A stretch of DNA of 64,000 nucleotides, taken from contig CBDANS010000007.1 in NCBI GenBank assembly GCA_965197745.1, positions 640,001 through 704,000 of the forward strand, written 5' to 3'. The DNA is from Opitutales bacterium (GTDB lineage: Bacteria > Verrucomicrobiota > Verrucomicrobiia > Opitutales > PNEW01). A model generated the notes under the pieces. That model saw only the letters and a program-made list of their open reading frames with translations, was not told where the DNA came from and searched no databases. Below are positions 1-64,000 of this stretch, piece by piece (the stretch's first letter is position 1; every line of letters begins with the position of its first letter). The translations under genes and the position numbers were made by a program.

Positions 1-104
1 ACCCTTCATTCTGGCATGTTGGTAATTCGGCTTTTATCTTTACTATATCACCTTATATAGTAAATTTATCCTTTTGAAGATTACTGAAATCTAATTCGTA
101 GAGC

Positions 105-1817
105 ATGAGTTTAGAGACGGAAGAAGCGCAAAATCTCTCCAAAGTTGAGAAAATCAAGGATGCGAGCAATTATCTGCGAGGCACAATACTAGAGGGTCTA
201 GCGGATAGCACGACGGGTGCTATTGCTGCCGATGACACTCAGCTGACCAAATTTCATGGCATATACCAGCAGGACGACCGTGATATTCGACGTGAACGGC
301 GCCAGCAGAAACTGGAGAAAGCGTATATATTTATGGTGCGCATTCGTGTTCCGGGTGGCATTTGCAGTACCGAAAGTTGGCTCGCTATTGACAGGATTGC
401 CGATAAAAACGCCAACGGCACCATGCGGTTGACGACCCGTCAATCATTCCAACTCCACGGGGTCATAAAGGGTAACCTCAAAAAGACGGTGAAGGAGGTC
501 AATGAGGGATTACTCGACACGCTGGCTGCATGCGGTGATGTCAATCGCAATGTCATGTGCAATCCTAACCCCCATCAATCGGAATTACATGGAAAGATAT
601 ATGAAATCGCGAATACCATCAGCAACCATATGTCTCCACGAACGCATGCCTACCATGAAATGTGGCTTGATGGAGAATTGGTAAGCGGTGGCGAAGAGGA
701 TAAAAATGTAGAACCAATATACGGAAAAACCTACCTTCCGAGAAAATTCAAAACCTCCATCGCGGTTCCACCCAGTAATGATGTTGACGTATACTCGCAG
801 GACCTGGGGTTTATTGCCATCATCGAGGATGGCGATCTTGCTGGTTTTAATGTTACGGTGGGTGGAGGCTTGGGGATGGACCATAATAAACCGAATACAT
901 TTCCCCGCCTTGGCGATGTAATAGGTTATATCTCACCTCATCAGGTTATTCCCATCGCGGAGGCCGTAGTGACCACGCAACGGGACTATGGTGACCGAAG
1001 TAATCGCAAACATGCGCGCCTGAAGTATACGATTGAAGACAGGGGAATTGACTGGTTTAAAGCTGAAGTCGAATCTCGATCGGGGATAAATCTTCAAGCA
1101 GAGCGCCCCTTTAAATTTACTACCACCGCGGACCGTTACGGTTGGAGTAAGGGGACCAACGGTTATTGGAACCTGAATTTATTTATTGAGAACGGCCGGA
1201 TTAAGGATAACGGAGATCTAAGAATTAAATCCGGTTTAAGGGAAATCGCCAGAATCCACAAAGGTGATTTTCGCATAACCCCCAATCAAAACCTGATTAT
1301 TGGGAATATTGCGGAGGAGGATCGGCTGGCGATAGATGATCTGCTAAAGGAATACAAAATAATCGAGAGCTATAATCAAACGGGTTTAAGACTTAATTCC
1401 ATGGCTTGTGTGGCGATGCCGACATGTGGCCTTGCTCTTGCGGAAAGCGAGCGTCAACTTCCTGAAATTATAGATGAACTTGATAAAGTGATAGAAGAGT
1501 CCGGATTACGAGATGATGCCATATGTATACGCATGACCGGTTGTCCAAACGGTTGCGCGCGTCCTTATATCGGTGAAATTGGATTAGTGGGACGTTCGCC
1601 GGGGAAGTATAATATTTATCTGGGTGCCAAGATAGACGGTACGCGGCTTAATAAATTATATAAAAAAGCGGACAGTGTCGAAGAGATCATTGATGAATTG
1701 GCACCGATCATACGGCATTATGCGAAGGAAAGGGAAACCGGAGAAGAGTTCGGTGATTTTGTAATTCGTAAGAATTATGTTAAAGCTACACTTGCCGGGC
1801 GAGAGTTTCACAATTGA
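105..1817 (+). CDS. cysI: Assimilatory sulfite reductase (NADPH) hemoprotein subunit
   Basis: 570 aa; KFHGIYQQDDRD, LTTRQSFQLHG, TYLPRKFK; siroheme/4Fe-4S motifs MACVAMPTC and MTGCPNGC. Confidence 0.95.
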   Translation: MSLETEEAQNLSKVEKIKDASNYLRGTILEGLADSTTGAIAADDTQLTKFHGIYQQDDRDIRRERRQQKLEKAYIFMVRIRVPGGICSTESWLAIDRIADKNANGTMRLTTRQSFQLHGVIKGNLKKTVKEVNEGLLDTLAACGDVNRNVMCNPNPHQSELHGKIYEIANTISNHMSPRTHAYHEMWLDGELVSGGEEDKNVEPIYGKTYLPRKFKTSIAVPPSNDVDVYSQDLGFIAIIEDGDLAGFNVTVGGGLGMDHNKPNTFPRLGDVIGYISPHQVIPIAEAVVTTQRDYGDRSNRKHARLKYTIEDRGIDWFKAEVESRSGINLQAERPFKFTTTADRYGWSKGTNGYWNLNLFIENGRIKDNGDLRIKSGLREIARIHKGDFRITPNQNLIIGNIAEEDRLAIDDLLKEYKIIESYNQTGLRLNSMACVAMPTCGLALAESERQLPEIIDELDKVIEESGLRDDAICIRMTGCPNGCARPYIGEIGLVGRSPGKYNIYLGAKIDGTRLNKLYKKADSVEEIIDELAPIIRHYAKERETGEEFGDFVIRKNYVKATLAGREFHN

Positions 1818-1820
1818 TGC

Positions 1821-2794
1821 GTGCAAACGATAAATATTGCAGCATTTGAAGAACAGGCAGAGGTATTCGATCTTTCGATAGCTGCAACACCGAAAATTTC
1901 AACTTATTGTTCGGGCAGCGATTGGATATTATCTGCTCACGAACATTTACACCCCACACGTGGATCTCAAGTGTATGAGGAAGATGGGCACTGGTTAACA
2001 TTAACCCAGGGGCCGCTTTATCACCTTAATCATGTCTTGCAGCCGATGGAGTCGACCTGGTGTTTTAGTTGTCCTCTCATTGGCCCTGATCCGAGACAGA
2101 GTGTCAGTCTATTGCGAAGAATACTGTCATACGGGGAAAATAAGAGGAGACTTTTATTGTTGGGTGGACTCCCGAGGGGGTCAAAATTACATGCCCTATG
2201 CCACCAGCATTTAAGTAGGACGCATCGGGTTCAAGCCTTTCCAGGGAGTGATTGTAACGAGGCAAGCCTCGAAGGGGGCATCGATGGCTATCTTGCCCGG
2301 CGCAGTATTCGATTTCGCGCATCGTTGCGGTCTGGAATACGAAAATTTGAAAAAGCGGGTTTTATTTTTGAAAGAATAACTCGAGATAGCATGGAAAACT
2401 CTATTCTCAATCGCTTGCTATCGATTGAAATGCGGTCGTGGAAACAAGGCGCCGGTGAGAGTGTATTCCGGCATCATGATCACTACCGATTTTACCGTGA
2501 TCTTATTCGTCGGGCGGAACAGAGAGGTTCAATGCGTGCGATATTTGTTAAGCGTGGTAGTGAAGATAGCGCTTACGTTATAGGAGGTGTCCTAGGTGCT
2601 ACTTACCGTGGTTTTCAAATGGTTATGACGCTTCTTTAACCTCGATGGGATTGGGAAATCTGGTCCAATATAATATGATTCAATGGCTGTGTGATGAAGG
2701 GGTTAAAAAATACGATTTGGGCATGGATATGCCCTATAAAAGACGGTGGGCGGAAAATCGTCTGGAATTTATAAATCTCTTCGTTTCCCCTTGA
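1821..2794 (+). pseudogene. CelD/BcsL-like GNAT acetyltransferase, frameshifted near 2620
   Basis: ORF 1821-2639 ends ...GFQMVMTLL. Another frame from 2621 reads GYDASLTSMGLGNLVQ...YDLGMDMPYKRRWA to TGA at 2792-2794, the typical C-terminus of this family. Confidence 0.7.
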
Positions 2795-2880
2795 TGGATT
2801 ATAAATGGATTGTGCTTAGATAAACTTCATTTTCGTCTCAGATAATTTTAGGCAACTTTAAATCATAATTATTGCAATCC

Positions 2881-2958
2881 AAGGTGGAGCGGGCTGTCCC
2901 CAGCACGCTTCTTCTCATAGGAAGAATCAAACGCGCTAGGGACAGCGCGTTCAACCTT
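2881..2958. repeat. REP-like inverted doublet between convergent genes
   Basis: AAGGTGGAGCGGGCTGTCCC (2881-2900) is an imperfect inverted repeat of GGGACAGCGCGTTCAACCTT (2939-2958). Confidence 0.75.
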
Positions 2959-3000
2959 GATATTATTGTCAATATATGGTGTGACGAAAACGAAGCGTTT

Positions 3001-3426
3001 TCAGTCGAAAAGACCGATTCTCCTCGTGTGTCTTTCCCCCTCGAAAGCGGTAACCAACCATGTTTTTACTACTTCGAGAGCAGTCTCTTCTGAGATCATT
3101 CGTTGGCCAATTGATATCATATTGGCATCGTTGTGCGCGCGGCTAAGGCTGGCAGTTTCGACATTCCAGCAGAGTGCGCAACGAATACCCTTAACTTTAT
3201 TGGCGCACATCGCCTCACCATTACCTGATCCTCCGAGAACGATACCGCGTTCACATTCCCCGCTCGCAACCGATTCAGCTGCTGGTTGTATAAATTTTGG
3301 GTAGTCTACGGATTCATTGCTATGCGTGCCGAAATCTTTAACCGTATGTCCTTCTTCAATAAGCATTCCCTTGATCGCTTCTTTGTATTCGAAGCCGGCG
3401 TGATCAGTCCCTAAAGCGATTTTCAT
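3001..3426 (-). CDS. rpiB: Ribose-5-phosphate isomerase B
   Basis: MKIALGTDHAG, SVDYP, GGSGNG, SRAHNDAN, FEGERHTRRI; start moved to ATG 3426. Confidence 0.95.
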   Translation of the reverse strand: MKIALGTDHAGFEYKEAIKGMLIEEGHTVKDFGTHSNESVDYPKFIQPAAESVASGECERGIVLGGSGNGEAMCANKVKGIRCALCWNVETASLSRAHNDANMISIGQRMISEETALEVVKTWLVTAFEGERHTRRIGLFD

Positions 3427-3854
3427 GTTCAATAAAAATAGTTGGATGATGCATAAGAATGCAAATATTTTAAGATATATGATATAAATTAACATAGTCT
3501 TTTACCGTAATGATTATGAAGATGAGGGCTGAATACTACGCCTCTTAAATTACTTAACCGTCTCCAGGGGCCCACCATTTTTAAACAATTTTCACATCCC
3601 AATGAGGAATAAGCTATTGCCAGAAATAAAGGGATTGGTTACTGGCATGTATCTATGGGGACTTACCCTACACTAACTTAAGTATTAATCATAGATTAGC
3701 GCACCTCCCTACGATCTTTTAGATGGAAGTTTTAAATAGGATTCGGACAATAAACCCGGGGTGGTATTAAGCCTGATAAAAAAATTAGTTTGTTTCAGCC
3801 AGGGGCCTGATTAAATTAGTTATAGAATGTGATTTTTTCCACTACCAACTAATC

Positions 3855-5015
3855 GTGAAAATCCTTCACCGTTACATTTTTCGGTCAGTCTTATTCGCCA
3901 GTCTCGCTGCGGTTGGCCTCTTTGTTTTCCTTTTATTGGCCGGCAACATTCTTAAAGACATTATTGGGTTACTCATGACCGGCCGTTTAAACCTGCAAAT
4001 GTTTATGCAGCTGATGTTACTGCTGATCCCCTATGTCGTTTCCTATGCATTGCCATTAGGTATATTAACAGGCCTATTGATGATACTGGGGCGCCTGTCC
4101 GCACAGCGTGAAGTAGTGGCCTTAAAGACCGCGGGGTTGTCGCTCTGGCATATCGCGGCACCTGTAGTGGCTATAGCAATGCTCGGTGTCGCGCTCTCCG
4201 CGTTGATCAATTGTTATTATGCCCCAGAAGCTAAGACGCGATATCGCAATCTCCTTTCCAATGTGGTACGGCAATCACCCTTGAGTTTTGTCACACCTAA
4301 GACCTTTATTCATGAATTCACGGGATACGTCCTCTATGTGGGAGCAAAGAGTGGAAACTCATTACAGGATTTTTGGATATGGGAGCTCGACAAAGACTAC
4401 AACGCGATAAAACTGCTTCGAGCCCGGCAAGGGAAATTCGAATATGATGAAAAAGGGGATGCCCTTATTCTCACGCTTATCGATGGTTTCTCGGAATTAC
4501 GCAGTACTAGAAATCCCGATGAGCTGCAACACATTCGCCCAAGTGTGTCATTTGGGGTAGCCCGTTTACGCTTGCCCCTCGATCGGCTATTAGGTCGTAA
4601 GAGCAGCTATGTCAGCCTCTCTACCCTAAATTTAAATCAGTTGCTTGAACGTAAAGATGCATTATCAGAAAAAATAGATGAACTTGAAAGCGGGGTTGAT
4701 GAACTCACACGTGACAAGACGGTGGCGGAAAAAATAAAAGTGCAGATGCAAATCCAGAAAAATCTAGCCATGGCATTTTCCGTTCTCTCATTGACTTTAA
4801 TCGGCATACCTCTGGGCATCAAAGTCAGCCGAAAAGAGACCTATGCGAACTTCAGTTTGGCGCTAGCTCTTGCTATGGGTTATTATTTTCTTATTATCAT
4901 CGTGGGATGGATGGAGAAAGAACCCCAGTTACGTCCCGATCTTATTATCTGGTTACCCAATATTCTCTTTCAAGCGACAGGACTATGGCTTTTTGTCCGC
5001 GCTAACCAATATTAA
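3855..5015 (+). CDS. LptF/LptG family LPS export permease
   Basis: 3 N-terminal TMs, GRLSAQREVVALKTAGLS motif, periplasmic domain, LIGIPLGI and IWLPN C-terminal TMs. Confidence 0.9.
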   Translation: MKILHRYIFRSVLFASLAAVGLFVFLLLAGNILKDIIGLLMTGRLNLQMFMQLMLLLIPYVVSYALPLGILTGLLMILGRLSAQREVVALKTAGLSLWHIAAPVVAIAMLGVALSALINCYYAPEAKTRYRNLLSNVVRQSPLSFVTPKTFIHEFTGYVLYVGAKSGNSLQDFWIWELDKDYNAIKLLRARQGKFEYDEKGDALILTLIDGFSELRSTRNPDELQHIRPSVSFGVARLRLPLDRLLGRKSSYVSLSTLNLNQLLERKDALSEKIDELESGVDELTRDKTVAEKIKVQMQIQKNLAMAFSVLSLTLIGIPLGIKVSRKETYANFSLALALAMGYYFLIIIVGWMEKEPQLRPDLIIWLPNILFQATGLWLFVRANQY

Positions 5016-5029
5016 ATAATAGAGCTTCG

Positions 5030-5255
5030 TCTTCGTCTGCCAGATGATTTCACCCCGGAGGGGTGCAACAATCATAGCCCACAGCGTTAGCTGTGGAAAA
5101 TAATTGTCGGAAAAATCAGCTCCAGCGGGGCGACACAAACCGGATTGACAGTCTATTTGTGTCGCCCCTCCGGAGCTATGAAAATGGGTGGTACATCATC
5201 ATACCCATTGCTTGCGCCATGGGCTAATTATGATACCCCCCCTCCGGGGCTTGGA
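5030..5255. repeat. ~225 bp self-palindromic REP/BIME-like element, copy 1
   Basis: Nested hairpins CACCCCGGAGGGGTG, CCACAGCGTTAGCTGTGG, GGGGCGACACA...TGTGTCGCCCC, CCCATTGCTTGCGCCATGGG; an inverted diverged copy lies at 19502-19727. Confidence 0.85.
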
Positions 5256-5314
5256 TATAGCTGTTTTATTGTTATACAATAAATCTTCATCTTCGTTTGT
5301 CTCATCGACCCTTA

Positions 5315-5480
5315 ATTGAGATAGCCACAAGAGTCATAAATATCACAAGAAAAAATGTTTTGAGTATAACTTTTATTCTCTAAATTTTTACTTATTGTAT
5401 CATCATGCTCCAAAGCGGACGCGACGGAGCGCGTCCCTCCAGAGTAAGAAAATGGAGGGCCACGCAATGCCGTGGCCACT
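5315..5480. repeat. REP module GGACGCGACGGAGCGCGTCCCTCCA with flanking AT-rich segment
   Basis: ~5315-5441 is an inverted diverged copy of ~43334-43460; core also at 43593-43617. Confidence 0.75.
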
Positions 5481-5587
5481 AGAAAGTTTGCGCTATAGTC
5501 TAAGATTTAGCACTTACTATGATATATTTAATTTAAGGACTAAGACAAAGCTCTAGCGCTATTATCAAACCTTCGGGTCCCTGAACC

Positions 5588-5833
5588 CTAACGATCATTT
5601 TCAGAATCAAAGGTTTCAAACTCTAGCTTGTCCTTATCTTTTTTTAATTTATCGATTTTTAATTCAGCATCCTTGAGACGTTTTTGACAGGTGATGAGTA
5701 GTTTATTTCCTTCTTCAAATTTAGAGACTAATTCGGCCAGTGGAATTTCACCGCTTTCCATCGACTCGACAATAGCTTCCAGGTGTTCTAGTGATTCTTC
5801 GAAATTAGGGCTTTCTGATTTTTTTGCGCTCAT
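5588..5833 (-). CDS. xseB: Exodeoxyribonuclease VII small subunit
   Basis: FEESLEHLEAIVESMESGEIPL...FEEG...CQKRLKDAELKI. Confidence 0.95.
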   Translation of the reverse strand: MSAKKSESPNFEESLEHLEAIVESMESGEIPLAELVSKFEEGNKLLITCQKRLKDAELKIDKLKKDKDKLEFETFDSENDR

Positions 5834-5847
5834 TTCGATTTAGGTTT

Positions 5848-5871
5848 AAGTCAAAAAGTCAAAAAGTCAAA
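5848..5871. repeat. Perfect 8-bp tandem repeat (AAGTCAAA)x3
   Basis: Read directly; lies just upstream of the xseB start. Confidence 0.9.
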
Positions 5872-6032
5872 AGGGATAAAACGGATAGGTGAAAATGCGA
5901 GAAAACGGTCCCGGTATAGCCCTCTTCCGTCCGCTCCTAATATTCGCGTTTCTCTTAATAATCAAACGACAATGCCTTCATAAATCTTGAACGATCTAAT
6001 TTACACTGACAAGATGCCTATAGAACTATTGA

Positions 6033-7292
6033 TATTACACAATCATCGCGATTTTTATAATCCTCTTAATTGCCAAGCTTGTTACCGAGCTGTGGCTCGA
6101 TGAACTTAATCGAAAAGAAGTAAATAACAATGCACAATCAGTGCCTGAAGCTTTTCGTGAATTCATCGACCCTCCAACCTATGAAAAGTCAGTAGCTTAC
6201 ACTTTGGCAAAAAATCGATTTAGTAGAATAGAATCGATTTTTGATGCATCCCTTCTCGCGATAATTATTTTAAGCGGATTTTTACCATGGCTATATGAAG
6301 GGCTGTCACAGTTAATCGGGCATACAATTTGGGCACAGGCTATAATTCTGATTGCCATTGGCGTTATCCTCGGAATCCCTTCTATTCCTTTTGATTGGTG
6401 GGATCAGTTTCGACTCGAAGAACGATTTGGTTTTAACAAAAGCAGTACGAAACTTTGGATTACGGATAAAGTGAAAGGAATGTTGATCGGCCTGATTATC
6501 GGTTACCCGATGCTCTGTATCCTCCTATGGCTTGTTCATCTTCCACAATGGTGGATATGGGCTTTCATTATATTTTTTTGTTTCCAACTTTTAATGATGG
6601 TCATTTACCCCATGTTTATAATGCCGGTATTCAATAAGTTTGAACCGTTACCTGCAGGTGATCTGCGGGAACGGTTGATGGCACTTGCTGATCGTACAGG
6701 ATTTAAAGCAAAGACCATACTCGTCATGGATGGAAGCAAACGTTCGGCACATTCCAATGCCTTCTTCACCGGATTTGGAAAAATACGTCGAATCGTTCTT
6801 TATGACACGCTTATGGAACAGTTAAATCCCGAAGAACTTGAAGCGGTGTTAGCGCATGAAATCGGCCATTATAAATTAGGGCATATTCCTAAAATGATAT
6901 TCATTTCAGCAGTTTTCATGTTGATAGGCTTTTGGGCCCTTGCAAAGTTGGCGGAGAGTGCCTGGTTTTACGTCGGGTTTTCATTTCAACCTGACAGTGA
7001 TATAGCAGTCGCTTTTTTGTTATTTACTCTATTGAGCGGTCTTCTGACCTTTTGGTTATCGCCTTTAATAAATCGTTGGTCCCGCAAACACGAGTTTGAA
7101 GCAGATAGCTTTTCAAGCGATGCCATAAATACCTATAAACCACTGGTAAATTCTTTGAGAAAACTGTCGGAAAAGAATCTCAGTAATCTTACACCTCATC
7201 CGCTTTACAGTCATTTCCATTACTCTCACCCGACGCTTCTGGAGCGAGAACATGCCTTGGCTGCTTCCCCATCCCAAGGGGCTGCAAGATAA
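6033..7292 (+). CDS. M48 family (Ste24/CAAX-like) zinc metalloprotease; true start uncertain
   Basis: HEIGH motif, NAFFTG, EFEAD, YSHP. The frame stays open upstream of 6141 to 6033 with a hydrophobic helix; ATG 6014 is out of frame. Confidence 0.85.
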   Translation, partial: YYTIIAIFIILLIAKLVTELWLDELNRKEVNNNAQSVPEAFREFIDPPTYEKSVAYTLAKNRFSRIESIFDASLLAIIILSGFLPWLYEGLSQLIGHTIWAQAIILIAIGVILGIPSIPFDWWDQFRLEERFGFNKSSTKLWITDKVKGMLIGLIIGYPMLCILLWLVHLPQWWIWAFIIFFCFQLLMMVIYPMFIMPVFNKFEPLPAGDLRERLMALADRTGFKAKTILVMDGSKRSAHSNAFFTGFGKIRRIVLYDTLMEQLNPEELEAVLAHEIGHYKLGHIPKMIFISAVFMLIGFWALAKLAESAWFYVGFSFQPDSDIAVAFLLFTLLSGLLTFWLSPLINRWSRKHEFEADSFSSDAINTYKPLVNSLRKLSEKNLSNLTPHPLYSHFHYSHPTLLEREHALAASPSQGAAR

Positions 7293-7324
7293 GACAGTAT
7301 TTACTTTTAATAAGTAACCTGGTC

Positions 7325-8248
7325 ATGCAATTTGTTCGCAGCCGATCATATATTAAATTTATAATTTCGGGCGCAGCACTGTTTTTCCTTAGCGTTTTAA
7401 CGCTGGAAGCAACGGTTCTACGCGTGGCGACACTTAACCTCTACAATTATTTGATAACCAATCGAATGGTAGGTAAAGTCTACCGTGAAGATTATCCAAA
7501 ACCTGAGGATGAAAAAAAAGCCCTGAGTGAAGTGGTGATAAAAACGGGTCCACACATCCTTGCCGTGCAGGAAATGGGATCTGAGCCTTATCTACTGGAA
7601 TTTCAACGCGACTTAAGGAGCGAAGGGTTAGATTACCCTTATATTATTTTAATGGAAGCAGCAGATGAAGAACGTCATACCGCAGTGCTGTCAAAATTGC
7701 CATTCGAGCAAGTTATACTCTATGACGAGCTGGAATTTAAATACTTTGATGAAAAAATCCGCGTGAAGCGCGGTCTTCTCGCAATAAACTTCTATGTGAA
7801 CGGTCTACGATGGACCCTTTTTAATCTGCATTTGAAAAGTCGATATACGGTGCGCCATGATGATCAGGAGGCGAAGATCCAACGCCTGAATGAAGCTGTT
7901 GCTATCCGTAACAATATCAAAACAGCTTATCTTCTGAATGCTAATCTTCACTATCTAATCGTAGGTGATCTTAATGATACAATAGGCAGTAAAACGCTTC
8001 GGCGGCTTTTAAAAAGTGGGAGTAATACTATCTCACATGCTATTCCTGCCGCTGATTCCCGTGGAGAAACCTGGACTTATTATTATAAAAAAGAAGACGT
8101 TTACTCACGATTCGACTATGTGCTCGCTTCACCGGCAATGATGCCCTATATTGAGAACGCGCGCGGTAAAATAGTCGATTGGCCGGAAATGAAAATTGCC
8201 TCAGACCATCGCCTCGTATATGTTGATATCGCTATACCGGAGGAGTAA
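7325..8248 (+). CDS. Endonuclease/exonuclease/phosphatase family protein, probably exported
   Basis: ATLN, AVQE, NLHLKS, GDLND, FDY, ASDH motifs; N-terminal hydrophobic signal. Confidence 0.9.
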   Translation: MQFVRSRSYIKFIISGAALFFLSVLTLEATVLRVATLNLYNYLITNRMVGKVYREDYPKPEDEKKALSEVVIKTGPHILAVQEMGSEPYLLEFQRDLRSEGLDYPYIILMEAADEERHTAVLSKLPFEQVILYDELEFKYFDEKIRVKRGLLAINFYVNGLRWTLFNLHLKSRYTVRHDDQEAKIQRLNEAVAIRNNIKTAYLLNANLHYLIVGDLNDTIGSKTLRRLLKSGSNTISHAIPAADSRGETWTYYYKKEDVYSRFDYVLASPAMMPYIENARGKIVDWPEMKIASDHRLVYVDIAIPEE

Positions 8249-8255
8249 ATACAAA

Positions 8256-9203
8256 CTACGGCGGTCTGCTCTTTTCAATTTTACCATAAATACGCCGTAA
8301 TGCAGCTTCGACAGGAGGGGGTAGGGGCGGACTGAATGCTGAATCAACATTAGCTTTCAGGTGATCGAGATTTGATGTCCCCGTGACAATTACATGAATG
8401 GCTTTCTGATGAGCGACATATTTAATGCCGCGGTCCGCTAAGACCGCCATGCCCTCTTTGATCCAGTGAAATACCGGGTCACTTTCAGATAGTGCTTCCG
8501 GTCCCAGTATCCCTTCATTCTTATAAGAGTTAATCCATTTAATCAATTCATGTGGATTGCAGAACGGTTTTCTCAACGGTGACATACATAAGAGGCCGGG
8601 ATCATTTTTTGAACTTTTTGGAAAGATACGGCGCTCAGGTCCCTGGGTGCACATGTTATAGCGAAACATAAAAACATCAAATAAATCCGTCTCTATTGCC
8701 TGTGATATTGTAGACTGATCGAGATCCCCCCACATATGCTCGCTCACCCCGAGGAATTGTGTCATTCCCGCTTCTTTCAAGCTGACAAAAGTGGGATAAA
8801 GCCTATCGATCGCTTCCCTATAGTGATCCGGTTTAAGACCATGAAGCAGGACGATGTCTAATCTATCCGTATGAAGAAGTTTTAAGCTGCGTTCGACCGA
8901 GGCGACCATTTTTTCAGGTGCTTTCAGAAGCCCTTCACCTTCATTAATCTGGATTTTAGTACAAATAATAGGGGGAGTTACCAGCTTTGCCTCTTTCAGC
9001 GCGCTACCTAAGATCGCTTCCGTATCCCCATAGGCAGGGGACGTATCGAAAAAATTAATGTCCAACTCCAATGCGCGATGCACAATTTTACAGGATTCGG
9101 ATCGTGTCATCCCAAGTTTTTGCCCGAGTCGAGAGTCTCCTCCCGTTCCCAAACCGATACGGGAAACTTCAAGTTCAGTCTTTCCCAAACGACAATATTG
9201 CAT
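8256..9203 (-). CDS. Aldo/keto reductase
   Basis: RLGKTELEVSRIGLG, FFDTSPAYG, TK, SLKLLHTDRLDIVLLH, GVS. Confidence 0.9.
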   Translation of the reverse strand: MQYCRLGKTELEVSRIGLGTGGDSRLGQKLGMTRSESCKIVHRALELDINFFDTSPAYGDTEAILGSALKEAKLVTPPIICTKIQINEGEGLLKAPEKMVASVERSLKLLHTDRLDIVLLHGLKPDHYREAIDRLYPTFVSLKEAGMTQFLGVSEHMWGDLDQSTISQAIETDLFDVFMFRYNMCTQGPERRIFPKSSKNDPGLLCMSPLRKPFCNPHELIKWINSYKNEGILGPEALSESDPVFHWIKEGMAVLADRGIKYVAHQKAIHVIVTGTSNLDHLKANVDSAFSPPLPPPVEAALRRIYGKIEKSRPP

Positions 9204-9279
9204 TCAGTACACCCTTTCTTCAAGGGGAGTTAATATATTAATAAGAAAATTGATACTCGCAGTTCAAGCCCGATGAAAT

Positions 9280-10332
9280 TTACTCCGGACTTGATATATG
9301 GTCTCGCCATGTCACACCAAAACCAGGTTTATCTAAGATTTTTAAATACCCATTTTGGGGATCGGGTTCGCCTACGGTGGCCGAGTTGCTTCTGGCAGCA
9401 TCCTGGGTGAAGACAAGTTCTGCCATACGACACTGCATGGCAACGACGACATGCAGACCCCAAATCTCACCTCCCCGGTGTGGTAAGACGGGAACCCCAT
9501 TCTCTTTAGCCATCTCACAGATTTTAATTGCGTCCGTAATACCACCACACCATGTGACATCGGGTTGTAATATGTGTGCGGCCTTACGATTCAATAATTC
9601 CTGAAAACCATATCGTGTAAACTCGTGTTCTCCCGTCGCGATTTTCGTAGTTTTTACTTCGGCTGTTAAACGGGTGTAGCCATTGTAGTCGTCGGCCATG
9701 AGCGGTTCTTCTATCCATTGTAAATTATAGGGGGCAAGATGTTCTGCCATCTCAAGGGTATAGTCTACATTCCATCCCATCCAGCAATCCAACATCAACT
9801 TCGCTTCATCACCAATCAGCTCTCTCGCTCGCGCAACTTTTTCAACATTACGTTGTATCCCTTCAGGTCCCTCATCGGGCCCCGCAGCTTTGGATATTTT
9901 AAATGCCTGAAAACCCGCAGCTTGATTTGCGGCCAGTTCTTCACCCGTGGCATAAGTGAGAACTTCCTTATTTTTATTCGAACCAAGACATTGATACACG
10001 GGCGCTTCTTTTGCTTTTCCTATTAAATCCCATAGGGCAATATCCACGCCGCTTATTGCCATGATGGCTATTCCCTTACGGCCATATGCTGCCGACTCCC
10101 AGAACATGTCTTCCCATAATTGATCAACTTGAAAGGGGTCTCGACCGATGAGGATTTTGCGAAAAGCATGCTTAACTATCTCCACTGAAGCGACGCCTCC
10201 GCCCCCCATCCCTATTCCTATAAGTCCTTCATCGGTATGTATTTCCACACCAAATTGCCACATCTTTCGACGCCACCCGGAAGGGGGTGGGCGATAGTTG
10301 GGATAAAACGGGTAAACCTCGGTAATTTTCAT
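9280..10332 (-). CDS. Mandelate racemase/enolase superfamily dehydratase (L-rhamnonate dehydratase-like)
   Basis: YGRKGIAIMAISGVDIALWDL, LMLDCW, WIEEP, ATGEHEFT, QPD..WCGG. Confidence 0.85.
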   Translation of the reverse strand: MKITEVYPFYPNYRPPPSGWRRKMWQFGVEIHTDEGLIGIGMGGGGVASVEIVKHAFRKILIGRDPFQVDQLWEDMFWESAAYGRKGIAIMAISGVDIALWDLIGKAKEAPVYQCLGSNKNKEVLTYATGEELAANQAAGFQAFKISKAAGPDEGPEGIQRNVEKVARARELIGDEAKLMLDCWMGWNVDYTLEMAEHLAPYNLQWIEEPLMADDYNGYTRLTAEVKTTKIATGEHEFTRYGFQELLNRKAAHILQPDVTWCGGITDAIKICEMAKENGVPVLPHRGGEIWGLHVVVAMQCRMAELVFTQDAARSNSATVGEPDPQNGYLKILDKPGFGVTWRDHISSPE

Positions 10333-10408
10333 TGAACTTCAATGCAAAGATTACCGTTTCAAATTCCGTTTTTTTTTTAAATGAAATTACCTGAGATAAA
10401 GATGAATG

Positions 10409-11305
10409 TTAAAAAACATTGAGGGGTATTTCGACAACGCCAAATCCAGCCGCTTCCATGTATAGTGTTCCTCTACCTGGGACACCCCCTTCCACGGTTA
10501 CACTCACGGAACGGGCGCCACCGGGGATGACTACCTCAGGCATAATAATACTGTCTGGTATATTTGTTGTGACATCAATATAAAGACCACTGTCGGGTGC
10601 TTCACCATACAATTGAAGAATAAGAATGTCGCGTCGCCCTGGTGATAATTCGAGGGCACTGGGTATTACGACAAAGCTTGCGGAATCGACATTAAATTTT
10701 CCGATAGTTAAATCTCCGTCTGCGGTCCGCAATAAAATTTCATAAGTGCGTCCTGTTGGTAAACTGGGCACCGAAAAACCAATTGAATAGGATGAGTGGT
10801 ACTCGGTTGGAATTTCTCTCTCATTAAATACAATGGTGTCATATTCAGAAAAACCGCGCCCGATAATTCCCACTTTGGAACCAACGGGTCCGCGTTTACT
10901 CTCCATTTGAATAACATATCGGTTAATGAGTTGGGTCTCGTATAATTTACTCAGGTACTCTTTATACTCGTATTCTGCTCCGCTTCCAAATTTATAATCA
11001 ACTTTGTAATAATAGTTTGAGGTACTTTGCCCCAGTGCTAATTTATAGTCGTACTCATAAATATGGGATCCTGCTTCAATCTGTCTCATGGGCAGCGTTT
11101 CTCCATTTATGACAAGGCTCACTTTAATCGTGTCATGAATAAATTGACCATGATTGATTTTAGCATTTACGGTAAAAGTATAAATGTTGGATGGGTTCTC
11201 CGCTACTTTTAATGGAGTTAAATTTTGTACCGTGACACCGCATCCCGATAACAAAGTAATCGCGGCGATTGCTATTAAGGAGTAAAGTATATTTTGTGTT
11301 TTCAT
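10409..11305 (-). CDS. Lipoprotein with IPT/TIG-like domain
   Basis: Lipobox LLSGC; RGPVGSKVGIIGRGF IPT-like segment. Confidence 0.65.
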   Translation of the reverse strand: MKTQNILYSLIAIAAITLLSGCGVTVQNLTPLKVAENPSNIYTFTVNAKINHGQFIHDTIKVSLVINGETLPMRQIEAGSHIYEYDYKLALGQSTSNYYYKVDYKFGSGAEYEYKEYLSKLYETQLINRYVIQMESKRGPVGSKVGIIGRGFSEYDTIVFNEREIPTEYHSSYSIGFSVPSLPTGRTYEILLRTADGDLTIGKFNVDSASFVVIPSALELSPGRRDILILQLYGEAPDSGLYIDVTTNIPDSIIMPEVVIPGGARSVSVTVEGGVPGRGTLYMEAAGFGVVEIPLNVF

Positions 11306-11339
11306 AGGAATAATCTTAATGCTACATTAGCAACACATC

Positions 11340-12533
11340 ATGATTCTGCAAGAAAAAGCTGATAGTGTAATCCCCTTGAGTATTTACTTTCATATTCCTT
11401 TTTGCGCTTCAATTTGTGATTTTTGCTCTTTTTATCAAAAAGTACCGCGGCGTGATGAAGTGGTGCGCTACCTCGAAGGCATGGAAGCTGAGTTGAAATT
11501 GATTACTCTTGATCGTGATGTTGATACCATATTTTGGGGTGGGGGTACACCCGGTCTTCTTCCCGCGAAAGACCTCTATAATCTTGGCCGAGCAATGCTT
11601 GATAAATTATCTAAACCTCCGCGTGAATGGACGGTGGAGTTATCACCATCAACAGTGAAAAAGGATAAGTTGGAAGTATTGTGGGAACTGGGTGTTACTC
11701 GCGTTTCCATGGGAGTGCAAAGTTTCAATGACCGGTTGTTGGAAAAATTAGGCCGACAACATAGCCGACAACAGATTAATAAAGCAATTGAAACAATAAA
11801 TCAGAGCAAAGTCGAAGTTCTCAATCTCGATCTTATTTTTTCTATTCCCGGACAGACTCTTGATGAATGGTTAATGGACATAAAATACGCCATCAGTTGT
11901 GCGCCCCATCATTTATCGACTTATTGTTTAACTTTCGAAGAGGACACAGCTCTTTATTTCCGTCTAAGGAGAGGGGAGATAAATCAGAATACACAAGGTG
12001 ATGATTCAGATTTTTACGTGGCAACCTGGGAAGCACTGGAGGATGCTGATTATCGTCAATATGAAATTTCAAACTATGCGCGAAAAGGTTTCGAATGTTT
12101 ACATAATAAAAATACCTGGCGACTTTTTGAATGGATTGGTTTCGGACCTTCAGCGGCTTCGCAATTCAGAGGACGCCGATACAGAAATGTTCCTTCACTG
12201 GATGAATGGCTTAAAGGTTTAGAAGACAATCAATTGAAATACATTGATGAGGTGGAACTAACAACAGAGATGCTGGCTGTTGATTCTATTATCTTCGGAT
12301 TGCGCATGAACGAAGGAATCAATTTGCAGCTTTTGAAAAAGCGATTTCCGACAATCAATTTTAATGAATTAAATTTATTATGGAATAAGCTCAGGGGTGA
12401 AGGACTTATTGAAAAAGGGGATGAAAAAATAATCCGCATGACTCCACGAGGTCGATTGTTGGCAGACAGTATCGCGGTGGAAATTTTGAGCCATTATGAT
12501 CCCGGACACCTGGAGTCTCCGGTCATAGTGTAA
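11340..12533 (+). CDS. hemW: Radical SAM heme chaperone HemW (HemN-like)
   Basis: YFHIPFCASICDFCSF, GGGTP, YEISNYA, HNKNTW. Confidence 0.85.
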   Translation: MILQEKADSVIPLSIYFHIPFCASICDFCSFYQKVPRRDEVVRYLEGMEAELKLITLDRDVDTIFWGGGTPGLLPAKDLYNLGRAMLDKLSKPPREWTVELSPSTVKKDKLEVLWELGVTRVSMGVQSFNDRLLEKLGRQHSRQQINKAIETINQSKVEVLNLDLIFSIPGQTLDEWLMDIKYAISCAPHHLSTYCLTFEEDTALYFRLRRGEINQNTQGDDSDFYVATWEALEDADYRQYEISNYARKGFECLHNKNTWRLFEWIGFGPSAASQFRGRRYRNVPSLDEWLKGLEDNQLKYIDEVELTTEMLAVDSIIFGLRMNEGINLQLLKKRFPTINFNELNLLWNKLRGEGLIEKGDEKIIRMTPRGRLLADSIAVEILSHYDPGHLESPVIV

Positions 12534-12552
12534 GACACTGGATCTTAATCAC

Positions 12553-13344
12553 TTATATATCATAATTGAGGTTATTGTGCTGATCCATTTCCAAAGCGGG
12601 AGATGGCTTGCGCGGTTTCCCCACTATTTTAGCGGGTACACCGGCCACCGTGGTATGGGGGGGAACATTTTCCAGGACCACGCTGCCGGCGCCAACCCAG
12701 GCGCCTTCTCCCACTTCAACATTACCCAGGATTTTAGCGCCAGCGCTGAGAAGCACTCCCGATCTAATCTTGGGATGCCGGTCACCGAGCTCTTTACCGG
12801 TACCTCCAAGAGTAACCTCGTGCAGGATTGAAACATCATTTTCAATAACCGCAGTTTCTCCTGCCACAAAACTGGTGGCGTGATCGAGCATAATCCCATG
12901 GCCAATGCGCGCAGCCGGGTGGATGTCGACCGCAAATTCTTCCGCTATGATGCTTTGAATATATGCGGATAATTCTTTACGATCTTCATTCCAGAGATGG
13001 TGAGCCATTCGGTAAGCGCTTAGAGCCATGAACCCTTTTAAATAGAGTAGCGGGGTGAGATAACTGCTGCATGCGGGATCGCGATTGTAAACCGCTAGAA
13101 TGTCGTAACGTATTATATCCACAATTGAGGAGTCTTTACGGAAAATATCCAGAAAGATATCCCGCAGTGATTCCTCTGACATGGCATGGCACCCCAGTTT
13201 TCTCGCCAGACGATAAGTAAGCGCTTCAGCCAGATTTTCACGGCTGAGGACACATTCCTTTAGAAGTTCTGAAAGAGCAGGTTCTTTCTCGGAAACAGCG
13301 GTCGCATCCTCTCGTATTTTTTCCCACACGGGATCCTCGCTCAT
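12553..13344 (-). CDS. cysE: Serine O-acetyltransferase
   Basis: RDPAC, VDIHPAARIG, LDHAT, GGTGKE.GDRHPK. Confidence 0.96.
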   Translation of the reverse strand: MSEDPVWEKIREDATAVSEKEPALSELLKECVLSRENLAEALTYRLARKLGCHAMSEESLRDIFLDIFRKDSSIVDIIRYDILAVYNRDPACSSYLTPLLYLKGFMALSAYRMAHHLWNEDRKELSAYIQSIIAEEFAVDIHPAARIGHGIMLDHATSFVAGETAVIENDVSILHEVTLGGTGKELGDRHPKIRSGVLLSAGAKILGNVEVGEGAWVGAGSVVLENVPPHTTVAGVPAKIVGKPRKPSPALEMDQHNNLNYDI

Positions 13345-13643
13345 GGATTGAAGGGGTTAAATCTGTTTATGTATTGCTATAGATGACTGTAGAGGTGAAT
13401 TAAATAATAGACTTGAATACCGCCAATCAATTTTAGCAGTAGAATATATACTCAGATAAACAAATAAATCATGTTTCAAATTAAACGAAGGAAAAGGACT
13501 CAACAGTGGCAATGGCTCATCTTCTTGTAAAGCATATAGAGATCCAGTGACCCTAAGAGAGGGTCAAAAAAATTTTCAGGAGAAGACAGTAACCCCGTTT
13601 TTTTTTGACGGAATAGAAATTTATTTAATATAAACTGCAGCAT

Positions 13644-14570
13644 ATGGAGGATGTAATCATACTTGGGACAGGATGTGCCGGACTTACTGCGGCGATTTAT
13701 TGCGCGAGGGCAAATCTTAAACCACTCGTTATCGAAGGTATTCTGCCGGGGGGTCAGCTAACCACGACATCCGATGTCGAAAACTATCCCGGATTTCCAG
13801 AGGGAATAGATGGGTTCACAATGATGGATCAAATGCGTAAACAGGCCGGCCGTTTTGGTTCTCGGTATGAAAATGACAATATTACAAGCGCTGATTTTAG
13901 TAATACGGTAAAAATAATTAAGTCTGAATATAATTCCTATGAAGCACGTGCCATAATTATTGCAACCGGTGCTTCACCCAAACTTCTCGGTATTCCGGGA
14001 GAAAATGAAATGTATGGCGGCAAAGGTGTTACCACCTGTGCTACATGCGACGGTGCTTTCTATCGCGATATGGAAGTAGTCGTTGTTGGTGGTGGCGATT
14101 CTGCCTGCGAAGAAGCTTTATTCCTTACACGGTTTTGTAGCAATATCACTCTTATTCATCGACGCGACACTTTACGCGCGTCAAATATTATGGCCGATCG
14201 AGCGCTCGCTCATGAAAAAATATTCCCTCTCTGGGACACTGTCCCGGAGGAGATTTTACCTGACGATCAGGGCAATGTCAGCGGTCTGAGAGTGCTCAAC
14301 ATAAAGACCGGAAAGCAAAGTGAGTTAGCATGCAAAGGAGTATTTATTGCGATCGGACATACTCCCAATACCCAACCCTTTAAGGGGATACTCAAACTCG
14401 ATGACGAAGGCTACATCATTCCGGAAGCGGGCAGTCAAGTTCGCACGCATATCCCCGGCGTTTATACAGCCGGAGATTGCGCGGATCATGTTTACCGGCA
14501 AGCAGTGACGGCGGCAGGAATGGGGTGTCAAGCCGCTATTGATGCGGAGAGATGGCTGGCTGAACTATAA
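13644..14570 (+). CDS. trxB: Thioredoxin reductase
   Basis: [42 protein letters not shown]. Confidence 0.96.
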
Positions 14571-14601
14571 ATATGCTTATCTGGTAGGATTGGTGGGTCG
14601 A

Positions 14602-15287
14602 TCAATCGCTGCTTTCCCCGGGTTCAAATATTCTGGAGAAGATTTGAAAACTAATAATGGCGCCAATGATAGGGCCCACCCAGTAAAGCCAGATATTATC
14701 CAAGTGGCCTGAGACTATAGCCGTGCCAAAATGGCGAGCGGGGTTCATGGCTGCTCCAGTGAGTGGTCCAATGGCTAAAATGAGCATGGCTATGGTTAAC
14801 CCAATGCCAAATCCACCAATACCCTGTGGTGCTTTGCTCCCAACCGCGGTGCCGTATATGGCCATAGCGAGCAGAATGGTAGCGATTATTTCGAGACCGA
14901 GTCCTGAACCAACCGTAATTCCCGCTCCCAGTGCAGGGTGCCCAGGTGGGTTGCCGCCGCGGCGGCAGCGGGAAATAAAATTTTGAGTAATACCCCGGCA
15001 AGCGTTGCTCCCAAAAGCTGGGCGATAATGAAATTAACCGCCGCACCCACTTTTACTTTTTTTATGAGAAACAATCCAATGGTTACCGCTGGGTTGATTT
15101 GACCCCCGGAGATATTCATTGTCATTGTAACCGCTATGGACAATGCTAATCCATGGGCCACGGCAATACCCAATAAGCCCACACCGCCGTTTGTCGCGTT
15201 ATCAACAATGATAGATCCCGCGCCGATAAAAACTAAAGTAAAAGTGCCAAACAGTTCGGCCAGGCAAGGTTTCCAATTAATATTCAT
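14602..15287 (-). pseudogene. Aquaporin (MIP family), split by a frameshift near 14938
   Basis: First NPA (ISGGQINPAVT) in 14886-15287 and second (AMNPAR) in 14602-14865; adding one C restores GTPALGAG. Confidence 0.85.
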
Positions 15288-15493
15288 AGCTATAATTTAT
15301 TTAGTGTAATTTTTTTGATTAGTATTTTCCCTACGACTCTCCCTCAGTAGCCATTCTGACGATGGTAATGCTCAGAGTAATTGTAAAGTGCTTTATAAAT
15401 ATTCAATCGGTAGTTGCAACATGCCTGATTTAAGACAAACTTTTTCCTATTGAATCAATTCACAAGACTACAGGATTAAAATAAAATATTAAA

Positions 15494-16105
15494 ATGAAAA
15501 TTACGCTATCGATAATTTCTGTGGCAGCCCTTGTTACCGCGGGTTTCAGTCACATCGCACTAGCTGATTTGAAAACCGAAACTTTGGCGCCTGACTTCTC
15601 ATTAACCGATTCCCATGGACAATCTCATACCCTGTCAGGTTTCAGAGATAAATATGTTGTGCTTGAATGGAGCAACCATGACTGTCCCTTTGTCGTCAAA
15701 CATTACAAGAGTGGAAATATGCAGAAAGAGGTTACTGATCAAGGGGCAATCAGGTTGAAAATAATTTCCTCGGCACCCGGTGAACAGGGTTATTGCACTC
15801 CGGCAGAGGCCAATAGGATCGTGGCGAGAGATAAATCCAGCTTGTCAGCCGTTCTTCTCGACCCTGAAGGGACCGTGGGTCGGCTCTACAGTGCGAGGAC
15901 TACCCCCCATATTTACATTATCGATCCTAAGGGCACATTGATTTATCAGGGAGGAATCGACAGTATAAAATCAACTGATATTTCAGATATTCCTAAAGCG
16001 AAAAATTATGTAAGAGCTGCACTGAATGAAGCTATGGCCGGTAGTTCGGTGACCAATAATAATACCAGGCCCCATGGCTGCAGTATAAAGTATGCCAGTA
16101 AATAA
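15494..16105 (+). CDS. Exported peroxiredoxin/thioredoxin-fold (AhpC/TSA-like) protein
   Basis: Signal peptide; APDFSLTD, VVLEWSNHDCPFV, ARTTPH, GCSIKY. Confidence 0.85.
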   Translation: MKITLSIISVAALVTAGFSHIALADLKTETLAPDFSLTDSHGQSHTLSGFRDKYVVLEWSNHDCPFVVKHYKSGNMQKEVTDQGAIRLKIISSAPGEQGYCTPAEANRIVARDKSSLSAVLLDPEGTVGRLYSARTTPHIYIIDPKGTLIYQGGIDSIKSTDISDIPKAKNYVRAALNEAMAGSSVTNNNTRPHGCSIKYASK

Positions 16106-16144
16106 TCTATAATCTGACAAAGTACCGCATTGAAATCTTTAATA

Positions 16145-16177
16145 AAAAGACCCCCGAGTTAAATTCGGGGGTCTTTT
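16145..16177. terminator. Bidirectional intrinsic terminator
   Basis: AAAAGACCCCCGA-GTTAAAT-TCGGGGGTCTTTT between convergent genes. Confidence 0.85.
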
Positions 16178-16276
16178 CTTAGCTATGGTTATGGTGTTAC
16201 TGGGATCAATTCTTGAATAAATTATTGCCATCATTATCGCTTTGGCTTTTGGAGTTTCTTAACAGTCCATCAAAAA

Positions 16277-16750
16277 TTAAGAGTAGTGTTCCCAACCCGG
16301 CACGGAGTGAACGGTACAAACATGCTTTCCTCCCCCTGCATCCTTAGTGGCAATGCACATATTTACCGGATAGTACTTCTGCTTATTCGTCTCATCCACA
16401 TTCAAATCTGAATTATAAGCCTGGGCCATTTTTACAAGTGAGGTGGCAATATACTCGGTGTAAAGGGTATTCATTAACCCCGCTGTTATCATCGCTTGAC
16501 GGGTCACAACGTAATAGTAAAAGTAATCAGATATATCTAACCCCTCGGGATTCTCGATTACCGCCTGGTATAATCGTTTGTTGTCCAGGTATTTTCTGCG
16601 CAGAAAACTGTTATCTAATATCTCGGTGAGATTGTTGTGAGCGGGCAGAGTGTTTTCATATACCTGACAGATGAAGGCTTTATCGCTTTTTGTGAATACC
16701 GTCTGGTCGGGACTTAATTCGAACACTTGATTGGTGAATCTTCGGCGCAT
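16277..16750 (-). CDS. Hypothetical protein
   Basis: 157 aa ORF with plausible composition; no recognised domain. Confidence 0.55.
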   Translation of the reverse strand: MRRRFTNQVFELSPDQTVFTKSDKAFICQVYENTLPAHNNLTEILDNSFLRRKYLDNKRLYQAVIENPEGLDISDYFYYYVVTRQAMITAGLMNTLYTEYIATSLVKMAQAYNSDLNVDETNKQKYYPVNMCIATKDAGGGKHVCTVHSVPGWEHYS

Positions 16751-16823
16751 AGGAAATCCTGGTTAAATTAAGGTTTATACCTTAAAATAAAATCAATATT
16801 ATACCCTATATACTACCTATATA

Positions 16824-17881
16824 TCACTCATAAAATCGGTAAACATTAAACTTATTAATAATATTTATGTTTGAAATTAGATAATCTATAATTACTTTGA
16901 CACAAAAAGGGGCTAGGAGAGCTCCTTTTGAACCTAAACCGTTAAAAATGATTATTTGGGGAAATTGCGCATGAGGTCCAATCACGGGCAGGGAATCCGT
17001 CAACGCCGGGCGAACACCCACTTGGTACCCTTTCACCATGAATTTCAATGAGGGGATAAAGGAAAGAAGGCCCTGAATAATTTCGTTTTTCCCGTTCTCG
17101 CTTGGGTGATGATCGAGGGAATGCCAAGAATAAGTGGCACCTGCCATGTAGTGTTTTGCTCCCAATGGGAGAAGCCATTTGCCACGATTCAGGATGGTGT
17201 TGGGATTAAACGGTTCGTCCGATTCGAGTAAAAGCACTTCACCCCTGGCGGGTTTGAAAGGTAAATCCTTAAACCAGGGATTCTTGAGAACTTGAAAACC
17301 TTCACAGAAAATAATTCGTTCAGCTGTCCAATTATTCCAGACAACTTTGCTATTCTCTAATTTTAAATCAGGATAGCAAAATCGAGAACGAATCCGTAAA
17401 CGCTTTTTATCGAGATAGTCACCCAGATCGTTAATCAGTTTTGATATATTGACATAGGCAGCCGGTGTCAGCGTGAAGCTTCCATATGGATCGATGAAGA
17501 TTCCTGGATTCGAATCGGGCTCATGCACGGAATTAATATATTGCATAAATGCCGGCTCTTCCTGCGACTTTTAAATAGCTGAAATTCCTTATCAGTTCCA
17601 ATGAAACGATGCACCAACATTTCATAAAAATAGCGATCGCCAAAAACTGACTCCAGTTGACGATAGAGGGTAGAAGCTTCGGAGTAGAATCGATGGAACT
17701 GCCAGGCGGATGTCAGGCGCTGACCTGTAATGGGATTGATAATGCCCGCGGCGGCGAGTGATGCGGCTCCCGTATGACCATCGTCAACAACCACAAATGA
17801 CGCCCCCCTCTTCAGCAATTGCCAGGCAAGCGAGCTGCCTGCTAACCCCTGACCAACGATAATATAATCTACACTATCCAC
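16824..17881 (-). pseudogene. FAD-dependent oxidoreductase (DAO/glycine oxidase-like), frameshifted near 17560
   Basis: N-half has YIIVGQGLAG and ASLAAAGIINP; C-half has ARGE, GVRP..D.LPVIG and NGLGSKG in another frame. Confidence 0.85.
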
Positions 17882-17895
17882 CTAAATTTAATATA

Positions 17896-18017
17896 AATCT
17901 TCGTCTTCGTCCTCGTTCTCGTCTGCATCCTAAAAAGTCTTCAATTTCTGGCTCTATGAATACTTATAAATAGTAAATTGGGAGATGCTTGTGGATTAAT
18001 TCTGGACGAAGACGAAG
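17896..18017. repeat. ~140 bp MITE-like (TTCGTC)n-ended repeat, left part; interrupted by IS110 and continuing at 19267-19284
   Basis: Rejoined sequence aligns with the intact direct copy at 19339-19475 (GTCTGCATCCTAAAAA...TGGACGA...CGAAGAGGCAGACG). Confidence 0.85.
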
Positions 18018-18025
18018 CAATTGTG

Positions 18026-18958
18026 TCATGAAGCAAGAGCTAATTGATGTTTTTTAAGAAGGGACTGCAGATGAATAAGGAGTTTTCTCATGGCCGCAAC
18101 GAGAGCACATTTGTAAGGCATTCCCCGATCGACTAACCTCTGCACATAAGGTTTGATCACGGGGTTATGTTGAGCCGCGGTGCGAGCAGCCATATAGAGA
18201 CATTTTCTGACTTTGGCACGACCTCCTTTTATCGATCGCTTAGAATGGGTCTTGCCACTGTCACGATTATAGGGAGCCAGACCGGCAAGAGCGACCAACT
18301 GATTGCGGCCCAGATGAGTCATTTCGCTCATATAAGCCAGGAGGGTCCAAGTCGTCACTTCACCGACTCCTTTGACTGAAGCGATAAGTTCGGCTTTCGC
18401 ACGCAGTGGATCATTCTCGTTGATGAGCAATCGCAGCTGTTTGTCGATGCGATCGATTTCGTTCTCAACGAAACGGATCATGCGTTGGATGGAAAGGTGG
18501 ATGCTCTTGGGACTGTTCTGCAAGCGGTTCTTCTCGCGGCCAAGCTGTTCGCTCAGATGATGGCGTCGATCCAGTAAAGCAGTCATCTGTTGCTGTTCGG
18601 GTGTCGGGGGAGCTGTTGGGGACAACTGCTTTTGCTGAGCAAAGCGCAGCAATACCTTGGCATCGATCTTATCGGTCTTTGCACGGATGCCATCGCTCGT
18701 GGCGAAGGCCCGTACGCGCGCAGGATTAATCAGGCACACCACAATCTGCGCTTCATGCAAAGCGCTCAACAAGGCGCGCTCGTAGCCTCCTGTGGCTTCG
18801 CACACCACAAAGGGGGCATCCATCTTTCCTATGGCTTTGAGCAGTTCTTTGAGTCCCGACTTGTCGTTGCTTAGAGCGTAACTTTGCTCTGCACTTTGCA
18901 CTTGCAAGGTGTTTTTGGCTATATCTATGGCGATGAGGGTGTGTTTTTTTTCATTCAT
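18026..18958 (-). CDS. IS110 DEDD recombinase (bridge recombinase)
   Basis: 310 aa; RuvC-like D (IAIDIAK), E (CEATG), D/D (KTDKIDA); Tnp domain GLAPYNRDSGK with putative catalytic Ser; GGRAKVR..LYMAA; VAAMRKLL. Confidence 0.96.
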   Translation of the reverse strand: MNEKKHTLIAIDIAKNTLQVQSAEQSYALSNDKSGLKELLKAIGKMDAPFVVCEATGGYERALLSALHEAQIVVCLINPARVRAFATSDGIRAKTDKIDAKVLLRFAQQKQLSPTAPPTPEQQQMTALLDRRHHLSEQLGREKNRLQNSPKSIHLSIQRMIRFVENEIDRIDKQLRLLINENDPLRAKAELIASVKGVGEVTTWTLLAYMSEMTHLGRNQLVALAGLAPYNRDSGKTHSKRSIKGGRAKVRKCLYMAARTAAQHNPVIKPYVQRLVDRGMPYKCALVAAMRKLLIHLQSLLKKHQLALAS

Positions 18959-19145
18959 GGCTATCTCGGTCTTGTCAAGATGAGCTCGCGGGGGTATAAT
19001 CCGGGCTCTTTCAATTGTTTGAGATTAGCCAGGTTAGATCGGAGGTTCCCAGGCTTCGTCTTGAACTCCGCTAACGCGGGTTCCAGAGGCAGAATGAACT
19101 CTTCCGATTTGCTCCCGGCTCCTCTTATTAGGAGTCGGGAGTTCC
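18958..19145 (-). ncRNA. Predicted bridge RNA (5' stem-loop, target-binding loop, donor-binding loop)
   Basis: Hairpin 19113-19140. TBL stems 19096-19108/19038-19048 and 19063-19083, guides 19085-19093 and 19054-19062. DBL stems 19021-19031/18958-18967 and 18982-19008, guides 19012-19018 and 18971-18975. Confidence 0.88.
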
Positions 19146-19256
19146 TGGCACTCTCAACCGTAGACACTGTTGAAAGCTTTTTCCAGTCCTTCCTCCGACG
19201 TGTTACGATGACCCATTCTCGGAAGGACTCAAAAGGTTGTCTTATCATCGCGGGGT

Positions 19257-19262
19257 AACCTA
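19257..19262 (-). promoter_or_regulatory. Putative -10 box (TAGGTT) of a junction promoter formed on IS110 circularisation
   Basis: In the circle, TTGCTT (18036-18031) lies exactly 17 nt upstream of TAGGTT across the CT core. Confidence 0.55.
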
Positions 19263-19338
19263 CAAGAGGCAGACGCAGACGAAGAGTGTAATATGATATA
19301 TTTGTGGTGGTAAAGGGTAGATATTAATTACCCCCCAT

Positions 19339-19475
19339 TTTCGTCTATGTCCTCGTCTGCGTCTGCATCCTAAAAACCTTCAATTCCCGGCGATTGGAAT
19401 CCTCTCAATAGCGAACCAGAAGATGGTAGTCTGTTGATCCTGGACGAGGTCGAAGAGGCAGACGAAGACGAAGAT
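19339..19475. repeat. Intact ~140 bp (TTCGTC)n-ended MITE-like repeat
   Basis: Inverted ends TTCGTCTATGTCCTCGTC... / ...GAGGCAGACGAAGACGAAG; direct diverged copy of the IS110-interrupted repeat. Confidence 0.85.
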
Positions 19476-19501
19476 TTTATATATTATTTTAACCCGCTTT
19501 C

Positions 19502-19727
19502 TCCAAGCCCCAGCGGGGCGATACATATTTAGCCCATTGCGCAAGCAATGGGTATTGTGATCTACCATCCATTTTCAGAGCCCTGGAAGGTCGACACATA
19601 TAGACTGTCAATCCGGTTTGTGTCGCCCCTCTGGGGCTTTTTTTTTCGTTAATTATTTCCCACAGCTAAAGCTATGGACTATGATTGTTTCACCCCTCCG
19701 GGGTGAAATCAACTGGGTAGACGAAGA
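19502..19727. repeat. ~225 bp self-palindromic REP/BIME-like element, copy 2
   Basis: Reverse-complement copy of 5030-5255, sharing TAGACTGTCAATCCGGTTTGTGTCGCCCC. Confidence 0.85.
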
Positions 19728-19773
19728 GCAAATTATGGAATTCTTCTACTGACGATAAAGAAACATTAGCCGA

Positions 19774-20325
19774 TTACGCATCACCTTTATTTATTCGTTG
19801 GCTGGCTTCTCTATCGAGCATGAGTAAAGCGGCAGGTTCATTGCCGGCAATTTTTAAACTATCACACATATGTCGTGCTATCGTTTCCTCTTCTATCTGT
19901 TCATCGATGAACCACCGGACAAAACTCTTAGTCTGAAAATCGCCAATTTCATCAGCTAATTGATAAATTAAACCGATTTTTTCCGAACCGTGGCACTCTT
20001 GAATCAGAGCTGTTTGGAATACATCGTGAATGCTTGTGTAGGTGTTTGCGGGGGAAGTGATTGGCTTTAAATCGACATTACCATTCCTATCCAAAAGATA
20101 ATCAAAAAATTTCATGGCATGCATATATTCCTCTTCAGCCTGAAATCGAAGCCACTTAGCAAACCCCCGGAACCCCTGACCATCCATCCATGCTGACATC
20201 GACAGGTAATGGTACTGGGCGGTTAATTCCATATTAATCTGTTCGTTAAGAGAGTCCTCTACTTTTTTTGGGACTTTATTATCCAGTTTTTTTCCGCTGG
20301 CTATTTTTGTTTTTTTTGCGCTCAT
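19774..20325 (-). CDS. ftnA: Ferritin (non-heme)
   Basis: LNEQINME..AQYHYLSMS, QAEEEYMHAMK, WFIDEQIEEE. Confidence 0.9.
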   Translation of the reverse strand: MSAKKTKIASGKKLDNKVPKKVEDSLNEQINMELTAQYHYLSMSAWMDGQGFRGFAKWLRFQAEEEYMHAMKFFDYLLDRNGNVDLKPITSPANTYTSIHDVFQTALIQECHGSEKIGLIYQLADEIGDFQTKSFVRWFIDEQIEEETIARHMCDSLKIAGNEPAALLMLDREASQRINKGDA

Positions 20326-20456
20326 AGGATTACTTATTTGGGAATACTATTTTGAATTTATGCTATTAATTGTTTTCTGCGATAAAAGTAAAATGGAGAT
20401 CAAATTGTAAGTAAGGGAGTGGAGGATGCAATAATATCAATTAACTGGCGAGGCAT

Positions 20457-20993
20457 TTATTCTATCCAAACAAGGGTGCTTACCGGGGTCTCATCGTAGA
20501 GCGTAAGAATATCCTGATTTTTCAATTCAATACAGCCGGAAGACTGGGGTTTGCTGATGCGCTCTTCATGGTTGGTGCCGTGAATGTAGATTAGCCGGTT
20601 ATAGGAATCGCAAAGGGGGCCCTGGTTTTTTCCTGGTTCGAGGCCGCTCAACCAGAGGATACGGGAGGTAATGAGATTCGCCTGTTGTTCCTGGTCCGAG
20701 TATTCTGAAAATAATTTACCGGTCTCTACACGCCCTTTAAAGACGGCACCCGGGGGCGCGTGGTCTCCAATTTTTTCGGCCACGCAATGAAGGCCGAGCG
20801 GTGTGCCGAGGGAATTTTCCAAACAGGAAGGCGGTGCGATGGAGGTAGATACCGGGTATTCTTTTTTTAATTGGTGCTGGTGAAAGTGCTGTAGTTTTTG
20901 CTCGCTTATTGTGATATAATAGACATCTTTTGTGGGCTTGATTTTAAGCGTATCACAATATTCAATAATAGGTTCTATAGGAGAGACTAACAT
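20457..20993 (-). CDS. L,D-transpeptidase (YkuD-like); start uncertain
   Basis: TPLGLH, ITSRILWL, IYIHGT...SSGCI catalytic His/Cys. Confidence 0.85.
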   Translation of the reverse strand: MLVSPIEPIIEYCDTLKIKPTKDVYYITISEQKLQHFHQHQLKKEYPVSTSIAPPSCLENSLGTPLGLHCVAEKIGDHAPPGAVFKGRVETGKLFSEYSDQEQQANLITSRILWLSGLEPGKNQGPLCDSYNRLIYIHGTNHEERISKPQSSGCIELKNQDILTLYDETPVSTLVWIE

Positions 20994-22036
20994 TGGAGAG
21001 CAAATACAATCTGGGAATTGTCGGCGCAACGGGTGCAGTGGGTCAAGAATTGATTCGCTTCATTCATGAGCGCAATTTTCCCTGTGCCCAAATTCGACTT
21101 CTCGCTTCGGCTCGCTCCGCGGGCAAGACCCTGGAGTACAAGGGACAAAAATGGACGGTGGAAGAAGCCAGGCCAGAAAGCTTTGATGACTTGGATATCG
21201 CGATCTTCAGTGCCGGCGGGAGCACATCCAGAAAATTGGCATCCGAAGCGGTGGAACGTGGTTGTTTAGTCATCGATAATAGTTCCGCCTTTCGCATGGA
21301 TCCTCGTGTGCCGCTCGTCGTACCCGAGATAAACGCACAGGCCGCGTCCCGTCACGAGGGAATAATAGCTAACCCGAATTGCACTACGGTCGTCGCCTTA
21401 ATGGGTTTATATCCCCTGCATAAAGCTTTTGGATTGAAGCGTTTTTTCGCGGCCACTTATCAGGCAGTGTCCGGTACTGGTGCCGCTGGCATAGTTGAAC
21501 TCGAAGAGCAGGTGAAGGCCTGGACCTCGGGTGAAAGCTTAAGTCCGGAAGTCTATCCTCACCCTATAGCCTTCAATCTTTTACCTTACGTCGATGCATT
21601 CCTTGAGGACGGTTATACGACAGAGGAACACAAGATGCAGAATGAAAGCCGAAAGATTCTGGACGAGTCTGACATTCAAGCTTCGACGACCTGTGTGCGA
21701 GTCCCGGTATTCCGGGCCCATTCCGTAGTCATAAACGCCGAATTTAAAAATCCTGTTGATCTCGATGTGGCCCGTCAGGCGATCGTCGATTTTTCCGGCA
21801 GTGAACTCGTTGATGATCCTTCGAACGCACGCTATCCCATGCCACTGGATTTTACAGAAAAAGAAAGTTGCGGGGTAGGGCGGATTCGTCGTGACAGTGT
21901 CTTTGAAAACGGCCTGGCTTTTTGGGTCGTGGGGGACCAGCTGTGGAAAGGTGCCGCTTTAAATGCCATTCAAATTGCTGAATACATGCATGAAAATGGT
22001 CTCTTAAAGACCCTCCGTAAAACGATTCCATCTTAA
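20993..22036 (+). CDS. asd: Aspartate-semialdehyde dehydrogenase
   Basis: GIVGATGAVG, DNSSAFRM, IIANPNCTT, CVRVPV..AHS, KGAALNA. Confidence 0.96.
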   Translation: MESKYNLGIVGATGAVGQELIRFIHERNFPCAQIRLLASARSAGKTLEYKGQKWTVEEARPESFDDLDIAIFSAGGSTSRKLASEAVERGCLVIDNSSAFRMDPRVPLVVPEINAQAASRHEGIIANPNCTTVVALMGLYPLHKAFGLKRFFAATYQAVSGTGAAGIVELEEQVKAWTSGESLSPEVYPHPIAFNLLPYVDAFLEDGYTTEEHKMQNESRKILDESDIQASTTCVRVPVFRAHSVVINAEFKNPVDLDVARQAIVDFSGSELVDDPSNARYPMPLDFTEKESCGVGRIRRDSVFENGLAFWVVGDQLWKGAALNAIQIAEYMHENGLLKTLRKTIPS

Positions 22037-22123
22037 GGCTGTATTTGGTTCTCCGGCTTTTCGAAATTCCTTGCCCTTGCCAATAGATTATCAAAACTTT
22101 TTTGTCTTTTCGATTAGATTTGT

Positions 22124-22200
22124 GGGCTTGTAGCTCAGTTGGCTAGAGCGCTTGCTTTACACGCAAGATGTCGGCGGTTCGAGTCCGTCCAAGCCCACCA
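22124..22200 (+). tRNA. tRNA-Val (anticodon TAC)
   Basis: GGGCTTG acceptor pairs with CAAGCCC-ACCA; D arm TAGCTCAGTTGGCTAGAGC; anticodon arm CTTGC-TTTACAC-GCAAG; GGTTCGAGTCC T arm. Confidence 0.97.
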
Positions 22201-22414
22201 CTGATTTTATAAGTTAATCATTTCCGCCCGTTTTGAGGGCGCTAATGCGCTTCATTCGCGAATTTGACACGCGGAACATACTTCAAGTGTCGCTGGTGTA
22301 TAATTACTGTCGCTTCTGGACAAACGTTAGCGGTTTTCTCAAGGACCACTTTCTGATAAAATTACATCAATTTAAAATATTGTTAGTTTAGAATTTCCAA
22401 CTTCTGCTGAAAAT

Positions 22415-23152
22415 ATGAATAGTATACTTATCATTGAAGATGATGAATACTTTAGAGATCTGCTAAAGCAATTATTTGAAGCAGAAGACTATACGGTATT
22501 GGTAGCCTCGAACAGCAGGGGCGCCTTAAAAATCCTTCAGGAAGAAAATCCGGATCTCATAATTACGGATATTATAATGGAAGATATAGACGGTCTTGAA
22601 ATTATAATGGAGATAAAGAAGAAGAGCCCGGAAAAACCGATAATCGCCATTAGTGGTGGGGGCTCCATAGGCCCCAAAGCTTATTTGAGTTCGGCTAAGG
22701 CTTTAGGAGCGGACTTTACTTTTAGAAAACCGTTTTCAACCGATAAAATGTTGGACGCCGTAAAATCGATCATGACGACATCGATCAGAAAAATACTGGT
22801 CATCGAGGATGATGATAATTTTCGAGAGATGCTGAAGCAAATACTTGAGGTTGAGGGTTATAAAGTCATCGAGGCATCAGATGGCCGCACTGCCTTAAAG
22901 ATACTTCAGGAAGAAAATCCGGATCTTATAATTACAGACATTATAATGGAAGATATAGATGGTCTCGAAATTATCATGGAAATTAAAGAGGATAGACCGA
23001 CAAGGCCCATTATAGCCATAAGTGGCGGCGGTTCCATAGGCCCCAGTGCTTATTTAAGTTCGGCAAAAGTTTTAGGTGCAGATCATACTTTTACCAAGCC
23101 GTTTTCATTTGAAGATATACAAAGTACCCTGAAAGAACTGCTTGATCAATAA
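22415..23152 (+). CDS. Response regulator made of two tandem receiver domains
   Basis: Two near-identical REC domains (ILIIEDD...PDLIITDIIMEDIDGLE...IIAISGGG...KPF). Confidence 0.9.
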   Translation: MNSILIIEDDEYFRDLLKQLFEAEDYTVLVASNSRGALKILQEENPDLIITDIIMEDIDGLEIIMEIKKKSPEKPIIAISGGGSIGPKAYLSSAKALGADFTFRKPFSTDKMLDAVKSIMTTSIRKILVIEDDDNFREMLKQILEVEGYKVIEASDGRTALKILQEENPDLIITDIIMEDIDGLEIIMEIKEDRPTRPIIAISGGGSIGPSAYLSSAKVLGADHTFTKPFSFEDIQSTLKELLDQ

Positions 23153-24396
23153 TACTTCCAGTAATCGGCTGTATAACTGGGTTCGTCTCCGGTAATGTCA
23201 GTTAGATTTTCATCGAAATGAAAATTATAATCCCCATTGAAAACGACTTTATTCCCGAGCAGTGAGCCAAACATATCTCCTTTTTTCTCTAAATATATTC
23301 TCACCTGGGGGGCGTAGATTCCAGCATAGAGAGGCGCCTTTCCACCCAGCTTATATTTTGCTTTTTTATCCTTTGATGCGGTGGAATAAATAATCACATT
23401 ATCGGGATCTTGAGGGGTATTAACTAGGCCCTGGCCCTTTACCGAGAGATCATCCCCGATATAGAGTGTGAGCTTACCGTGGGGTTCATTGACTTGGATT
23501 GATCCCTCTATGGTCAGGTCGTCGTCGACGACCAGGGCCACGTTGCCGTTAATATGTAAAGTCTGCTTTTTATCTATATCGAGATCGTCATCAATATGAT
23601 ATTTTTCAAGATTAGGACCGGTGCCTAATTTTATTACAGGGGAGGAGGGCAACTTGGTCGTTGTCGATACCTCCAATGGTTTGACTTCAGGGAAAAATGG
23701 TTGAAACCCCTGGGCAATGCGAATATCATCGATTTTCTGTTCGGATGGAGTGTCAAATCCGTATATCCTACCTTGATTGCCCACATCAGGAGATTTTTTC
23801 CAGGTGGAGATATAGCCGTAAATTTCAGCTGCAGCCTTTTTATTAGAAAGGACATTTCGGCCTACCAGTGTCCCATTGTCGTAGCGATTAAAGAAAGGGT
23901 CATAGTTTCCCTCGCTGGAATTGTAACTATCGACAAAGACTTTTCCTTTATTGGTGAAGATAATATCATTGCGGGCAGTGATGGCATTTGGAAATTGAGA
24001 GCGTAATCGCAGATCAACCATCAGATTTTTCTTATAATTTTCACCATTATCGAGATCAATGCTGGCAAGACTGTATATGCGAGGAGCGGGAAGCTGGTCG
24101 AGGACGATAAGGGTCACTTGAGCGGAGTTGCCGCTTCCTATATCAAAGCTGGGCATTGTTTTAATGGACCATGAGCCGAAAGCATTCCAGCCGGTCCAGT
24201 CATCTTTATTTAGAGAAAGAACGGCGATCTCAGCACCTGCCTTCGCCACATCTTTTATTTGTCTTTAGAAGTAACTATCTTCAGCAATTTTTAATTCTTG
24301 GATAGAGGAACCTAAAAAGCTGGCAACAACGAAGCCAAAAATGCTGGCAACCATCAATGCGATAATGAGGATCGATCCTTTTTTTTCTGTATTCAT
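23146..24396 (-). pseudogene. PilX-like pseudopilin-cluster protein with an in-frame TAA at 24265-24267
   Basis: ATG 24396 reads MNTEKKGSILIIALMV... in frame with ORF 23146-24249; C-terminal AGIYAP...FGSLLG...FHFDE. Confidence 0.7.
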
Positions 24397-24944
24397 CAGT
24401 TACCAATTCTTTTGTTGCTCATGGTGTTGCGTGTATAAACGATGTATTGATTATTTTTCAGTCCGTTTCGGCGTTCCAGTGTTGAGTCCAATTGAATGAG
24501 TTTGGTATCAATGCTCTTGTCAGTTGCTTTTCCTGTCGAGGTGTAGTAAGTGAATTTTAAGTCTTCCACTCCACGCATGAGGGTGGATTGACTTTCAGTT
24601 AATGTGCGCGTGAGAGTCTTTTCAGCTGCGTTGTATTTATATTCCACATCATAAGTTTTACCGCCTGATTTCTCGGGGATTTGAATCGTAAAATTATCTG
24701 TATCTAATGCTATGATCGATGAAGCATTGCCAACATCCTCAGCAAAAGTGTATCGTGCCCGATTGGCATTAGAATTCATATCCGAATAATTACTAAGGCT
24801 GTAACTGCTCTTCATGATGGTGAGCAGAGAGGAACTGAGTGATGTCATAATTATTGATCCCACTGACATTACGATAATCACTTCAATGAGACTGAAGCCT
24901 CTCCTCATACCGGCTTTTTTAAAGTGCTTCATACAGGTTATCAT
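24396..24944 (-). CDS. Prepilin-type N-terminal cleavage/methylation protein (PilW/PulJ-like)
   Basis: RRGFSLIEVIIVM motif. Confidence 0.85.
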   Translation of the reverse strand: MITCMKHFKKAGMRRGFSLIEVIIVMSVGSIIMTSLSSSLLTIMKSSYSLSNYSDMNSNANRARYTFAEDVGNASSIIALDTDNFTIQIPEKSGGKTYDVEYKYNAAEKTLTRTLTESQSTLMRGVEDLKFTYYTSTGKATDKSIDTKLIQLDSTLERRNGLKNNQYIVYTRNTMSNKRIGN

Positions 24945-25359
24945 TGAGTCCCAGCCTCGAGTAATAAGTCATCAGTTCTCGCGTGCGGGTCTTATTTTTA
25001 AAATCATTCCAGGATACGATTAATCGTATTTCTTTTAAATCAGCTATGGTTGCATGATTATTAACCTGTCGTTTACAGGTGTAATCCTTAAGGGGTATTT
25101 CGGGGAAATACGTTTTAGGATCAAAGGTTCCTTTTTTTGGAAGTTTTTTTATGGCCTGCCAATTTAACGTTTGAATTTGATTCATCTCGCATTGCAGCAG
25201 CTCGGTGACAAAATTAGTTTGTTCGGCATTTTCCGAAACAACCAGGGCCTGTCCCAACGCGCTGAAACAGCCAGCCAGTATTACCGTTAATACACTTACC
25301 CCCATCATCATTTCGACGAGGGTAAAACCTTTGAATTTTGCGATATGCCTTGCTTGCAT
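24919..25359 (-). CDS. Prepilin-type protein (PilV-like)
   Basis: KGFTLVEMMMG motif; IRLIVSW. Confidence 0.85.
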   Translation of the reverse strand: MQARHIAKFKGFTLVEMMMGVSVLTVILAGCFSALGQALVVSENAEQTNFVTELLQCEMNQIQTLNWQAIKKLPKKGTFDPKTYFPEIPLKDYTCKRQVNNHATIADLKEIRLIVSWNDFKNKTRTRELMTYYSRLGLNDNLYEAL

Positions 25360-25644
25360 ACCCTTTAATATAGCAAATAAACATGCCTTTCCCCATCGGA
25401 CAATAACTGTAATTTTTTATTAGAGTAGGCCTGAGATTCGCTAAGAATAATTGAGCAGCGCGGCTGAGGAAAATCCTGTAGTGAGGCATTGAAGTAATCA
25501 TCAATAAATGACAATGGAGTAGCTTCATCTCGAAAAATCGCTTAAGGTTATGCTTAAATTCAATTAACTTTAAGCCTGTTTAAAAAATGATAATCATGGC
25601 ATGAATTAGGGCTGACACTCTATATCAAAGAATTCCTTCAAATA

Positions 25645-26058
25645 TTATCTGTAAATCGACGCCATTTTAAAAATTTCAGGACTGAAATAGCTTCCGCCCC
25701 CGGCAATTGATTTCACAGCTTTGACTAATTCTTCCAGCTTGCCAGACTTTAAGACGTATCCATCTGCATTTCCACGAAAGGCAATTTCAACAGCCTCCTT
25801 GTTCGCAATGCCAGAATATATGAGAATTTTTACTTGAGGCATTTTATTTTTCAAAAGATGCAATATCTCCAATCCATTTACTTCCGGTAAGCGAATGTCT
25901 ACGATGACTATATCCGGATTTAGATCTATACATTCTTTTATTGCGTCCTGGCCATCGCCGGTTGATCCAATAATTTCATATTCGGGGATTAACTCGGGAA
26001 TATGCGTTATCAGTAGATTTCTTACGATATCATCATCTTCTATGACATATATTTTCAT
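25645..26058 (-). CDS. NarL-type receiver domain protein without an HTH
   Basis: IEDD, PDIVIVDIRLPEVNGLE, GYVLK, GGSYFSPEI then stop. Confidence 0.85.
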   Translation of the reverse strand: MKIYVIEDDDIVRNLLITHIPELIPEYEIIGSTGDGQDAIKECIDLNPDIVIVDIRLPEVNGLEILHLLKNKMPQVKILIYSGIANKEAVEIAFRGNADGYVLKSGKLEELVKAVKSIAGGGSYFSPEIFKMASIYR

Positions 26059-26135
26059 GGTATTTTTTATTTTTCCTTATCGAACCTGTTTAACTGTCAG
26101 ATAAAATTCGGCTTTCTATATTCGGAAATATTGGT

Positions 26136-26648
26136 TTAGGAGCCGGAATGAAAAACCGCGTATACGACACCGACAATATTTTCAGTTGTTACCCACTCAT
26201 TATCCATAACCTGGTTGTTCAAGCCTTGAGCCATCCACTTTTTCCCCTGTTTTCTAATGAGTTGATGAATAATGATTTGTCCGTATTTATATCTGTAGGC
26301 AATCATCGTGCCCCGAGTTAAGCTGTCGAAATCCGCGGGTCTGATTACAAAGAATGAATTTTCACCGTATACCGGCATCATCGATTCCCCTGCGCCGTGC
26401 CCGATCATGACTCCAAAATACCCCCTTCTAATTAATTGCGCTGCTCTTGTCGCGCTGCCGCTATCGACCGTGGAGATGGGAGAGATTTTCAATTTTTTAG
26501 CGCGTTTAAATTTGAAATCGTTAGAACGATAATGACTGCTCTGGCCCGGGCTGGAGGTAATCGGTGTCAACATCATGATTAATATCATAAATATTAATAT
26601 TTTGCTTTTATTTATTAATGATACTCGGGCCTCGTTTTTATTTTTCAC
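26136..26648 (-). CDS. S24/S26 signal peptidase-like protein
   Basis: GESMMP serine motif, GTMIAY, IIHQL, QGLNN, NIVGVV. Confidence 0.6.
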   Translation of the reverse strand: MKNKNEARVSLINKSKILIFMILIMMLTPITSSPGQSSHYRSNDFKFKRAKKLKISPISTVDSGSATRAAQLIRRGYFGVMIGHGAGESMMPVYGENSFFVIRPADFDSLTRGTMIAYRYKYGQIIIHQLIRKQGKKWMAQGLNNQVMDNEWVTTENIVGVVYAVFHSGS

Positions 26649-26872
26649 ACAATCATTGTCGTCAATGTGTGATTAAAGAAAGATCGATAAATTTAAGTAT
26701 AAAGTCAGGTAACAGTATGTATCCAGATGATGAATCAGTATCATAATAAATCATAAGTAAGCTACTGTCGGGATTGATTTATCTACTCAGCCAGATTGGG
26801 GTTAAATGATCCTTGATTAAAACTGATCGAAATGCCCCACCCCTGATTGGACCCCGTTTTTCGTACCAATTA

Positions 26873-27869
26873 TTAAGTGAGAGAGTTCCCGGGTATTAAT
26901 GGTTTTAGGATTGATGTATATGAGAGATCTTGGCGAAGTGAGGGCGTAGCCCGAACGCGGCCAAGATCTGAAAGGAATGTGACAAACTCTTGTGGGCTTT
27001 TAAAGCCTAAACGACTGTGGGGATGATCATGGTTATAGGTCTGGCGCCATTGTTCGATTACAACTTGTGCTTCAGCCACGCTGAGCAACACTTCACGGTT
27101 CAAACACTCATCGCGTAAGCGGTTGTGAAACGACTCGATGAAACCGTTTTGCCAGGGACTGCCCGGATCGATATATATCGCCTTGATCTTTTTGTCGGAC
27201 AACGACTGCTGCACTTGATGAGCAATGAATGGCTTCGCATGTCGTCGCTTCGCTCCTCGGAACACTGCCGTTGTCACTACGGATATAGCTGGGAGCTCCC
27301 TCCTTTTCAATGGCCTCGCTAAGCACAGAGAGGACATCCGATGAGGGGAGTTCACGAGCGACCCGGATATCCAGACATTCACGCGTATATGTCTTCGCTT
27401 CGCTTGAGTGTCGTCGCTTTCAGCTCCTCGGTACATCGATCAGAGTCATCATCTTTAATGGACCGCCATGGTCTGTGCGATCATGGACAAAGTCCCAGGA
27501 CCAAAGGTGATTGCGACCGGTTGCTTTAGTAGGCGACCCCGTAGAGACCCCTTGACGGTGTCTACGCTTTTTAGGTGGCTTTACCTGCAACCCTTCTGAA
27601 CGTCGTACCGCCTGAACAAACTTCCTGTTTGTTGTCCAGCCTTCCTTTACGAGCAAGGCACGGATGCGCCGGTAACCGTAGCAGGGATGTTCCCAGGACA
27701 GGGTTATAATCCGCTCGGCCAACCGCTGAGCTTTCTTACTGGCCTGCTTGGGCTGGTAGCTGAAAGTTGACCAACTGAGGCTGAGGTAGGAACAAGCCCT
27801 TCGCAACGAGCACAGCCCTCTCTCAGCCGCATCTTTTACTACTCGCTTCTTCTGCTTGGGGCTCACCAC
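26873..27869 (-). pseudogene. IS3 transposase OrfB (DDE), disrupted by two short insertions
   Basis: YGYRRI, WSWDF, SDNGS, PGSPWQNGFIESF, YNHDHPHSRLG; insertions at 27391-27433 and 27231-27262. Confidence 0.9.
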
Positions 27870-28129
27870 TTTTTTGACAGCGTTTCCTCCATTACCTGAT
27901 TCTTAAGCATTTGATCAGCGAGCATCTTCTTCAACTCGGTGTTTTCTTTTTCCAGCTCTTTAAATCGCTTCGCATCGGCTAGTTCCAAATTGCCATACTT
28001 TTTACCCCAGCGATAGAAGGTCTGTTCACTCACGTTGTTGCCTCGGCAGATTTCCTCTACCGTTTTTCCGGTATCGGCTTGCCGCAGTATTGCGATGATC
28101 TGTTCTGTTGTGTATCTTTTTCTTTTCAT
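27863..28129 (-). CDS. IS3 transposase OrfA (HTH)
   Basis: MKRKRYTTEQIIAILRQAD...TFYRW..KYG...LEKENTELKKMLAD. Confidence 0.92.
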   Translation of the reverse strand: MKRKRYTTEQIIAILRQADTGKTVEEICRGNNVSEQTFYRWGKKYGNLELADAKRFKELEKENTELKKMLADQMLKNQVMEETLSKKW

Positions 28130-28372
28130 GAGGTTATCTGTTTATCCCGATAACCTCTCTCTGTTAATGATACCATTTTTGGGGGTCACTCCAGGATCGA
28201 TAATTAACTGCGCTCAACGATGTGCAAGTTGAGAAATTACGCAGGACCACTGTCGGTTAATTAGCGGACAGGGGGTTGAAACCGTTCCACACTAATATGT
28301 TAAAAATTTGTAAAACATATTATTTGGGTAAGGGGTCAGTTTTACCCTGGTCGAACCGCGAGGATCGTTTCG

Positions 28373-29020
28373 CTACTTTACTTCTTCCAGATCGATCATA
28401 CCTTCAGCGATGGCGTACTTGGTCAGTCCGGCGACATTATGAATATCCAACTTGTTCATAATTCGTTCGCGGTAGGTCTCAATGGTGCGGGTGTTCAAAT
28501 TTAAGTGGGAGGCTATTTCTTTGTTACTCATCCCATTAGTGATGAGTTTAAGAACTTCCTCCTCGCGTCGAGAGAGGTGAACACCGCTGAAATTTATTAT
28601 GGCTGCCTTTAAAATGAGGTCGGATATCTCATCGCTGAAGTAATAGTTACCTTTATTTACTTCTTCGATAGCACGATATAATTCTTCAGGTGAAGCGTCC
28701 TTCAGCATATAGCCAAGCACCCCCAAACTGACAAGCTCCCTCGCATATTCCCTGCTTTTATACACGGTGAGAATGATGACTCTGGACTTTGGAGAAAATT
28801 TCTTGAGTTGTTTCACCACATCTATCCCATTCAGATGGGGCATTCTTATATCCAGGAGAATGATATCAGGAAGTAATTCCCTGGCTTTGGCTAGCGCTTC
28901 TTTGCCGTCTGCTGCTTCCCCTACAATTTGTATATTACTTTTCTCAGACAAATAAGCGCGAATTCCCTCCCTAATGATCGGGTGGTCATCAGCGAGTAAT
29001 ACAGAAACCTTATTTTTCAT
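28373..29020 (-). CDS. NarL/LuxR family DNA-binding response regulator
   Basis: LADDHPIIREG REC domain plus LSRREEEVL...SNKEIA...TIETYRERIMNKL HTH. Confidence 0.93.
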   Translation of the reverse strand: MKNKVSVLLADDHPIIREGIRAYLSEKSNIQIVGEAADGKEALAKARELLPDIILLDIRMPHLNGIDVVKQLKKFSPKSRVIILTVYKSREYARELVSLGVLGYMLKDASPEELYRAIEEVNKGNYYFSDEISDLILKAAIINFSGVHLSRREEEVLKLITNGMSNKEIASHLNLNTRTIETYRERIMNKLDIHNVAGLTKYAIAEGMIDLEEVK

Positions 29021-29485
29021 GCGAAAAATGGCGGGGATCGATCAACACTATAATTAAATCACTATTCATCGCGTTTCAGCTTAAAAGGGCAGGGGTAATC
29101 TACGGCCTAATTCAATACACACTTTATGTTGCTACATATTACAATGATCATTTATAGATTTAATACAAGTGATATACAATAGGGTATGATACGGACATCC
29201 TATGTAGGGAGTAATACGGACAAGGAAACCGGATTATCTAATGAACCTTTTTGTAAAAGAAATGTTAAAGTATTTTTGTTGCTTAATTACACTGAGTTTC
29301 TTCCGACACTCAGATCGGTAAGTGATGACCGCAGACCCTGCATTGACTCCAGAATCAAATAAAAGAAATATATTATTAATTGCCTGTTCGAACACAGAGA
29401 GCAGGTATATTAAATGAAGACGAAGACAAAGACTTCGGCATTTCCAAGGGCCATTAAATACTGACCTATCAGCTGCCCGGAATAA

Positions 29486-30967
29486 TTAAGGAAGCGGGAT
29501 TTCTACTGAGACTTCCGTTCCATTTTGTAGTGAAGACTCAACGGCTAAATTACCTTTTATCAACGCGGATCGCTCATTCATACTGAGCAGCCCCATACCC
29601 GAAGGTCGATCGATATTAATATTCCTGTTATTCTCACAGTTAAAACCTTTACCGTTATCTTTGATCCTTAATTTCAAGCTATCTTTAAGTCGTGTTAAAC
29701 GCACAATGACCCTTGTTGCTTCCGCATGCTTAACTACGTTATTTAAAGCTTCCTGAACAATACGGTAAAGCACCAGTTCTACATCTTGTGGCATCCGCTT
29801 ATAAATTCCTGAAAAATTAATCTCAATTTCCAAGTCAGTCCGGTCCATCACTTCGTTACATATATTACACAATGCCACTTCCAGACCGAGATCCTCCAGT
29901 TCAAAGGGCATTAAATTATTAGAAATGCGCCTGATCTCCTGGATGCTTCGCTCGAGGAGATCTTTGACCATTCTGATTTGTTTTAATACCTCCGGTTGAT
30001 CTATTTGTAAAATGCTTTTTTCCACTGATTGGATGCGGAAACGGATAGATGAAAGGAGTTGATTAACGCTGTCGTGAAGGTCTCTTGCGATGCGATGGCG
30101 CTCATGCTCCTGCGCGGTAAAGATACTGCGGGAGAGGGATTGCAGCCTTTCTTCCGCCTGTTTAAGCTCAGTTATATCAAGACCTGTGGCCATGAGGCCG
30201 ATAATTTCACCACCCTCATCTTTGATCGGGATTTTAGATCTGAGATGCCACCGCTGTTCTCCTTTGGGGTCTTTTGTCAATGATTCGTCGTTAATCATGG
30301 GATTATCGGAATTTATAATTTCTTTATCCTCAATCATTGATTTCTTAAAGTTTTCAATGGCGTCTTCTGGAACCAATTCTGCAATCGTCTTGCCGATGGC
30401 ATCGAGCGGATTTTTCAAGCCGAGATATTCTGCGTAACTTTTATTCAGCGTGACGTACCTGGTTTTTAAATCTTTTGTATATATTATATTAGGCAATTCG
30501 TCCAGCAAAATACGAAAGAGGTTACGCTCCTGCTCCAGAGAAAACTGGGCATGCTTGTAGGGCGTAACGTCTTCTGCGATTGATAATACCGCGTAGCATT
30601 TTCCGTGATCATCGACTACCGGTAAACGCGAAATCAATTGCCACATTTCATTACTTTTCAAGTCTTTAGCTTTACTTTCGCGATGGATTATGGGCAGGCC
30701 GGTCCTTATAACTTCACTCCCCTCGCTAACCGCTTTTTCAGCTGATACTTTAAATTCAGCGGGGACAAGATCGGTGATCTTTTTGCCAGTAGCATCCTTA
30801 GGGTTCTTTAATCCAAGAAAAGTGGCGTAACTTTTGTTAATGATTAGAAAACTGCCCCTGGCATCCATTACATATAAAAAAATCGCTCCATCGTGATCCA
30901 TTAATGCGCGCCACAAATCCCGCTCTTTATGATTATTCTCGGTTCTATGGTGATGTAATTCTGGCAC
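29486..30967 (-). CDS. PAS-PAS HisKA_3 sensor histidine kinase
   Basis: Two PAS/PAC repeats; ERHRIARDLHDSVNQ, QEALNNVVKHA, DNGKGF, GMGLLSM. Confidence 0.92.
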   Translation of the reverse strand: MPELHHHRTENNHKERDLWRALMDHDGAIFLYVMDARGSFLIINKSYATFLGLKNPKDATGKKITDLVPAEFKVSAEKAVSEGSEVIRTGLPIIHRESKAKDLKSNEMWQLISRLPVVDDHGKCYAVLSIAEDVTPYKHAQFSLEQERNLFRILLDELPNIIYTKDLKTRYVTLNKSYAEYLGLKNPLDAIGKTIAELVPEDAIENFKKSMIEDKEIINSDNPMINDESLTKDPKGEQRWHLRSKIPIKDEGGEIIGLMATGLDITELKQAEERLQSLSRSIFTAQEHERHRIARDLHDSVNQLLSSIRFRIQSVEKSILQIDQPEVLKQIRMVKDLLERSIQEIRRISNNLMPFELEDLGLEVALCNICNEVMDRTDLEIEINFSGIYKRMPQDVELVLYRIVQEALNNVVKHAEATRVIVRLTRLKDSLKLRIKDNGKGFNCENNRNINIDRPSGMGLLSMNERSALIKGNLAVESSLQNGTEVSVEIPLP

Positions 30968-31332
30968 TGGTGGGAGCGTGTTTCATACTGGGGTTAAAGC
31001 CTTTTCATATTTATCCTGCAACTGCTTATGCGTTGTAAGAGAGGGTATTAATCTGACGATATGACGGTGCAACATCATTAATTATTAACGGGTAATTCAT
31101 TTATCTTACACTCATGTTTCATCTGTTCGCCTATATGTCCGGGTGGAATATTGCCTTGAATAGAAACTTAAATTCGAGTCCTGGAACCGAGGACTAGAGA
31201 AATCCACTATTATCTTCAATAAAATACAGGTATCCATGTATTCTAAATTAGCGGAAAATAATTAATAATGGGAAGATAAGAAATAGGCTTAGAAGCGAAA
31301 AAAATGAGATAAAATTTCCAAATAAAACTGTT

Positions 31333-31736
31333 TTGAACCCGATAATTATTACTGCCGGCAAAGAATCACACACAGTGTTAATAGTTGATGATAATAAATT
31401 TATGCATCGACTGATAGCGGATGTGCTGAATAGGCCAAAAATTAGGTTTTACCATGCTTTTAGCGGGGAGGAAGTGTATCACACTTTAATGAGCATAGAG
31501 ATTAACTGCATTTTCATGGATTTTATCATGCCGCATAGTAGTGGGGGCAAGGTCACAGATATAATCAGAAAAGCGTATAAAAATAAGAAGATATATATAA
31601 TCGGAATGACCGGTACGATTGGGGGGATGAGGAGAAAGTGTGTTTTCAATGTGGAATGGATGCATTTTTGAGAAAACCTTTTGATAGCGATAAACTGTCA
31701 GGTGCGTTCAATAAATATTTAGAATCTATAATCTAA
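31333..31736 (+). pseudogene. Single receiver domain protein, frameshifted in a G6 run at 31621-31626
   Basis: LIVDDN, IFMDFIMP, IIGMTG; alternative frame continues CGMDAFLRKPF to TAA 31734-31736. Confidence 0.7.
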
Positions 31737-31786
31737 AACCGCGAATCAGTGTGTAAGAAAATTGTTGCTTAGAAGATTGAACCAAA

Positions 31787-33049
31787 ATGGGAAAAATTGA
31801 TTTAGAAAATTACGCGATTCTCTATGTAGATGACGAGGAAAAGTCTCTGCAAATATTTAAGCGCGCTTTTAGGGATCAGTTTACGATCTATACTGCTGCC
31901 AGTGCAAAAGAAGGGTACCGGATATTTGAGGATCATAAAGACGAGATTGGGCTCCTTATTGCTGATTAGAGGATGCCTGTTGAAAGAGGGGTTCAATTAT
32001 TAGAAAAAGTCCGCCGCTCCCATCCTCGAGTCATTCGCATCCTCGTAACCGCTTATACCGATTTCGACGCGGCAATCGATGCGGTCAACACCGGAGCTAT
32101 TTATAAATACATTATAAAGCCATGGAATGTATCAGAACTTAAAATAACCCTTAAGCAAGGTCTTGAATATTTTGCCCTGCAAAAAGAGAGAGACCGCCTG
32201 ATGCAGGAGAAATTATCCATCCTTCATAATATGATTATCACTGATCGAGTCATTAACCTTGGTATTCTCGCGGCAGGTTTAGGTCGTTATGTGCGAAATT
32301 CTTTTGTCGCGGTGAGAACCTTTTTCGATCTCGTCCCTTCCAGGTTGAAGGAGGAAAAAATAAATGTGAATGAATTGAGCAACCCGAAATTTTGGAATGA
32401 ATTCTACCTGCATGTCCAAAACCAGATCTGCCGTGTCTTAAAACTATTGGACGATCTGGGTGTAGTTACGGAAATAGCTTCGACGGTTAACCAGGAACCA
32501 TTGCATTTGAACGATGTCCTTGAAGCCACCTTGAATAAATTAAATAGGGATCTTCAGAAAAAAGAAATTAATGTGACGAAACATATACCTCATAATTTAG
32601 CTCCTCTGACCGTGAATAGCGCTAATTTTCACCGGTTATTCGAACTTTTACTTAAAGATGAAATAATATATTTATCAGAGGGCGGTGAAATTTCTATCAG
32701 TGCGCGCGATCTTTATGCTGAGGACGAAGGTGGCCATAAAATAGAGATAGCGATTTGTGATAATGGTCCGGGTTTGCCTGAGGATGAGATAAGTTCAGTA
32801 TTTGATCCATTTTATCTGCGAAATGGTGATCCCCAGGAGTTTGGAATAAATCTCATGGCCTGTTATTTCATTGTGTATCATCATGGAGGTAAAATTGAGG
32901 TGGGCAGTGATGGAGAAAGAGGGACAAAATTTACGATTACTTTTGATACCCGAACCCAGGCCATAGAAAATGGTGTGGAGGAGCGAGAATTACTCGGCAA
33001 AGTTTTAAAGAATGAGAAATTATTGGAAAAAATGCTGGCCGAATACTAA
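31787..33049 (+). pseudogene. Hybrid REC-histidine kinase-like protein with an in-frame TAG at 31967-31969
   Basis: ILYVDDE...IAD*RMP, where DQRMP is expected; the same frame continues to the HATPase DNGPG...FDPF. Confidence 0.8.
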
Positions 33050-33401
33050 TGCCGATAGATCGACCATTAATATAAATTCAGCATTTAATTTTTAAATATT
33101 CTCAAGGGCAAATACCTATTTCGCACTTCAATGGAAAATAATGAAGCTCATCGCCATTGATTAACTCAATTTATTTTCCCGTGACTTGAGTTATAAGATC
33201 CCTCTACTTATAGAATTCACGCTTGAATACGATTCCCGGTGAATTAAGCTTGATTGTTCCGTCAATTTCTTGAAAGTCAACAACCTGTTGATTTTAATTG
33301 GAGTGGGAAGAATGAGAAATCTGTCGAGTTACATGCGTTTATTTGTAACTAATGGATGATTTCTAAGGATTTTAGTTTTTCATAAAAATTTATATTTAAT
33401 T

Positions 33402-33902
33402 ATGCGGCATACGATCTCAGTTTTAGTGGAAAATAAATTCGGCGTTTTGACGAGGGTCGCTGGCATGTTCAGCGGCCGCGGGTTCAATATCGACACCCTC
33501 AATGTCGGTCCCACTCAAGACCCTAATTTATCGCGCATTACGGCAACGGTACAAGGAGATAATGAACAACTCGACCAGTGTATTAAGCAGCTGCATAAGC
33601 TTGTTAACGTTATAGAAGTGATCGATTTGAGAGTTGGCCAGTTTGTGGCCCGAGAATTGATCATGGTGAAAATCTCCGCGAATTCGAAGACCCGTTCCGA
33701 GCTGGTGCAAATATGCGACATATTTCGTTCCAAGATTATCGACGTCGGTCATGATCGTATTATCATTGAAATGACGGGTGATGAGAGCAAAGTGAACGCA
33801 TTTTTAGAACTGGTTGAACCCTTTGGGATACGCGAGCTTGCCCGAACCGGCAGCGTGGCCCTTCAACGAAGGACGGCTAAAGCTAAGAATAAGGAAGGTT
33901 GA
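33402..33902 (+). CDS. ilvH: Acetolactate synthase small subunit
   Basis: MRHTISVLVENKFGVLTRVAGMFSGRGFNIDTL, ELARTG. Confidence 0.93.
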   Translation: MRHTISVLVENKFGVLTRVAGMFSGRGFNIDTLNVGPTQDPNLSRITATVQGDNEQLDQCIKQLHKLVNVIEVIDLRVGQFVARELIMVKISANSKTRSELVQICDIFRSKIIDVGHDRIIIEMTGDESKVNAFLELVEPFGIRELARTGSVALQRRTAKAKNKEG

Positions 33903-33949
33903 TTTAAAAGCATACCATTATAACTAAGGATAAAAGAAAAAGGACGAAT

Positions 33950-34978
33950 ATGCCTGCAAAAGTCTATACTAATAAAGACGCGAATCTAACTGTATTAAAA
34001 AACAAAACCCTCGCGATGCTCGGCTATGGTTCTCAAGGTCACGCTCATGCGCAAAATTTGAAAGATAGCGGTTTAAAGGTTATAATTGGCTTATACCCTC
34101 AGAGTAAATCGATTAAAATTGCTAAAAAGCAGGGATTCGAAGTTTACGACGTGCCCACGGCGGTCAGCAAAGCCGATGTCATAATGATAGCGGTGCCTGA
34201 TATGGTACAGCCTGAACTTTATAAAAGTAAGATAGCTCCCAATCTTACGTCCGGCAAGACCATCGTTTTCAGTCATGGTTTTAGTATCCATTTTAATCTG
34301 ATCAAGCCATCGAAGAACATAGATGTTATAATGGTTGCTCCCAAGGGGCCCGGACAAATTGTGCGAAGACAGTATCTGGAAGGTAAAGGTGTCCCCGCGC
34401 TCATTGCTGTTGCCCCGGGTTCCTCCAAAAAAGCCAAGTCTGTGGCGCTGGCCTGGGCTAAAGGGATTGGCGCCACACGAGCGGGAGTGCTCCAGACTAC
34501 CTTTAAAGAAGAAACTGAAACGGACCTCTTTGGGGAACAGGCAGTCCTCTGCGGTGGCGCCAGTGCTCTTGTCCTTGCGGGTTATGAGACGCTGATCGAC
34601 GCGGGATATCAACCGGAGATGGCATACTTTGAATGCCTGCATGAATTAAAACTTATCGTTGATCTTATGGTTGAATCCGGAATTGCGGGAATGCGTTTTG
34701 CGGTATCAGAAACAGCAAAATTCGGAGATATTACCCGCGGCCCTCGCGTCATCAACTCTCAGACGAAGAAGATCATGAAAAGTATTCTTAAAGATGTCCA
34801 ATCGGGGAAATTTGCCAGAGAATGGGTCAAGGAATACAAAAATGGATTACCGAGATATAATGCATTACTCAAAAAAGGCGAAAAACATCATATAGAAAAA
34901 ACGGGACAACGCCTTCGCAATCTAATGCCGTGGGTCAAAAAGAGGAATATTAAAGGAGCTCAAGCTGCTTATAGCTGA
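33950..34978 (+). CDS. ilvC: Ketol-acid reductoisomerase
   Basis: GYGSQGHAHAQNL, MVAPKGPG, ETETDLFGEQAVLCGG, AYFECLHE. Confidence 0.97.
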   Translation: MPAKVYTNKDANLTVLKNKTLAMLGYGSQGHAHAQNLKDSGLKVIIGLYPQSKSIKIAKKQGFEVYDVPTAVSKADVIMIAVPDMVQPELYKSKIAPNLTSGKTIVFSHGFSIHFNLIKPSKNIDVIMVAPKGPGQIVRRQYLEGKGVPALIAVAPGSSKKAKSVALAWAKGIGATRAGVLQTTFKEETETDLFGEQAVLCGGASALVLAGYETLIDAGYQPEMAYFECLHELKLIVDLMVESGIAGMRFAVSETAKFGDITRGPRVINSQTKKIMKSILKDVQSGKFAREWVKEYKNGLPRYNALLKKGEKHHIEKTGQRLRNLMPWVKKRNIKGAQAAYS

Positions 34979-35134
34979 ACGTCGTCTGCAGTTATAGTGG
35001 GGTGCATTTCCAACGGAATTATAAAAGCAAAGCCCACATTTTCTGTTAACGATTGCTTCCATGGGATAGTCTTAATCCCGGACATAGTATTCCAATGATC
35101 AATTAGGGGTAGGACAGATGTTTTTTGCGTTGGT

Positions 35135-35995
35135 ATGATGAGCAGCAAAATAACTTTAACGACGAGGAAAAGTCCGTTGGCCCTGATCCAAACGGATCTT
35201 GCCCGGGTTTATCTAAAAGAGAGACTGCCCGAATGTGAATTCGATTTGTTAAAACTATCAACTACTGGGGACAATAAACAGGACTGGTCGCTTGAAGGGA
35301 AAGGTGGAAAAGGGCTTTTTACAAAAGAATTGGAAAGAGCGTTAATAGATGGTCGGGCAGATCTGGCCGTGCATAGTGCTAAGGACTTGCCGATGGAATT
35401 GGAGCCGGGATTGGCGATAGCTGGCTATTTACCCAGAGCTGACGCTCATGATGTCCTCGTATTGGATGAAAGCCGCACTGATCCTAGAATGATCGCTTCG
35501 GGTAGCCCGCGACGACGGGCCCAAAGCCGTTTGCTCTACCCAAAGAGTGAGTGGTGTGAAATTCGCGGAAATGTTGAAACCCGTTTGAAAAAAATTTCAT
35601 CGGGATCAGCTGATGCTACTATACTTGCAGCCGCAGGTCTTAATAGACTCGGCATCGATACATGGCCAAAACTCGTTTTTAAAACCTTATCGTATGATGA
35701 AATGGTTCCAGCGGCGGGGCAGGGAGCTATCGCAATTGAATGCCGAGCAGACGATACTTCTAAATACCGCACACTCCTGGATGAAGATACGCGCCGAGCC
35801 ATAACCATTGAACGTATTCTGATCAGCGAACTTGGCGGCGGTTGCCACAGTTCGCATGCTGCATATTTCAGTAATGATAAATTACTCGTTTATCATGAGG
35901 ACCACGGATTAAAAGAATTTCATTTAGCGGGAATGAGTGATGCTGAAATAGAGAACCGCTTACGTGAGATTGTTAATGAATTACAGGAGTCATGA
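35135..35995 (+). CDS. hemC: Hydroxymethylbilane synthase
   Basis: TRKSPLALIQ, GKGLFTKELE, AVHSAKD, IRGNVETR, GGGC. Confidence 0.95.
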   Translation: MMSSKITLTTRKSPLALIQTDLARVYLKERLPECEFDLLKLSTTGDNKQDWSLEGKGGKGLFTKELERALIDGRADLAVHSAKDLPMELEPGLAIAGYLPRADAHDVLVLDESRTDPRMIASGSPRRRAQSRLLYPKSEWCEIRGNVETRLKKISSGSADATILAAAGLNRLGIDTWPKLVFKTLSYDEMVPAAGQGAIAIECRADDTSKYRTLLDEDTRRAITIERILISELGGGCHSSHAAYFSNDKLLVYHEDHGLKEFHLAGMSDAEIENRLREIVNELQES

Positions 35996-37533
35996 CTACG
36001 GGGGGTGTTTATCTAGTGGGAGCTGGTCCTGGAGATCTGGGATTACTCACGCTGCGCGCCAGAGAGCTCATCGAAATTGCCGATGTATTGGTTTATGATT
36101 ACTTGGTCAATGAAAGATTGCTCGATTGGTGTAAGGAAAACTGTGAAAAAATATATGTGGGAAAAAAGCCGGGTTTTCACGCGATCTCTCAGGACGAAAT
36201 TGAGGATATTATAGTAAAGTATGCCCGTGAGGGTAAAACCGTTGTCAGATTGAAAGGAGGAGACCCTTTCATTTTCGGTCGAGGTGGAGAAGAGGCCCTT
36301 CGAATGACAGCGGATGGGATATCCTATGAAATTGTTCCGGGCGTGACAGCCGCTCTGGCTACTGCAGCCTATGCAGGTGTACCTCTAACGCATCGCGATA
36401 TCAGTTCCTCCATCAGCATACTGACGGGCCATGAAAATATAGAAAAACATGAGTCGCGAGTCTCGTTCAGGGATTTTGCCAAAACTGCTGAGACCCTCTG
36501 TATATATATGGGAATGGGACGTCTTGCAACGATTACGGTCGAGCTTATGGAGGGAGGCCTCTCACCAGATACACCGGTTGTCGTTGTCCAATGGGCTACC
36601 CTGCCTCGGCAGCGCAGTCTTCTCGCAACCTTATCAACGGTGACCGAAGAATGTCGGATAAAGAACCTCAGTAATCCGAGTGTAATCGTGGTTGGAAAGG
36701 TATCGCAGTTTTATAACACCATGGGTTGGTTTGAGCGAAAGCCACTCTTTGGCAAGCGCATCGTTGTCACGCGCAGTCGCCAGCAATCAGCGGATCTAAG
36801 TCGAAAGCTTGAAGTTGCCGGTGCTGAAGTAATGGAACTCCCCCTCATTCAGATTAAAATGGAGAGTGATGTAAAATCACATATTGAAATATTTGCGGGA
36901 ATTGGAGTATATGATTGGATTGTATTTACCAGTGCTAATGGTGCTGAATGCTTTTTTAATATTTTTTTTAAAACATTTACTGATATACGGTCATTTGGTT
37001 TTCTCAAAATCGCGGCTGTCGGTACCGCAACCGAAGCGGAAATAAATAAATATCATCTTAAAGTTGATTTGGTGCCAGATACAGCTGTTGCGGAAGAATT
37101 AGTCGAAGCTCTGGTCAAAGAGGAATCAATAGAACATCAAAAAATACTGGTCGTTACCGGTAATCGTAATCGCGATGTAATTGTTAAAAAACTCGAAGAA
37201 GCGATGGCGATTGTGGACACCATGACAGTATATAAAACAGAAAAAACAGACCTTTCCCAGCATCCCACGGCAAATATATTTCGTCAGGAGGGAGCAGATG
37301 CGGTTACTTTTACCAGTTCTTCCACGGTGCAATCCTTTGTCGAACAAGCAGCGTCACTTCAACTTGAGAAAGATGCTCAGAGACCCATAACCTGCAGTAT
37401 TGGACCCATCACTTCAGAAACTATGAGAAAGGCAGGTATGCCTGTTGATGCGGAAGCGAAATATGCATCCATTGACGGGATGATAGAAGCATTAATTGAT
37501 AAATTCAATTCGGAGAATGATAAGACTGAATGA
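35992..37533 (+). CDS. cobA: Uroporphyrinogen-III C-methyltransferase / synthase fusion (CobA-HemD)
   Basis: VYLVGAGPGD, VRLKGGDPFIFGRGGEE; C-half IVVTRS, FTSANG, FTSSSTV, SIGPIT. Confidence 0.93.
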   Translation: MTTGGVYLVGAGPGDLGLLTLRARELIEIADVLVYDYLVNERLLDWCKENCEKIYVGKKPGFHAISQDEIEDIIVKYAREGKTVVRLKGGDPFIFGRGGEEALRMTADGISYEIVPGVTAALATAAYAGVPLTHRDISSSISILTGHENIEKHESRVSFRDFAKTAETLCIYMGMGRLATITVELMEGGLSPDTPVVVVQWATLPRQRSLLATLSTVTEECRIKNLSNPSVIVVGKVSQFYNTMGWFERKPLFGKRIVVTRSRQQSADLSRKLEVAGAEVMELPLIQIKMESDVKSHIEIFAGIGVYDWIVFTSANGAECFFNIFFKTFTDIRSFGFLKIAAVGTATEAEINKYHLKVDLVPDTAVAEELVEALVKEESIEHQKILVVTGNRNRDVIVKKLEEAMAIVDTMTVYKTEKTDLSQHPTANIFRQEGADAVTFTSSSTVQSFVEQAASLQLEKDAQRPITCSIGPITSETMRKAGMPVDAEAKYASIDGMIEALIDKFNSENDKTE

Positions 37534-37718
37534 ATCCGTATCATTTGACACCCCTTTTTTGCATACACCTGTAACGCGTATTTTAAGTTTTTTTTCCAGG
37601 GAAATGTTTGAAGAGAAGAGACCTTTTCCTGCGCCGCGGCAGATCCGCAGTGTTTAAGTGGTTGCGGTGACAGTATTTTCGGGTCAGGCTGAATTTTCTA
37701 TCATTTAAATCCGTTGCA

Positions 37719-38363
37719 ATGGGAACTACCGTAAAGATCAAAGTCTGTGGTATCACACGTGAAGAGGATGCGTTGACTTCTCTTAAAGTGGGAGCCGATT
37801 TCATCGGCTTGAACATTTATCCGCAATCGCCTCGTGCTGTAGCCTCGGATTCATTGGGTAGTCTATTAGATAAAATTCCCCAGGGTAAACGCGTCATGGT
37901 TGATGTTTCACCTTCGACTGAAGAACTAAAGCGAAGGATAGATCTTGGTTTCGACTTTTTTCAGATTAACTTTGACGTGAGCACACCGATAAATGAGGTG
38001 GCCTTATGGAGTGGATGTGTGGGGCCTGAAAAGCTTTGGCTGGCGCCGCGGATCCCGCCGAGCGTGCCGTTCCCTGAATCTATCTTGAAATATGCCGATA
38101 CCCTGGTTATTGACCGTTATTCCAAGAATAAATTCGGAGGTACCGGTAAGGTAAGTAACTGGAAATTATTTTATGAATGGCAGGATACATACTCAGATAA
38201 AAAGTGGATCCTCACAGGTGGATTAAATCCCGACAATATAAGTGCTGCACTTGCAGAGACAGAAGCTGCTTACATTGATATCAACAGCGGTGTTGAATCA
38301 GCTCCGGGTATCAAAGACGCATATAAACTAAAGGAATTTTTTACGATCGCGCGCCGAACTTAA
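37719..38363 (+). CDS. trpF: Phosphoribosylanthranilate isomerase
   Basis: IKVCGIT, SPR, GGTG, LTGGLNPDN, DINSGVESAPGIKD. Confidence 0.93.
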   Translation: MGTTVKIKVCGITREEDALTSLKVGADFIGLNIYPQSPRAVASDSLGSLLDKIPQGKRVMVDVSPSTEELKRRIDLGFDFFQINFDVSTPINEVALWSGCVGPEKLWLAPRIPPSVPFPESILKYADTLVIDRYSKNKFGGTGKVSNWKLFYEWQDTYSDKKWILTGGLNPDNISAALAETEAAYIDINSGVESAPGIKDAYKLKEFFTIARRT

Positions 38364-38457
38364 TAATACCCTAGTACGGTAATTTTCCATGCTGTATCCC
38401 TGGAAGTTTAGATAACGGCGTTTATCAACGGACGCGACGCACGCTTTCAATCGGCAA

Positions 38458-39627
38458 CTAGTGTTTAATAAGATCGAAAAACTCCTCGTTGTTTTTGGTC
38501 TTTTCAAGACGGGAAATCGCGGTTTCCGCGGCTTCTTCAACCTTCATTCGTGCTAGAGCACGACGGAAAAAATGACACTGTTCAAGTGTATCGGGGTGGA
38601 GGAGAAGTTCTTCGCGGCGTGTTCCAGAAGATGCAATATTGATTGCCGGCCAGATACGAAGTTCAGCCACTTTACGGTCTAAGACCATCTCCATGTTACC
38701 GGTCCCTTTAAACTCCTGAAAAATAAAGTCGTCCATACGGCTGCCGGTCTCGATAAGGGCTGAGGCAATAATAGTCAGGCTACCGGCCTCTTCTGTATTA
38801 CGTGCCGCGGAAAATAACTGTCGCGGTTTTTCTAAGGCGCGAATATCTAATCCCCCCGTCATAGTACGGCCACCTCCGCCCTTTGCCGAATTATGGGCGC
38901 GAGATAATCGCGTCAGGGAATCAAGCATCAAGACTACATCTCTCCCCGCTTCAACTAACCGTTTGGCGCGCTCGATTGCTAAATCGGCAATACGGATATG
39001 ATTTTGCAGCACTTCATCGTTAGAAGATGCCCAGATCTCAGCCGGCACGCTTCTTTTCAAGTCTGTGACTTCCTCCGGTCTCTCATCTACGAGAAGCATC
39101 ATTACATGACATTCCGGGTTGTTTTCGAGTACGCCGAGAGCAATGTCTCGAAGCAGTGTCGTTTTCCCCGTGCGAGGAGGGGCAACGATGAGGCCGCGTT
39201 GCCCTTTGCCAATCGGACAAAATATATCCATGGCGCGCACCGTCATGTTACTATCTTTAGTTTCAAGTTTCAGCCATTCATCCGGGGTAATAGTTGTCAG
39301 TTGGGTAAATTCAATGCATTTTTTGCGCATATCCACAGTAAGACCGTCAATCGTGTCGATATAACGCACTTTAGGATTGGGAAACCTTTTGTCCTGTTGT
39401 CCCTGGCCAACAATATAACTTCCCCGGCGCACTTTAAAACGTCGAATCAATTCCTGGGGTAGAAATGGATCGGAATCGCGTTTTCGACCATTTTTAGCGG
39501 GGTCCAGCAGATGACCGGAATTATTGGGCTGAGGTTCAAAAATGCCCTCTAAGCTGATACTGTTTTTGGGTTGGTTATTCTTCTCCATAATAAATGAAAG
39601 CTCAATGGGGCAGATGAAATTTCCCAA
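38458..39627 (-). CDS. rho: Transcription termination factor Rho (short form; start possibly 39588)
   Basis: PIGKGQRGLIVAPPRTGKT, DERPEEVTD, SLTIIASALIETGSRMD, SGTRREELL. Confidence 0.96.
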   Translation of the reverse strand: MGNFICPIELSFIMEKNNQPKNSISLEGIFEPQPNNSGHLLDPAKNGRKRDSDPFLPQELIRRFKVRRGSYIVGQGQQDKRFPNPKVRYIDTIDGLTVDMRKKCIEFTQLTTITPDEWLKLETKDSNMTVRAMDIFCPIGKGQRGLIVAPPRTGKTTLLRDIALGVLENNPECHVMMLLVDERPEEVTDLKRSVPAEIWASSNDEVLQNHIRIADLAIERAKRLVEAGRDVVLMLDSLTRLSRAHNSAKGGGGRTMTGGLDIRALEKPRQLFSAARNTEEAGSLTIIASALIETGSRMDDFIFQEFKGTGNMEMVLDRKVAELRIWPAINIASSGTRREELLLHPDTLEQCHFFRRALARMKVEEAAETAISRLEKTKNNEEFFDLIKH

Positions 39628-39794
39628 TTAGGAAGGGAAAATTTAATCAATGTGGAAAAACAGCTGGTTTATAAAACCAATGATAAAGATGTTTCTCGCG
39701 AAAAGAGCCATCAATAAGGATCTATAAAAATTATCCTAGAAAATAATAAGATACTGTCAATGCCGTATTAATACTATAAGAGGACTAAAGGATA

Positions 39795-40391
39795 GTGAAA
39801 AGAGCGCAGGCATTTAGCATTTTAGAGCTGTTGACAGTTATCAGCCTGATTGTCGTTTTACTCAGTTTCACCTTTAGTGTTGCCAACGGTATCAGGCACC
39901 GGGCTGCGGTGTCCCGCACTAAGACAGAACTCTCATCATTGGCAGAGGCGCTGGAACGATTCAAACTTTATCAGGGTGATTATCCCTGGGTTGATGGCTT
40001 CAATCACGATGAAAATGCTAAATTGCTTTACGCTTCTCTCAATGGTAAATGGATATGGGACAGTGAAACGCAGAGATTTGTCTTATCCAATAAAAGGAGA
40101 GTGTTTTTCGATCCCGGAAAATTCAGACTTAAAAATCCCGATGACATAACAGAACCTAAACCAGATTCGAATGGTGATCCGGTGATAATCGATTCGTGGG
40201 ATAATACTTATATCTATGCTTATAAGAATAATTCGAATCATGGCACGACATGGGAAAAAGCTGGTTTTCTTCTCATATCAATGGGGTCAGATGGAAAATT
40301 AGGTTCTCCAATTCCCTCCCATGGCATTCTGGATTTAAATTATTTTAACCTGAATGAAGAAAACGCCGATAATCTTATTTATGGGTATTAG
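39795..40391 (+). CDS. Prepilin-type / GspG-like pseudopilin
   Basis: AFSILELLTVI; LERFKLYQGDYP; DSWDN; LISMGSDG. Confidence 0.85.
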   Translation: MKRAQAFSILELLTVISLIVVLLSFTFSVANGIRHRAAVSRTKTELSSLAEALERFKLYQGDYPWVDGFNHDENAKLLYASLNGKWIWDSETQRFVLSNKRRVFFDPGKFRLKNPDDITEPKPDSNGDPVIIDSWDNTYIYAYKNNSNHGTTWEKAGFLLISMGSDGKLGSPIPSHGILDLNYFNLNEENADNLIYGY

Positions 40392-41040
40392 TTTATCTTC
40401 AGGAGATGAATATAATGAGAGGGGAGTGGAAACAAAATTTGAGAACGAGGGATTTACTTTAATCGAGTTGCTATTGGCGATCGCCGTAATCGGAATTCTA
40501 ACTGGAATACTGTTCCCTGTTGTCCTCGCGGTGAGAACGCAGGTCTTATTTACGAAAAGCAGGGTTCAGTTCAATCAATACGTTATGGCCTTGGAAGCTT
40601 TCAAACAAGAATACGGATTTTATCCTCGTTTAGGTGAACAATCATCTGTTGGCGATGTCAGTTTCAGCCTGATAAATCCTTCTACTCAAAAATTATTTAT
40701 CGAAACCCTCTCTGCCCGGCCCGCTCATTCTGAAAATCAATCTATCTCTGATGAGGCGAGCGCCTTAAACCGAAAGTCCCTATCTTTTTACAGCTTCTCC
40801 GAATCGGATTTCAACGATAGTGGTGAAATTGTAGACGCATTTGAAAATAGGGATATTAAAATATTTTTGGATGCTGATGGAAACGGTTTCATAAATGCGG
40901 AAATGCTGAAGACTAATTTTAAAGATGTGCATGATAATGATTACGTGCCGGACGATGACGATGTGCCTGACGATATACGTGCGGGTGTAGTTATATTATC
41001 TGCCGGAGAGAGAGGGAATTTTATCAAAAGCTGGGAGTAG
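40354..41040 (+). CDS. Prepilin-type / GspG-like pseudopilin (start probably nearer 40426)
   Basis: GFTLIELLLAIAVIGIL; FKQEYGFYP. Confidence 0.85.
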   Translation: MKKTPIILFMGISLSSGDEYNERGVETKFENEGFTLIELLLAIAVIGILTGILFPVVLAVRTQVLFTKSRVQFNQYVMALEAFKQEYGFYPRLGEQSSVGDVSFSLINPSTQKLFIETLSARPAHSENQSISDEASALNRKSLSFYSFSESDFNDSGEIVDAFENRDIKIFLDADGNGFINAEMLKTNFKDVHDNDYVPDDDDVPDDIRAGVVILSAGERGNFIKSWE

Positions 41041-41081
41041 TGATTTAAGTCCATCATTTAACTATTAATCCGTCGAATAAG

Positions 41082-41720
41082 GTGAGAACTGCTTACAAAA
41101 AGGTAACATGCGTGGCTGGGTTTACTCTATTAGAATTGGCTGTAGTCACGGGATTAATTTTATTTTTTGTATCCTTTATCGGAGTGGTGTTAAGTAGTCG
41201 AGGAGAAGACCAGGCATTGAAGGCGGGTCAACAGCTTGCGGACAGCATGCTCATGGCAACCCGTGACCTGGCTATGCTTAAAGGCACAAACACCCGGATA
41301 ATAATTCATTATAATTCTCACGAGCCCGATAAATATCTCCGCCTCATGGGAATTATCTTTGAGGAATATCCGGATTCTGGTAGCTGGAAATCGGTCGACA
41401 ACGGTTCTTATTTACCGATGGGAGTTTATTTCCATACGGAATTCAGCACCTGGACGGACGCCCAGATAATGAATTATGAATTTCCCCATCTTGATTTTTA
41501 TGAAGGTGGAAGCGGGGGGAAATGGCTTTTTTTTGAATTCACGCAAACGGGCCTGTCCAGTCATCCAGGTGCCAGATTTATAATTGGCACAGGTCGATTA
41601 GAAACGGTTGGAACCGAAAACTATAAAGTCGACTATAACGCCAACACTATTGGCGGATTTATAATTTGGAAATATGGGGGAATGTCATCGTTTTCAGGAC
41701 CTGAAGCAATCAAAGGTTAA
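41082..41720 (+). CDS. Prepilin-type GspH/FimT-like protein
   Basis: GFTLLELAVV; ATRDLAM. Confidence 0.8.
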   Translation: MRTAYKKVTCVAGFTLLELAVVTGLILFFVSFIGVVLSSRGEDQALKAGQQLADSMLMATRDLAMLKGTNTRIIIHYNSHEPDKYLRLMGIIFEEYPDSGSWKSVDNGSYLPMGVYFHTEFSTWTDAQIMNYEFPHLDFYEGGSGGKWLFFEFTQTGLSSHPGARFIIGTGRLETVGTENYKVDYNANTIGGFIIWKYGGMSSFSGPEAIKG

Positions 41721-41765
41721 AAATAAATTTTTTTTCATTATAGAATATGACAATTAATAACTTAA

Positions 41766-42404
41766 ATGCGTGAATATCCGACTAAGGCATTTTCAATGAT
41801 AGAGATGGTGTTGGCGCTGGGTATCTTTTCTTTTGCGGTATTACCCCTAATCGGTCTTTTAATAAGCTCCTTGAATTCGGCAGGTAAGCTCATCGATTTT
41901 AACCAGGTGGCTGCCATTACCGCTGAGATTGATGCTTTTTTGCAAAGTCGGGAAAATGCTTTTGAAACTGTTTATAGCTGGATGGAAAATGGAGAATGTA
42001 AATCGCTTCTCTTGTATGCAACCAGTGACGATCGAGAACAGTGGAACTCTGAGGAGAGTCCATTCTTTCCCCGTTCGAGAAGCGACTATTTAAGTAAGAC
42101 GATTCGTATTCTTGGATACGGAGGTTCTAATCCTGATCTGATCAAAGAAGAATTGAGTAGAGTCGAGGGATCCGCATTTAAAATAAAGATTTGTGATTCT
42201 CTCGTGTATGAATGGGGAGAAGAGGGGCATAACGATCCAGAAAATCTTGGCCCTTATTCTCAATATGAGGAAGCGTTTCTTGCTCTTACCATTCGCATTT
42301 ATGCATACTCACCCCATCCCTCAATGATTAATGCGCTTTGTGATGAGCATCGCCATGATGAGAAAAATGAGATCATGGTCTATCCCTATGCGCTTAATCG
42401 CTAA
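41766..42404 (+). CDS. Prepilin-type protein (Verru_Chthon cassette B-like)
   Basis: AFSMIEMVLALGIFSFAVLPLIGLL. Confidence 0.75.
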   Translation: MREYPTKAFSMIEMVLALGIFSFAVLPLIGLLISSLNSAGKLIDFNQVAAITAEIDAFLQSRENAFETVYSWMENGECKSLLLYATSDDREQWNSEESPFFPRSRSDYLSKTIRILGYGGSNPDLIKEELSRVEGSAFKIKICDSLVYEWGEEGHNDPENLGPYSQYEEAFLALTIRIYAYSPHPSMINALCDEHRHDEKNEIMVYPYALNR

Positions 42405-43258
42405 TGAATTTAGCGGTCAAAAGAAAACGGATCTTCTACCGCAACAGGTCAATTGCTTTTTCACTGATTGAGATACTTATTGTGGCGGCCATTACCGGAA
42501 CGCTCGTTGTGATGATACTATCCTTTACGCTTAACGTCTTGAATGTTTGGAACAAAACCAGTGAGTTAATGAGATCTGACAGCCAGGTTCAATGGGTATT
42601 GAATCTTCTCACCCGGGATCTGGAGTCAGCGCTAATAAGAAGTGATGGAAAAGAATGGATAAGGACAGTTAAGGAGAGGATAGCGGTAAGTGAATATTGG
42701 GACAGCGATACCGATTGGCTGATGTTTTTTTCACAGGCAACTGATGGCAACCCTGTCAATGGCAATATACGTGCAGTCTCCTATCGTATTATTAATCAGA
42801 ACCCCCTGAATACCTCGGATGATCAAGAAACAATACTGGGCTTATACCGCACTGTCATTGATGCCGAGACAACCTTTAATCATGCACTGGGCCTGGATTC
42901 GGGGCACGAAAATATTTATCAAAACTTTTGGATAGCCCGTACTTTAATTACTGCTGAACCTGAAAATTTTTTAATCTCCGGTATCGTAGATTTTAATATA
43001 ACTTTTGCTTACCGAGATATATCGGGTAAAATCCAGAAAACGGAAGCTGATAAAAGTTTTATATTTGGTGGTCCCGAAAGTAGTGTGGATGAGGACATCG
43101 TATTTGTAGATATCACACTGACGGTATTAAAGAGGACAGGTGCTGAAACGCTTAAAGCTGTAAATAGAAATATAAGCACTAAAGATAAGGAGCAAATGAG
43201 ATTAAAACATGCCCGCACTTACCATCGGCGAGTGCTTATCCCCAGCTATCCCCTTTAG
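42404..43258 (+). CDS. Prepilin-type PulJ-like protein (Verru_Chthon cassette C-like)
   Basis: AFSLIEILIVAAI; LTRDLESA; AVSY; VDITLTVL. Confidence 0.75.
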   Translation: MNLAVKRKRIFYRNRSIAFSLIEILIVAAITGTLVVMILSFTLNVLNVWNKTSELMRSDSQVQWVLNLLTRDLESALIRSDGKEWIRTVKERIAVSEYWDSDTDWLMFFSQATDGNPVNGNIRAVSYRIINQNPLNTSDDQETILGLYRTVIDAETTFNHALGLDSGHENIYQNFWIARTLITAEPENFLISGIVDFNITFAYRDISGKIQKTEADKSFIFGGPESSVDEDIVFVDITLTVLKRTGAETLKAVNRNISTKDKEQMRLKHARTYHRRVLIPSYPL

Positions 43259-43275
43259 ATCTGAATGATATAAAA

Positions 43276-43617
43276 ACTTCGTCTACGTCCAATTTTAAGT
43301 CCCAATTAATTAATTAGTTTTAATAAAATAACAATGGCGGGACGCACTCCGTTTCGTCCGCTTAGGAGTATAATCATAGAAATTTCATAAAATAAAAGTA
43401 AGCCTCAAATCACTTTCTTTTTTTGTGAATTTTGTGCCTTTTGTGGCTATCTTAATCAAAGACAAAGATTATGGTAAATCATCGTAGAATAAATCTTCGT
43501 CATCGTCTGCCTCCTCGTCTTCGTCCTTTTTTACCCAAATTACTAAATAATAAGGGGTATTAAATCTAATACTGTTACTCAAACTTCCCAACGGACGCGA
43601 CGGAGCGCATCCCTCCA
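43276..43617. repeat. Intergenic repeat mosaic (TTCGTC hexamer units and GGACGCGACGGAGCGC REP modules)
   Basis: Motifs at 43276-43290, 43334-43460, 43491-43526 and 43593-43617, shared with 5021-5554. Confidence 0.75.
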
Positions 43618-43751
43618 TATAATATATTTACGCGATTGTAAAGTTGACACGTGTATAAGGGGTTATCTATCATGTTTGAATGCGTAGAAGGGCACAGTTG
43701 TTTTTCATCTGGGTTGGAGAGGTGTTTGTTGGTTTAATTGTGGATTTTTTT

Positions 43752-44192
43752 ATGGAAGACAAGTATAACCTGATTATATATATTTTCGTGGCTATTATTG
43801 CAATAGGGGCGGCTATTTGCCTCTCCTTGCCTGAAATAATAGCTTGGCTTTCTGGTAGGACGTCATTCAAAACGGCTGCCAAAAGCTTTATTAAAGCACC
43901 ATCTACTCATACATGGATGCCAGAAAGCGAAATACTAAAAATTATCCGAAAATCATCTGCTGTCATGAAAAACAGCCCTCGGAGAAATCAACCAGCTAGG
44001 ACTATGCATGATACATTCATGTCACCGTTCATAGCTGGTCCAAGTGGGGAAACACAATACATACGTCAGCATGAAAAGGATGCATCCAAAGGAATTTTAT
44101 ATAATATTGTTGAAAAGCATCCGTCCGCTAAAAATGGAGACAAGTTCAGCAAAGAAATTATTGAATTTGAGCTATACCAAATGGTGCTCTAG
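43752..44192 (+). CDS. Passenger hypothetical membrane-anchored protein inside IS1595
   Basis: ORF with N-terminal TM (IIYIFVAIIAIGAAICL); start chosen at ATG 43752. Confidence 0.5.
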   Translation: MEDKYNLIIYIFVAIIAIGAAICLSLPEIIAWLSGRTSFKTAAKSFIKAPSTHTWMPESEILKIIRKSSAVMKNSPRRNQPARTMHDTFMSPFIAGPSGETQYIRQHEKDASKGILYNIVEKHPSAKNGDKFSKEIIEFELYQMVL

Positions 44193-44218
44193 GCATAACG
44201 GGAGAGGAAATCTTTATT

Positions 44219-44425
44219 ATGGCTATTGGAAAATATTTGAGTTTGGAAGAAGCTTGCAAAAAGGGTAAGTTAAAACGCTTTGCTAAAGAACACCAAGCTG
44301 AAGCTGACGAGCGGTTTTGGCCAACACTGGATGCAGCAGTTACAGGGAGGAAATCAAAGCAGGAAACATCTGTTCAGGCTTGTGTCGATAATTGTAACGA
44401 AACTCAAACTCTTTCAGATACTTGA
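44219..44425 (+). CDS. Small hypothetical protein inside IS1595, overlapping the transposase 3' end convergently
   Basis: 68 aa; GGAGAGG-type RBS upstream. Confidence 0.5.
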   Translation: MAIGKYLSLEEACKKGKLKRFAKEHQAEADERFWPTLDAAVTGRKSKQETSVQACVDNCNETQTLSDT

Positions 44426-45197
44426 AAAGATGATTTTCAGAAACATGAATATGTGTTCCACGGATAGACAATTTCAAACGAGCCCAAAATCCTTCAATGC
44501 TATTTACATGGGAGCCACCAAGCACCCATTTGCCAGCACCATGATTCACTTTCTTATGATTATATCCAACTTTGTTGAGACCCTTGTAAGAACGAAGCTC
44601 GTCTGTGTGAACGGTACTACCAGCCTTCACATTCTCTTTAATAATAGGCTGCAAGGTGCGTTTTTTGACATTGGAAACAACCTTTGTTATTACATCACCA
44701 TCTCTGTTCAGCATGCCAAACGCAATCGCCTTATTGGGTGCACCACGGCCACGCTTACCACCGGAGGACTTACCACCAATATAGGTTTCATCGGCCTCGA
44801 TATTGCCATTAAGAGGACTTTCACTATCCGTATTGGACATGTGCTCACGTATTTTATGAGCCATTCTCAAAGCAGTCGGATAAGCCACCCCAAGTTGTCT
44901 GTGAAGCTCCATAGCGGGGACTCCATGTCTTGTGGTAGTGAAAAGATAAATGGCATAAAACCATTTCTGCAATGGAACATGCGAACCTACAAACATGGTT
45001 TTGCTCATTGGATAGATTTCATGACCGCACCAAGCACACTCATAAGCGGGGTGGCGTTTAGTGCGATAGAACTTTCCATGCTTACCGCATTTTGGGCAAT
45101 CCATTGTATCACCATGTTGCTTATGCATCAGGTAATCAAGGCAGGCATTGTCATTCGGAAAATTTTGTATAAACGCTTGAAATGTCGTAGTTTTCAT
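44340..45197 (-). CDS. IS1595 family transposase
   Basis: CPKC...CAWC zinc ribbon, IEADETYIGG, VHTDE, HVNSIEGFW, YLKEFEFRYN. Confidence 0.95.
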   Translation of the reverse strand: MKTTTFQAFIQNFPNDNACLDYLMHKQHGDTMDCPKCGKHGKFYRTKRHPAYECAWCGHEIYPMSKTMFVGSHVPLQKWFYAIYLFTTTRHGVPAMELHRQLGVAYPTALRMAHKIREHMSNTDSESPLNGNIEADETYIGGKSSGGKRGRGAPNKAIAFGMLNRDGDVITKVVSNVKKRTLQPIIKENVKAGSTVHTDELRSYKGLNKVGYNHKKVNHGAGKWVLGGSHVNSIEGFWARLKLSIRGTHIHVSENHLFKYLKEFEFRYNYRHKPEQMFPALISSL

Positions 45198-45490
45198 AAT
45201 TACCTCCCATTTTTAAAGGTATATTACAAGAATTACTTACACGTGTCAACTATATAATTACGTATATTTAAGTGATGGGGCGGCTGTCGGCATAGTCCCA
45301 CTACCTTGCAATTGGTGGCTATCTCAATCGAAGATGCCGTTAAATAGCCTTCAACCCTTATCCTGGAAACACCCCATTAAAATCACTAGACTTAAATCAA
45401 TAATATTTATTGAATAAATCGCTATTGACGGTATGCAGCACGATCTTTGCATTTAAGGTTGAATGACCAATTTTAATACCGGATTAGGCA

Positions 45491-46363
45491 ATGAATCCCT
45501 GGGTCCTGGCGGCGCGGCCTAAAACATTATCTGCTGCCTTAGTTCCTGTGCTATTGGGCTGCGCGCTGGCATGGAAGGCGGAGGCTTTTAATTGGTTACC
45601 GGCTTTGCTCTGTTTTGCTTTCGCTTTTTTAGTTCAAATCGGAACAAATTTCGCCAATGATTATTTCGATTATATCAAAGGTGCGGATACGCCCGATCGA
45701 ATAGGCCCGGTGCGCGCGACTGCTTCGGGAGCGGTAGAACCGGACGCAATGAAAAAAGCGATGACCGGAACTTGTATTTTAGCCGGTTGCCTGGGAATGG
45801 GACTTATACCTTATGGAGGGTGGTCATTAATTATAGTGGGAGCCCTCAGTATATTTTGTGGGATTGCCTACACGGGCGGTCCCATTCCTCTGGGTTATCG
45901 GGGTTGGGGTGATATCATGGTTTTTGTCTTTTTTGGATTAATAGCTGTTATCTTTACCTTTTATGTTCAAACCGGCCAAATTACGCTTGAGGTAATTCTC
46001 GTCTCATTGGTCGCTGGAGCACTGGCGACGAATATTCTTGTCGTGAATAATTACCGCGACGTGGATACGGATGCCAGGGTGGGGAAAAATACTCTGGCGG
46101 TGAGATATGGGCGAAAGTTCACCTTATTTGAGTACCAGGCATTATTCCTCTTAGCTCTCATCATTACGTTAATTCTATGGCGTCTGGAGTCCCAACCGTG
46201 GTTACTTCTGCCGATTATTGTCTGGCCCTATTGCTTAAAACTCCAATACCGATTAGCGCGGACTCACTCGGGTGAAGAAATGAATCGTCTATTGGCTGAC
46301 ACCGCTTTTTTTCTGCTCGTATACGGGCTGCTATTAACCCTCGGAATATTTTTAAGCCGTTAA
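45491..46363 (+). CDS. menA: 1,4-dihydroxy-2-naphthoate prenyltransferase
   Basis: ARPKTL, NFANDYFD..KGAD, YTGGP, VVNNYRD..TD..GKNTLAVR. Confidence 0.94.
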   Translation: MNPWVLAARPKTLSAALVPVLLGCALAWKAEAFNWLPALLCFAFAFLVQIGTNFANDYFDYIKGADTPDRIGPVRATASGAVEPDAMKKAMTGTCILAGCLGMGLIPYGGWSLIIVGALSIFCGIAYTGGPIPLGYRGWGDIMVFVFFGLIAVIFTFYVQTGQITLEVILVSLVAGALATNILVVNNYRDVDTDARVGKNTLAVRYGRKFTLFEYQALFLLALIITLILWRLESQPWLLLPIIVWPYCLKLQYRLARTHSGEEMNRLLADTAFFLLVYGLLLTLGIFLSR

Positions 46364-46453
46364 GAGTGGAGCAGATAATATATTCCAATACGCTGGCGCA
46401 ACTATACCGGCATCATACCTTCGGGAGATAAGCGCTGCTTAACTGTTGAGCGT

Positions 46454-46780
46454 TTACAAGAGCGCGGACAGCTTGTTCTTTAATTTGTCTTTGCTCTCAA
46501 GCCCAACTACCTGATCAACTACATCCCCATTTTTAAAAAGTAGCAGTGTGGGGATGGATCGAATGTTATAGCGGCCGGCTATCTCGTTGTTATTATCTAC
46601 ATTTACTTTACAAAATTGTATTTGTTCTCCCATTTCGTCAGCGAGATCCTCGATAATAGGGGCGATGGATTTACAGGGCCCGCACCAGGGTGCCCAAAAA
46701 TCTACAAGTAAAGGTTTTGGCGATTCGTTTATAGCGGTGTCAAAGCCTTCAGCTTCGAGGGTTTTAATATTTTCTGACAT
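46454..46780 (-). CDS. trxA: Thioredoxin
   Basis: VDFWAPWCGPC, SIPTL. Confidence 0.96.
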   Translation of the reverse strand: MSENIKTLEAEGFDTAINESPKPLLVDFWAPWCGPCKSIAPIIEDLADEMGEQIQFCKVNVDNNNEIAGRYNIRSIPTLLLFKNGDVVDQVVGLESKDKLKNKLSALL

Positions 46781-46839
46781 CTTATATATTTTCTGGTTAA
46801 TTTAATTATTTCCTAATACTTAGTTAATGAATAGATACC

Positions 46840-47085
46840 CTATGGGTTAGGGGTGTTTTTTTCTAAGAGTTCGGACAATTCATTGGTGTGAACATTTTCG
46901 AGGTTTTTCCCGGAATTTTTTAAGTCTTCGAAGGTTTTAACCACAGTCTCCGTCATTTTATCATGGGTCTCCTCAGAACCTCCAATGATAGAAAACTGCT
47001 CGGCTTGCGTTAAGCGCTTGTGCCCGTCGTCATTGTCCAGGCCTACGCCTAGAAGGTGACTTTTCTCTTTCTTAATTCTTTTCAT
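46840..47085 (-). CDS. Hypothetical protein
   Basis: 81 aa ORF in operon context (LLGVGLDNDDGHKRLT...GGSEETH). Confidence 0.7.
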   Translation of the reverse strand: MKRIKKEKSHLLGVGLDNDDGHKRLTQAEQFSIIGGSEETHDKMTETVVKTFEDLKNSGKNLENVHTNELSELLEKNTPNP

Positions 47086-47131
47086 TACAAAATCTCAAAT
47101 TGCTATAGTATAAGAGAATTTCAAGCGGAAA

Positions 47132-47899
47132 TTATTTCTTATTTTCAGGGTGGAGCTGACAGCGAATATCGATGAAAGCCGTTTCCTGTTGGATTTTAAT
47201 AGTTCTCAGGCGGGCTAATTCGAGAACGGCAAGGAAAGTGGCGATAAAATAAGCAAGGCTGTAAGATTTTTCTTTAAATAGATCTGAAAAGAGAAAATCA
47301 GGGGTGGATATTAATTGTTCAATAATATATTCCATGCGATCCGCTACCGTAATGATTTCATCATGAATTTGCCCGTAGGTTATTTTTTCTGCCAGGCGAC
47401 GCAAAACCTGATTAAAAACGTTCCATAAATCAATCTTATCGGTCGATATTAATGGTCGCAGTATCTTGTTTTGCCTGCTTTCAATATAGTTGCGATCGAG
47501 ATAGTCGTTAGCATCGAGGATGAGATCATCAAGTTGACCGGCAGCATCCTTAAATCTTTTATATTCAATAAGCTGTTGGACTAACTCCCACCGAGGATCA
47601 ATCTCATCCTCACTGTCCGGTTCGGCAAGCTGTTCGTTTTTGGGAAGGAGCATGCGACTCTTTATATGCATTAAAGTGGCCGCCATAACAAAGAAATCGC
47701 CCGCTATTTCCAGGTTCAGTTTTTCCATGCTGTAAATTACATCGAGATATTGCCGGGTAACTTTTTCGATGGGAATATCATAGATATCAATTTCATTATT
47801 GCGTATGAGAACAAGCAGGAGATCCAGGGGCCCCTCGAAGATCGGCAAACGTATAGAATAGTCCAGGGAAGGAACAATGGCGTCTTCAGTTATTGCCAT
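47132..47899 (-). CDS. scpA: Segregation and condensation protein A
   Basis: FEGPLDLLL, IYDIPI, MAATLMHIKSRMLLP, FLAVLEL. Confidence 0.94.
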   Translation of the reverse strand: MAITEDAIVPSLDYSIRLPIFEGPLDLLLVLIRNNEIDIYDIPIEKVTRQYLDVIYSMEKLNLEIAGDFFVMAATLMHIKSRMLLPKNEQLAEPDSEDEIDPRWELVQQLIEYKRFKDAAGQLDDLILDANDYLDRNYIESRQNKILRPLISTDKIDLWNVFNQVLRRLAEKITYGQIHDEIITVADRMEYIIEQLISTPDFLFSDLFKEKSYSLAYFIATFLAVLELARLRTIKIQQETAFIDIRCQLHPENKK

Positions 47900-47927
47900 A
47901 GTAAAAAATCCCTGGGATTAGGGGACA

Positions 47928-50003
47928 TTAAAACTGAAGAAGGTTGAAACGGACTCTGAAGCTCGTATCATCTTCTCGGATATTGCCCGAATAGAGGGCT
48001 AACTGGTATTCTATATTCCAAGCGTTGCCTACTTTGTGATGGAGGGTATATCTTTGTTCCGTCAGGTCATCTCGGCGCGTATCAAAAACAAATTGTGCGC
48101 GAACGCCCAATGTTCTATTTATACGATGATAGTAATCAAGACCGTACTGATCTATTTCATTATGAAGATGGTCTGAGAAAAAAGAGAAAGTCCAGAACCT
48201 GCCGTCATGGATGGTTATCCTGCTATGCCAATCATCGACAGTAAATCCTTCCGGGCTGATCCGATTGAAGATATCAATTCGCAGCCAATGAATAGGATTC
48301 ATTTGTAATTGAGTGTATAAACCATTCCATTCATCTTCACCCTGGCCCGCTGAGAACCGTATATCCTGATAGACATTTAAAGAGAGCAGGTCCCGTGAAC
48401 CATATCCGTGGTGACGTGTTTGGAGAAGATTCTCCAGTCCGATTCGGAGTACATTCAAGTCTGACAAATCGTCGAGGTTACGGGTATTGCCTAAGTCGAT
48501 TGGAGGAAGATTGGTGTTAAAAACATCACGGTCAATAGGGATAATTTTATCACTCCCCGATCTTCCACCCGGTAGGTATCGGTATTGCATGACCGGTTTG
48601 ACGACGTGGCGTAATCCGTCAATACCCCAAAGTGAGTTTTGAAACTCCCAGGTGGCATTGGCCGAAATCTCGGCATCCAGTCCAAATTCACCCATCACGC
48701 GCGTGTAGCTATCGTTACTATTTAGGGTCGCATCGTAATGCGTTACACGTGCGCTGCTGACGGTCATTAAATTTAACCATCGGTTGACTTTAATGGGGCG
48801 ATAAAGGGTATAAAACGCATCATAGCGGTCACTCTCTAGGGTTTTATTACCCAGTATGCTGTTTTCCTCCAAGCGGACGGCGCTGGCATTAAAACTATGA
48901 TAAAATCCTGAATTCAGAACCTGAGAGGGCATGGCATCAAGCCGAATTTCAGGTAGCCGCTCATGAACTTGCTGAAAATCATTGGGTCTAAAGCGGGCAA
49001 ATGTGGAGATGAAATAGTTTTTCCCCTGATAAACGGCTTCAACGAAACTGTCTGGCTGCTGATTTACAAGAAAATCATCAAAACGAAAATCGCGTGCGAC
49101 TTCAGAATCACTCCAGGCACTGATTTTAGCTGTGGCTTGGAGACGGTTACCGATGGGTTGTAAATGTTGGAATTCTATTATATATCGGTCATTGCCTATT
49201 GGCTTTCCCTGACTGTCAAATCCTGGATTTCCGGAATCATCAATATACCCGGTTTGGAGCTGACTGATCCCCCCTTTTTCTAAAGGATTAATGTCCCATT
49301 CATAAGTGGGGCCGATGAGCACACCTCGTTCGGTATAAGCGTCAAAGGCAACACCAAACAATGCGTTCCTTGAAATAGGGACGAGCGGATTATTTTGTAT
49401 ATAAGCACCCAGGTGCCCTTGGTATCCAACGCGCCCTCTTAAACGCATGTGCGTTTCACCCCGGTTTTGTGAAAAGTTGGGCAGTCGGAAAATAGGATTG
49501 TCGCCGAGGCCGAATGTCGGTCTATCAGCTTCCAGTCGTTCATTGGGATAGAAAATGACGGTTTCAGCCTCCAGGTTGAGCGCTAGAGGTGAGGGCTCTT
49601 GAAAATAAACGCGGGTATCGTGAAGATTTACTTCGCTGGGGGTACCTTCCAGGCCTTCACCCACCGCATAGTAGGGAGGGGAGCCCAAGCGGAATGGACC
49701 GGACTTCAATCGTTTTTCGAGGACATCATAGATGAGTTCATCGCAAACATGGCGGACATTACCGTACGTAAGCCGCACATTTCCAACTGCTTTTGCCACT
49801 CTTTTTTTCTGGTCGTAGTGTATTTCATCTGCCACGACAGTAAGGTTTTCGTGGACAAAAGTAGCTTCCCCGCGAGCCACCATGGTCTTTGTATTAGCAT
49901 TAAACTCAATGGGATAATTTGAGCTTAATTGGGGTTGTGCACCAAAGCTGATTGCCGCAAGCAATAAACCGGACACAAATAATATAGACCTCATGCCTGA
50001 CAC
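47928..50003 (-). CDS. lptD: LPS-assembly outer membrane protein LptD-like
   Basis: Signal peptide, OstA-like N-terminus, ERLPE, LRHVVKP, beta-barrel ending in Phe. Confidence 0.75.
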   Translation of the reverse strand: MSGMRSILFVSGLLLAAISFGAQPQLSSNYPIEFNANTKTMVARGEATFVHENLTVVADEIHYDQKKRVAKAVGNVRLTYGNVRHVCDELIYDVLEKRLKSGPFRLGSPPYYAVGEGLEGTPSEVNLHDTRVYFQEPSPLALNLEAETVIFYPNERLEADRPTFGLGDNPIFRLPNFSQNRGETHMRLRGRVGYQGHLGAYIQNNPLVPISRNALFGVAFDAYTERGVLIGPTYEWDINPLEKGGISQLQTGYIDDSGNPGFDSQGKPIGNDRYIIEFQHLQPIGNRLQATAKISAWSDSEVARDFRFDDFLVNQQPDSFVEAVYQGKNYFISTFARFRPNDFQQVHERLPEIRLDAMPSQVLNSGFYHSFNASAVRLEENSILGNKTLESDRYDAFYTLYRPIKVNRWLNLMTVSSARVTHYDATLNSNDSYTRVMGEFGLDAEISANATWEFQNSLWGIDGLRHVVKPVMQYRYLPGGRSGSDKIIPIDRDVFNTNLPPIDLGNTRNLDDLSDLNVLRIGLENLLQTRHHGYGSRDLLSLNVYQDIRFSAGQGEDEWNGLYTQLQMNPIHWLRIDIFNRISPEGFTVDDWHSRITIHDGRFWTFSFFSDHLHNEIDQYGLDYYHRINRTLGVRAQFVFDTRRDDLTEQRYTLHHKVGNAWNIEYQLALYSGNIREDDTSFRVRFNLLQF

Positions 50004-50389
50004 GATATGTTAATTACTAATGACTTGGTTTTCCTTACACAAGTCAATTATTGGGGTAATAAAGAATTCGTTTACTACCATATTAGTCCTTCACTATCAA
50101 GTCCATTCAGATAAATTTTGGATAATAAAAGTATGTCATCGTGTTCCACAATAATGTCTCAATATAGGGCTGATCCGATCCGTCAAAGCTGATCTATTTT
50201 TTGTGAATAGCATGGATAGCAGTAAATTCATTTGTACCCCTAAAATATCGATCAAAGTAATAGGCAACGCTCCAGATTAAATAATAGATTATTATTTTGG
50301 TTTTTTTAATGAGCACTGGTAGATATTAATGCGACTCTGTGGGGGTGAGAGCCCTAAATAAATGCAATATAACTGAGGTTAGATAGTCA

Positions 50390-52600
50390 GTGATTATCAA
50401 TAAGAATGAATTAAGCGCTATCCAGGCTGGAAGACATGGTAAACCTCACGACATCCTGGGTTTGCATGTTATCAATCGTGAAAAGAAGAAAATGCTGGTT
50501 GCCCGGGCCTTCATCCATGATGCGGATAACTGTGAGCTTGTCGATGTAGCGAATGAGTCCGAAAACCATTATCCTCTGCAAAAGATTACTCCTGATGGAT
50601 TCTTTGAAGGATTGCTTCCCGATCGTGATGAGGTATTTCGCTACCAATTGCGGATTAAAAAAACGAATGGTGAAATTCGACAATTTTTTGATCCCTATGG
50701 TTTTCTGCCAACTTTGTCTGACTATGATCTCTATTTATTTAACGAAGGGAATGATCACCGCGTCTATGATAAATTGGGAGCGCACATCCGTCAATCGGAG
50801 GGATTACCAGGTGTAGCATTTGCGGTTTGGGCCCCGAGTGCGAAGCGCGTTTCAGTCGTAGGTGACTTTAACTTTTGGAATGGTTTATATCACCCGATGC
50901 GTATGCTCGGTGCATCGGGAGTATGGGAACTGTTCATTCCGGGGCTCGAAGAAGACACGAAATTTAAATATGAAATTATTGGTGCTGACAATTACGTGCG
51001 ACTAAAAACCGATCCCTATGCCGTCTATTATGAGTCACCTCCTAACAATGCATCTATTGTAAAAGATATCAGTAATTATCAATGGCAGGATGCCGCCTGG
51101 ATAGATGCTCGCAGTAGTATCGACTGGTTGAAGAAACCCATTTCCATATACGAAATTCACTTTGGTTCGTGGAAACGCATTGTTGAAGAAGGTAATCGGC
51201 CATTAACGTATCGAGAAATGGCAGGAGAACTGCCCGCCTATGTGAAAGACATGGGGTTTACACATGTAGAATTTCTTCCCTTGAATGAACATCCTTTTAC
51301 CGGGTCCTGGGGATACCAGGCAACGGGGTTTTTTGCTCCTACACACCGTTATGGCAGTCCCCAAGACTTCATGTTTTTGGTGGATACCCTTCACGCCCAT
51401 GGGATCGGAGTGATTATGGATTGGGTTCCCGGCCATTTTCCTAAGGACAGTTTTTCCCTCGCTGAATTCGATGGAACGCATCTCTATGAGCATACAGATC
51501 CCCGGAAGGGTTTTCATCAGGATTGGGGCACCCTGGTATTTAACTATGGACGACATGAAGTGCGATGCTTTCTTATAGCCAGTGCGCTGGCTTGGTTCAG
51601 TCGCTATCATATCGACGGTTTGCGCGTTGATGCCGTGGCTTCGATGCTCTATCTGGACTATTCGAGAAAAGCAGGTGAGTGGATTCCCAATGAATATGGA
51701 GGGCGTGAAAATATCGAAGCGATTCATTTCGTCCGTCAAATAAATGCCCTTGTCCGACACTATTACCCCGGGGCAATCATGATTGCTGAAGAATCAACTT
51801 CATGGGAAGGTGTTACGCACAGTCTTCGGCAGGATGGGCTTGGATTTGACTTCAAATGGAATATGGGGTGGATGCACGATACCCTGCGGTTTTTTGAAAG
51901 AAAACCAGAGTCGAGAAAAGGGCACCTCAATGATCTTACTTTTGCCTCAATTTATCAGCATACAGAGAACTTTCTCCTTGTATTCTCCCATGATGAGATG
52001 GTTCACGGTAAAAGCTCCATGATAATGAAAATAGGGGCAGAGACGATGTCGAATAAAGCCCAGAATCTTCGGGCTCTCTATACCTTGATGTGGGCCTGGC
52101 CGGGAAAAAAATCCTTATTTATGGGAAGCGAGTTTGGACAGTCATCAGAATGGAAATATGATGAAAGCGTGGAATGGCACCTCTTGCAGTATGAGGATCA
52201 CCAGGGGATTCAGAAAATCGTACGTGATCTCAATAATCTATATAAGTCTGAGCCCGCATTATATGAAAAGGAAAATGAGCCAGGTAATGTTGATTGGATT
52301 CGGGCGAGTGACTCAGATAATATCGTAATCGCTTTCCTGCGCCAGGGGAAAGATGAAGGGGAGATGTATCTTGTGGTTGGTAATTATTCATCGGTAGTAA
52401 GACAAAATTACCGCCTTGGTGTGCCTTGTTCAGGTATTTGGAAAGAGCTTATTAATTCAGATGCAGATATCTATGGGGGCAGCGGCAGAGGAAATTTAGG
52501 AGAGCTTGCCACCAATAGTACTCCCAGTGATGGGTACGATTATTCACTTAATTTAACCCTTCCGCATAACACCACACTTATTCTTAAGTTCGATGGTTAA
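50390..52600 (+). CDS. glgB: 1,4-alpha-glucan branching enzyme
   Basis: FAVWAP, SWGYQ, DWVPGHF, DGLRVDAVASMLY, AEEST, SHDE. Confidence 0.97.
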   Translation: MIINKNELSAIQAGRHGKPHDILGLHVINREKKKMLVARAFIHDADNCELVDVANESENHYPLQKITPDGFFEGLLPDRDEVFRYQLRIKKTNGEIRQFFDPYGFLPTLSDYDLYLFNEGNDHRVYDKLGAHIRQSEGLPGVAFAVWAPSAKRVSVVGDFNFWNGLYHPMRMLGASGVWELFIPGLEEDTKFKYEIIGADNYVRLKTDPYAVYYESPPNNASIVKDISNYQWQDAAWIDARSSIDWLKKPISIYEIHFGSWKRIVEEGNRPLTYREMAGELPAYVKDMGFTHVEFLPLNEHPFTGSWGYQATGFFAPTHRYGSPQDFMFLVDTLHAHGIGVIMDWVPGHFPKDSFSLAEFDGTHLYEHTDPRKGFHQDWGTLVFNYGRHEVRCFLIASALAWFSRYHIDGLRVDAVASMLYLDYSRKAGEWIPNEYGGRENIEAIHFVRQINALVRHYYPGAIMIAEESTSWEGVTHSLRQDGLGFDFKWNMGWMHDTLRFFERKPESRKGHLNDLTFASIYQHTENFLLVFSHDEMVHGKSSMIMKIGAETMSNKAQNLRALYTLMWAWPGKKSLFMGSEFGQSSEWKYDESVEWHLLQYEDHQGIQKIVRDLNNLYKSEPALYEKENEPGNVDWIRASDSDNIVIAFLRQGKDEGEMYLVVGNYSSVVRQNYRLGVPCSGIWKELINSDADIYGGSGRGNLGELATNSTPSDGYDYSLNLTLPHNTTLILKFDG

Positions 52601-52623
52601 TTAGATGCTCGCGGATCAAGGTA

Positions 52624-52800
52624 AGCTTCGTCTTTGTCTGCCTCCTCGTCTTCGTCCCGGGAGGTTATTATCGAAACAATAAAACTGTATATTTTATAAA
52701 TAAATAATTCGATTACAAAAATGGTGGTTAAAGGCCAAAGAGGAGGCAGACGAAGACTAAGCTGTATTGAAAGATGCGTAATAATCTTCGTCTACGTTCC
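52624..52800. repeat. (TTCGTC)n-ended inverted-repeat element
   Basis: AGCTTCGTCTTTGTCTGCCTCCTCGTC (52624) is inverted to GAGGAGGCAGACGAAGACTAAGCT (~52740-52763); extra unit at ~52785-52800. Confidence 0.8.
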
Positions 52801-52914
52801 TATTGTCTATGTGCTTACGAATACCAGTATCCGCTCAGCTATTACCCACAACATTTTTACCTGTAAATTTTATTTTACTGGACAAATAGGATATACCAGT
52901 AAAAAAGTCTGCAC

Positions 52915-53730
52915 GTGACTGGAAAACAACTTGCTAAGGCATTGAGATCGGGCAAACGCGTATACGGTACGTTAATTGTTTCTCCATCGCCAAGGTGGGT
53001 GGACGCTATAAGTGGATTGGATTTGGATTTTGTCTTTATTGATACTGAGCATATTGCTATCGACCGAATTGAGCTTGCCTGGATGTGCCAGGCTTATCGC
53101 TCGTTAAATATAGCACCTATCGTTCGTATTCCCTCTCCCGATCCCTATTATGCGTCCATGGTTTTAGATGGAGGAGCAAATGGAGTAATTGCCCCTTATG
53201 TGGAAACTGTGGAACAGGTTCAAGCGCTGCGTGGCGCCGTTAAATTGCGGCCGGTTAAAGGGAAACGTTTGCAGGAGCGATTGAAAGACGGTAAAAAGTT
53301 TGAAAAGAGACTGGAAAACTATCTTGAAAGCGCCAATCGCGAAAATGTATTGGTCGTAAATATTGAGAGTGTGCCCGCGATGGAAAACCTTGATGAGATA
53401 CTTAAGGTTGAAGGACTGGATGCGGTTTTAATCGGGCCGCATGACCTTTCCTGTAGTTTAGGTATCCCAGAACAATACCACCTAAAAAAATTTGATCAGG
53501 CAGTGCGGACAATTATCACAAAAGCACGTAAAAACAATGTTGGTGCCGGTATTCATTTCTGGCACGATTTGAAATTAGAAATCTCCTGGTATAAAGCAGG
53601 AGCTAACTTTGTTGTTCACGGGGTCGATCTCCTCTCATTTTTGAAATTGACGGGGCAAGAGCTTACCCAAATTCGCAATGCGCTTCGGGATGGGGCAAAA
53701 TCCCGGAAAAAGCGCAATATAAATATTTAA
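52915..53730 (+). CDS. HpcH/HpaI aldolase family protein
   Basis: FVFIDTEH, PIVRIP, LDGGA.GVIAP, NIES, IGPHDLS. Confidence 0.9.
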   Translation: MTGKQLAKALRSGKRVYGTLIVSPSPRWVDAISGLDLDFVFIDTEHIAIDRIELAWMCQAYRSLNIAPIVRIPSPDPYYASMVLDGGANGVIAPYVETVEQVQALRGAVKLRPVKGKRLQERLKDGKKFEKRLENYLESANRENVLVVNIESVPAMENLDEILKVEGLDAVLIGPHDLSCSLGIPEQYHLKKFDQAVRTIITKARKNNVGAGIHFWHDLKLEISWYKAGANFVVHGVDLLSFLKLTGQELTQIRNALRDGAKSRKKRNINI

Positions 53731-53920
53731 AGGTTAATTTCTCATTACCTCTGATCCATTTTCCTTCTAAAAGGAGTGAACGGAGAAGGGTCAGTAGTTG
53801 AATTCTATATAATGCTTTTTGATTCGCTTTACATTAATTCCTGATTGACCATGGCACCTCTATGTCTTTTATTCTCTCGCTTTTCTTGTATAAATTAGGA
53901 AACCGCGTATCTCCATAAGT

Positions 53921-55237
53921 GTGAATATTAGTACCGAAGAAATAAACGATACCCGTAAGAAGCTTGTTGTTTCCGTTTCAGGGAAAGAAGTCGCTGCAGA
54001 GGAAAAGAAACTGCTCGGTGAGTTCTCGCGGAATGTAAAGATCCCGGGCTTTCGCCCCGGGAAGGCTCCTGCTTCACTTATCAGAAAACGATATGGGAAA
54101 GAATTAGAGAGTGAATTGAATCGAAAGGTGATTTCTGAGGCATACGAAAAATCAATAAAAGATTCTGATCTGGACATTTATAATGTCGTCAATGTTGACG
54201 ATAGTGAGTTTTCGTCAGGAAAGGACGGGAAAGTCGAAATTACGGTAGATATCACACCTTCATTTAACCTGCCGGAGTATAAAGGTATTCCTGCAGAAAT
54301 AACCGCTACTGAGGTTACCGAAGATGAAGTGAACAACGCTATCGAGGAGATTCAAAGACAGCGCTCAGAATTTCTTGTTGTCGAGCACGCAGTGGAAAAA
54401 GGCAATTTTGTTAAAGTCAGCTATGAGGGTAAGATTAAAAATAAGCCCATTGCCGACTTGTTAGCTGACCAGCCAATCTGGGGCAAGCAGGAGAATACCT
54501 GGGAGGAAGCGGGTACAGAAAATTCAATGGGGGTGAAAGCCGTGGTTGATGGGCTGGTGGGAATGAAAGTTGGCGAAAAGAAAGATGAAGAGATGAAATA
54601 CCCAAAGGATTTTTCCGTAGCTGAACTGGCGGGTAAGGCGGCGGTCTATTCGATGGAAGTTCACGAAGTGCGTGAACGTGTTATGCCCGAGTTAAACGAT
54701 GAGTTTTTAAAACAATTGCACGTTGAGAGTGTCGATCAATTGAAAAAACAATTGGAAGATGAAATTAAACGTCGAAAAGAGTATGAAAAAAACCAATCAC
54801 TCAGGCAGCAGATAACCGAGACCTTGGATAAACGCATTGAGTTTTCACTACCTGAAAGTGCTGTCGAGTTCGAAGCGCGTGGGATCTATAATGATATTAA
54901 AATGCAAAATAGGAATCAGGGAGTAGCGGATAGTGAATTTGAAAAACATGATGAAGAGATTCGTGAAAACGCGAAACGTGTAGCTGCCAGTCGTGTAAAA
55001 ATGCAGATAATCCTTGGTCGTATCGCCAAAGATGAAAAGATTGAAGTGAGTAATGAGGATTTCCAGAGCCACATTTTATCTGAGGCCATGCAGACTGGCA
55101 CCAAACCCGAACAGGTTTTGAAAGATATGCAAAAAAACAGGAGCCATATGTTTGCGATACAAAGATCAATCATTTTTAATAAAACCCTCGATTATTTAGT
55201 GAAAGAATCCGCGATTACTCAGAAAGACAGCGAGTAA
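53921..55237 (+). CDS. tig: Trigger factor
   Basis: IPGFRPGKAP signature; upstream of clpP-clpX. Confidence 0.95.
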   Translation: MNISTEEINDTRKKLVVSVSGKEVAAEEKKLLGEFSRNVKIPGFRPGKAPASLIRKRYGKELESELNRKVISEAYEKSIKDSDLDIYNVVNVDDSEFSSGKDGKVEITVDITPSFNLPEYKGIPAEITATEVTEDEVNNAIEEIQRQRSEFLVVEHAVEKGNFVKVSYEGKIKNKPIADLLADQPIWGKQENTWEEAGTENSMGVKAVVDGLVGMKVGEKKDEEMKYPKDFSVAELAGKAAVYSMEVHEVRERVMPELNDEFLKQLHVESVDQLKKQLEDEIKRRKEYEKNQSLRQQITETLDKRIEFSLPESAVEFEARGIYNDIKMQNRNQGVADSEFEKHDEEIRENAKRVAASRVKMQIILGRIAKDEKIEVSNEDFQSHILSEAMQTGTKPEQVLKDMQKNRSHMFAIQRSIIFNKTLDYLVKESAITQKDSE

Positions 55238-55405
55238 TCTGTCATCCAATCGGTTTCTTTATTCGATAACGTCTATTTGTTGGAACTTTATATCCAAGGC
55301 TGTTTCGATATAAATTTAGATATGAAGATTAGAGCGAAACCATTTAATTTCGCTTGATAAACACCTTTAACAAGAATATTTTATAATCCCAATAAAACAA
55401 AGGAA

Positions 55406-56032
55406 TTGTTCGTGAGTTATTATTTACCATTGCCACACATTGTTGAAAACGATGGCCGGACAGAGCGGCATTGGGATGTCTACAGTCGGCTTCTCAAGGA
55501 TCGTATTATTTTTATCGGAACCCCTATAGACGACTATGTGGCCAACGGAATTATTGCCCAGATGTTGGTTTTACAAGGTGAAGATCCTAAAAAAGAGATA
55601 CAATTGTATATCAATTCTCCCGGAGGAAACGTAACGGATGGAATGGCAATATATGACACCATGAATTTTCTGCAATGTGATGTGGTTACCTATTGTGTCG
55701 GGATGGCTGCCAGTATGGGGACCGTGCTACTTTCAGCGGGCACCCCGGGGAAACGCTATGCCCTCCCCAATAGCCGAGTCATGATACACCAGCCGACGGG
55801 AGGCGCCACCGGGCAAACTTCCGACATCTCCATTGCGGCCAGAGAAATCCTGCGTTGGAAAAATAAAATTAACGAAATTCTCTCGAAACACACTGGGAGA
55901 GATATCGAGCAGATCGAGAGTGACTCTGATCGCGATTACTATATGACTGCTCAGGAAGCGAAGGAATACGGTGTTGTTGATCAGGTTATAGAGTTTAAGA
56001 AGGATAAGGATAAGGAGAAAAAATCTGCCTGA
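55406..56032 (+). CDS. clpP: ATP-dependent Clp protease proteolytic subunit
   Basis: [31 protein letters not shown]. Confidence 0.97.
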
Positions 56033-56056
56033 TTCTTACTGCCATTTACCCCTATT

Positions 56057-57346
56057 ATGGCTAAAACGACAAAAATGACTTTCTGTTCGTTTTGTGGTAA
56101 GTCACAAAACGAAGTGCGAAAAATGATCGCGGGACCTGCAGGTGTCTATATCTGCGACTCCTGCGTTACCGTTTGCAAAACGATAATTGACCGGGAATTA
56201 AAGTCTCCCGGACAGGAATCAAAATTTTCCTTTAAGCTCGTCAAACCCACTGAAATTAAAGAGGCGCTGGACGAATTTGTCATCAGCCAGGACCATGCAA
56301 AAAAGGTATTGTCTGTGGCGGTCTACAATCATTACAAACGCCTTCAAGCTGAGTTAGAATCTAACAAAACTCAAATTGGCGAAAGTGCTGCGGAATTCAG
56401 TGGTGTCGAAATTGAGAAAAGTAATATTTTGCTCATTGGACCGACGGGCAGCGGAAAAACCTTACTGGCGAGAACATTGGCTGATCTCCTGGAGGTGCCT
56501 TTTTCCATTGTTGACGCCACCACTTTGACCGAGGCCGGCTACGTTGGGGAAGACGTGGAAAATATTGTATTACGTCTGCTCCAATCGGCTAACTACGATG
56601 TTAAAAAAGCGGAATGTGGCATTATCTATGTTGATGAAATCGATAAAATTGGTCGCAAGACCGATAACGTTTCGATTACGCGCGATGTGTCGGGTGAAGG
56701 AGTTCAACAGGCTTTGCTTAAGATTCTTGAAGGTACGGTTTGCAACGTGCCACCCCAGGGAGGGCGGAAGCATCCCAATCAGGAGTATATTCAAGTAGAT
56801 ACATCAAATATCCTCTTTGTATGTGGAGGTGCTTTTGTCGGCCTCGACAAAATTATACACAAGCGGGTAGGAAGTAAAAGCCTCGGATTCGATGTCCGGG
56901 ATAATTCCCATGAAGTGAAAAATGAGGATCTCATAAAAGAGATCGCACCTGAAGATTTAGTCAAATATGGTATGATCCCGGAATTCGTTGGGAGATTGCC
57001 CGTGGTTTCATCATTGGATGAACTGGATATTGACGATCTGGAAAAAATCCTGCTCGACACGAGAAACGCCCTCATCAAGCAATACCGAAAATTATTTTCA
57101 ATGGAAGGTGTTAGTCTGACTTTTACCAAGGATGCGGTGCGTGCGGTTGCGGAAAAAGCTATCGAGTTAAAAACCGGGGCACGGGCACTCAGGTCAATTC
57201 TGGAAAAAATTATGCTGGATATTATGTATCAACTGCCGCAAATGCCCGATATCGTGGAAGTTTCCATCAATCGCGCGGTAGTTGAAGGAAAAAAGAAAGC
57301 TAAATTCCGTAAAATTTCTAAAAAAGACCGTCAGTATGCGGCGTAG
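56057..57346 (+). CDS. clpX: ATP-dependent Clp protease ATP-binding subunit
   Basis: CSFCGK zinc finger, [26 protein letters not shown]. Confidence 0.97.
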
Positions 57347-57356
57347 GGGTCAACCC

Positions 57357-58427
57357 TTACCAGTGTCCGTACTGACCTTTTTTCAACGATTTAGCGAAGC
57401 TTACAAGCAGTTTGACCGTATTTTCAATATCTACAAGGTCAACCAGTTCACTCGGAGTATGCATGTAGCGTAGGGGGATAGAGATTAAACCTGTTGCCAC
57501 TCCCCCCCTTCCGATTTGAATCGCCCGGGCATCCGTGCCCGTAGGACGCGGATCCGCGTACAATTGATGGGGGATCTTATCTTTTTTCGCACAGTCGATC
57601 AGAATCTTATAAATTTTTGGATTAATATTCGCTCCGCGACTGATGATGGGGCCGGCCCCGAGTTTGGACTCACCAAATTTTCGATTATCACAATCGGGAT
57701 GATCGGTGGCATGGCCGACATCAATGGCAATGGCGAGATGAGGGTTAACAGCATAAGTAGCTGGAATGGCCCCTCGTGTCCCGATCTCTTCCTGGGCGGT
57801 GGTTACTGATACGACTTTAGGCGTTAAACGTTTTATTTTTGCTAATCGACGAAGCGTTTCGCTTACGACATAAGCTCCGGATTTATTATCAAAAGCGCGC
57901 GCCACGCCAATACTTCCGTTGATAAGATCAAAACTATGGTCATAGGTAGCAGCGTCTCCAATATTAACAAGTTTTAGTGCCTCTTTTTTGCTTTTTACGC
58001 CGATATCAATCCACATCTGCTCAATTTTAGGTACTTTATTCCGGTCTTCCTGGCCCATCAGGTGGACGGCTCTTTTGCCCGTTACTCCTTTGACTATACC
58101 CTTGGCGGTAAGAATATTTACGCGGCGTCCGGAAATTATAATTCTGTCATGACCACCGATAGTATCAAAATAAAGATAACCGTCATTATCGATGTAATTT
58201 ATGATAAACCCTAATTCATCCATATGGCCGGCAAACATGAGGACGGGATCACCTTTGGGATTGATCGTGGCAATCCTGTTGCCCATGGCATCTTTTCGGT
58301 ATTCCTGGGCAACCGGTTTGAGATAACGATCGATGACTCGCTGAGCTTCGTCCTCATAGCCCGATGGTGAGCGGGCGTTGAGTAATTCGACAAGAAATTT
58401 TGGAGGGGAAAATTGTTTAGTCGTCAT
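57357..58427 (-). CDS. M42 family metallopeptidase
   Basis: SPSGYE, GHMDELG, AFDNK, QEEIG, GTDA, RYMHTP. Confidence 0.92.
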   Translation of the reverse strand: MTTKQFSPPKFLVELLNARSPSGYEDEAQRVIDRYLKPVAQEYRKDAMGNRIATINPKGDPVLMFAGHMDELGFIINYIDNDGYLYFDTIGGHDRIIISGRRVNILTAKGIVKGVTGKRAVHLMGQEDRNKVPKIEQMWIDIGVKSKKEALKLVNIGDAATYDHSFDLINGSIGVARAFDNKSGAYVVSETLRRLAKIKRLTPKVVSVTTAQEEIGTRGAIPATYAVNPHLAIAIDVGHATDHPDCDNRKFGESKLGAGPIISRGANINPKIYKILIDCAKKDKIPHQLYADPRPTGTDARAIQIGRGGVATGLISIPLRYMHTPSELVDLVDIENTVKLLVSFAKSLKKGQYGHW

Positions 58428-58598
58428 TAATATTTATATAATTTAGATATCAGATATAGTATCGTCGAATGGAAGGGATCGATAATATGCAGAACTTTTT
58501 AATCAACGATGCAAGCTATTCCTTTTAAAATGGGCAAATGGTACGATCTTGGAAAATATTTTTGCATTAATAGTGTAACCGTTAATCATTATTAGACA

Positions 58599-59318
58599 GT
58601 GATTTTATATCCGGCCATAGATTTACGAAATGGAAATTGCGTGCAGTTAATCCAGGGAAAAACCGATCAGGAAATCGTTTACTTTGAAAATCCAGTCGAA
58701 CCCGCACAGCTTTGGCGCGATGCGGGGGCTCAATGGGTTCATATCGTTGATCTTGATGGCGCTTTTACCGGTGATCCGAAAAACTGGCAGGTAATTGAAA
58801 AGATTGCGGCCATCGATATGAAAGTGCAGATGGGAGGGGGGTTGCGCGATGTTAAAACCGTTGAAAAAGCTTTTGCCTTAGGCGTTTCACGCGTTGTCAT
58901 TGGCACGAAAGCATGTGAGGACGAAAATTTTATCAAGCAGTTAGTCGAAAAGTTTGGTCATAAAATTGCGGTTGGAATAGATGCGATTAACGGAAGAGTG
59001 GCGACACAAGGTTGGGTCAATACCACTGAATTGGATGCTCTAGATTTCGCGGGGACAATTTCTGATCTAGGCGTGCAGACAATTATTTATACTGATATAA
59101 GTCGCGACGGCATGTTAACCGGTCCGAATATTGATGGTCAGGAAAAAATACTTGCTGCGGTTAATGTCAATATTATCGCCTCCGGTGGCATCACCTCGTA
59201 TGAGGACATCGATCATTATATTAATTTGAAAGATCAATATCCGAGACTGGAGGGTATTATAATCGGCAAGGCGCTATACGAGAAGAAAATCGATCTTTCA
59301 GAAGCTTTAAGACGATAA
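58599..59318 (+). CDS. hisA: ProFAR isomerase
   Basis: PAIDL..G.CVQL, HIVDLDGA, QMGGGLR, YTDISRDGML, ASGG. Confidence 0.95.
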   Translation: MILYPAIDLRNGNCVQLIQGKTDQEIVYFENPVEPAQLWRDAGAQWVHIVDLDGAFTGDPKNWQVIEKIAAIDMKVQMGGGLRDVKTVEKAFALGVSRVVIGTKACEDENFIKQLVEKFGHKIAVGIDAINGRVATQGWVNTTELDALDFAGTISDLGVQTIIYTDISRDGMLTGPNIDGQEKILAAVNVNIIASGGITSYEDIDHYINLKDQYPRLEGIIIGKALYEKKIDLSEALRR

Positions 59319-59371
59319 AAATCGTGGGGCGCTATTCTTCGATTTCCAGCTGAAAATCTGATTCTTCATTT

Positions 59372-60787
59372 CTATTTTAACGCCTTTCGGGTATGCGGCC
59401 CTTTATTATTAAGCATTTCAGCAATATCTTCCAATGGGTAGGTCCAGATCTCTGAAAGGGTGGGGTGATACCAGTGTGCTTTCAGTAAATCATAAACCGT
59501 AGCTTCAAGGGCCACCGCTACGGATATTGCGTGAATCAGTTCACCGGCATCTTTTCCTACACACTCTGCACCTACAACACACCCGTCAGATTTTCGGGCC
59601 ATGATTTTTACAAAACCGTATTTAGCTTCCATGAGAATAGACTTTCCATGGTCATCAAAGGGAAAATCCGCGGTGACATATTCGACCCCTTTATCGTTGA
59701 GTTCATCTTCCGATAATCCGACGGTGGCGATTTGTGGATCGGTAAATATTATTTTTAACAGGTGATCATAATTTATTGGAATTGATTTCTGGCCCAGGGC
59801 ATGTTTAGCGGCGACTTCACCTTGTAAAATGGCTACGTGAACAATTTCATGGGGACCACAACAATCACCTGCACTGTAAATTCGTGTATTTGTTGTTTGT
59901 TGAAAAAGATTTGTTTTAATGTGTCCACTGGAGTGAAGTTCAACGCCTGCCTTTTCGAGATCGAGCTCTCCGGTATTCGGTCTGCGACCGAGACTGTTAA
60001 ACAAATGATCAGCTTCGCAATCGACCTCTGTGCCGTTATGATTAAAGGTAACTCGAATTTTATCGTTCTCTTTAGAAATATTTTCAATTTTGGTGCCGGT
60101 ATAAAGTTCTATTCCTTCGTCACGGAAAGCCTGTTCGATTACTTGTGCTCCCTTCTCTGAATTCTCTTTAAGGATTTGTCCGCTACGTTGTATCATTGTA
60201 ACTTTGCTCCCGACACGATTCAGATACTGGGTTAATTCACAGGCGACAACGCCACCGCCTAAAACAATTATCGATTCGGGAACGCTGTTAAGCTCAAGCA
60301 CATCGTCACTCGTAATAGAAGAAATGTTCTCTAGCCCCGGGACGGGAGGCACATTAATTGTCGATCCCGTAGCAATAAGGAATTTCTCGCTGCTAAGTTC
60401 ACTGCCGTCATCGAGTTTAACTGATTTTTCATCGATAAACCGCGCGTTACTGCGGTAAAGATCAAAGCGATCAGACTCCAGTTCTTTTACGCGGTAGTCC
60501 GCAAAATCACCGATAATGTTTTGTTTACGCGTTTGCAGAGAGGTGATATCAACTTTGGTCTCAGGGATATTAAGGCCAAATGTAGATCCGTGACGGGCGT
60601 GGTGGAGGACTTCAGCTGAATAGATCACCGTTTTGGATGGCATACAGCCGCGCAGAATGCAGAGACCGGCAAGCTTCTCCGCGCCGTCAACGATGGCTAC
60701 TTTTTCATGGGTTTCGCGGGCGGTTCGAGCTCCCGCGTAACCGCCGCTGCCACCACCAATAACAATAAAATCATAATGTTCGCGCAT
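59372..60787 (-). CDS. Pyridine nucleotide-disulfide oxidoreductase (dihydrolipoamide dehydrogenase/MerA-like)
   Basis: IGGGSGG, CILRGCMPSK, FTDPQ, HPTLSE. Confidence 0.88.
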   Translation of the reverse strand: MREHYDFIVIGGGSGGYAGARTARETHEKVAIVDGAEKLAGLCILRGCMPSKTVIYSAEVLHHARHGSTFGLNIPETKVDITSLQTRKQNIIGDFADYRVKELESDRFDLYRSNARFIDEKSVKLDDGSELSSEKFLIATGSTINVPPVPGLENISSITSDDVLELNSVPESIIVLGGGVVACELTQYLNRVGSKVTMIQRSGQILKENSEKGAQVIEQAFRDEGIELYTGTKIENISKENDKIRVTFNHNGTEVDCEADHLFNSLGRRPNTGELDLEKAGVELHSSGHIKTNLFQQTTNTRIYSAGDCCGPHEIVHVAILQGEVAAKHALGQKSIPINYDHLLKIIFTDPQIATVGLSEDELNDKGVEYVTADFPFDDHGKSILMEAKYGFVKIMARKSDGCVVGAECVGKDAGELIHAISVAVALEATVYDLLKAHWYHPTLSEIWTYPLEDIAEMLNNKGPHTRKALK

Positions 60788-60905
60788 CTTAAGACTTTCG
60801 ATAAGTTAATTTGCTTAATTTATAAAAATAGGGTGAATATCATCTTCATTATTAAGTATTACGTAATATTGATAGTGTAAAAAACATCCATCTTCTTTAC
60901 CCGCT

Positions 60906-62423
60906 ATGCAATGGAAAAAATACATTTGTCTGCCACTGATTGTCATTTTCTTTTTTCTCCCCCGGGGAGAAATTTATGCGGGGTTGATGGACATAGATCT
61001 CAATGATCCACCTCATGGGTTATTTATCGATGAATGGATGGAAGTATATCTCAGCGGTGCAAAAGTGGGGTATTCTCATTATTCTCTGATGCGCACAGGC
61101 GATTATATTCATTCCCAAATGCTAACGCGTATGCAATTCAAACGCGGCGCGGTTACCATGAATCTGAATACTGATATGAGTACCATTGAAACGATCAGTG
61201 GACAACCGCGCTCTTTTAAAATGAAAATGGCTATGGCGGGAATACCCATCGTCACTGAAGGTCAAATCGCCAACGGAAAAGTTTCGATTTCAACCCGACA
61301 ATTGGGGATGACAAGGCAAGAGGAATATGACTGGTCTCCCGGCGCTTTAATGAGTTGGGGACTAGGCAGAGAAACGATATTGCGTGGATTTGATCCCGAT
61401 ACGTCCTATACCCTGAAATTTTATAGCCCCGACGTCAGACTTGATAAGACCGTATCCAGCTTCATTGAAGTAGCGGGTAAAGAAATGGTTGTGCATCGCG
61501 GGGAATCACAAATGGCGAGTAAATTAGTCACCACCGTCAAACTCGATATGGGAGATATAACCACTTATACCTGGATTGATGCGAGCGGGAATACGATTAA
61601 ATCAGCCCTCCAGTTAGGGGGCATGCAAATGCTTATGTATAGCACGGACCAGGTTACCGCGTTAACTGATTTTGTGCCGGCCGATTTATTTTCCTTTTCC
61701 CTGCTGCCTTTGAATCAATCGATACCGGCTGATGCTCAAGCTGTAGTCTACCGCCTTTCCCTTGCAGGGGGAAATGACAGCCCGGAATTATTTTCTGGTT
61801 TTTCCTGCCAAAAAATCCTTTTGAATGATAATGGAGAGATACTCCTCTGTGTTGGTGATAATGACATGGATGCGCTCTCGATTGACCCCTCGGGCGCGAA
61901 TCAATCTGCTTACCTCGCTTCGAATTCATATATGAGCACGGAAGACGTGGAATTGAAAAGACTGGCAGATGAGATTATTAAAAAATCTACCCATAGGGAA
62001 GATCTCGCAAATCGATTGCGTCAGTTTGCCAGTAGTTATATTACAAATAAAACGCTTTCCGTGGGATTTGCCACCGCTAGCGAAGTGGCGCGCAATCCTA
62101 CCGGGGATTGCACAGAGCATGCAGTCTTTCTCGCCGCCCTGGGACGCATTTGCGACATTCCCTCACGTGTGGTATCGGGTCTTGTCTATATACCCGAATA
62201 TTTGGGTCACGAAAATGTTCTGGGTTACCATATGTGGACTCAGTTTTTCTTAAATAGCCAATGGATCGATCATGATGCAGCCTTAAAAACCAGTTCCTGT
62301 TCCCCCAAGCGCATAGCCGTGTTTGCCAGTTCTCTTGAGGACAACACTATGGCGGATTTCACTTTTGCCCTCATGGACTTGATCGGGCAGCTCAAGGTCG
62401 GTGTAGAAGCGATTATAGAGTAA
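60906..62423 (+). CDS. Exported transglutaminase-like protein
   Basis: Signal peptide; GDCTEHA, YHMW, WIDHDA catalytic triad pattern. Confidence 0.85.
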   Translation: MQWKKYICLPLIVIFFFLPRGEIYAGLMDIDLNDPPHGLFIDEWMEVYLSGAKVGYSHYSLMRTGDYIHSQMLTRMQFKRGAVTMNLNTDMSTIETISGQPRSFKMKMAMAGIPIVTEGQIANGKVSISTRQLGMTRQEEYDWSPGALMSWGLGRETILRGFDPDTSYTLKFYSPDVRLDKTVSSFIEVAGKEMVVHRGESQMASKLVTTVKLDMGDITTYTWIDASGNTIKSALQLGGMQMLMYSTDQVTALTDFVPADLFSFSLLPLNQSIPADAQAVVYRLSLAGGNDSPELFSGFSCQKILLNDNGEILLCVGDNDMDALSIDPSGANQSAYLASNSYMSTEDVELKRLADEIIKKSTHREDLANRLRQFASSYITNKTLSVGFATASEVARNPTGDCTEHAVFLAALGRICDIPSRVVSGLVYIPEYLGHENVLGYHMWTQFFLNSQWIDHDAALKTSSCSPKRIAVFASSLEDNTMADFTFALMDLIGQLKVGVEAIIE

Positions 62424-62701
62424 AGGGTCAAAGAGCAGAAAATCTAAGGATTTTCAGTGCGATGTTTTAAATAAGAGAATATATGAGAGCGAAAAATATT
62501 AGTACCAGCCATCCCGGTTTTTACAATTAGCATTTAAGTTATAGATAAATATCCTGACCCTCAATACTGCGACAGTTTCCTTACACTTTGAATCTAAAAC
62601 GAATAGCCTGATCCCTGATATTTCTCTTCCTCAAAATCGCAGGTAATGAATTGCCTATTGCAATTTTTATGAAGAAACATTAATGATGCGCGTTTTTTCT
62701 T

Positions 62702-64000
62702 ATGATGAAAATCCTGGTCGCAGATAAAATATCTTCTTCGGGTTTAGAATACCTGAAAAAACAGCCTGATTTCGTGATCGTGGAATCCTATGATTCCACG
62801 CCTGAAGCGTTAATTGAACGGGTTGGCGGCGTTGTTGCAATCATTGTGCGCAGTGAAACAAATATAACCGCTGAGGTAATCGAAAAATCACCCCAACTGA
62901 TTGCCATTGGACGCGCTGGTGTGGGGGTGGATAATATAGATGTAGAGGCGGCGACGCAACGGGGGATAATCGTCATGAATACTCCCGCAGGCAATACCCT
63001 GGCTACCGCCGAGTTGACTTTTTCCCATATTCTCTGCGCCGCACGTCCAATCGTTCAGGCACATGCTTCGATGACGGAGGGTAATTGGGAACGCCGGAAA
63101 TTTGCCGGGAGTGAATTGTCCAAAAAGACCTTAGGTGTTATTGGCTTAGGTCGCATTGGTGCAGAAGTCACTAAACGAGCTCAAGCTTTTGCCATGCGGG
63201 TGATAGCTTTTGACCCTTATCTAACCAGTGAACGTGCCGAGGCTCTGGAAATTGAGCTGGTAGATTTCGATTCGCTTCTCAGCCAATCGGATTTTATCAG
63301 CATGCATACCCCTTTGACTGATGACACGCATTATTTGATCGATGCGAGCGCATTCGCGAAAATGAAGGATGGGGTTCGTATTCACAACTGTGCTCGAGGG
63401 GGATTGATAAATGAAGATGATTTGATAGAGGCGCTCAACAGCGGAAAAGTGGCTGCTGCCGGTTTAGATGTTTTTGAGGATGAGCCACTGAAGAAATCCA
63501 GTGAGCTTCGAAATTTACCTAACGTTGTGTTGACGCCCCATCTCGGCGCCTCGACGGAAGAGGCGCAGGAAAGTGTCGGGCTGGAAATAGCTCAAGTGCT
63601 TACTGAAGTCCTTCAAGGAGGGATAATCAACAATGCGGTTAATATGCCCACTGTCGATGCACGCACTTTAAGAATTCTCCGACCCTACATTGTGCTCGGG
63701 GAGAAGCTTGCGACCATCCTGCAACAGATTGTCCCACCCCAGATAGATAAGCTTAAAATCACTTATTGGGGCAATATAGTTGAACTCGATGCCATGCCCT
63801 TAACGCGTGGAATTCAACGGGGTTATCTTCTGAAAATTAGTGGTGACGAAGTGAATGATGTTAACGCCCCTTCAATCATGAAAGGTCTTGGGATTGAGGT
63901 AGAAGTCATAAAATCAAACACCGAGAGTGGTTATACTGAGCTTATCAGGATTGATGCGATCAGTTCGAAGGGCGATAATTATAATATTGAAGGCACGCTC
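62702..64000 (+). CDS. serA: D-3-phosphoglycerate dehydrogenase (partial, runs off the window end; absent from the ORF track)
   Basis: MMKILVADKIS..., IGRAGVGVDNID, NTPAGN, GLGRIG, NCARGG, TPHLGAST. Confidence 0.95.
   Translation, partial: MMKILVADKISSSGLEYLKKQPDFVIVESYDSTPEALIERVGGVVAIIVRSETNITAEVIEKSPQLIAIGRAGVGVDNIDVEAATQRGIIVMNTPAGNTLATAELTFSHILCAARPIVQAHASMTEGNWERRKFAGSELSKKTLGVIGLGRIGAEVTKRAQAFAMRVIAFDPYLTSERAEALEIELVDFDSLLSQSDFISMHTPLTDDTHYLIDASAFAKMKDGVRIHNCARGGLINEDDLIEALNSGKVAAAGLDVFEDEPLKKSSELRNLPNVVLTPHLGASTEEAQESVGLEIAQVLTEVLQGGIINNAVNMPTVDARTLRILRPYIVLGEKLATILQQIVPPQIDKLKITYWGNIVELDAMPLTRGIQRGYLLKISGDEVNDVNAPSIMKGLGIEVEVIKSNTESGYTELIRIDAISSKGDNYNIEGTL

Follow-up and report, generated by a model that had tools for sequence, protein, structure and literature searches.

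The minus strand of the window, the 64,000-nt stretch of Opitutales bacterium DNA that we analysed (GCA_965197745.1, CBDANS010000007.1:640001-704000), very probably carries an insertion sequence of the IS110 group that is intact, has been active recently and would work as IS621 does. The bridge-RNA class of mechanism is already known, and the element is a new natural member of it. We infer its excision, its expression and its activity from the family to which it belongs.

On the minus strand, the left junction reads TCTGCCT (19273-19267), CT (19266-19265) and TGTAGG (19264-19259), and the right junction reads CACAATTG (18025-18018), CT (18017-18016) and TCGTCTT (18015-18009). Together with the CT core present on each side, the complete element of the IS110 family occupies 18016..19266, as delimited by its copies, by their diverging flanks and by a paralogous empty site, and it measures 1,247 bp between the cores or 1,249 bp with one core counted. 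Its left end, 306 nt at 18959..19264, encodes the bridge RNA according to an 11-family alignment and the consensus fold derived from it, while its right end comprises no more than 8 nt after the stop codon, up to the core (18018..18025), as seen in the sequence and in the copies. The host DNA provides the left target half TCTGCCT (19267..19273), which is part of a hexamer-repeat arm and identical in 4/4 copies, and the right target half TCGTCTT (18009..18015), of which TCGTC is common to 4/4 copies. By comparing the two ends by eye (TGTAGG... and ...CAATTG), we found no terminal inverted repeats.

By searching the genome to which the window belongs (4.45 Mb, 7 contigs), we found four copies of the element, each matching the whole 1,258-nt query at ~100% identity, together with one 62-nt relic. 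A protein search and our own RNA covariance model, both applied to this genome, pointed to these four places only. All four copies are preceded by TCTGCCT-CT and followed by CT-TCGTC, and the sequences start to diverge just outside: beyond TCTGCCT two of the left flanks continue with gcg and the two others with gcc, and the sixth base of the right flank is a T in two copies and a C in two. Moreover, the flanks of one copy (L002) could be aligned to an uninterrupted paralogous repeat on contig C5, in which they overlap by the 2 nt CT and only a single CT is present. Because of the copies and of this empty-site alignment, we define the element as 1,247 bp plus one CT, with CT left on both sides after insertion. 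An earlier reading of the window, made from the sequence only (the sequence-only reading), had placed the element at 18016-19273; the element itself is real, but 7 nt of this interval belong to the target, and the element proper is 19264-18018 plus one CT. All the junction and guide strings quoted in that reading were found at the minus-strand coordinates it gave, the target that it reconstructed, TCTGCCT-CT-TCGTC, is common to the four genomic copies, and its concern that other copies might have different ends was answered by the same ends being present in 4/4 copies. The four copies are identical, in agreement with its description of the element as apparently intact.

A palindromic REP-like host element of ~155 nt is dispersed over the genome, and the target corresponds to one variant of a hexamer-repeat arm of this element (TCTTCG / TCTGCC ...). 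There are 16 empty exact copies of the 14-mer TCTGCCTCTTCGTC in the genome and 199 places within two mismatches of it. Since the natural target is an arm of a dispersed REP-like element, the genome offers many sites. We also observed a near-perfect empty site 180 nt away from the element, still in the window (~19449-19462). Then, we looked at the assembled contigs of four sequencing runs, whose depth was not taken as copy number. These contigs break at the ends of the element, as expected for a repeat, and in one contig from the run of another organism (X2) the sequence to the left of the element is a different one once TCTGCCT is passed. Neither a circle junction, for which contigs cannot reveal rare forms, nor an empty site at the locus of the window was found in the contigs of the four runs, and no RNA sequencing run is listed as containing the element. 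Two joints found in run X6 were discarded as repeat artefacts, their sides being just 21-23 nt long within hexamer repeats.

The recombinase gene lies at 18026..18958 on the minus strand and is supported by its ORF, by Pfam and NCBIfam matches and by structure alignment; its length of 310 aa, already announced by the sequence-only reading, was confirmed (18958-18026). In Pfam, the protein matches DEDD_Tnp_IS110 (PF01548, E 2.4e-23), which is the RuvC-like DEDD domain, and Transposase_20 (PF02371, E 2.6e-19), which is the Tnp domain with the nucleophilic serine, and it scores 209.6 bits against the NCBIfam model NF033542 “IS110 family RNA-guided transposase”, for which the cut-off is 140. The only solved structures that it matched were the transposases of ISCro4 (E 2.7e-38) and IS621 (E 6.7e-38). 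Its residues D12, E54, D96, D99 and S234-G235 align to D11, E60, D102, D105 and S241-G242 of IS621, which are the catalytic residues named in the IS621 structure paper (D11, E60, D102, D105, S241 and G242). The DEDD residues and the serine of the SG motif, which had been recognized as kept from the sequence, are therefore aligned to the IS621 catalytic set. Across the aligned homologues, the DEDD residues are invariant (26/26) and the serine position is occupied by Thr in 7/26 and by Arg in 1/26. In 4/4 genomic copies the ORF is open and all the catalytic residues are present. More than 6,000 protein relatives were found, the closest of which is 90% identical and unnamed; since, in addition, a scan of 17500-19800 against Rfam gave no match on the left end (E up to 1), the suggestion that this member may be uncharacterised holds. 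As a separate observation, Thr replaces the catalytic Ser in several apparently active relatives, one of which (L018) represents a 10-copy family.

Relatives of the element were collected at 79 loci of species genomes, almost all of which belong to Opitutales or other Verrucomicrobiota. The ends were clean in the multi-copy families, CT-TGTAGG at the left junction and ACA(A/G)TTG-CT at the right one, and the flanks were quite different. By aligning the full left end of 11 families, we obtained a consensus fold in which three 5' hairpins are followed by two stem-loops with large internal loops. On the minus strand, hairpin 1 is found at 19180..19234 (columns 33-116 of the consensus fold, with compensatory changes), hairpin 2 at 19150..19177 (columns 119-152) and hairpin 3 at 19112..19141 (columns 161-193), where most pairs are changed on both sides. 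The target-binding stem-loop (19037..19110) consists of an outer stem, an internal loop and an inner hairpin (19083-19063). The donor-binding stem-loop (18959..19030) has an outer stem GGCU.AUCUC / GAGAU.AGCC, which ends at the ATG of the recombinase, and an inner hairpin at 19008-18982. The two internal loops had thus been foreseen correctly, but a single 5' hairpin had been expected where three are conserved.

When only the 3' half was folded, the consensus contained five helices with 29 pairs in total and left the four guide segments unpaired. The internal loops are visible only in the consensus fold: the minimum-energy fold of the single sequence (z = -3.1) leaves the target loop partly self-paired and the loops not clean. 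The fold proposed as a check by the sequence-only reading was therefore obtained from the consensus but not from the single sequence. A covariance model built from the 11-family alignment, with matches accepted at E up to 0.01, gave 59 genome matches in 58/84 sources and recognized 77/80 metagenome loci. In the genome set (59 sequences, 34 distinct), 94.1% of the cells were paired vs 75.6 ± 0.9 after shuffling, and in the metagenome set (77 sequences, 60 distinct) 94.8% vs 84.2 ± 0.4, both covariance alignments being fitted to the structure of the model and hence leaning towards it. These pairing values were reached by 0/500 shuffles in both sets. Changes on both sides were seen in 22/29 pairs in the genome set and 18/29 in the metagenome set, and sliding the partner by 1-3 columns lowered the paired fraction to 28-43% and 30-44%, respectively.

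Four segments of the two loops correspond to the sequences on which the element would act. On the minus strand, the loop strings are TCTGCCTCT (19093-19085), AAGACGAAG (19062-19054), ACAATTG (19018-19012) and ACAAG (18975-18971). The segments of the first loop match both halves of TCTGCCT-CT-TCGTC(T/C)T, and those of the second loop match the ends that would abut in a putative excised circle, ACAATTG-CT-TGTAGG. The left target guide UCUGCCUCU (19085..19093) is the top strand of the left target plus core, 9/9 in four copies, and being top strand it pairs with the bottom strand. The right target guide AAGACGAAG (19054..19062) is the complement of the core plus the right target, with a match of 9/9 in two copies and 8/9 in the two others. 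The left donor guide ACAAUUG (19012..19018) is identical to the terminal 7 nt of the right end (7/7), the two bases that follow it mismatch the CT core, and families with ACAGTTG as their right end have ACAGUUG in its place. The right donor guide UCU-UG-ACAAG (18971..18980) pairs discontiguously with CTTGT-AGG at the left end, by 8 base pairs interrupted by a bulge of 2 nt; in the consensus fold computed over the complete left end, 1-8 pair with 330-339. Since bases 1-8 of the left end are thus paired with the 3' side of the second loop, where the guide meets its own DNA sequence, the guide is taken as UCU..ACAAG. Of the four guides that had been read from the window, three were thus recovered as described (9/9, 9/9 and 7/7) and the right donor guide proved to be longer (18980-18971). 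In the consensus fold, the four guides lie in two internal loops in the IS621 order and strand sense, so that the layout claimed for the element stands.

The positions of the guides in the loops co-vary with the flanks of the insertion sites across families. In one other family, the flank CGCATGT-CT faces CGCATGTCT at the same loop position; in another, GCCGTGG-CT faces GCCGTGGCT, again at the same position; and for the flank CT-CACTA, the loop holds the complement of CTCACTA. For the right target guide, the core and ~5 right-hand bases typically match across families. By scoring 7 non-core left positions (the highest-scoring of three registers being retained, both for real and for shuffled pairings) and 6 non-core right positions, we counted 107/119 matches for the left guide in 17 families of the genome set, vs 53.3 ± 5.0 in shuffled pairings, and 83/120 for the right guide in 20 families, vs 36.7 ± 5.3. 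The metagenome set gave 246/287 for the left guide (41 families; shuffled 144.6 ± 6.9) and 217/276 for the right guide (46 families; shuffled 121.3 ± 7.3). In each of the four comparisons 0/20,000 shuffles reached the observed count; as the families are related, these shuffle counts are not probabilities. The counts omit families without recognizable ends, as well as gapped guides in the genome set and loci whose 5' loop is not 12 nt in the metagenome set. The covariation between guides and flanks that the sequence-only reading had advised to look for in homologues was therefore present in both sets (107/119 and 83/120; 246/287 and 217/276), and the guide matches exceed chance, since the same loop positions vary with the flanks in other families. 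According to the mechanism that we propose by analogy, the element would excise as a circle, the RNA would bridge circle and target inside a recombinase tetramer, and strand exchange at the CT core via a phosphoserine intermediate would leave a CT on both sides.

Could the element be real and its loop matches not be guides at all, but leftovers of copied target or chance similarities, with the protein alone picking the site? The hexamer repeat is abundant, with its 199 matches within two mismatches of the 14-mer, and because a target repeat with hundreds of similar sites makes short matches easy to find, some agreement between loop and flank could be expected. Yet the unrelated targets of other families (CGCATGT-CT-CACTA, GCCGTGG-CT-ACAGC and CCAAAAT-CT-TACGA) are matched at the same loop positions, shuffled pairings never equal the observed score, and the stems that flank the loops are kept by compensatory changes, all of which makes this explanation very unlikely. 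We regard as almost as improbable the idea that the copies are inactive relics spread by repeat duplication or homologous recombination instead of transposition. Every copy sits in repeated DNA, and two of them (L003 and L004) have ~85-96 nt of right flank in common, as such spreading would produce. However, this common stretch stops after ~96 nt, and beyond the target motif differences are found in the four left flanks and in the right flanks of L001 and L002. Furthermore, ORF and catalytic residues are preserved in 4/4 copies, the empty paralogue corresponds to a precise insertion at CT, and another run contains the element next to a different flank.

The DEDD transposase superfamily is also common to elements of the IS1111 type, which raises the question whether the element could be one of these, with a guide RNA (seekRNA) downstream of the transposase. 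In the IS1111 group the gene is followed by the guide RNA, whereas here it is preceded by it: the structured RNA with both loops lies upstream of the recombinase, the core is reached only 8 nt after the stop codon, and by eye the ends show no subterminal inverted repeats. This anatomy refutes an IS1111-type organization, which is the least credible of the three alternatives and receives close to none of our confidence. Taken together, these comparisons leave the reading of a bridge-RNA element of the IS621 kind as the best explanation.

The element resembles IS621 of Escherichia coli (PDB 8wt6) in several respects: the DEDD + Ser catalytic set aligns residue for residue, the core is CT, the RNA lies upstream of the gene with the target loop followed by the donor loop, and insertion occurs into repeated palindromic elements. 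According to PMC11208160, the left guides of IS621 are likewise top strand and the right guides complementary, and its right donor guide is discontiguous too. A donor string of the ACAGTAT-CT-TGTA type, which the sequence-only reading had attributed to IS621, was not found in the portion of the paper's text that was searched. The two elements differ in that the proteins are distant (E 6.7e-38) and of unequal length (310 aa here vs 326 residues in IS621 according to its paper), the left end is 306 nt here vs 191 bp, three 5' hairpins precede the loops here vs one 5' stem-loop, and the right end is 8 nt here vs about 100 bp (298-bp junction minus 191). Target and donor sequences are the element's own and not those of IS621, and its stop-free frame over the RNA region, described below, is a trait on which the IS621 papers searched are silent. 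The best structural relative by sequence is the ISCro4 transposase (PDB 9t56, E 2.7e-38), compared by protein alone, which has the same domain order and a 341-residue chain. ISPpu9 and ISPpu10 of Pseudomonas putida, as described in their abstracts, also belong to the IS110 family and insert into many-copy repeated extragenic or intergenic targets, but their host phylum and targets are others, and the small RNA gene downstream of the ISPpu9 transposase is absent in this element. The IS1111 group, as described in an abstract, has the transposase superfamily and the RNA-guided choice of site in common with the element, and is distinguished from the IS110 type by subterminal inverted repeats, of which the element shows none.

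An open frame of 95 codons runs through the whole bridge-RNA region (18961..19248, minus strand), as detected by frame scan, and it may be translated. It starts with an ATG at 19248, which is position 17 of the left end counted after the core, and stops with a TAG (18963-18961) located 2 nt before the ATG of the recombinase, while the two remaining frames of the left end hold 9 and 4 stops. In the alignment, the same open frame with an ATG in the same place was found in 9/11 families, among which the insertions are of 27, 6 and 3 nt. By permuting letters within alignment columns, so that conservation was retained, we found that this frame holds 1 stop vs 9.3 ± 2.3 in the shuffled alignments, with 0/2,000 shuffles as low, whereas frame 1 (53 stops vs 49.7 shuffled) and frame 2 (56 vs 54.8) behave as expected.

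The genome set has a stop-free frame in 14/24 distinct left ends, including 6/6 of those present in two or more identical copies. Thirteen have an ORF whose ATG lies at positions 15-22 and whose stop, counted from the ATG of the recombinase, lies at -8, -6, -5 or +1, a clustering of stops that follows in part from the conserved sequence at the start codon, which has stops in two frames. In the metagenome set, 24/53 left ends have a stop-free frame, the other frames holding 4.9 stops on average; 21 have an ORF from the fixed-place ATG to the recombinase start, and 16 of these 21 end in an overlapping ATGA. Many metagenome left ends are ~90 nt (30 codons) longer and their frame is still open. 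About half of the related families are without a stop-free frame, and no clear open frame was seen in distant families (32-43% identity), a weak result given that their ends were not mapped.

The frame does not encode a conserved peptide. Substitution rates at codon positions 1-3 are 0.336, 0.361 and 0.335 (permutation p 0.64), that is, with no excess at the third position; the product has no Pfam match; and only 6 called proteins correspond to it among 5.8 billion, all from close relatives. With a conserved peptide rejected, only the avoidance of stops remains. It is conceivable, though on balance we do not favour it, that selection keeps the frame open or lets ribosomes pass, and does not act on the peptide.

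We also searched for a promoter. TTGCTT (18031..18036, minus strand) could be the -35 element of a circle-only promoter, with TAGGTT (19262-19257) lying 17 nt away across the would-be junction; the match to the sigma-70 consensus, as counted by eye, is 6/12. The same spacing is present in six relatives, with 7-8/12. No convincing sigma-70 promoter was thus found over the would-be junction, the matches being weak (6-8/12 only), and the integrated left end has no promoter on the sense strand, its sole match being antisense.

Based on these observations, we put forward tentatively, as the less probable side of the question, that in this Verrucomicrobial clade the left end is both bridge RNA and translated leader. 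The frame, of 93-130 codons and beginning with the ATG found 17 nt into the left end, would cross all the hairpins and both guide loops, and would stop 2-5 nt before the recombinase ATG or overlap it (ATGA). As its ATG lies 8 nt past the -10-like TAGGTT of the circle-only promoter, the transcript could be leaderless. The basal stem of the donor loop hides the start of the recombinase gene, so that synthesis of the recombinase would depend on a ribosome that reads through the RNA and unfolds it; each transcript would then be either guide or message, and in-frame stop codons would be barred from the guide sequences. In the main texts of the literature we found no translated or leaderless bridge-RNA region, the terms “open reading frame” and “mRNA” are absent from the text of PMC13626964, and the IS621 papers searched do not mention a stop-free frame over the RNA. 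A stop-free frame across a guide RNA may therefore be a new point.

The element is a compact natural orthologue, with a recombinase of 310 aa and almost no right end, and it comes with ~60 related natural guide/target pairs from a single clade that could help to derive the rules by which guides are read. The relatives with Thr instead of Ser may interest enzymologists. If the left end is indeed translated, the element would share one transcript between guide and message, the synthesis of the recombinase would be tied to the excised form, and the “programmable” loops would be under a coding constraint.

The insertion target of the IS110-family element (window 18016-19266, minus strand) is a REP-like element, ~155 nt long and dispersed, in which hexamer arrays (TCTTCG, TCTGCC, TCTACG and the like) make up the inverted arms; such arms number in the hundreds in the genome. 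REP-like elements lie in the window at ~19265-19286 together with 17897-18015 and at ~19337-19476, and another is found on contig C5 near 465,500. Two of the four near-identical genome copies, L003 and L004, are located in short repeats of a second type, and their right flanks (contig C7 of the window's genome, G000, from 1407530 and from 2016487 onward) have ~85-96 nt in common and diverge beyond that.

At C7:1372248-1372309 (L005), a 62-nt sequence preceded by TGCCT-CT matches the beginning of the left end at 81% identity; it is probably what remains of a related element. Separately, a contig of the element from sequencing run X6 lacks 7 nt at window 18890, early in the recombinase gene; in that organism, the recombinase would thereby be frameshifted.

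Close to the element, we found a match to the Acido-Lenti-1 RNA motif (RF01687) at 19506-19552 on the minus strand, scoring 33.2 bits, slightly below the cut-off of 37. The genome holds 10 matches to this motif, 4 of them over the cut-off, and 14 control genomes gave none; the stretch 19506-19552 is itself repeated, with variants present in contigs. On the other side, two overlapping minus-strand ORFs (16824-17546 and 17468-17881) together make up a ThiO/MnmC-like FAD-dependent oxidoreductase, and this split suggests a frameshift. In this region, a contig from another organism's run carries an extra G after 17563.

The bridge-RNA region (18961-19248, minus strand) is crossed over its full length by one reading frame without stop codons, and roughly one in two related families (loci L006-L172) has a whole-length frame of this kind. 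The frame starts with an ATG at a fixed place, and its stop lies at the start codon of the recombinase or overlaps it. Its openness alone appears to be kept, and not the peptide. In two relatives, P0012 (426 aa) and L098, no stop separates the upstream frame from the recombinase, and an N-terminally extended product is predicted.

Within the donor loop, and antisense to the bridge RNA, lies a strong sigma-70-like match (18972-19000, plus strand; TTGTCA-17 nt-TATAAT, 11/12), with one match found versus one expected by chance. It is present in the closest relative, with TATACT in place of TATAAT, and absent from the type of L018, a relative with a 10-copy family.

At the position of the catalytic serine (S234), Thr is found in 23 of the 110 loci with the motif found (L017-L028, L030, L033, L037, L042, L044, L048, L055, L108, L116, L129 and L159) and, among the 26 proteins aligned, in 7 (P0029, P0034, P0041, P0043, P0056, P0062 and P0071); P0004 has Arg there. 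Since the Thr-bearing relatives include families with 10 and with 3 identical copies in a single genome, these families look active.

Follow-up and report, generated by a model that had tools for sequence, protein, structure and literature searches.

The question raised by this locus is whether an insertion sequence (IS) that interrupts one of two neighboring repeat units was directed to its site by a bridge RNA of its own. The window (the whole stretch of DNA analysed, 64,000 nucleotides) derives from an uncultured Opitutales bacterium (Verrucomicrobiota). We are confident that positions 18018-19266 of the window constitute an intact, recently active IS of the IS110 group whose bridge RNA targets the core of a host repeat. 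The element is an ordinary case of a known mechanism: its own bridge RNA matches a short intergenic host repeat.

Ends and recombinase of the element

The element (18018-19266, minus strand) is 1,249 bp in length, including one copy of its CT core at 19265-19266 (which reads AG on the plus strand); the second copy of the core is host sequence at 18016-18017. Read on the plus strand, the junction at 18017|18018 (left) is ...CTGGACGAAGACGAAG|CAATTGTGTCATGAAG... and that at 19266|19267 (right) is ...ACCTACAAG|AGGCAGACGCAGACGAAG...; joining the flanks accordingly gives the sequence that the original prediction had written. The occupied target is split into a right half (core CT plus TCGTC; 18011-18017, minus strand) and a left half (TCTGCCT; 19267-19273, minus strand). 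The ends were common to the four full copies in the host genome (G000), which are 99.8-100% identical, and related copies in three further genomes (G001, G002 and G040) had the same end sequences as the window element. CT flanks on both sides, together with these ends, were found in 4 of 4 copies in G000, 10 of 10 in G001, the single copy in G002 and 5 of 5 in G040. As in the IS110 group, terminal inverted repeats are lacking, and the same CT core is present at both junctions. The non-coding portion comprises only 8 nt at the right end of the element and 308 nt at the left end.

The recombinase gene (18026-18958, minus strand) encodes 310 amino acids and contains both IS110 family domains. PF01548 (DEDD_Tnp_IS110) was matched at residues 5-148 (E 2.4e-23, 83 bits; cut-off 29), and the C-terminal PF02371 (Transposase_20) at residues 189-273 (E 2.6e-19, 69.8 bits; cut-off 21.3). 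The best match among solved structures was the ISCro4 recombinase (9t56; E 2.7e-38, residues 8-300), a likeness of recombinase sequence only. The D, E, DxxD and SG positions were conserved in the alignment with ISCro4. The IS621 recombinase of E. coli (8wt6) has the same two domains (PMC11208160 and PMC11208158, in excerpt) and was compared by E value alone (6.7e-38). In the genome contigs searched, recombinases from beyond the host's bacterial family were at most 41% identical.

Predicted bridge RNA and its guide segments

In the predicted fold of the 308-nt left end, a 5' stem-loop is followed by the target loop and then by the donor loop. The bridge RNA core was predicted at 18959-19149 using a single-sequence fold and RNAalifold; within it, the 5' stem-loop was placed at about 19112-19141, the target-binding loop module at about 19038-19108 and the donor-binding loop module at about 18963-19025 (all on the minus strand). 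A structured RNA upstream of the gene, here with two predicted internal loops, is a further feature of the IS110 group. RNAalifold, applied to four lineages, returned 52 pairs in the core, 10 of them with compensatory change; the structural compensations all stem from few comparisons, and the guide covariation described below comprises three lineages. The first 117 nt of the left end (19150-19266, minus strand) lie upstream of the canonical bridge RNA and contain two further conserved hairpins. The same treatment yielded 36 pairs there, including six compensatory ones, all six from the comparison with G040. A search of the element region against Rfam at E≤1 returned no bridge-RNA family, only a sub-threshold match to Acido-Lenti-1 and a spurious miRNA match; for the whole window at the gathering score, one tRNA and nothing else was reported. 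No sigma-70-like promoter was detected on the minus strand of the left end in a promoter scan.

Matches to the host site flank one internal loop on opposite sides (9 nt and 8-9 nt). The left target guide, UCUGCCUCU (19085-19093, minus strand), is the same as the left target TCTGCCT plus the core CT, and the right target guide, (A)AGACGAAG (19054-19062, minus strand), is the reverse complement of the core CT plus TCGTC(TT). In the rule published for IS621 (PMC11208160, in excerpt), the 5' side of the target loop carries the left target and core, and the 3' side is complementary to the core and right target. Read against TCTGCCT-CT-TCGTC, both guides conform to that rule and lie on the strands that it requires. 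Matches to the ends of the element (7 nt and 5 nt) flank the next loop in the same way, one on each side. The left donor guide ACAAUUG (19012-19018, minus strand) repeats the 7 nt with which the right end closes, and the right donor guide ACAAG (18971-18975, minus strand) is the reverse complement of the core CT plus TGT, the trinucleotide that opens the left end. The left donor guide stops short of the core, carrying AA in place of the expected CU, and the match of the right donor guide is limited to 5 nt. The “handshake” bases were also found: the C that follows the right target guide pairs with donor position 7 (G), and the A that follows the right donor guide pairs with target position 7 (T). 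Neither base pairs with its own DNA, and in IS621 the position-7 bases are likewise unpaired with their own DNA (PMC11208158, in excerpt).

Following the IS621 model, the 308-nt left end would be transcribed into the bridge RNA. One internal loop would pair with the 14-nt host site TCTGCCT-CT-TCGTC, and the other would pair with the joined ends of an excised circle, ACAATTG-CT-TGTAG. The DEDD/serine recombinase would then exchange strands at the CT core, leaving CT on both sides of the inserted element. The sequence into which the recombinase and left end should integrate is TCTGCCTCTTCGTC.

The likeness to IS621, so far as the excerpts of PMC11208160 and PMC11208158 describe that element, extends to the left-end bridge RNA with its order of 5' stem-loop, target loop and donor loop; to the site layout (7 + CT + 5), guide-strand rule and position-7 handshake logic; and to a target that is a multi-copy intergenic host repeat. 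The present element differs in its 308-nt left end, in which the canonical RNA is preceded by about 117 nt with two additional conserved hairpins, and in a non-coding right end of only 8 nt. Where IS621 has a REP palindrome as its target, the present element has a pyrimidine-rich motif composed of six-base units. Metagenomes were also scanned with 15 specified bases, the conserved frame of the target loop. The 119 stretches that this returned were rejected as chance matches, none of the 80 loci with DNA encoding a relative of the recombinase.

The contigs of four sequencing runs (X2, X7, X8 and X9) were also inspected. The IS was present in them, and record 1 of X2 spans 17400-18040. The depth of the IS was about five times that of its flanks. 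The original prediction had suggested looking for the empty allele in reads; neither it nor a circle junction was found among the contigs of these four runs, in which rare variants are invisible. The only joint seen was a repeat-to-repeat one from 17924 to 19451, with 23 nt on its shorter side.

The host repeat and the use of its sites

The target site is the core of a motif of about 33 nt, which consists of six-base units (consensus aaTCTTCGTCTTCGTCTGCCTCTTCGTCTTCGTCC), is rich in pyrimidines on one strand and has no self-complementarity. The repeat had been described beforehand as a (TTCGTC)n-type one; it proved instead to be one specific motif, which forms the inverted ends of palindromic units. 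A profile of the motif gave 118 matches at E≤10. At E≤0.01, 46 of 52 matches lie fully outside open reading frames (ORFs) of 100 amino acids or more, in a map of which ORFs make up 84% (binomial p 2e-30). Neighboring motifs were convergent in 21 of 31 pairs (p 7e-7), and the 21 convergent pairs bound palindromic, MITE-like units of 102-337 bp. The palindromy exists only between the two motif copies, which are 26-266 nt apart. Folding of the compact units gives hairpins whose stems are long but imperfect, with about 25 paired positions in the best case and far weaker pairing in others. As small, non-coding, multi-copy units bounded by terminal inverted repeats, they have the makeup of MITEs; a consistent target-site duplication was not found at the 21 unit ends. 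Convergent motifs 0.4-4 kb apart enclose an aminotransferase, a pseudouridine synthase, an ORF without a Pfam domain, the IS recombinase and an unscanned 110-aa ORF. No foreign transposase and no autonomous parent of the units was found among the scanned ORFs between motif pairs at these distances.

Classification of the motif as a REP was considered and rejected, because the 33-nt unit is not itself an imperfect palindrome. Nor was a RAYT link found: the sole PF01797 (Y1 transposase) gene in the host genome has no copy of the motif or hairpin within 1.5 kb. A separate look at G000 C7:1.09-1.112 Mb gave no motif or hairpin matches either. In a full-text search of the literature for IS110 elements with MITE targets, none of the matches listed dealt with this repeat. 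When the 19-mer core of the repeat (up to one mismatch) was sought in 41 genomes, 47 occurrences were found in G000, 17 in G001, 72 in G002 and none in the other 38. Among the genomes searched, the motif is confined to the host's bacterial family.

In the window, the larger part of the interrupted unit lies at 17896-18017 and runs from an outer inverted end (17896-17928) through an internal segment into the beginning of the second end; the remaining 18 nt of that second, IS-interrupted end are at 19267-19284. An uninterrupted sister unit of 137 bp follows at 19339-19475. The proposal that removal of the IS restores the repeat end was borne out, as the rejoined end and 19443-19475 differ at 3 of 33 positions. 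The sister had been called an intact direct copy, and its alignment with the unit freed of the IS (17896-18017 plus 19267-19284) does extend over the full length. It had also been called a copy of a dispersed repeat; the dispersed family is the terminal motif of about 33-35 nt rather than the 137-bp unit. In a sensitive BLAST search with the sister unit, all 49 non-self matches covered just its last 35 nt or so.

The sister unit contains the target sequence TCTGCCTCTTCGAC (19449-19462, minus strand), which has one mismatch to the 14-mer and the orientation of the occupied target. The copy of the motif at 43492-43526 on the plus strand has CC as its core (TCTGCCTCCTCGTC, 43506-43519) and belongs to a longer subfamily unit of about 150 nt, and a convergent pair of motifs (52623-52657, plus strand; 52740-52763, minus strand) bounds a 142-bp unit at 52623-52763. 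The related sites named in the original prediction at 19449-19462, 43506-43519 and 52637-52650 each differ from the 14-mer at one position. A fourth, at 52741-52750, falls within the profile match at 52740-52763, but this is a weaker one (E 0.09).

All four copies of the IS in the host genome are inserted in the 14-mer TCTGCCT|CT|TCGTC, each at the same CT and with one shared orientation, a point that the original prediction had proposed to check. The empty site rejoins as predicted in that the rejoined sequence stands uninterrupted 16 more times in the genome. Both results favor the original prediction. In addition to these 16 free exact sites, 44 one-mismatch and 139 two-mismatch sites were counted. 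The corresponding means for three Markov-1 simulated genomes were 0, 1 and 20.7, and a control pattern read backwards had no matches. Occupancy in the host genome was 4 of 20 for exact sites and 0 of 44 for one-mismatch sites. Fourteen of the latter differ at the second core base (12 of these are TCTGCCTCCTCGTC); under the IS621 model, such near-cognate sites should be unusable. All four IS copies lie outside ORFs of at least 100 amino acids. Since the motif is mostly intergenic and located in inverted unit ends, it affords about 20 exact landing sites at which no gene is disrupted. By their location, the 46 motif matches and the four copies outside ORFs are consistent with the “intergenic safe harbour” that had been proposed, a putative role.

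Related lineages and alternative readings

Each of three lineages has its own left guide, and the guide and target change together. In the host genome, the guide UCUGCCU accompanies the site TCTGCCT in 4 of 4 copies. In G001, which represents a sister genus, the left target guide (UCAUCGUCU) matches its own flank: the guide is UCAUCGU, and the site is TCATCGY|CT|TCGTC. TCATCGY was found in 9 of 10 copies, with the right half TCGTC in 8 of these 9; the tenth copy is in TCTTCGT. (The right flank of one copy, L019, is aberrant.) In G040, which holds a more distant relative of the element, the left target guide (CGCAUGUCU) also matches its own flank. The guides there are CGCAUGU and UAGUGAG, and the sites have CGCATGT in 3 of 5 copies, CGCATAT in 2 of 5 and CT plus CACTA in 5 of 5. 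The left donor guide in G040, ACAGUUG, likewise corresponds to its own right end, ACAGTTG, and the right donor match is extended to CUACAAG. The exception is the single copy in G002, which has a guide of the G000 type but a site, TCTTCCA|CT|TCGTC, with two mismatches in the left target. The match of the guides to the 14-mer and their change with the target in two related lineages uphold the central claim of the original prediction, namely that the bridge RNA is programmed against a dispersed repeat. Exact sites were filled in 8 of 9 cases in G001, compared to 1 of 44 one-mismatch sites of the TCTTCGT type (Fisher p 9e-8); in G002, 26 exact sites are free (0 of 26 occupied).

Other elements insert into repeats as well. 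In the IS1111 group, the guide RNA is downstream of the gene. The present element, with its guide RNA upstream, resembles a case from that group in being a member of the wider family inserted in the inverted end of another mobile-looking element; its target differs in being a small unit that is not autonomous and for which no parent transposon is known. A parallel in site use comes from Pseudomonas putida, where two IS110 elements, ISPpu10 and ISPpu9, are found exclusively in identical copies of a single intergenic repeat (bioRxiv 10.64898/2026.03.19.712850 and PMC12288879, both in excerpt). As in the present genome, their targets are mostly non-coding and often in convergent pairs; for ISPpu10, the excerpt of the former source gives 97.1% of REP targets as non-coding and 40.8% as convergent. 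Those REP targets have a gating, GC-rich 5' stem-loop that the window target lacks.

The ISPpu10 case, in which a REP stem-loop is reported to serve as a second layer of specificity (bioRxiv 10.64898/2026.03.19.712850, in excerpt), is a precedent for supposing that RNA pairing plays no part in recognition, or does not account for it alone, and that the recombinase also reads the structure of the target (a hairpin or cruciform of the palindromic unit). The targets do lie in inverted-repeat units able to form long imperfect hairpins, and the G002 copy, despite its two-mismatch site, is within the repeat and in the same register. We nevertheless consider this reading unlikely. The sequence TCTTCGTCTTCG, which extends the target on its 5' side, shows no complementarity to the left target; a local stem-loop of the ISPpu10 type is therefore absent. 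Copies 2 and 3 in the host genome adjoin a flanking repeat unlike that of copies 1 and 4, and at least two copies in G001 (L013 and L016) occupy exact 14-mers whose left context is unlike the repeat. Moreover, within the repeat family, exact sites are far more often occupied than one-mismatch sites.

Copies 2 and 3 have a 92-bp right-side flank in common at 98% identity, and their insertions may therefore be non-independent. Extended to all four copies, this would mean spread by duplication or by homologous recombination between repeats, with flanks inherited rather than chosen, an account that we regard as very improbable. The 92-bp flank is a member of a multi-copy family with many matches at 70-90% identity, and the left-side flanks of the same two copies diverge beyond about 11 nt of the motif. 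Copies 1 and 4 have the motif alone in common, long collinear flanks are absent for three of the four copies, and the flanks of the 10 copies in G001 are unrelated beyond the site.

It is scarcely credible that the motif is part or product of the element (as solo ends, excision footprints or carried flanks), such that the IS makes its own sites: short left-end relics do occur beside motif-like sequence (G000 C7:1372253-1372309 and two in G002), and the repeat and IS lineage co-occur in three genomes, but motif copies far outnumber IS copies (47 vs. 4 in G000, 72 vs. 1 in G002), the free sites are uninterrupted 14-mers in a 33-nt motif dissimilar to the interior of the element, and units with inverted ends exist without any IS sequence inside.

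Apparent retargeting along the repeat and its meaning

The G000 type of element inserts after the TCTGCC unit of the repeat, and the G001 type inserts one unit further, after TCATCG. Judging from the guide sequences, the G001-type element appears to have been re-aimed six bases (one unit) along the repeat by three substitutions in the left guide, with the right guide kept. Because the repeat units are near-identical six-mers, the right guide AGACGAAG fits every one of them. The close IS lineage was confined to G000, G001 and G002, the same genomes that harbor the repeat. Synteny was kept in the relatives. The spacer between the ferritin and DAO genes, however, measures 1,893 bp and holds two units in G000, against about 170 bp and no unit in G001 and G002 (one locus); as the whole repeat block is missing from the latter spacers, they provide no strict empty IS site, and the empty allele sought in related genomes was not found there.

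The mechanism has already been published, so no new category is opened. The element adds a phylogenetically remote bridge recombinase, from the Verrucomicrobiota, for which all guide segments can be read from the sequence, and it provides a clean case from nature in which close relatives differ by a reprogrammed guide. The occupancy figures amount to an in-genome measure of specificity, with exact sites filled and one-mismatch sites almost empty. For annotators, these Opitutales genomes contain a previously undescribed family of intergenic repeats with about 50-70 occurrences per genome. More broadly, there is perhaps an even chance that the IS lineage and the family-specific palindromic repeat are a co-evolving pair. 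In such a pair, the three left-guide substitutions would have moved the integration point by exactly one unit, copy number would track the supply of exact sites, and the genomes would hold a natural record of retargeting, saturation and, possibly, escape of the host repeat.

The element and its predicted bridge RNA

The insertion sequence (IS), a member of the IS110 group, occupies window positions 18018-19266 on the minus strand. On the plus strand, the left junction (18017|18018) reads ...CTGGACGAAGACGAAG|CAATTGTGTCATGAAG... and the right junction (19266|19267) reads ...ACCTACAAG|AGGCAGACGCAGACGAAG..., with 1,249 bp between the two. Read on the gene strand, the arrangement is TCTGCCT|CT-TGTAGGTTACC ... 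CACAATTG|CT-TCGTC; one of the two CT dinucleotides at the element ends belongs to the element, the other to the host. The sole long ORF (18026-18958, minus strand) encodes a 310-aa recombinase with DEDD_Tnp_IS110 (E 2.4e-23) and Transposase_20 (E 2.6e-19) domains. Among solved structures it matched ISCro4 (E 2.7e-38) and IS621 (E 6.7e-38), and the ISCro4 alignment shows conservation at D, E, DxxD and SG.

The 308-nt left end of the element in the gene-strand sense (19266 down to 18959) folds at z = -3.4 relative to shuffles. RNAalifold, applied to this sequence together with its homologues from three related lineages, returned a 5' stem-loop followed by two stem/internal-loop/stem modules, and 10 of the 52 predicted pairs are compensated by changes on both sides. 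No Rfam model matched the predicted bridge RNA. The guide segments fit the rule published for the IS621 bridge RNA (PMC11208160). In the first (target) loop, the 5' side, UCUGCCUCU, equals the left target plus core, and the 3' side, (A)AGACGAAG, is the reverse complement of the core plus TCGTC(TT). In the second (donor) loop, the 5' side (ACAAUUG) equals the final 7 nt of the element, and the 3' side (ACAAG) is the reverse complement of CT plus TGT, the element's first bases. The poorer fits to the rule are that the core is not covered by the left donor guide and that the right donor match is short. The base 3' of the right target guide (C) could pair with G at donor position 7 but would mismatch T at target position 7; conversely, the base 3' of the right donor guide (A) could pair with target T7 but would mismatch donor G7. 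The same base arrangement is found in IS621, the structures of which showed that this handshake favours strand exchange (PMC11208158).

Two further features of the left end were noted. Its first 117 nt (19150-19266, minus strand), upstream of the canonical bridge RNA, form two hairpins whose pairing is kept through six double changes in the relative from G040, a genome of another family of the order. IS621 is not known to have a counterpart of these hairpins. On the plus strand, a strong sigma-70-like site (18972-19000; TTGTCA-17-TATAAT, 11/12) lies antisense to the donor loop and is directed outwards, across the left end towards the host flank; such sites are no more numerous in the region than in shuffles.

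Element copies and the dispersed target

A BLAST search of the host genome (G000; 7 contigs, 4.45 Mb) with the element yielded four full copies (99.84-100% identity) and one 57-nt relic. All four full copies have TCTGCCT at the left-end side and CT+TCGTC at the right-end side, which bears out the proposal of insertion into a dispersed target with a fixed core. Beyond this 14-mer, copies 1 and 4 share only the repeat motif; copies 2 and 3 are alike over 92 bp (98% identity) on one side, a flank that belongs to another multi-copy family, and are unlike on the other. All four lie outside ORFs of at least 100 aa, three of them between convergent ORFs. A free exact target (C7:1407760-1407773, on the contig that holds the window) is located ca. 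230 bp from the end of copy 2, within an adjoining motif copy. With the present locus, an occupied site therefore has a free sister site nearby at two of the four copies; the other two have partial motifs nearby. Contigs from four public sequencing runs contained the IS; neither a clean empty site nor a circle junction was found in them. Solo relics of the left end (its first 57-164 nt, 77-83% identity) occur at C7:1372253-1372309, still adjoining target-like sequence, and at L009:1501-1664 and L022:487-576 of G002, a genome of the same family.

The original prediction held that the bridge RNA is aimed at a dispersed genomic repeat. The data support this: G000 contains 16 free exact 14-mers, 44 one-mismatch sites and 139 two-mismatch sites, compared to means of 0, 1 and 20.7 in three simulated Markov-1 genomes. 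The flanks of these sites yielded a consensus of ca. 33-35 nt, aaTCTTCGTCTTCGTCTGCCTCTTCGTCTTCGTCC, at whose limits conservation ends. Searching G000 with a profile of the 60 best sites gave 52 matches at E<=0.01; the number rose to 82 at E<=1 and to 118 at E<=10. By a crude map of ORFs of at least 100 aa (84% genome coverage), 46 of the 52 strongest matches and 15 of the 16 exact sites are fully outside ORFs; 32 of the 82 matches at E<=1 lie between two gene 3' ends. Neighbouring motifs not more than 400 bp apart form 31 pairs among the 118 matches. The convergent pairs (21/31) delimit units of 102-337 bp whose ends read AATCTTCG...CGAAGATT. Six compact units form hairpins with long imperfect stems (-11.7 to -33.5 kcal/mol, DNA parameters); in the best of these (C7:1481466; ca. 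25 paired positions), variant six-base units are mirrored between the arms.

An uninterrupted sister copy had also been described beside the IS. The interrupted unit (17896-18017 plus 19267-19284) and this 137-bp neighbour (19339-19475) do align end to end, but only their terminal motif, not the rest of the unit, recurs elsewhere in the genome. The target in the sister unit (19449-19462) has one mismatch, in its right half, and the same orientation as the occupied site.

Guide-target covariation and site occupancy

A DNA search among 41 related genomes located the element in three besides G000: G002 (one copy, 90% identity), G001 (same family, other genus; 10 copies, 84-86%) and G040 (five copies of a distant relative, partial matches of 71-72%). 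G031 gave one short, weak match (E 1.4e-6). The right guide is identical in the G000 and G001 lineages, and the G001 left guide, UCAUCGU, carries three substitutions relative to that of G000. TCATCGC or TCATCGT precedes nine of the ten G001 copies, eight of which continue with CT+TCGTC; TCTTCGT precedes one copy, and an aberrant right flank occurs at one copy (L019). In repeats of the form TCTTCG TCTTCG TCTGCC TCATCG YCTTCG TCC (for example, C7:726201-726232 in G000), the G001-type crossover lies downstream of the G000-type one by exactly six bases.

The guides of G040 are CGCAUGUCU and UAGUGAG. Its five identical copies (L004, L008, L012, L020 and L021) are inserted in TA(A/G)CCCGCAT(G/A)T|CT|CACTACCGAG: the left flank is CGCATGT in three and CGCATAT in two, each followed by CT, and CT+CACTA is on the other side in all five. 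Flank sharing extends over ca. 12 nt on the left (5/5) and, on the right, over 10 nt in all five and ca. 25 nt in four. The donor guides track the altered element end (ACAGUUG vs. ACAGTTG). The target being a different conserved sequence, which is probably another host repeat, this relative appears to land in a repeat as well. G002 is the exception: it has a G000-type guide, yet its single copy lies in TCTTCCA|CT|TCGTC, a site in the same repeat register that departs from the left target at two positions. A metagenome scan for more guide variants returned chance matches only, with a recombinase relative encoded at none of 80 loci.

Occupancy in G001 was 8/9 for exact TCATCGY-CT-TCGTC sites and 1/44 for one-mismatch sites of the TCTTCGT type (Fisher p 9e-8). 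In G000, 4/20 exact and 0/44 one-mismatch sites are occupied, and in G002 0/26 exact G000-type sites are. The second core base is altered in 14 of the 44 one-mismatch sites of G000, 12 of these being TCTGCCTCCTCGTC. Several such sites belong to a longer subfamily of ca. 150 nt, clustered at C7:683-803 kb in eight intergenic places 4-60 kb apart. Its unit comprises a CC-core motif, then TTACCCTAATTACT...GGGGTATTAAATCTAAGACT, then a GGCCACG hairpin (one copy is at window 43480-43620).

Class and distribution of the repeat

The repeat looks like a MITE; in the motif units, neither a target-site duplication nor a parent element was found. A strict REP was rejected, as the single motif is non-palindromic and the sole Y1-transposase gene in G000 has no adjoining copies. 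The 19-mer core (<=1 mismatch) occurs 47 times in G000, 17 in G001 and 72 in G002, and is absent from the other 38 of the 41 genomes, among them G003, a same-family assembly in 290 contigs with 82% completeness. The ferritin-DAO spacer in which the IS lies measures 1,893 bp in G000; its counterparts in G001 and G002 are ca. 170 bp long and free of the repeat. The repeat block was thus gained or lost after the genera split. Five head-to-tail cores, CTTTGTCTTCGTCTGCCTC, with an 18-nt period at G002 C2:1514791-1514881 show that the motif is capable of tandem expansion as well.

Other features were observed nearby. Downstream of the IS, a gene for a DAO-family FAD-dependent oxidoreductase (16824-17881, minus strand) is broken into two ORFs (137 and 240 aa) that overlap. 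In G001, G002 and G003 the orthologous gene is one continuous ORF (368-390 aa). A contig from a public run (X2) matches 17400-18040 without difference, which makes a genuine frameshift probable. A sub-threshold Rfam match to Acido-Lenti-1 (19506-19552, minus strand; E 5e-5, 33.2 bits where 37 is the gathering score) immediately adjoins the sister unit; a similar sequence lies upstream of the motif copy at C7:742522. Over 19416-19667, contig depth is several-fold higher than in the flanks, which marks this as another multi-copy small element. A second dispersed repeat in G000, the hairpin GGCCACGACGGAGCGTGGCC (e.g. window 43590-43612), has 121 matches at <=3 mismatches, 41 of them exact, and lies within 300 bp of 29 of the 82 six-base-unit motif matches.

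That IS110-family elements land in REPs was already established (PMC11208160), with ISPpu10 and ISPpu9 as recent detailed cases of landing in repeats (bioRxiv 10.64898/2026.03.19.712850; PMC12288879), and the first bridge RNA paper already included guide-target concordance across natural orthologues (PMC11208160). What is new here is the repeat family, the retargeting by one unit between sister genera, and the contrast in occupancy between exact and one-mismatch sites.
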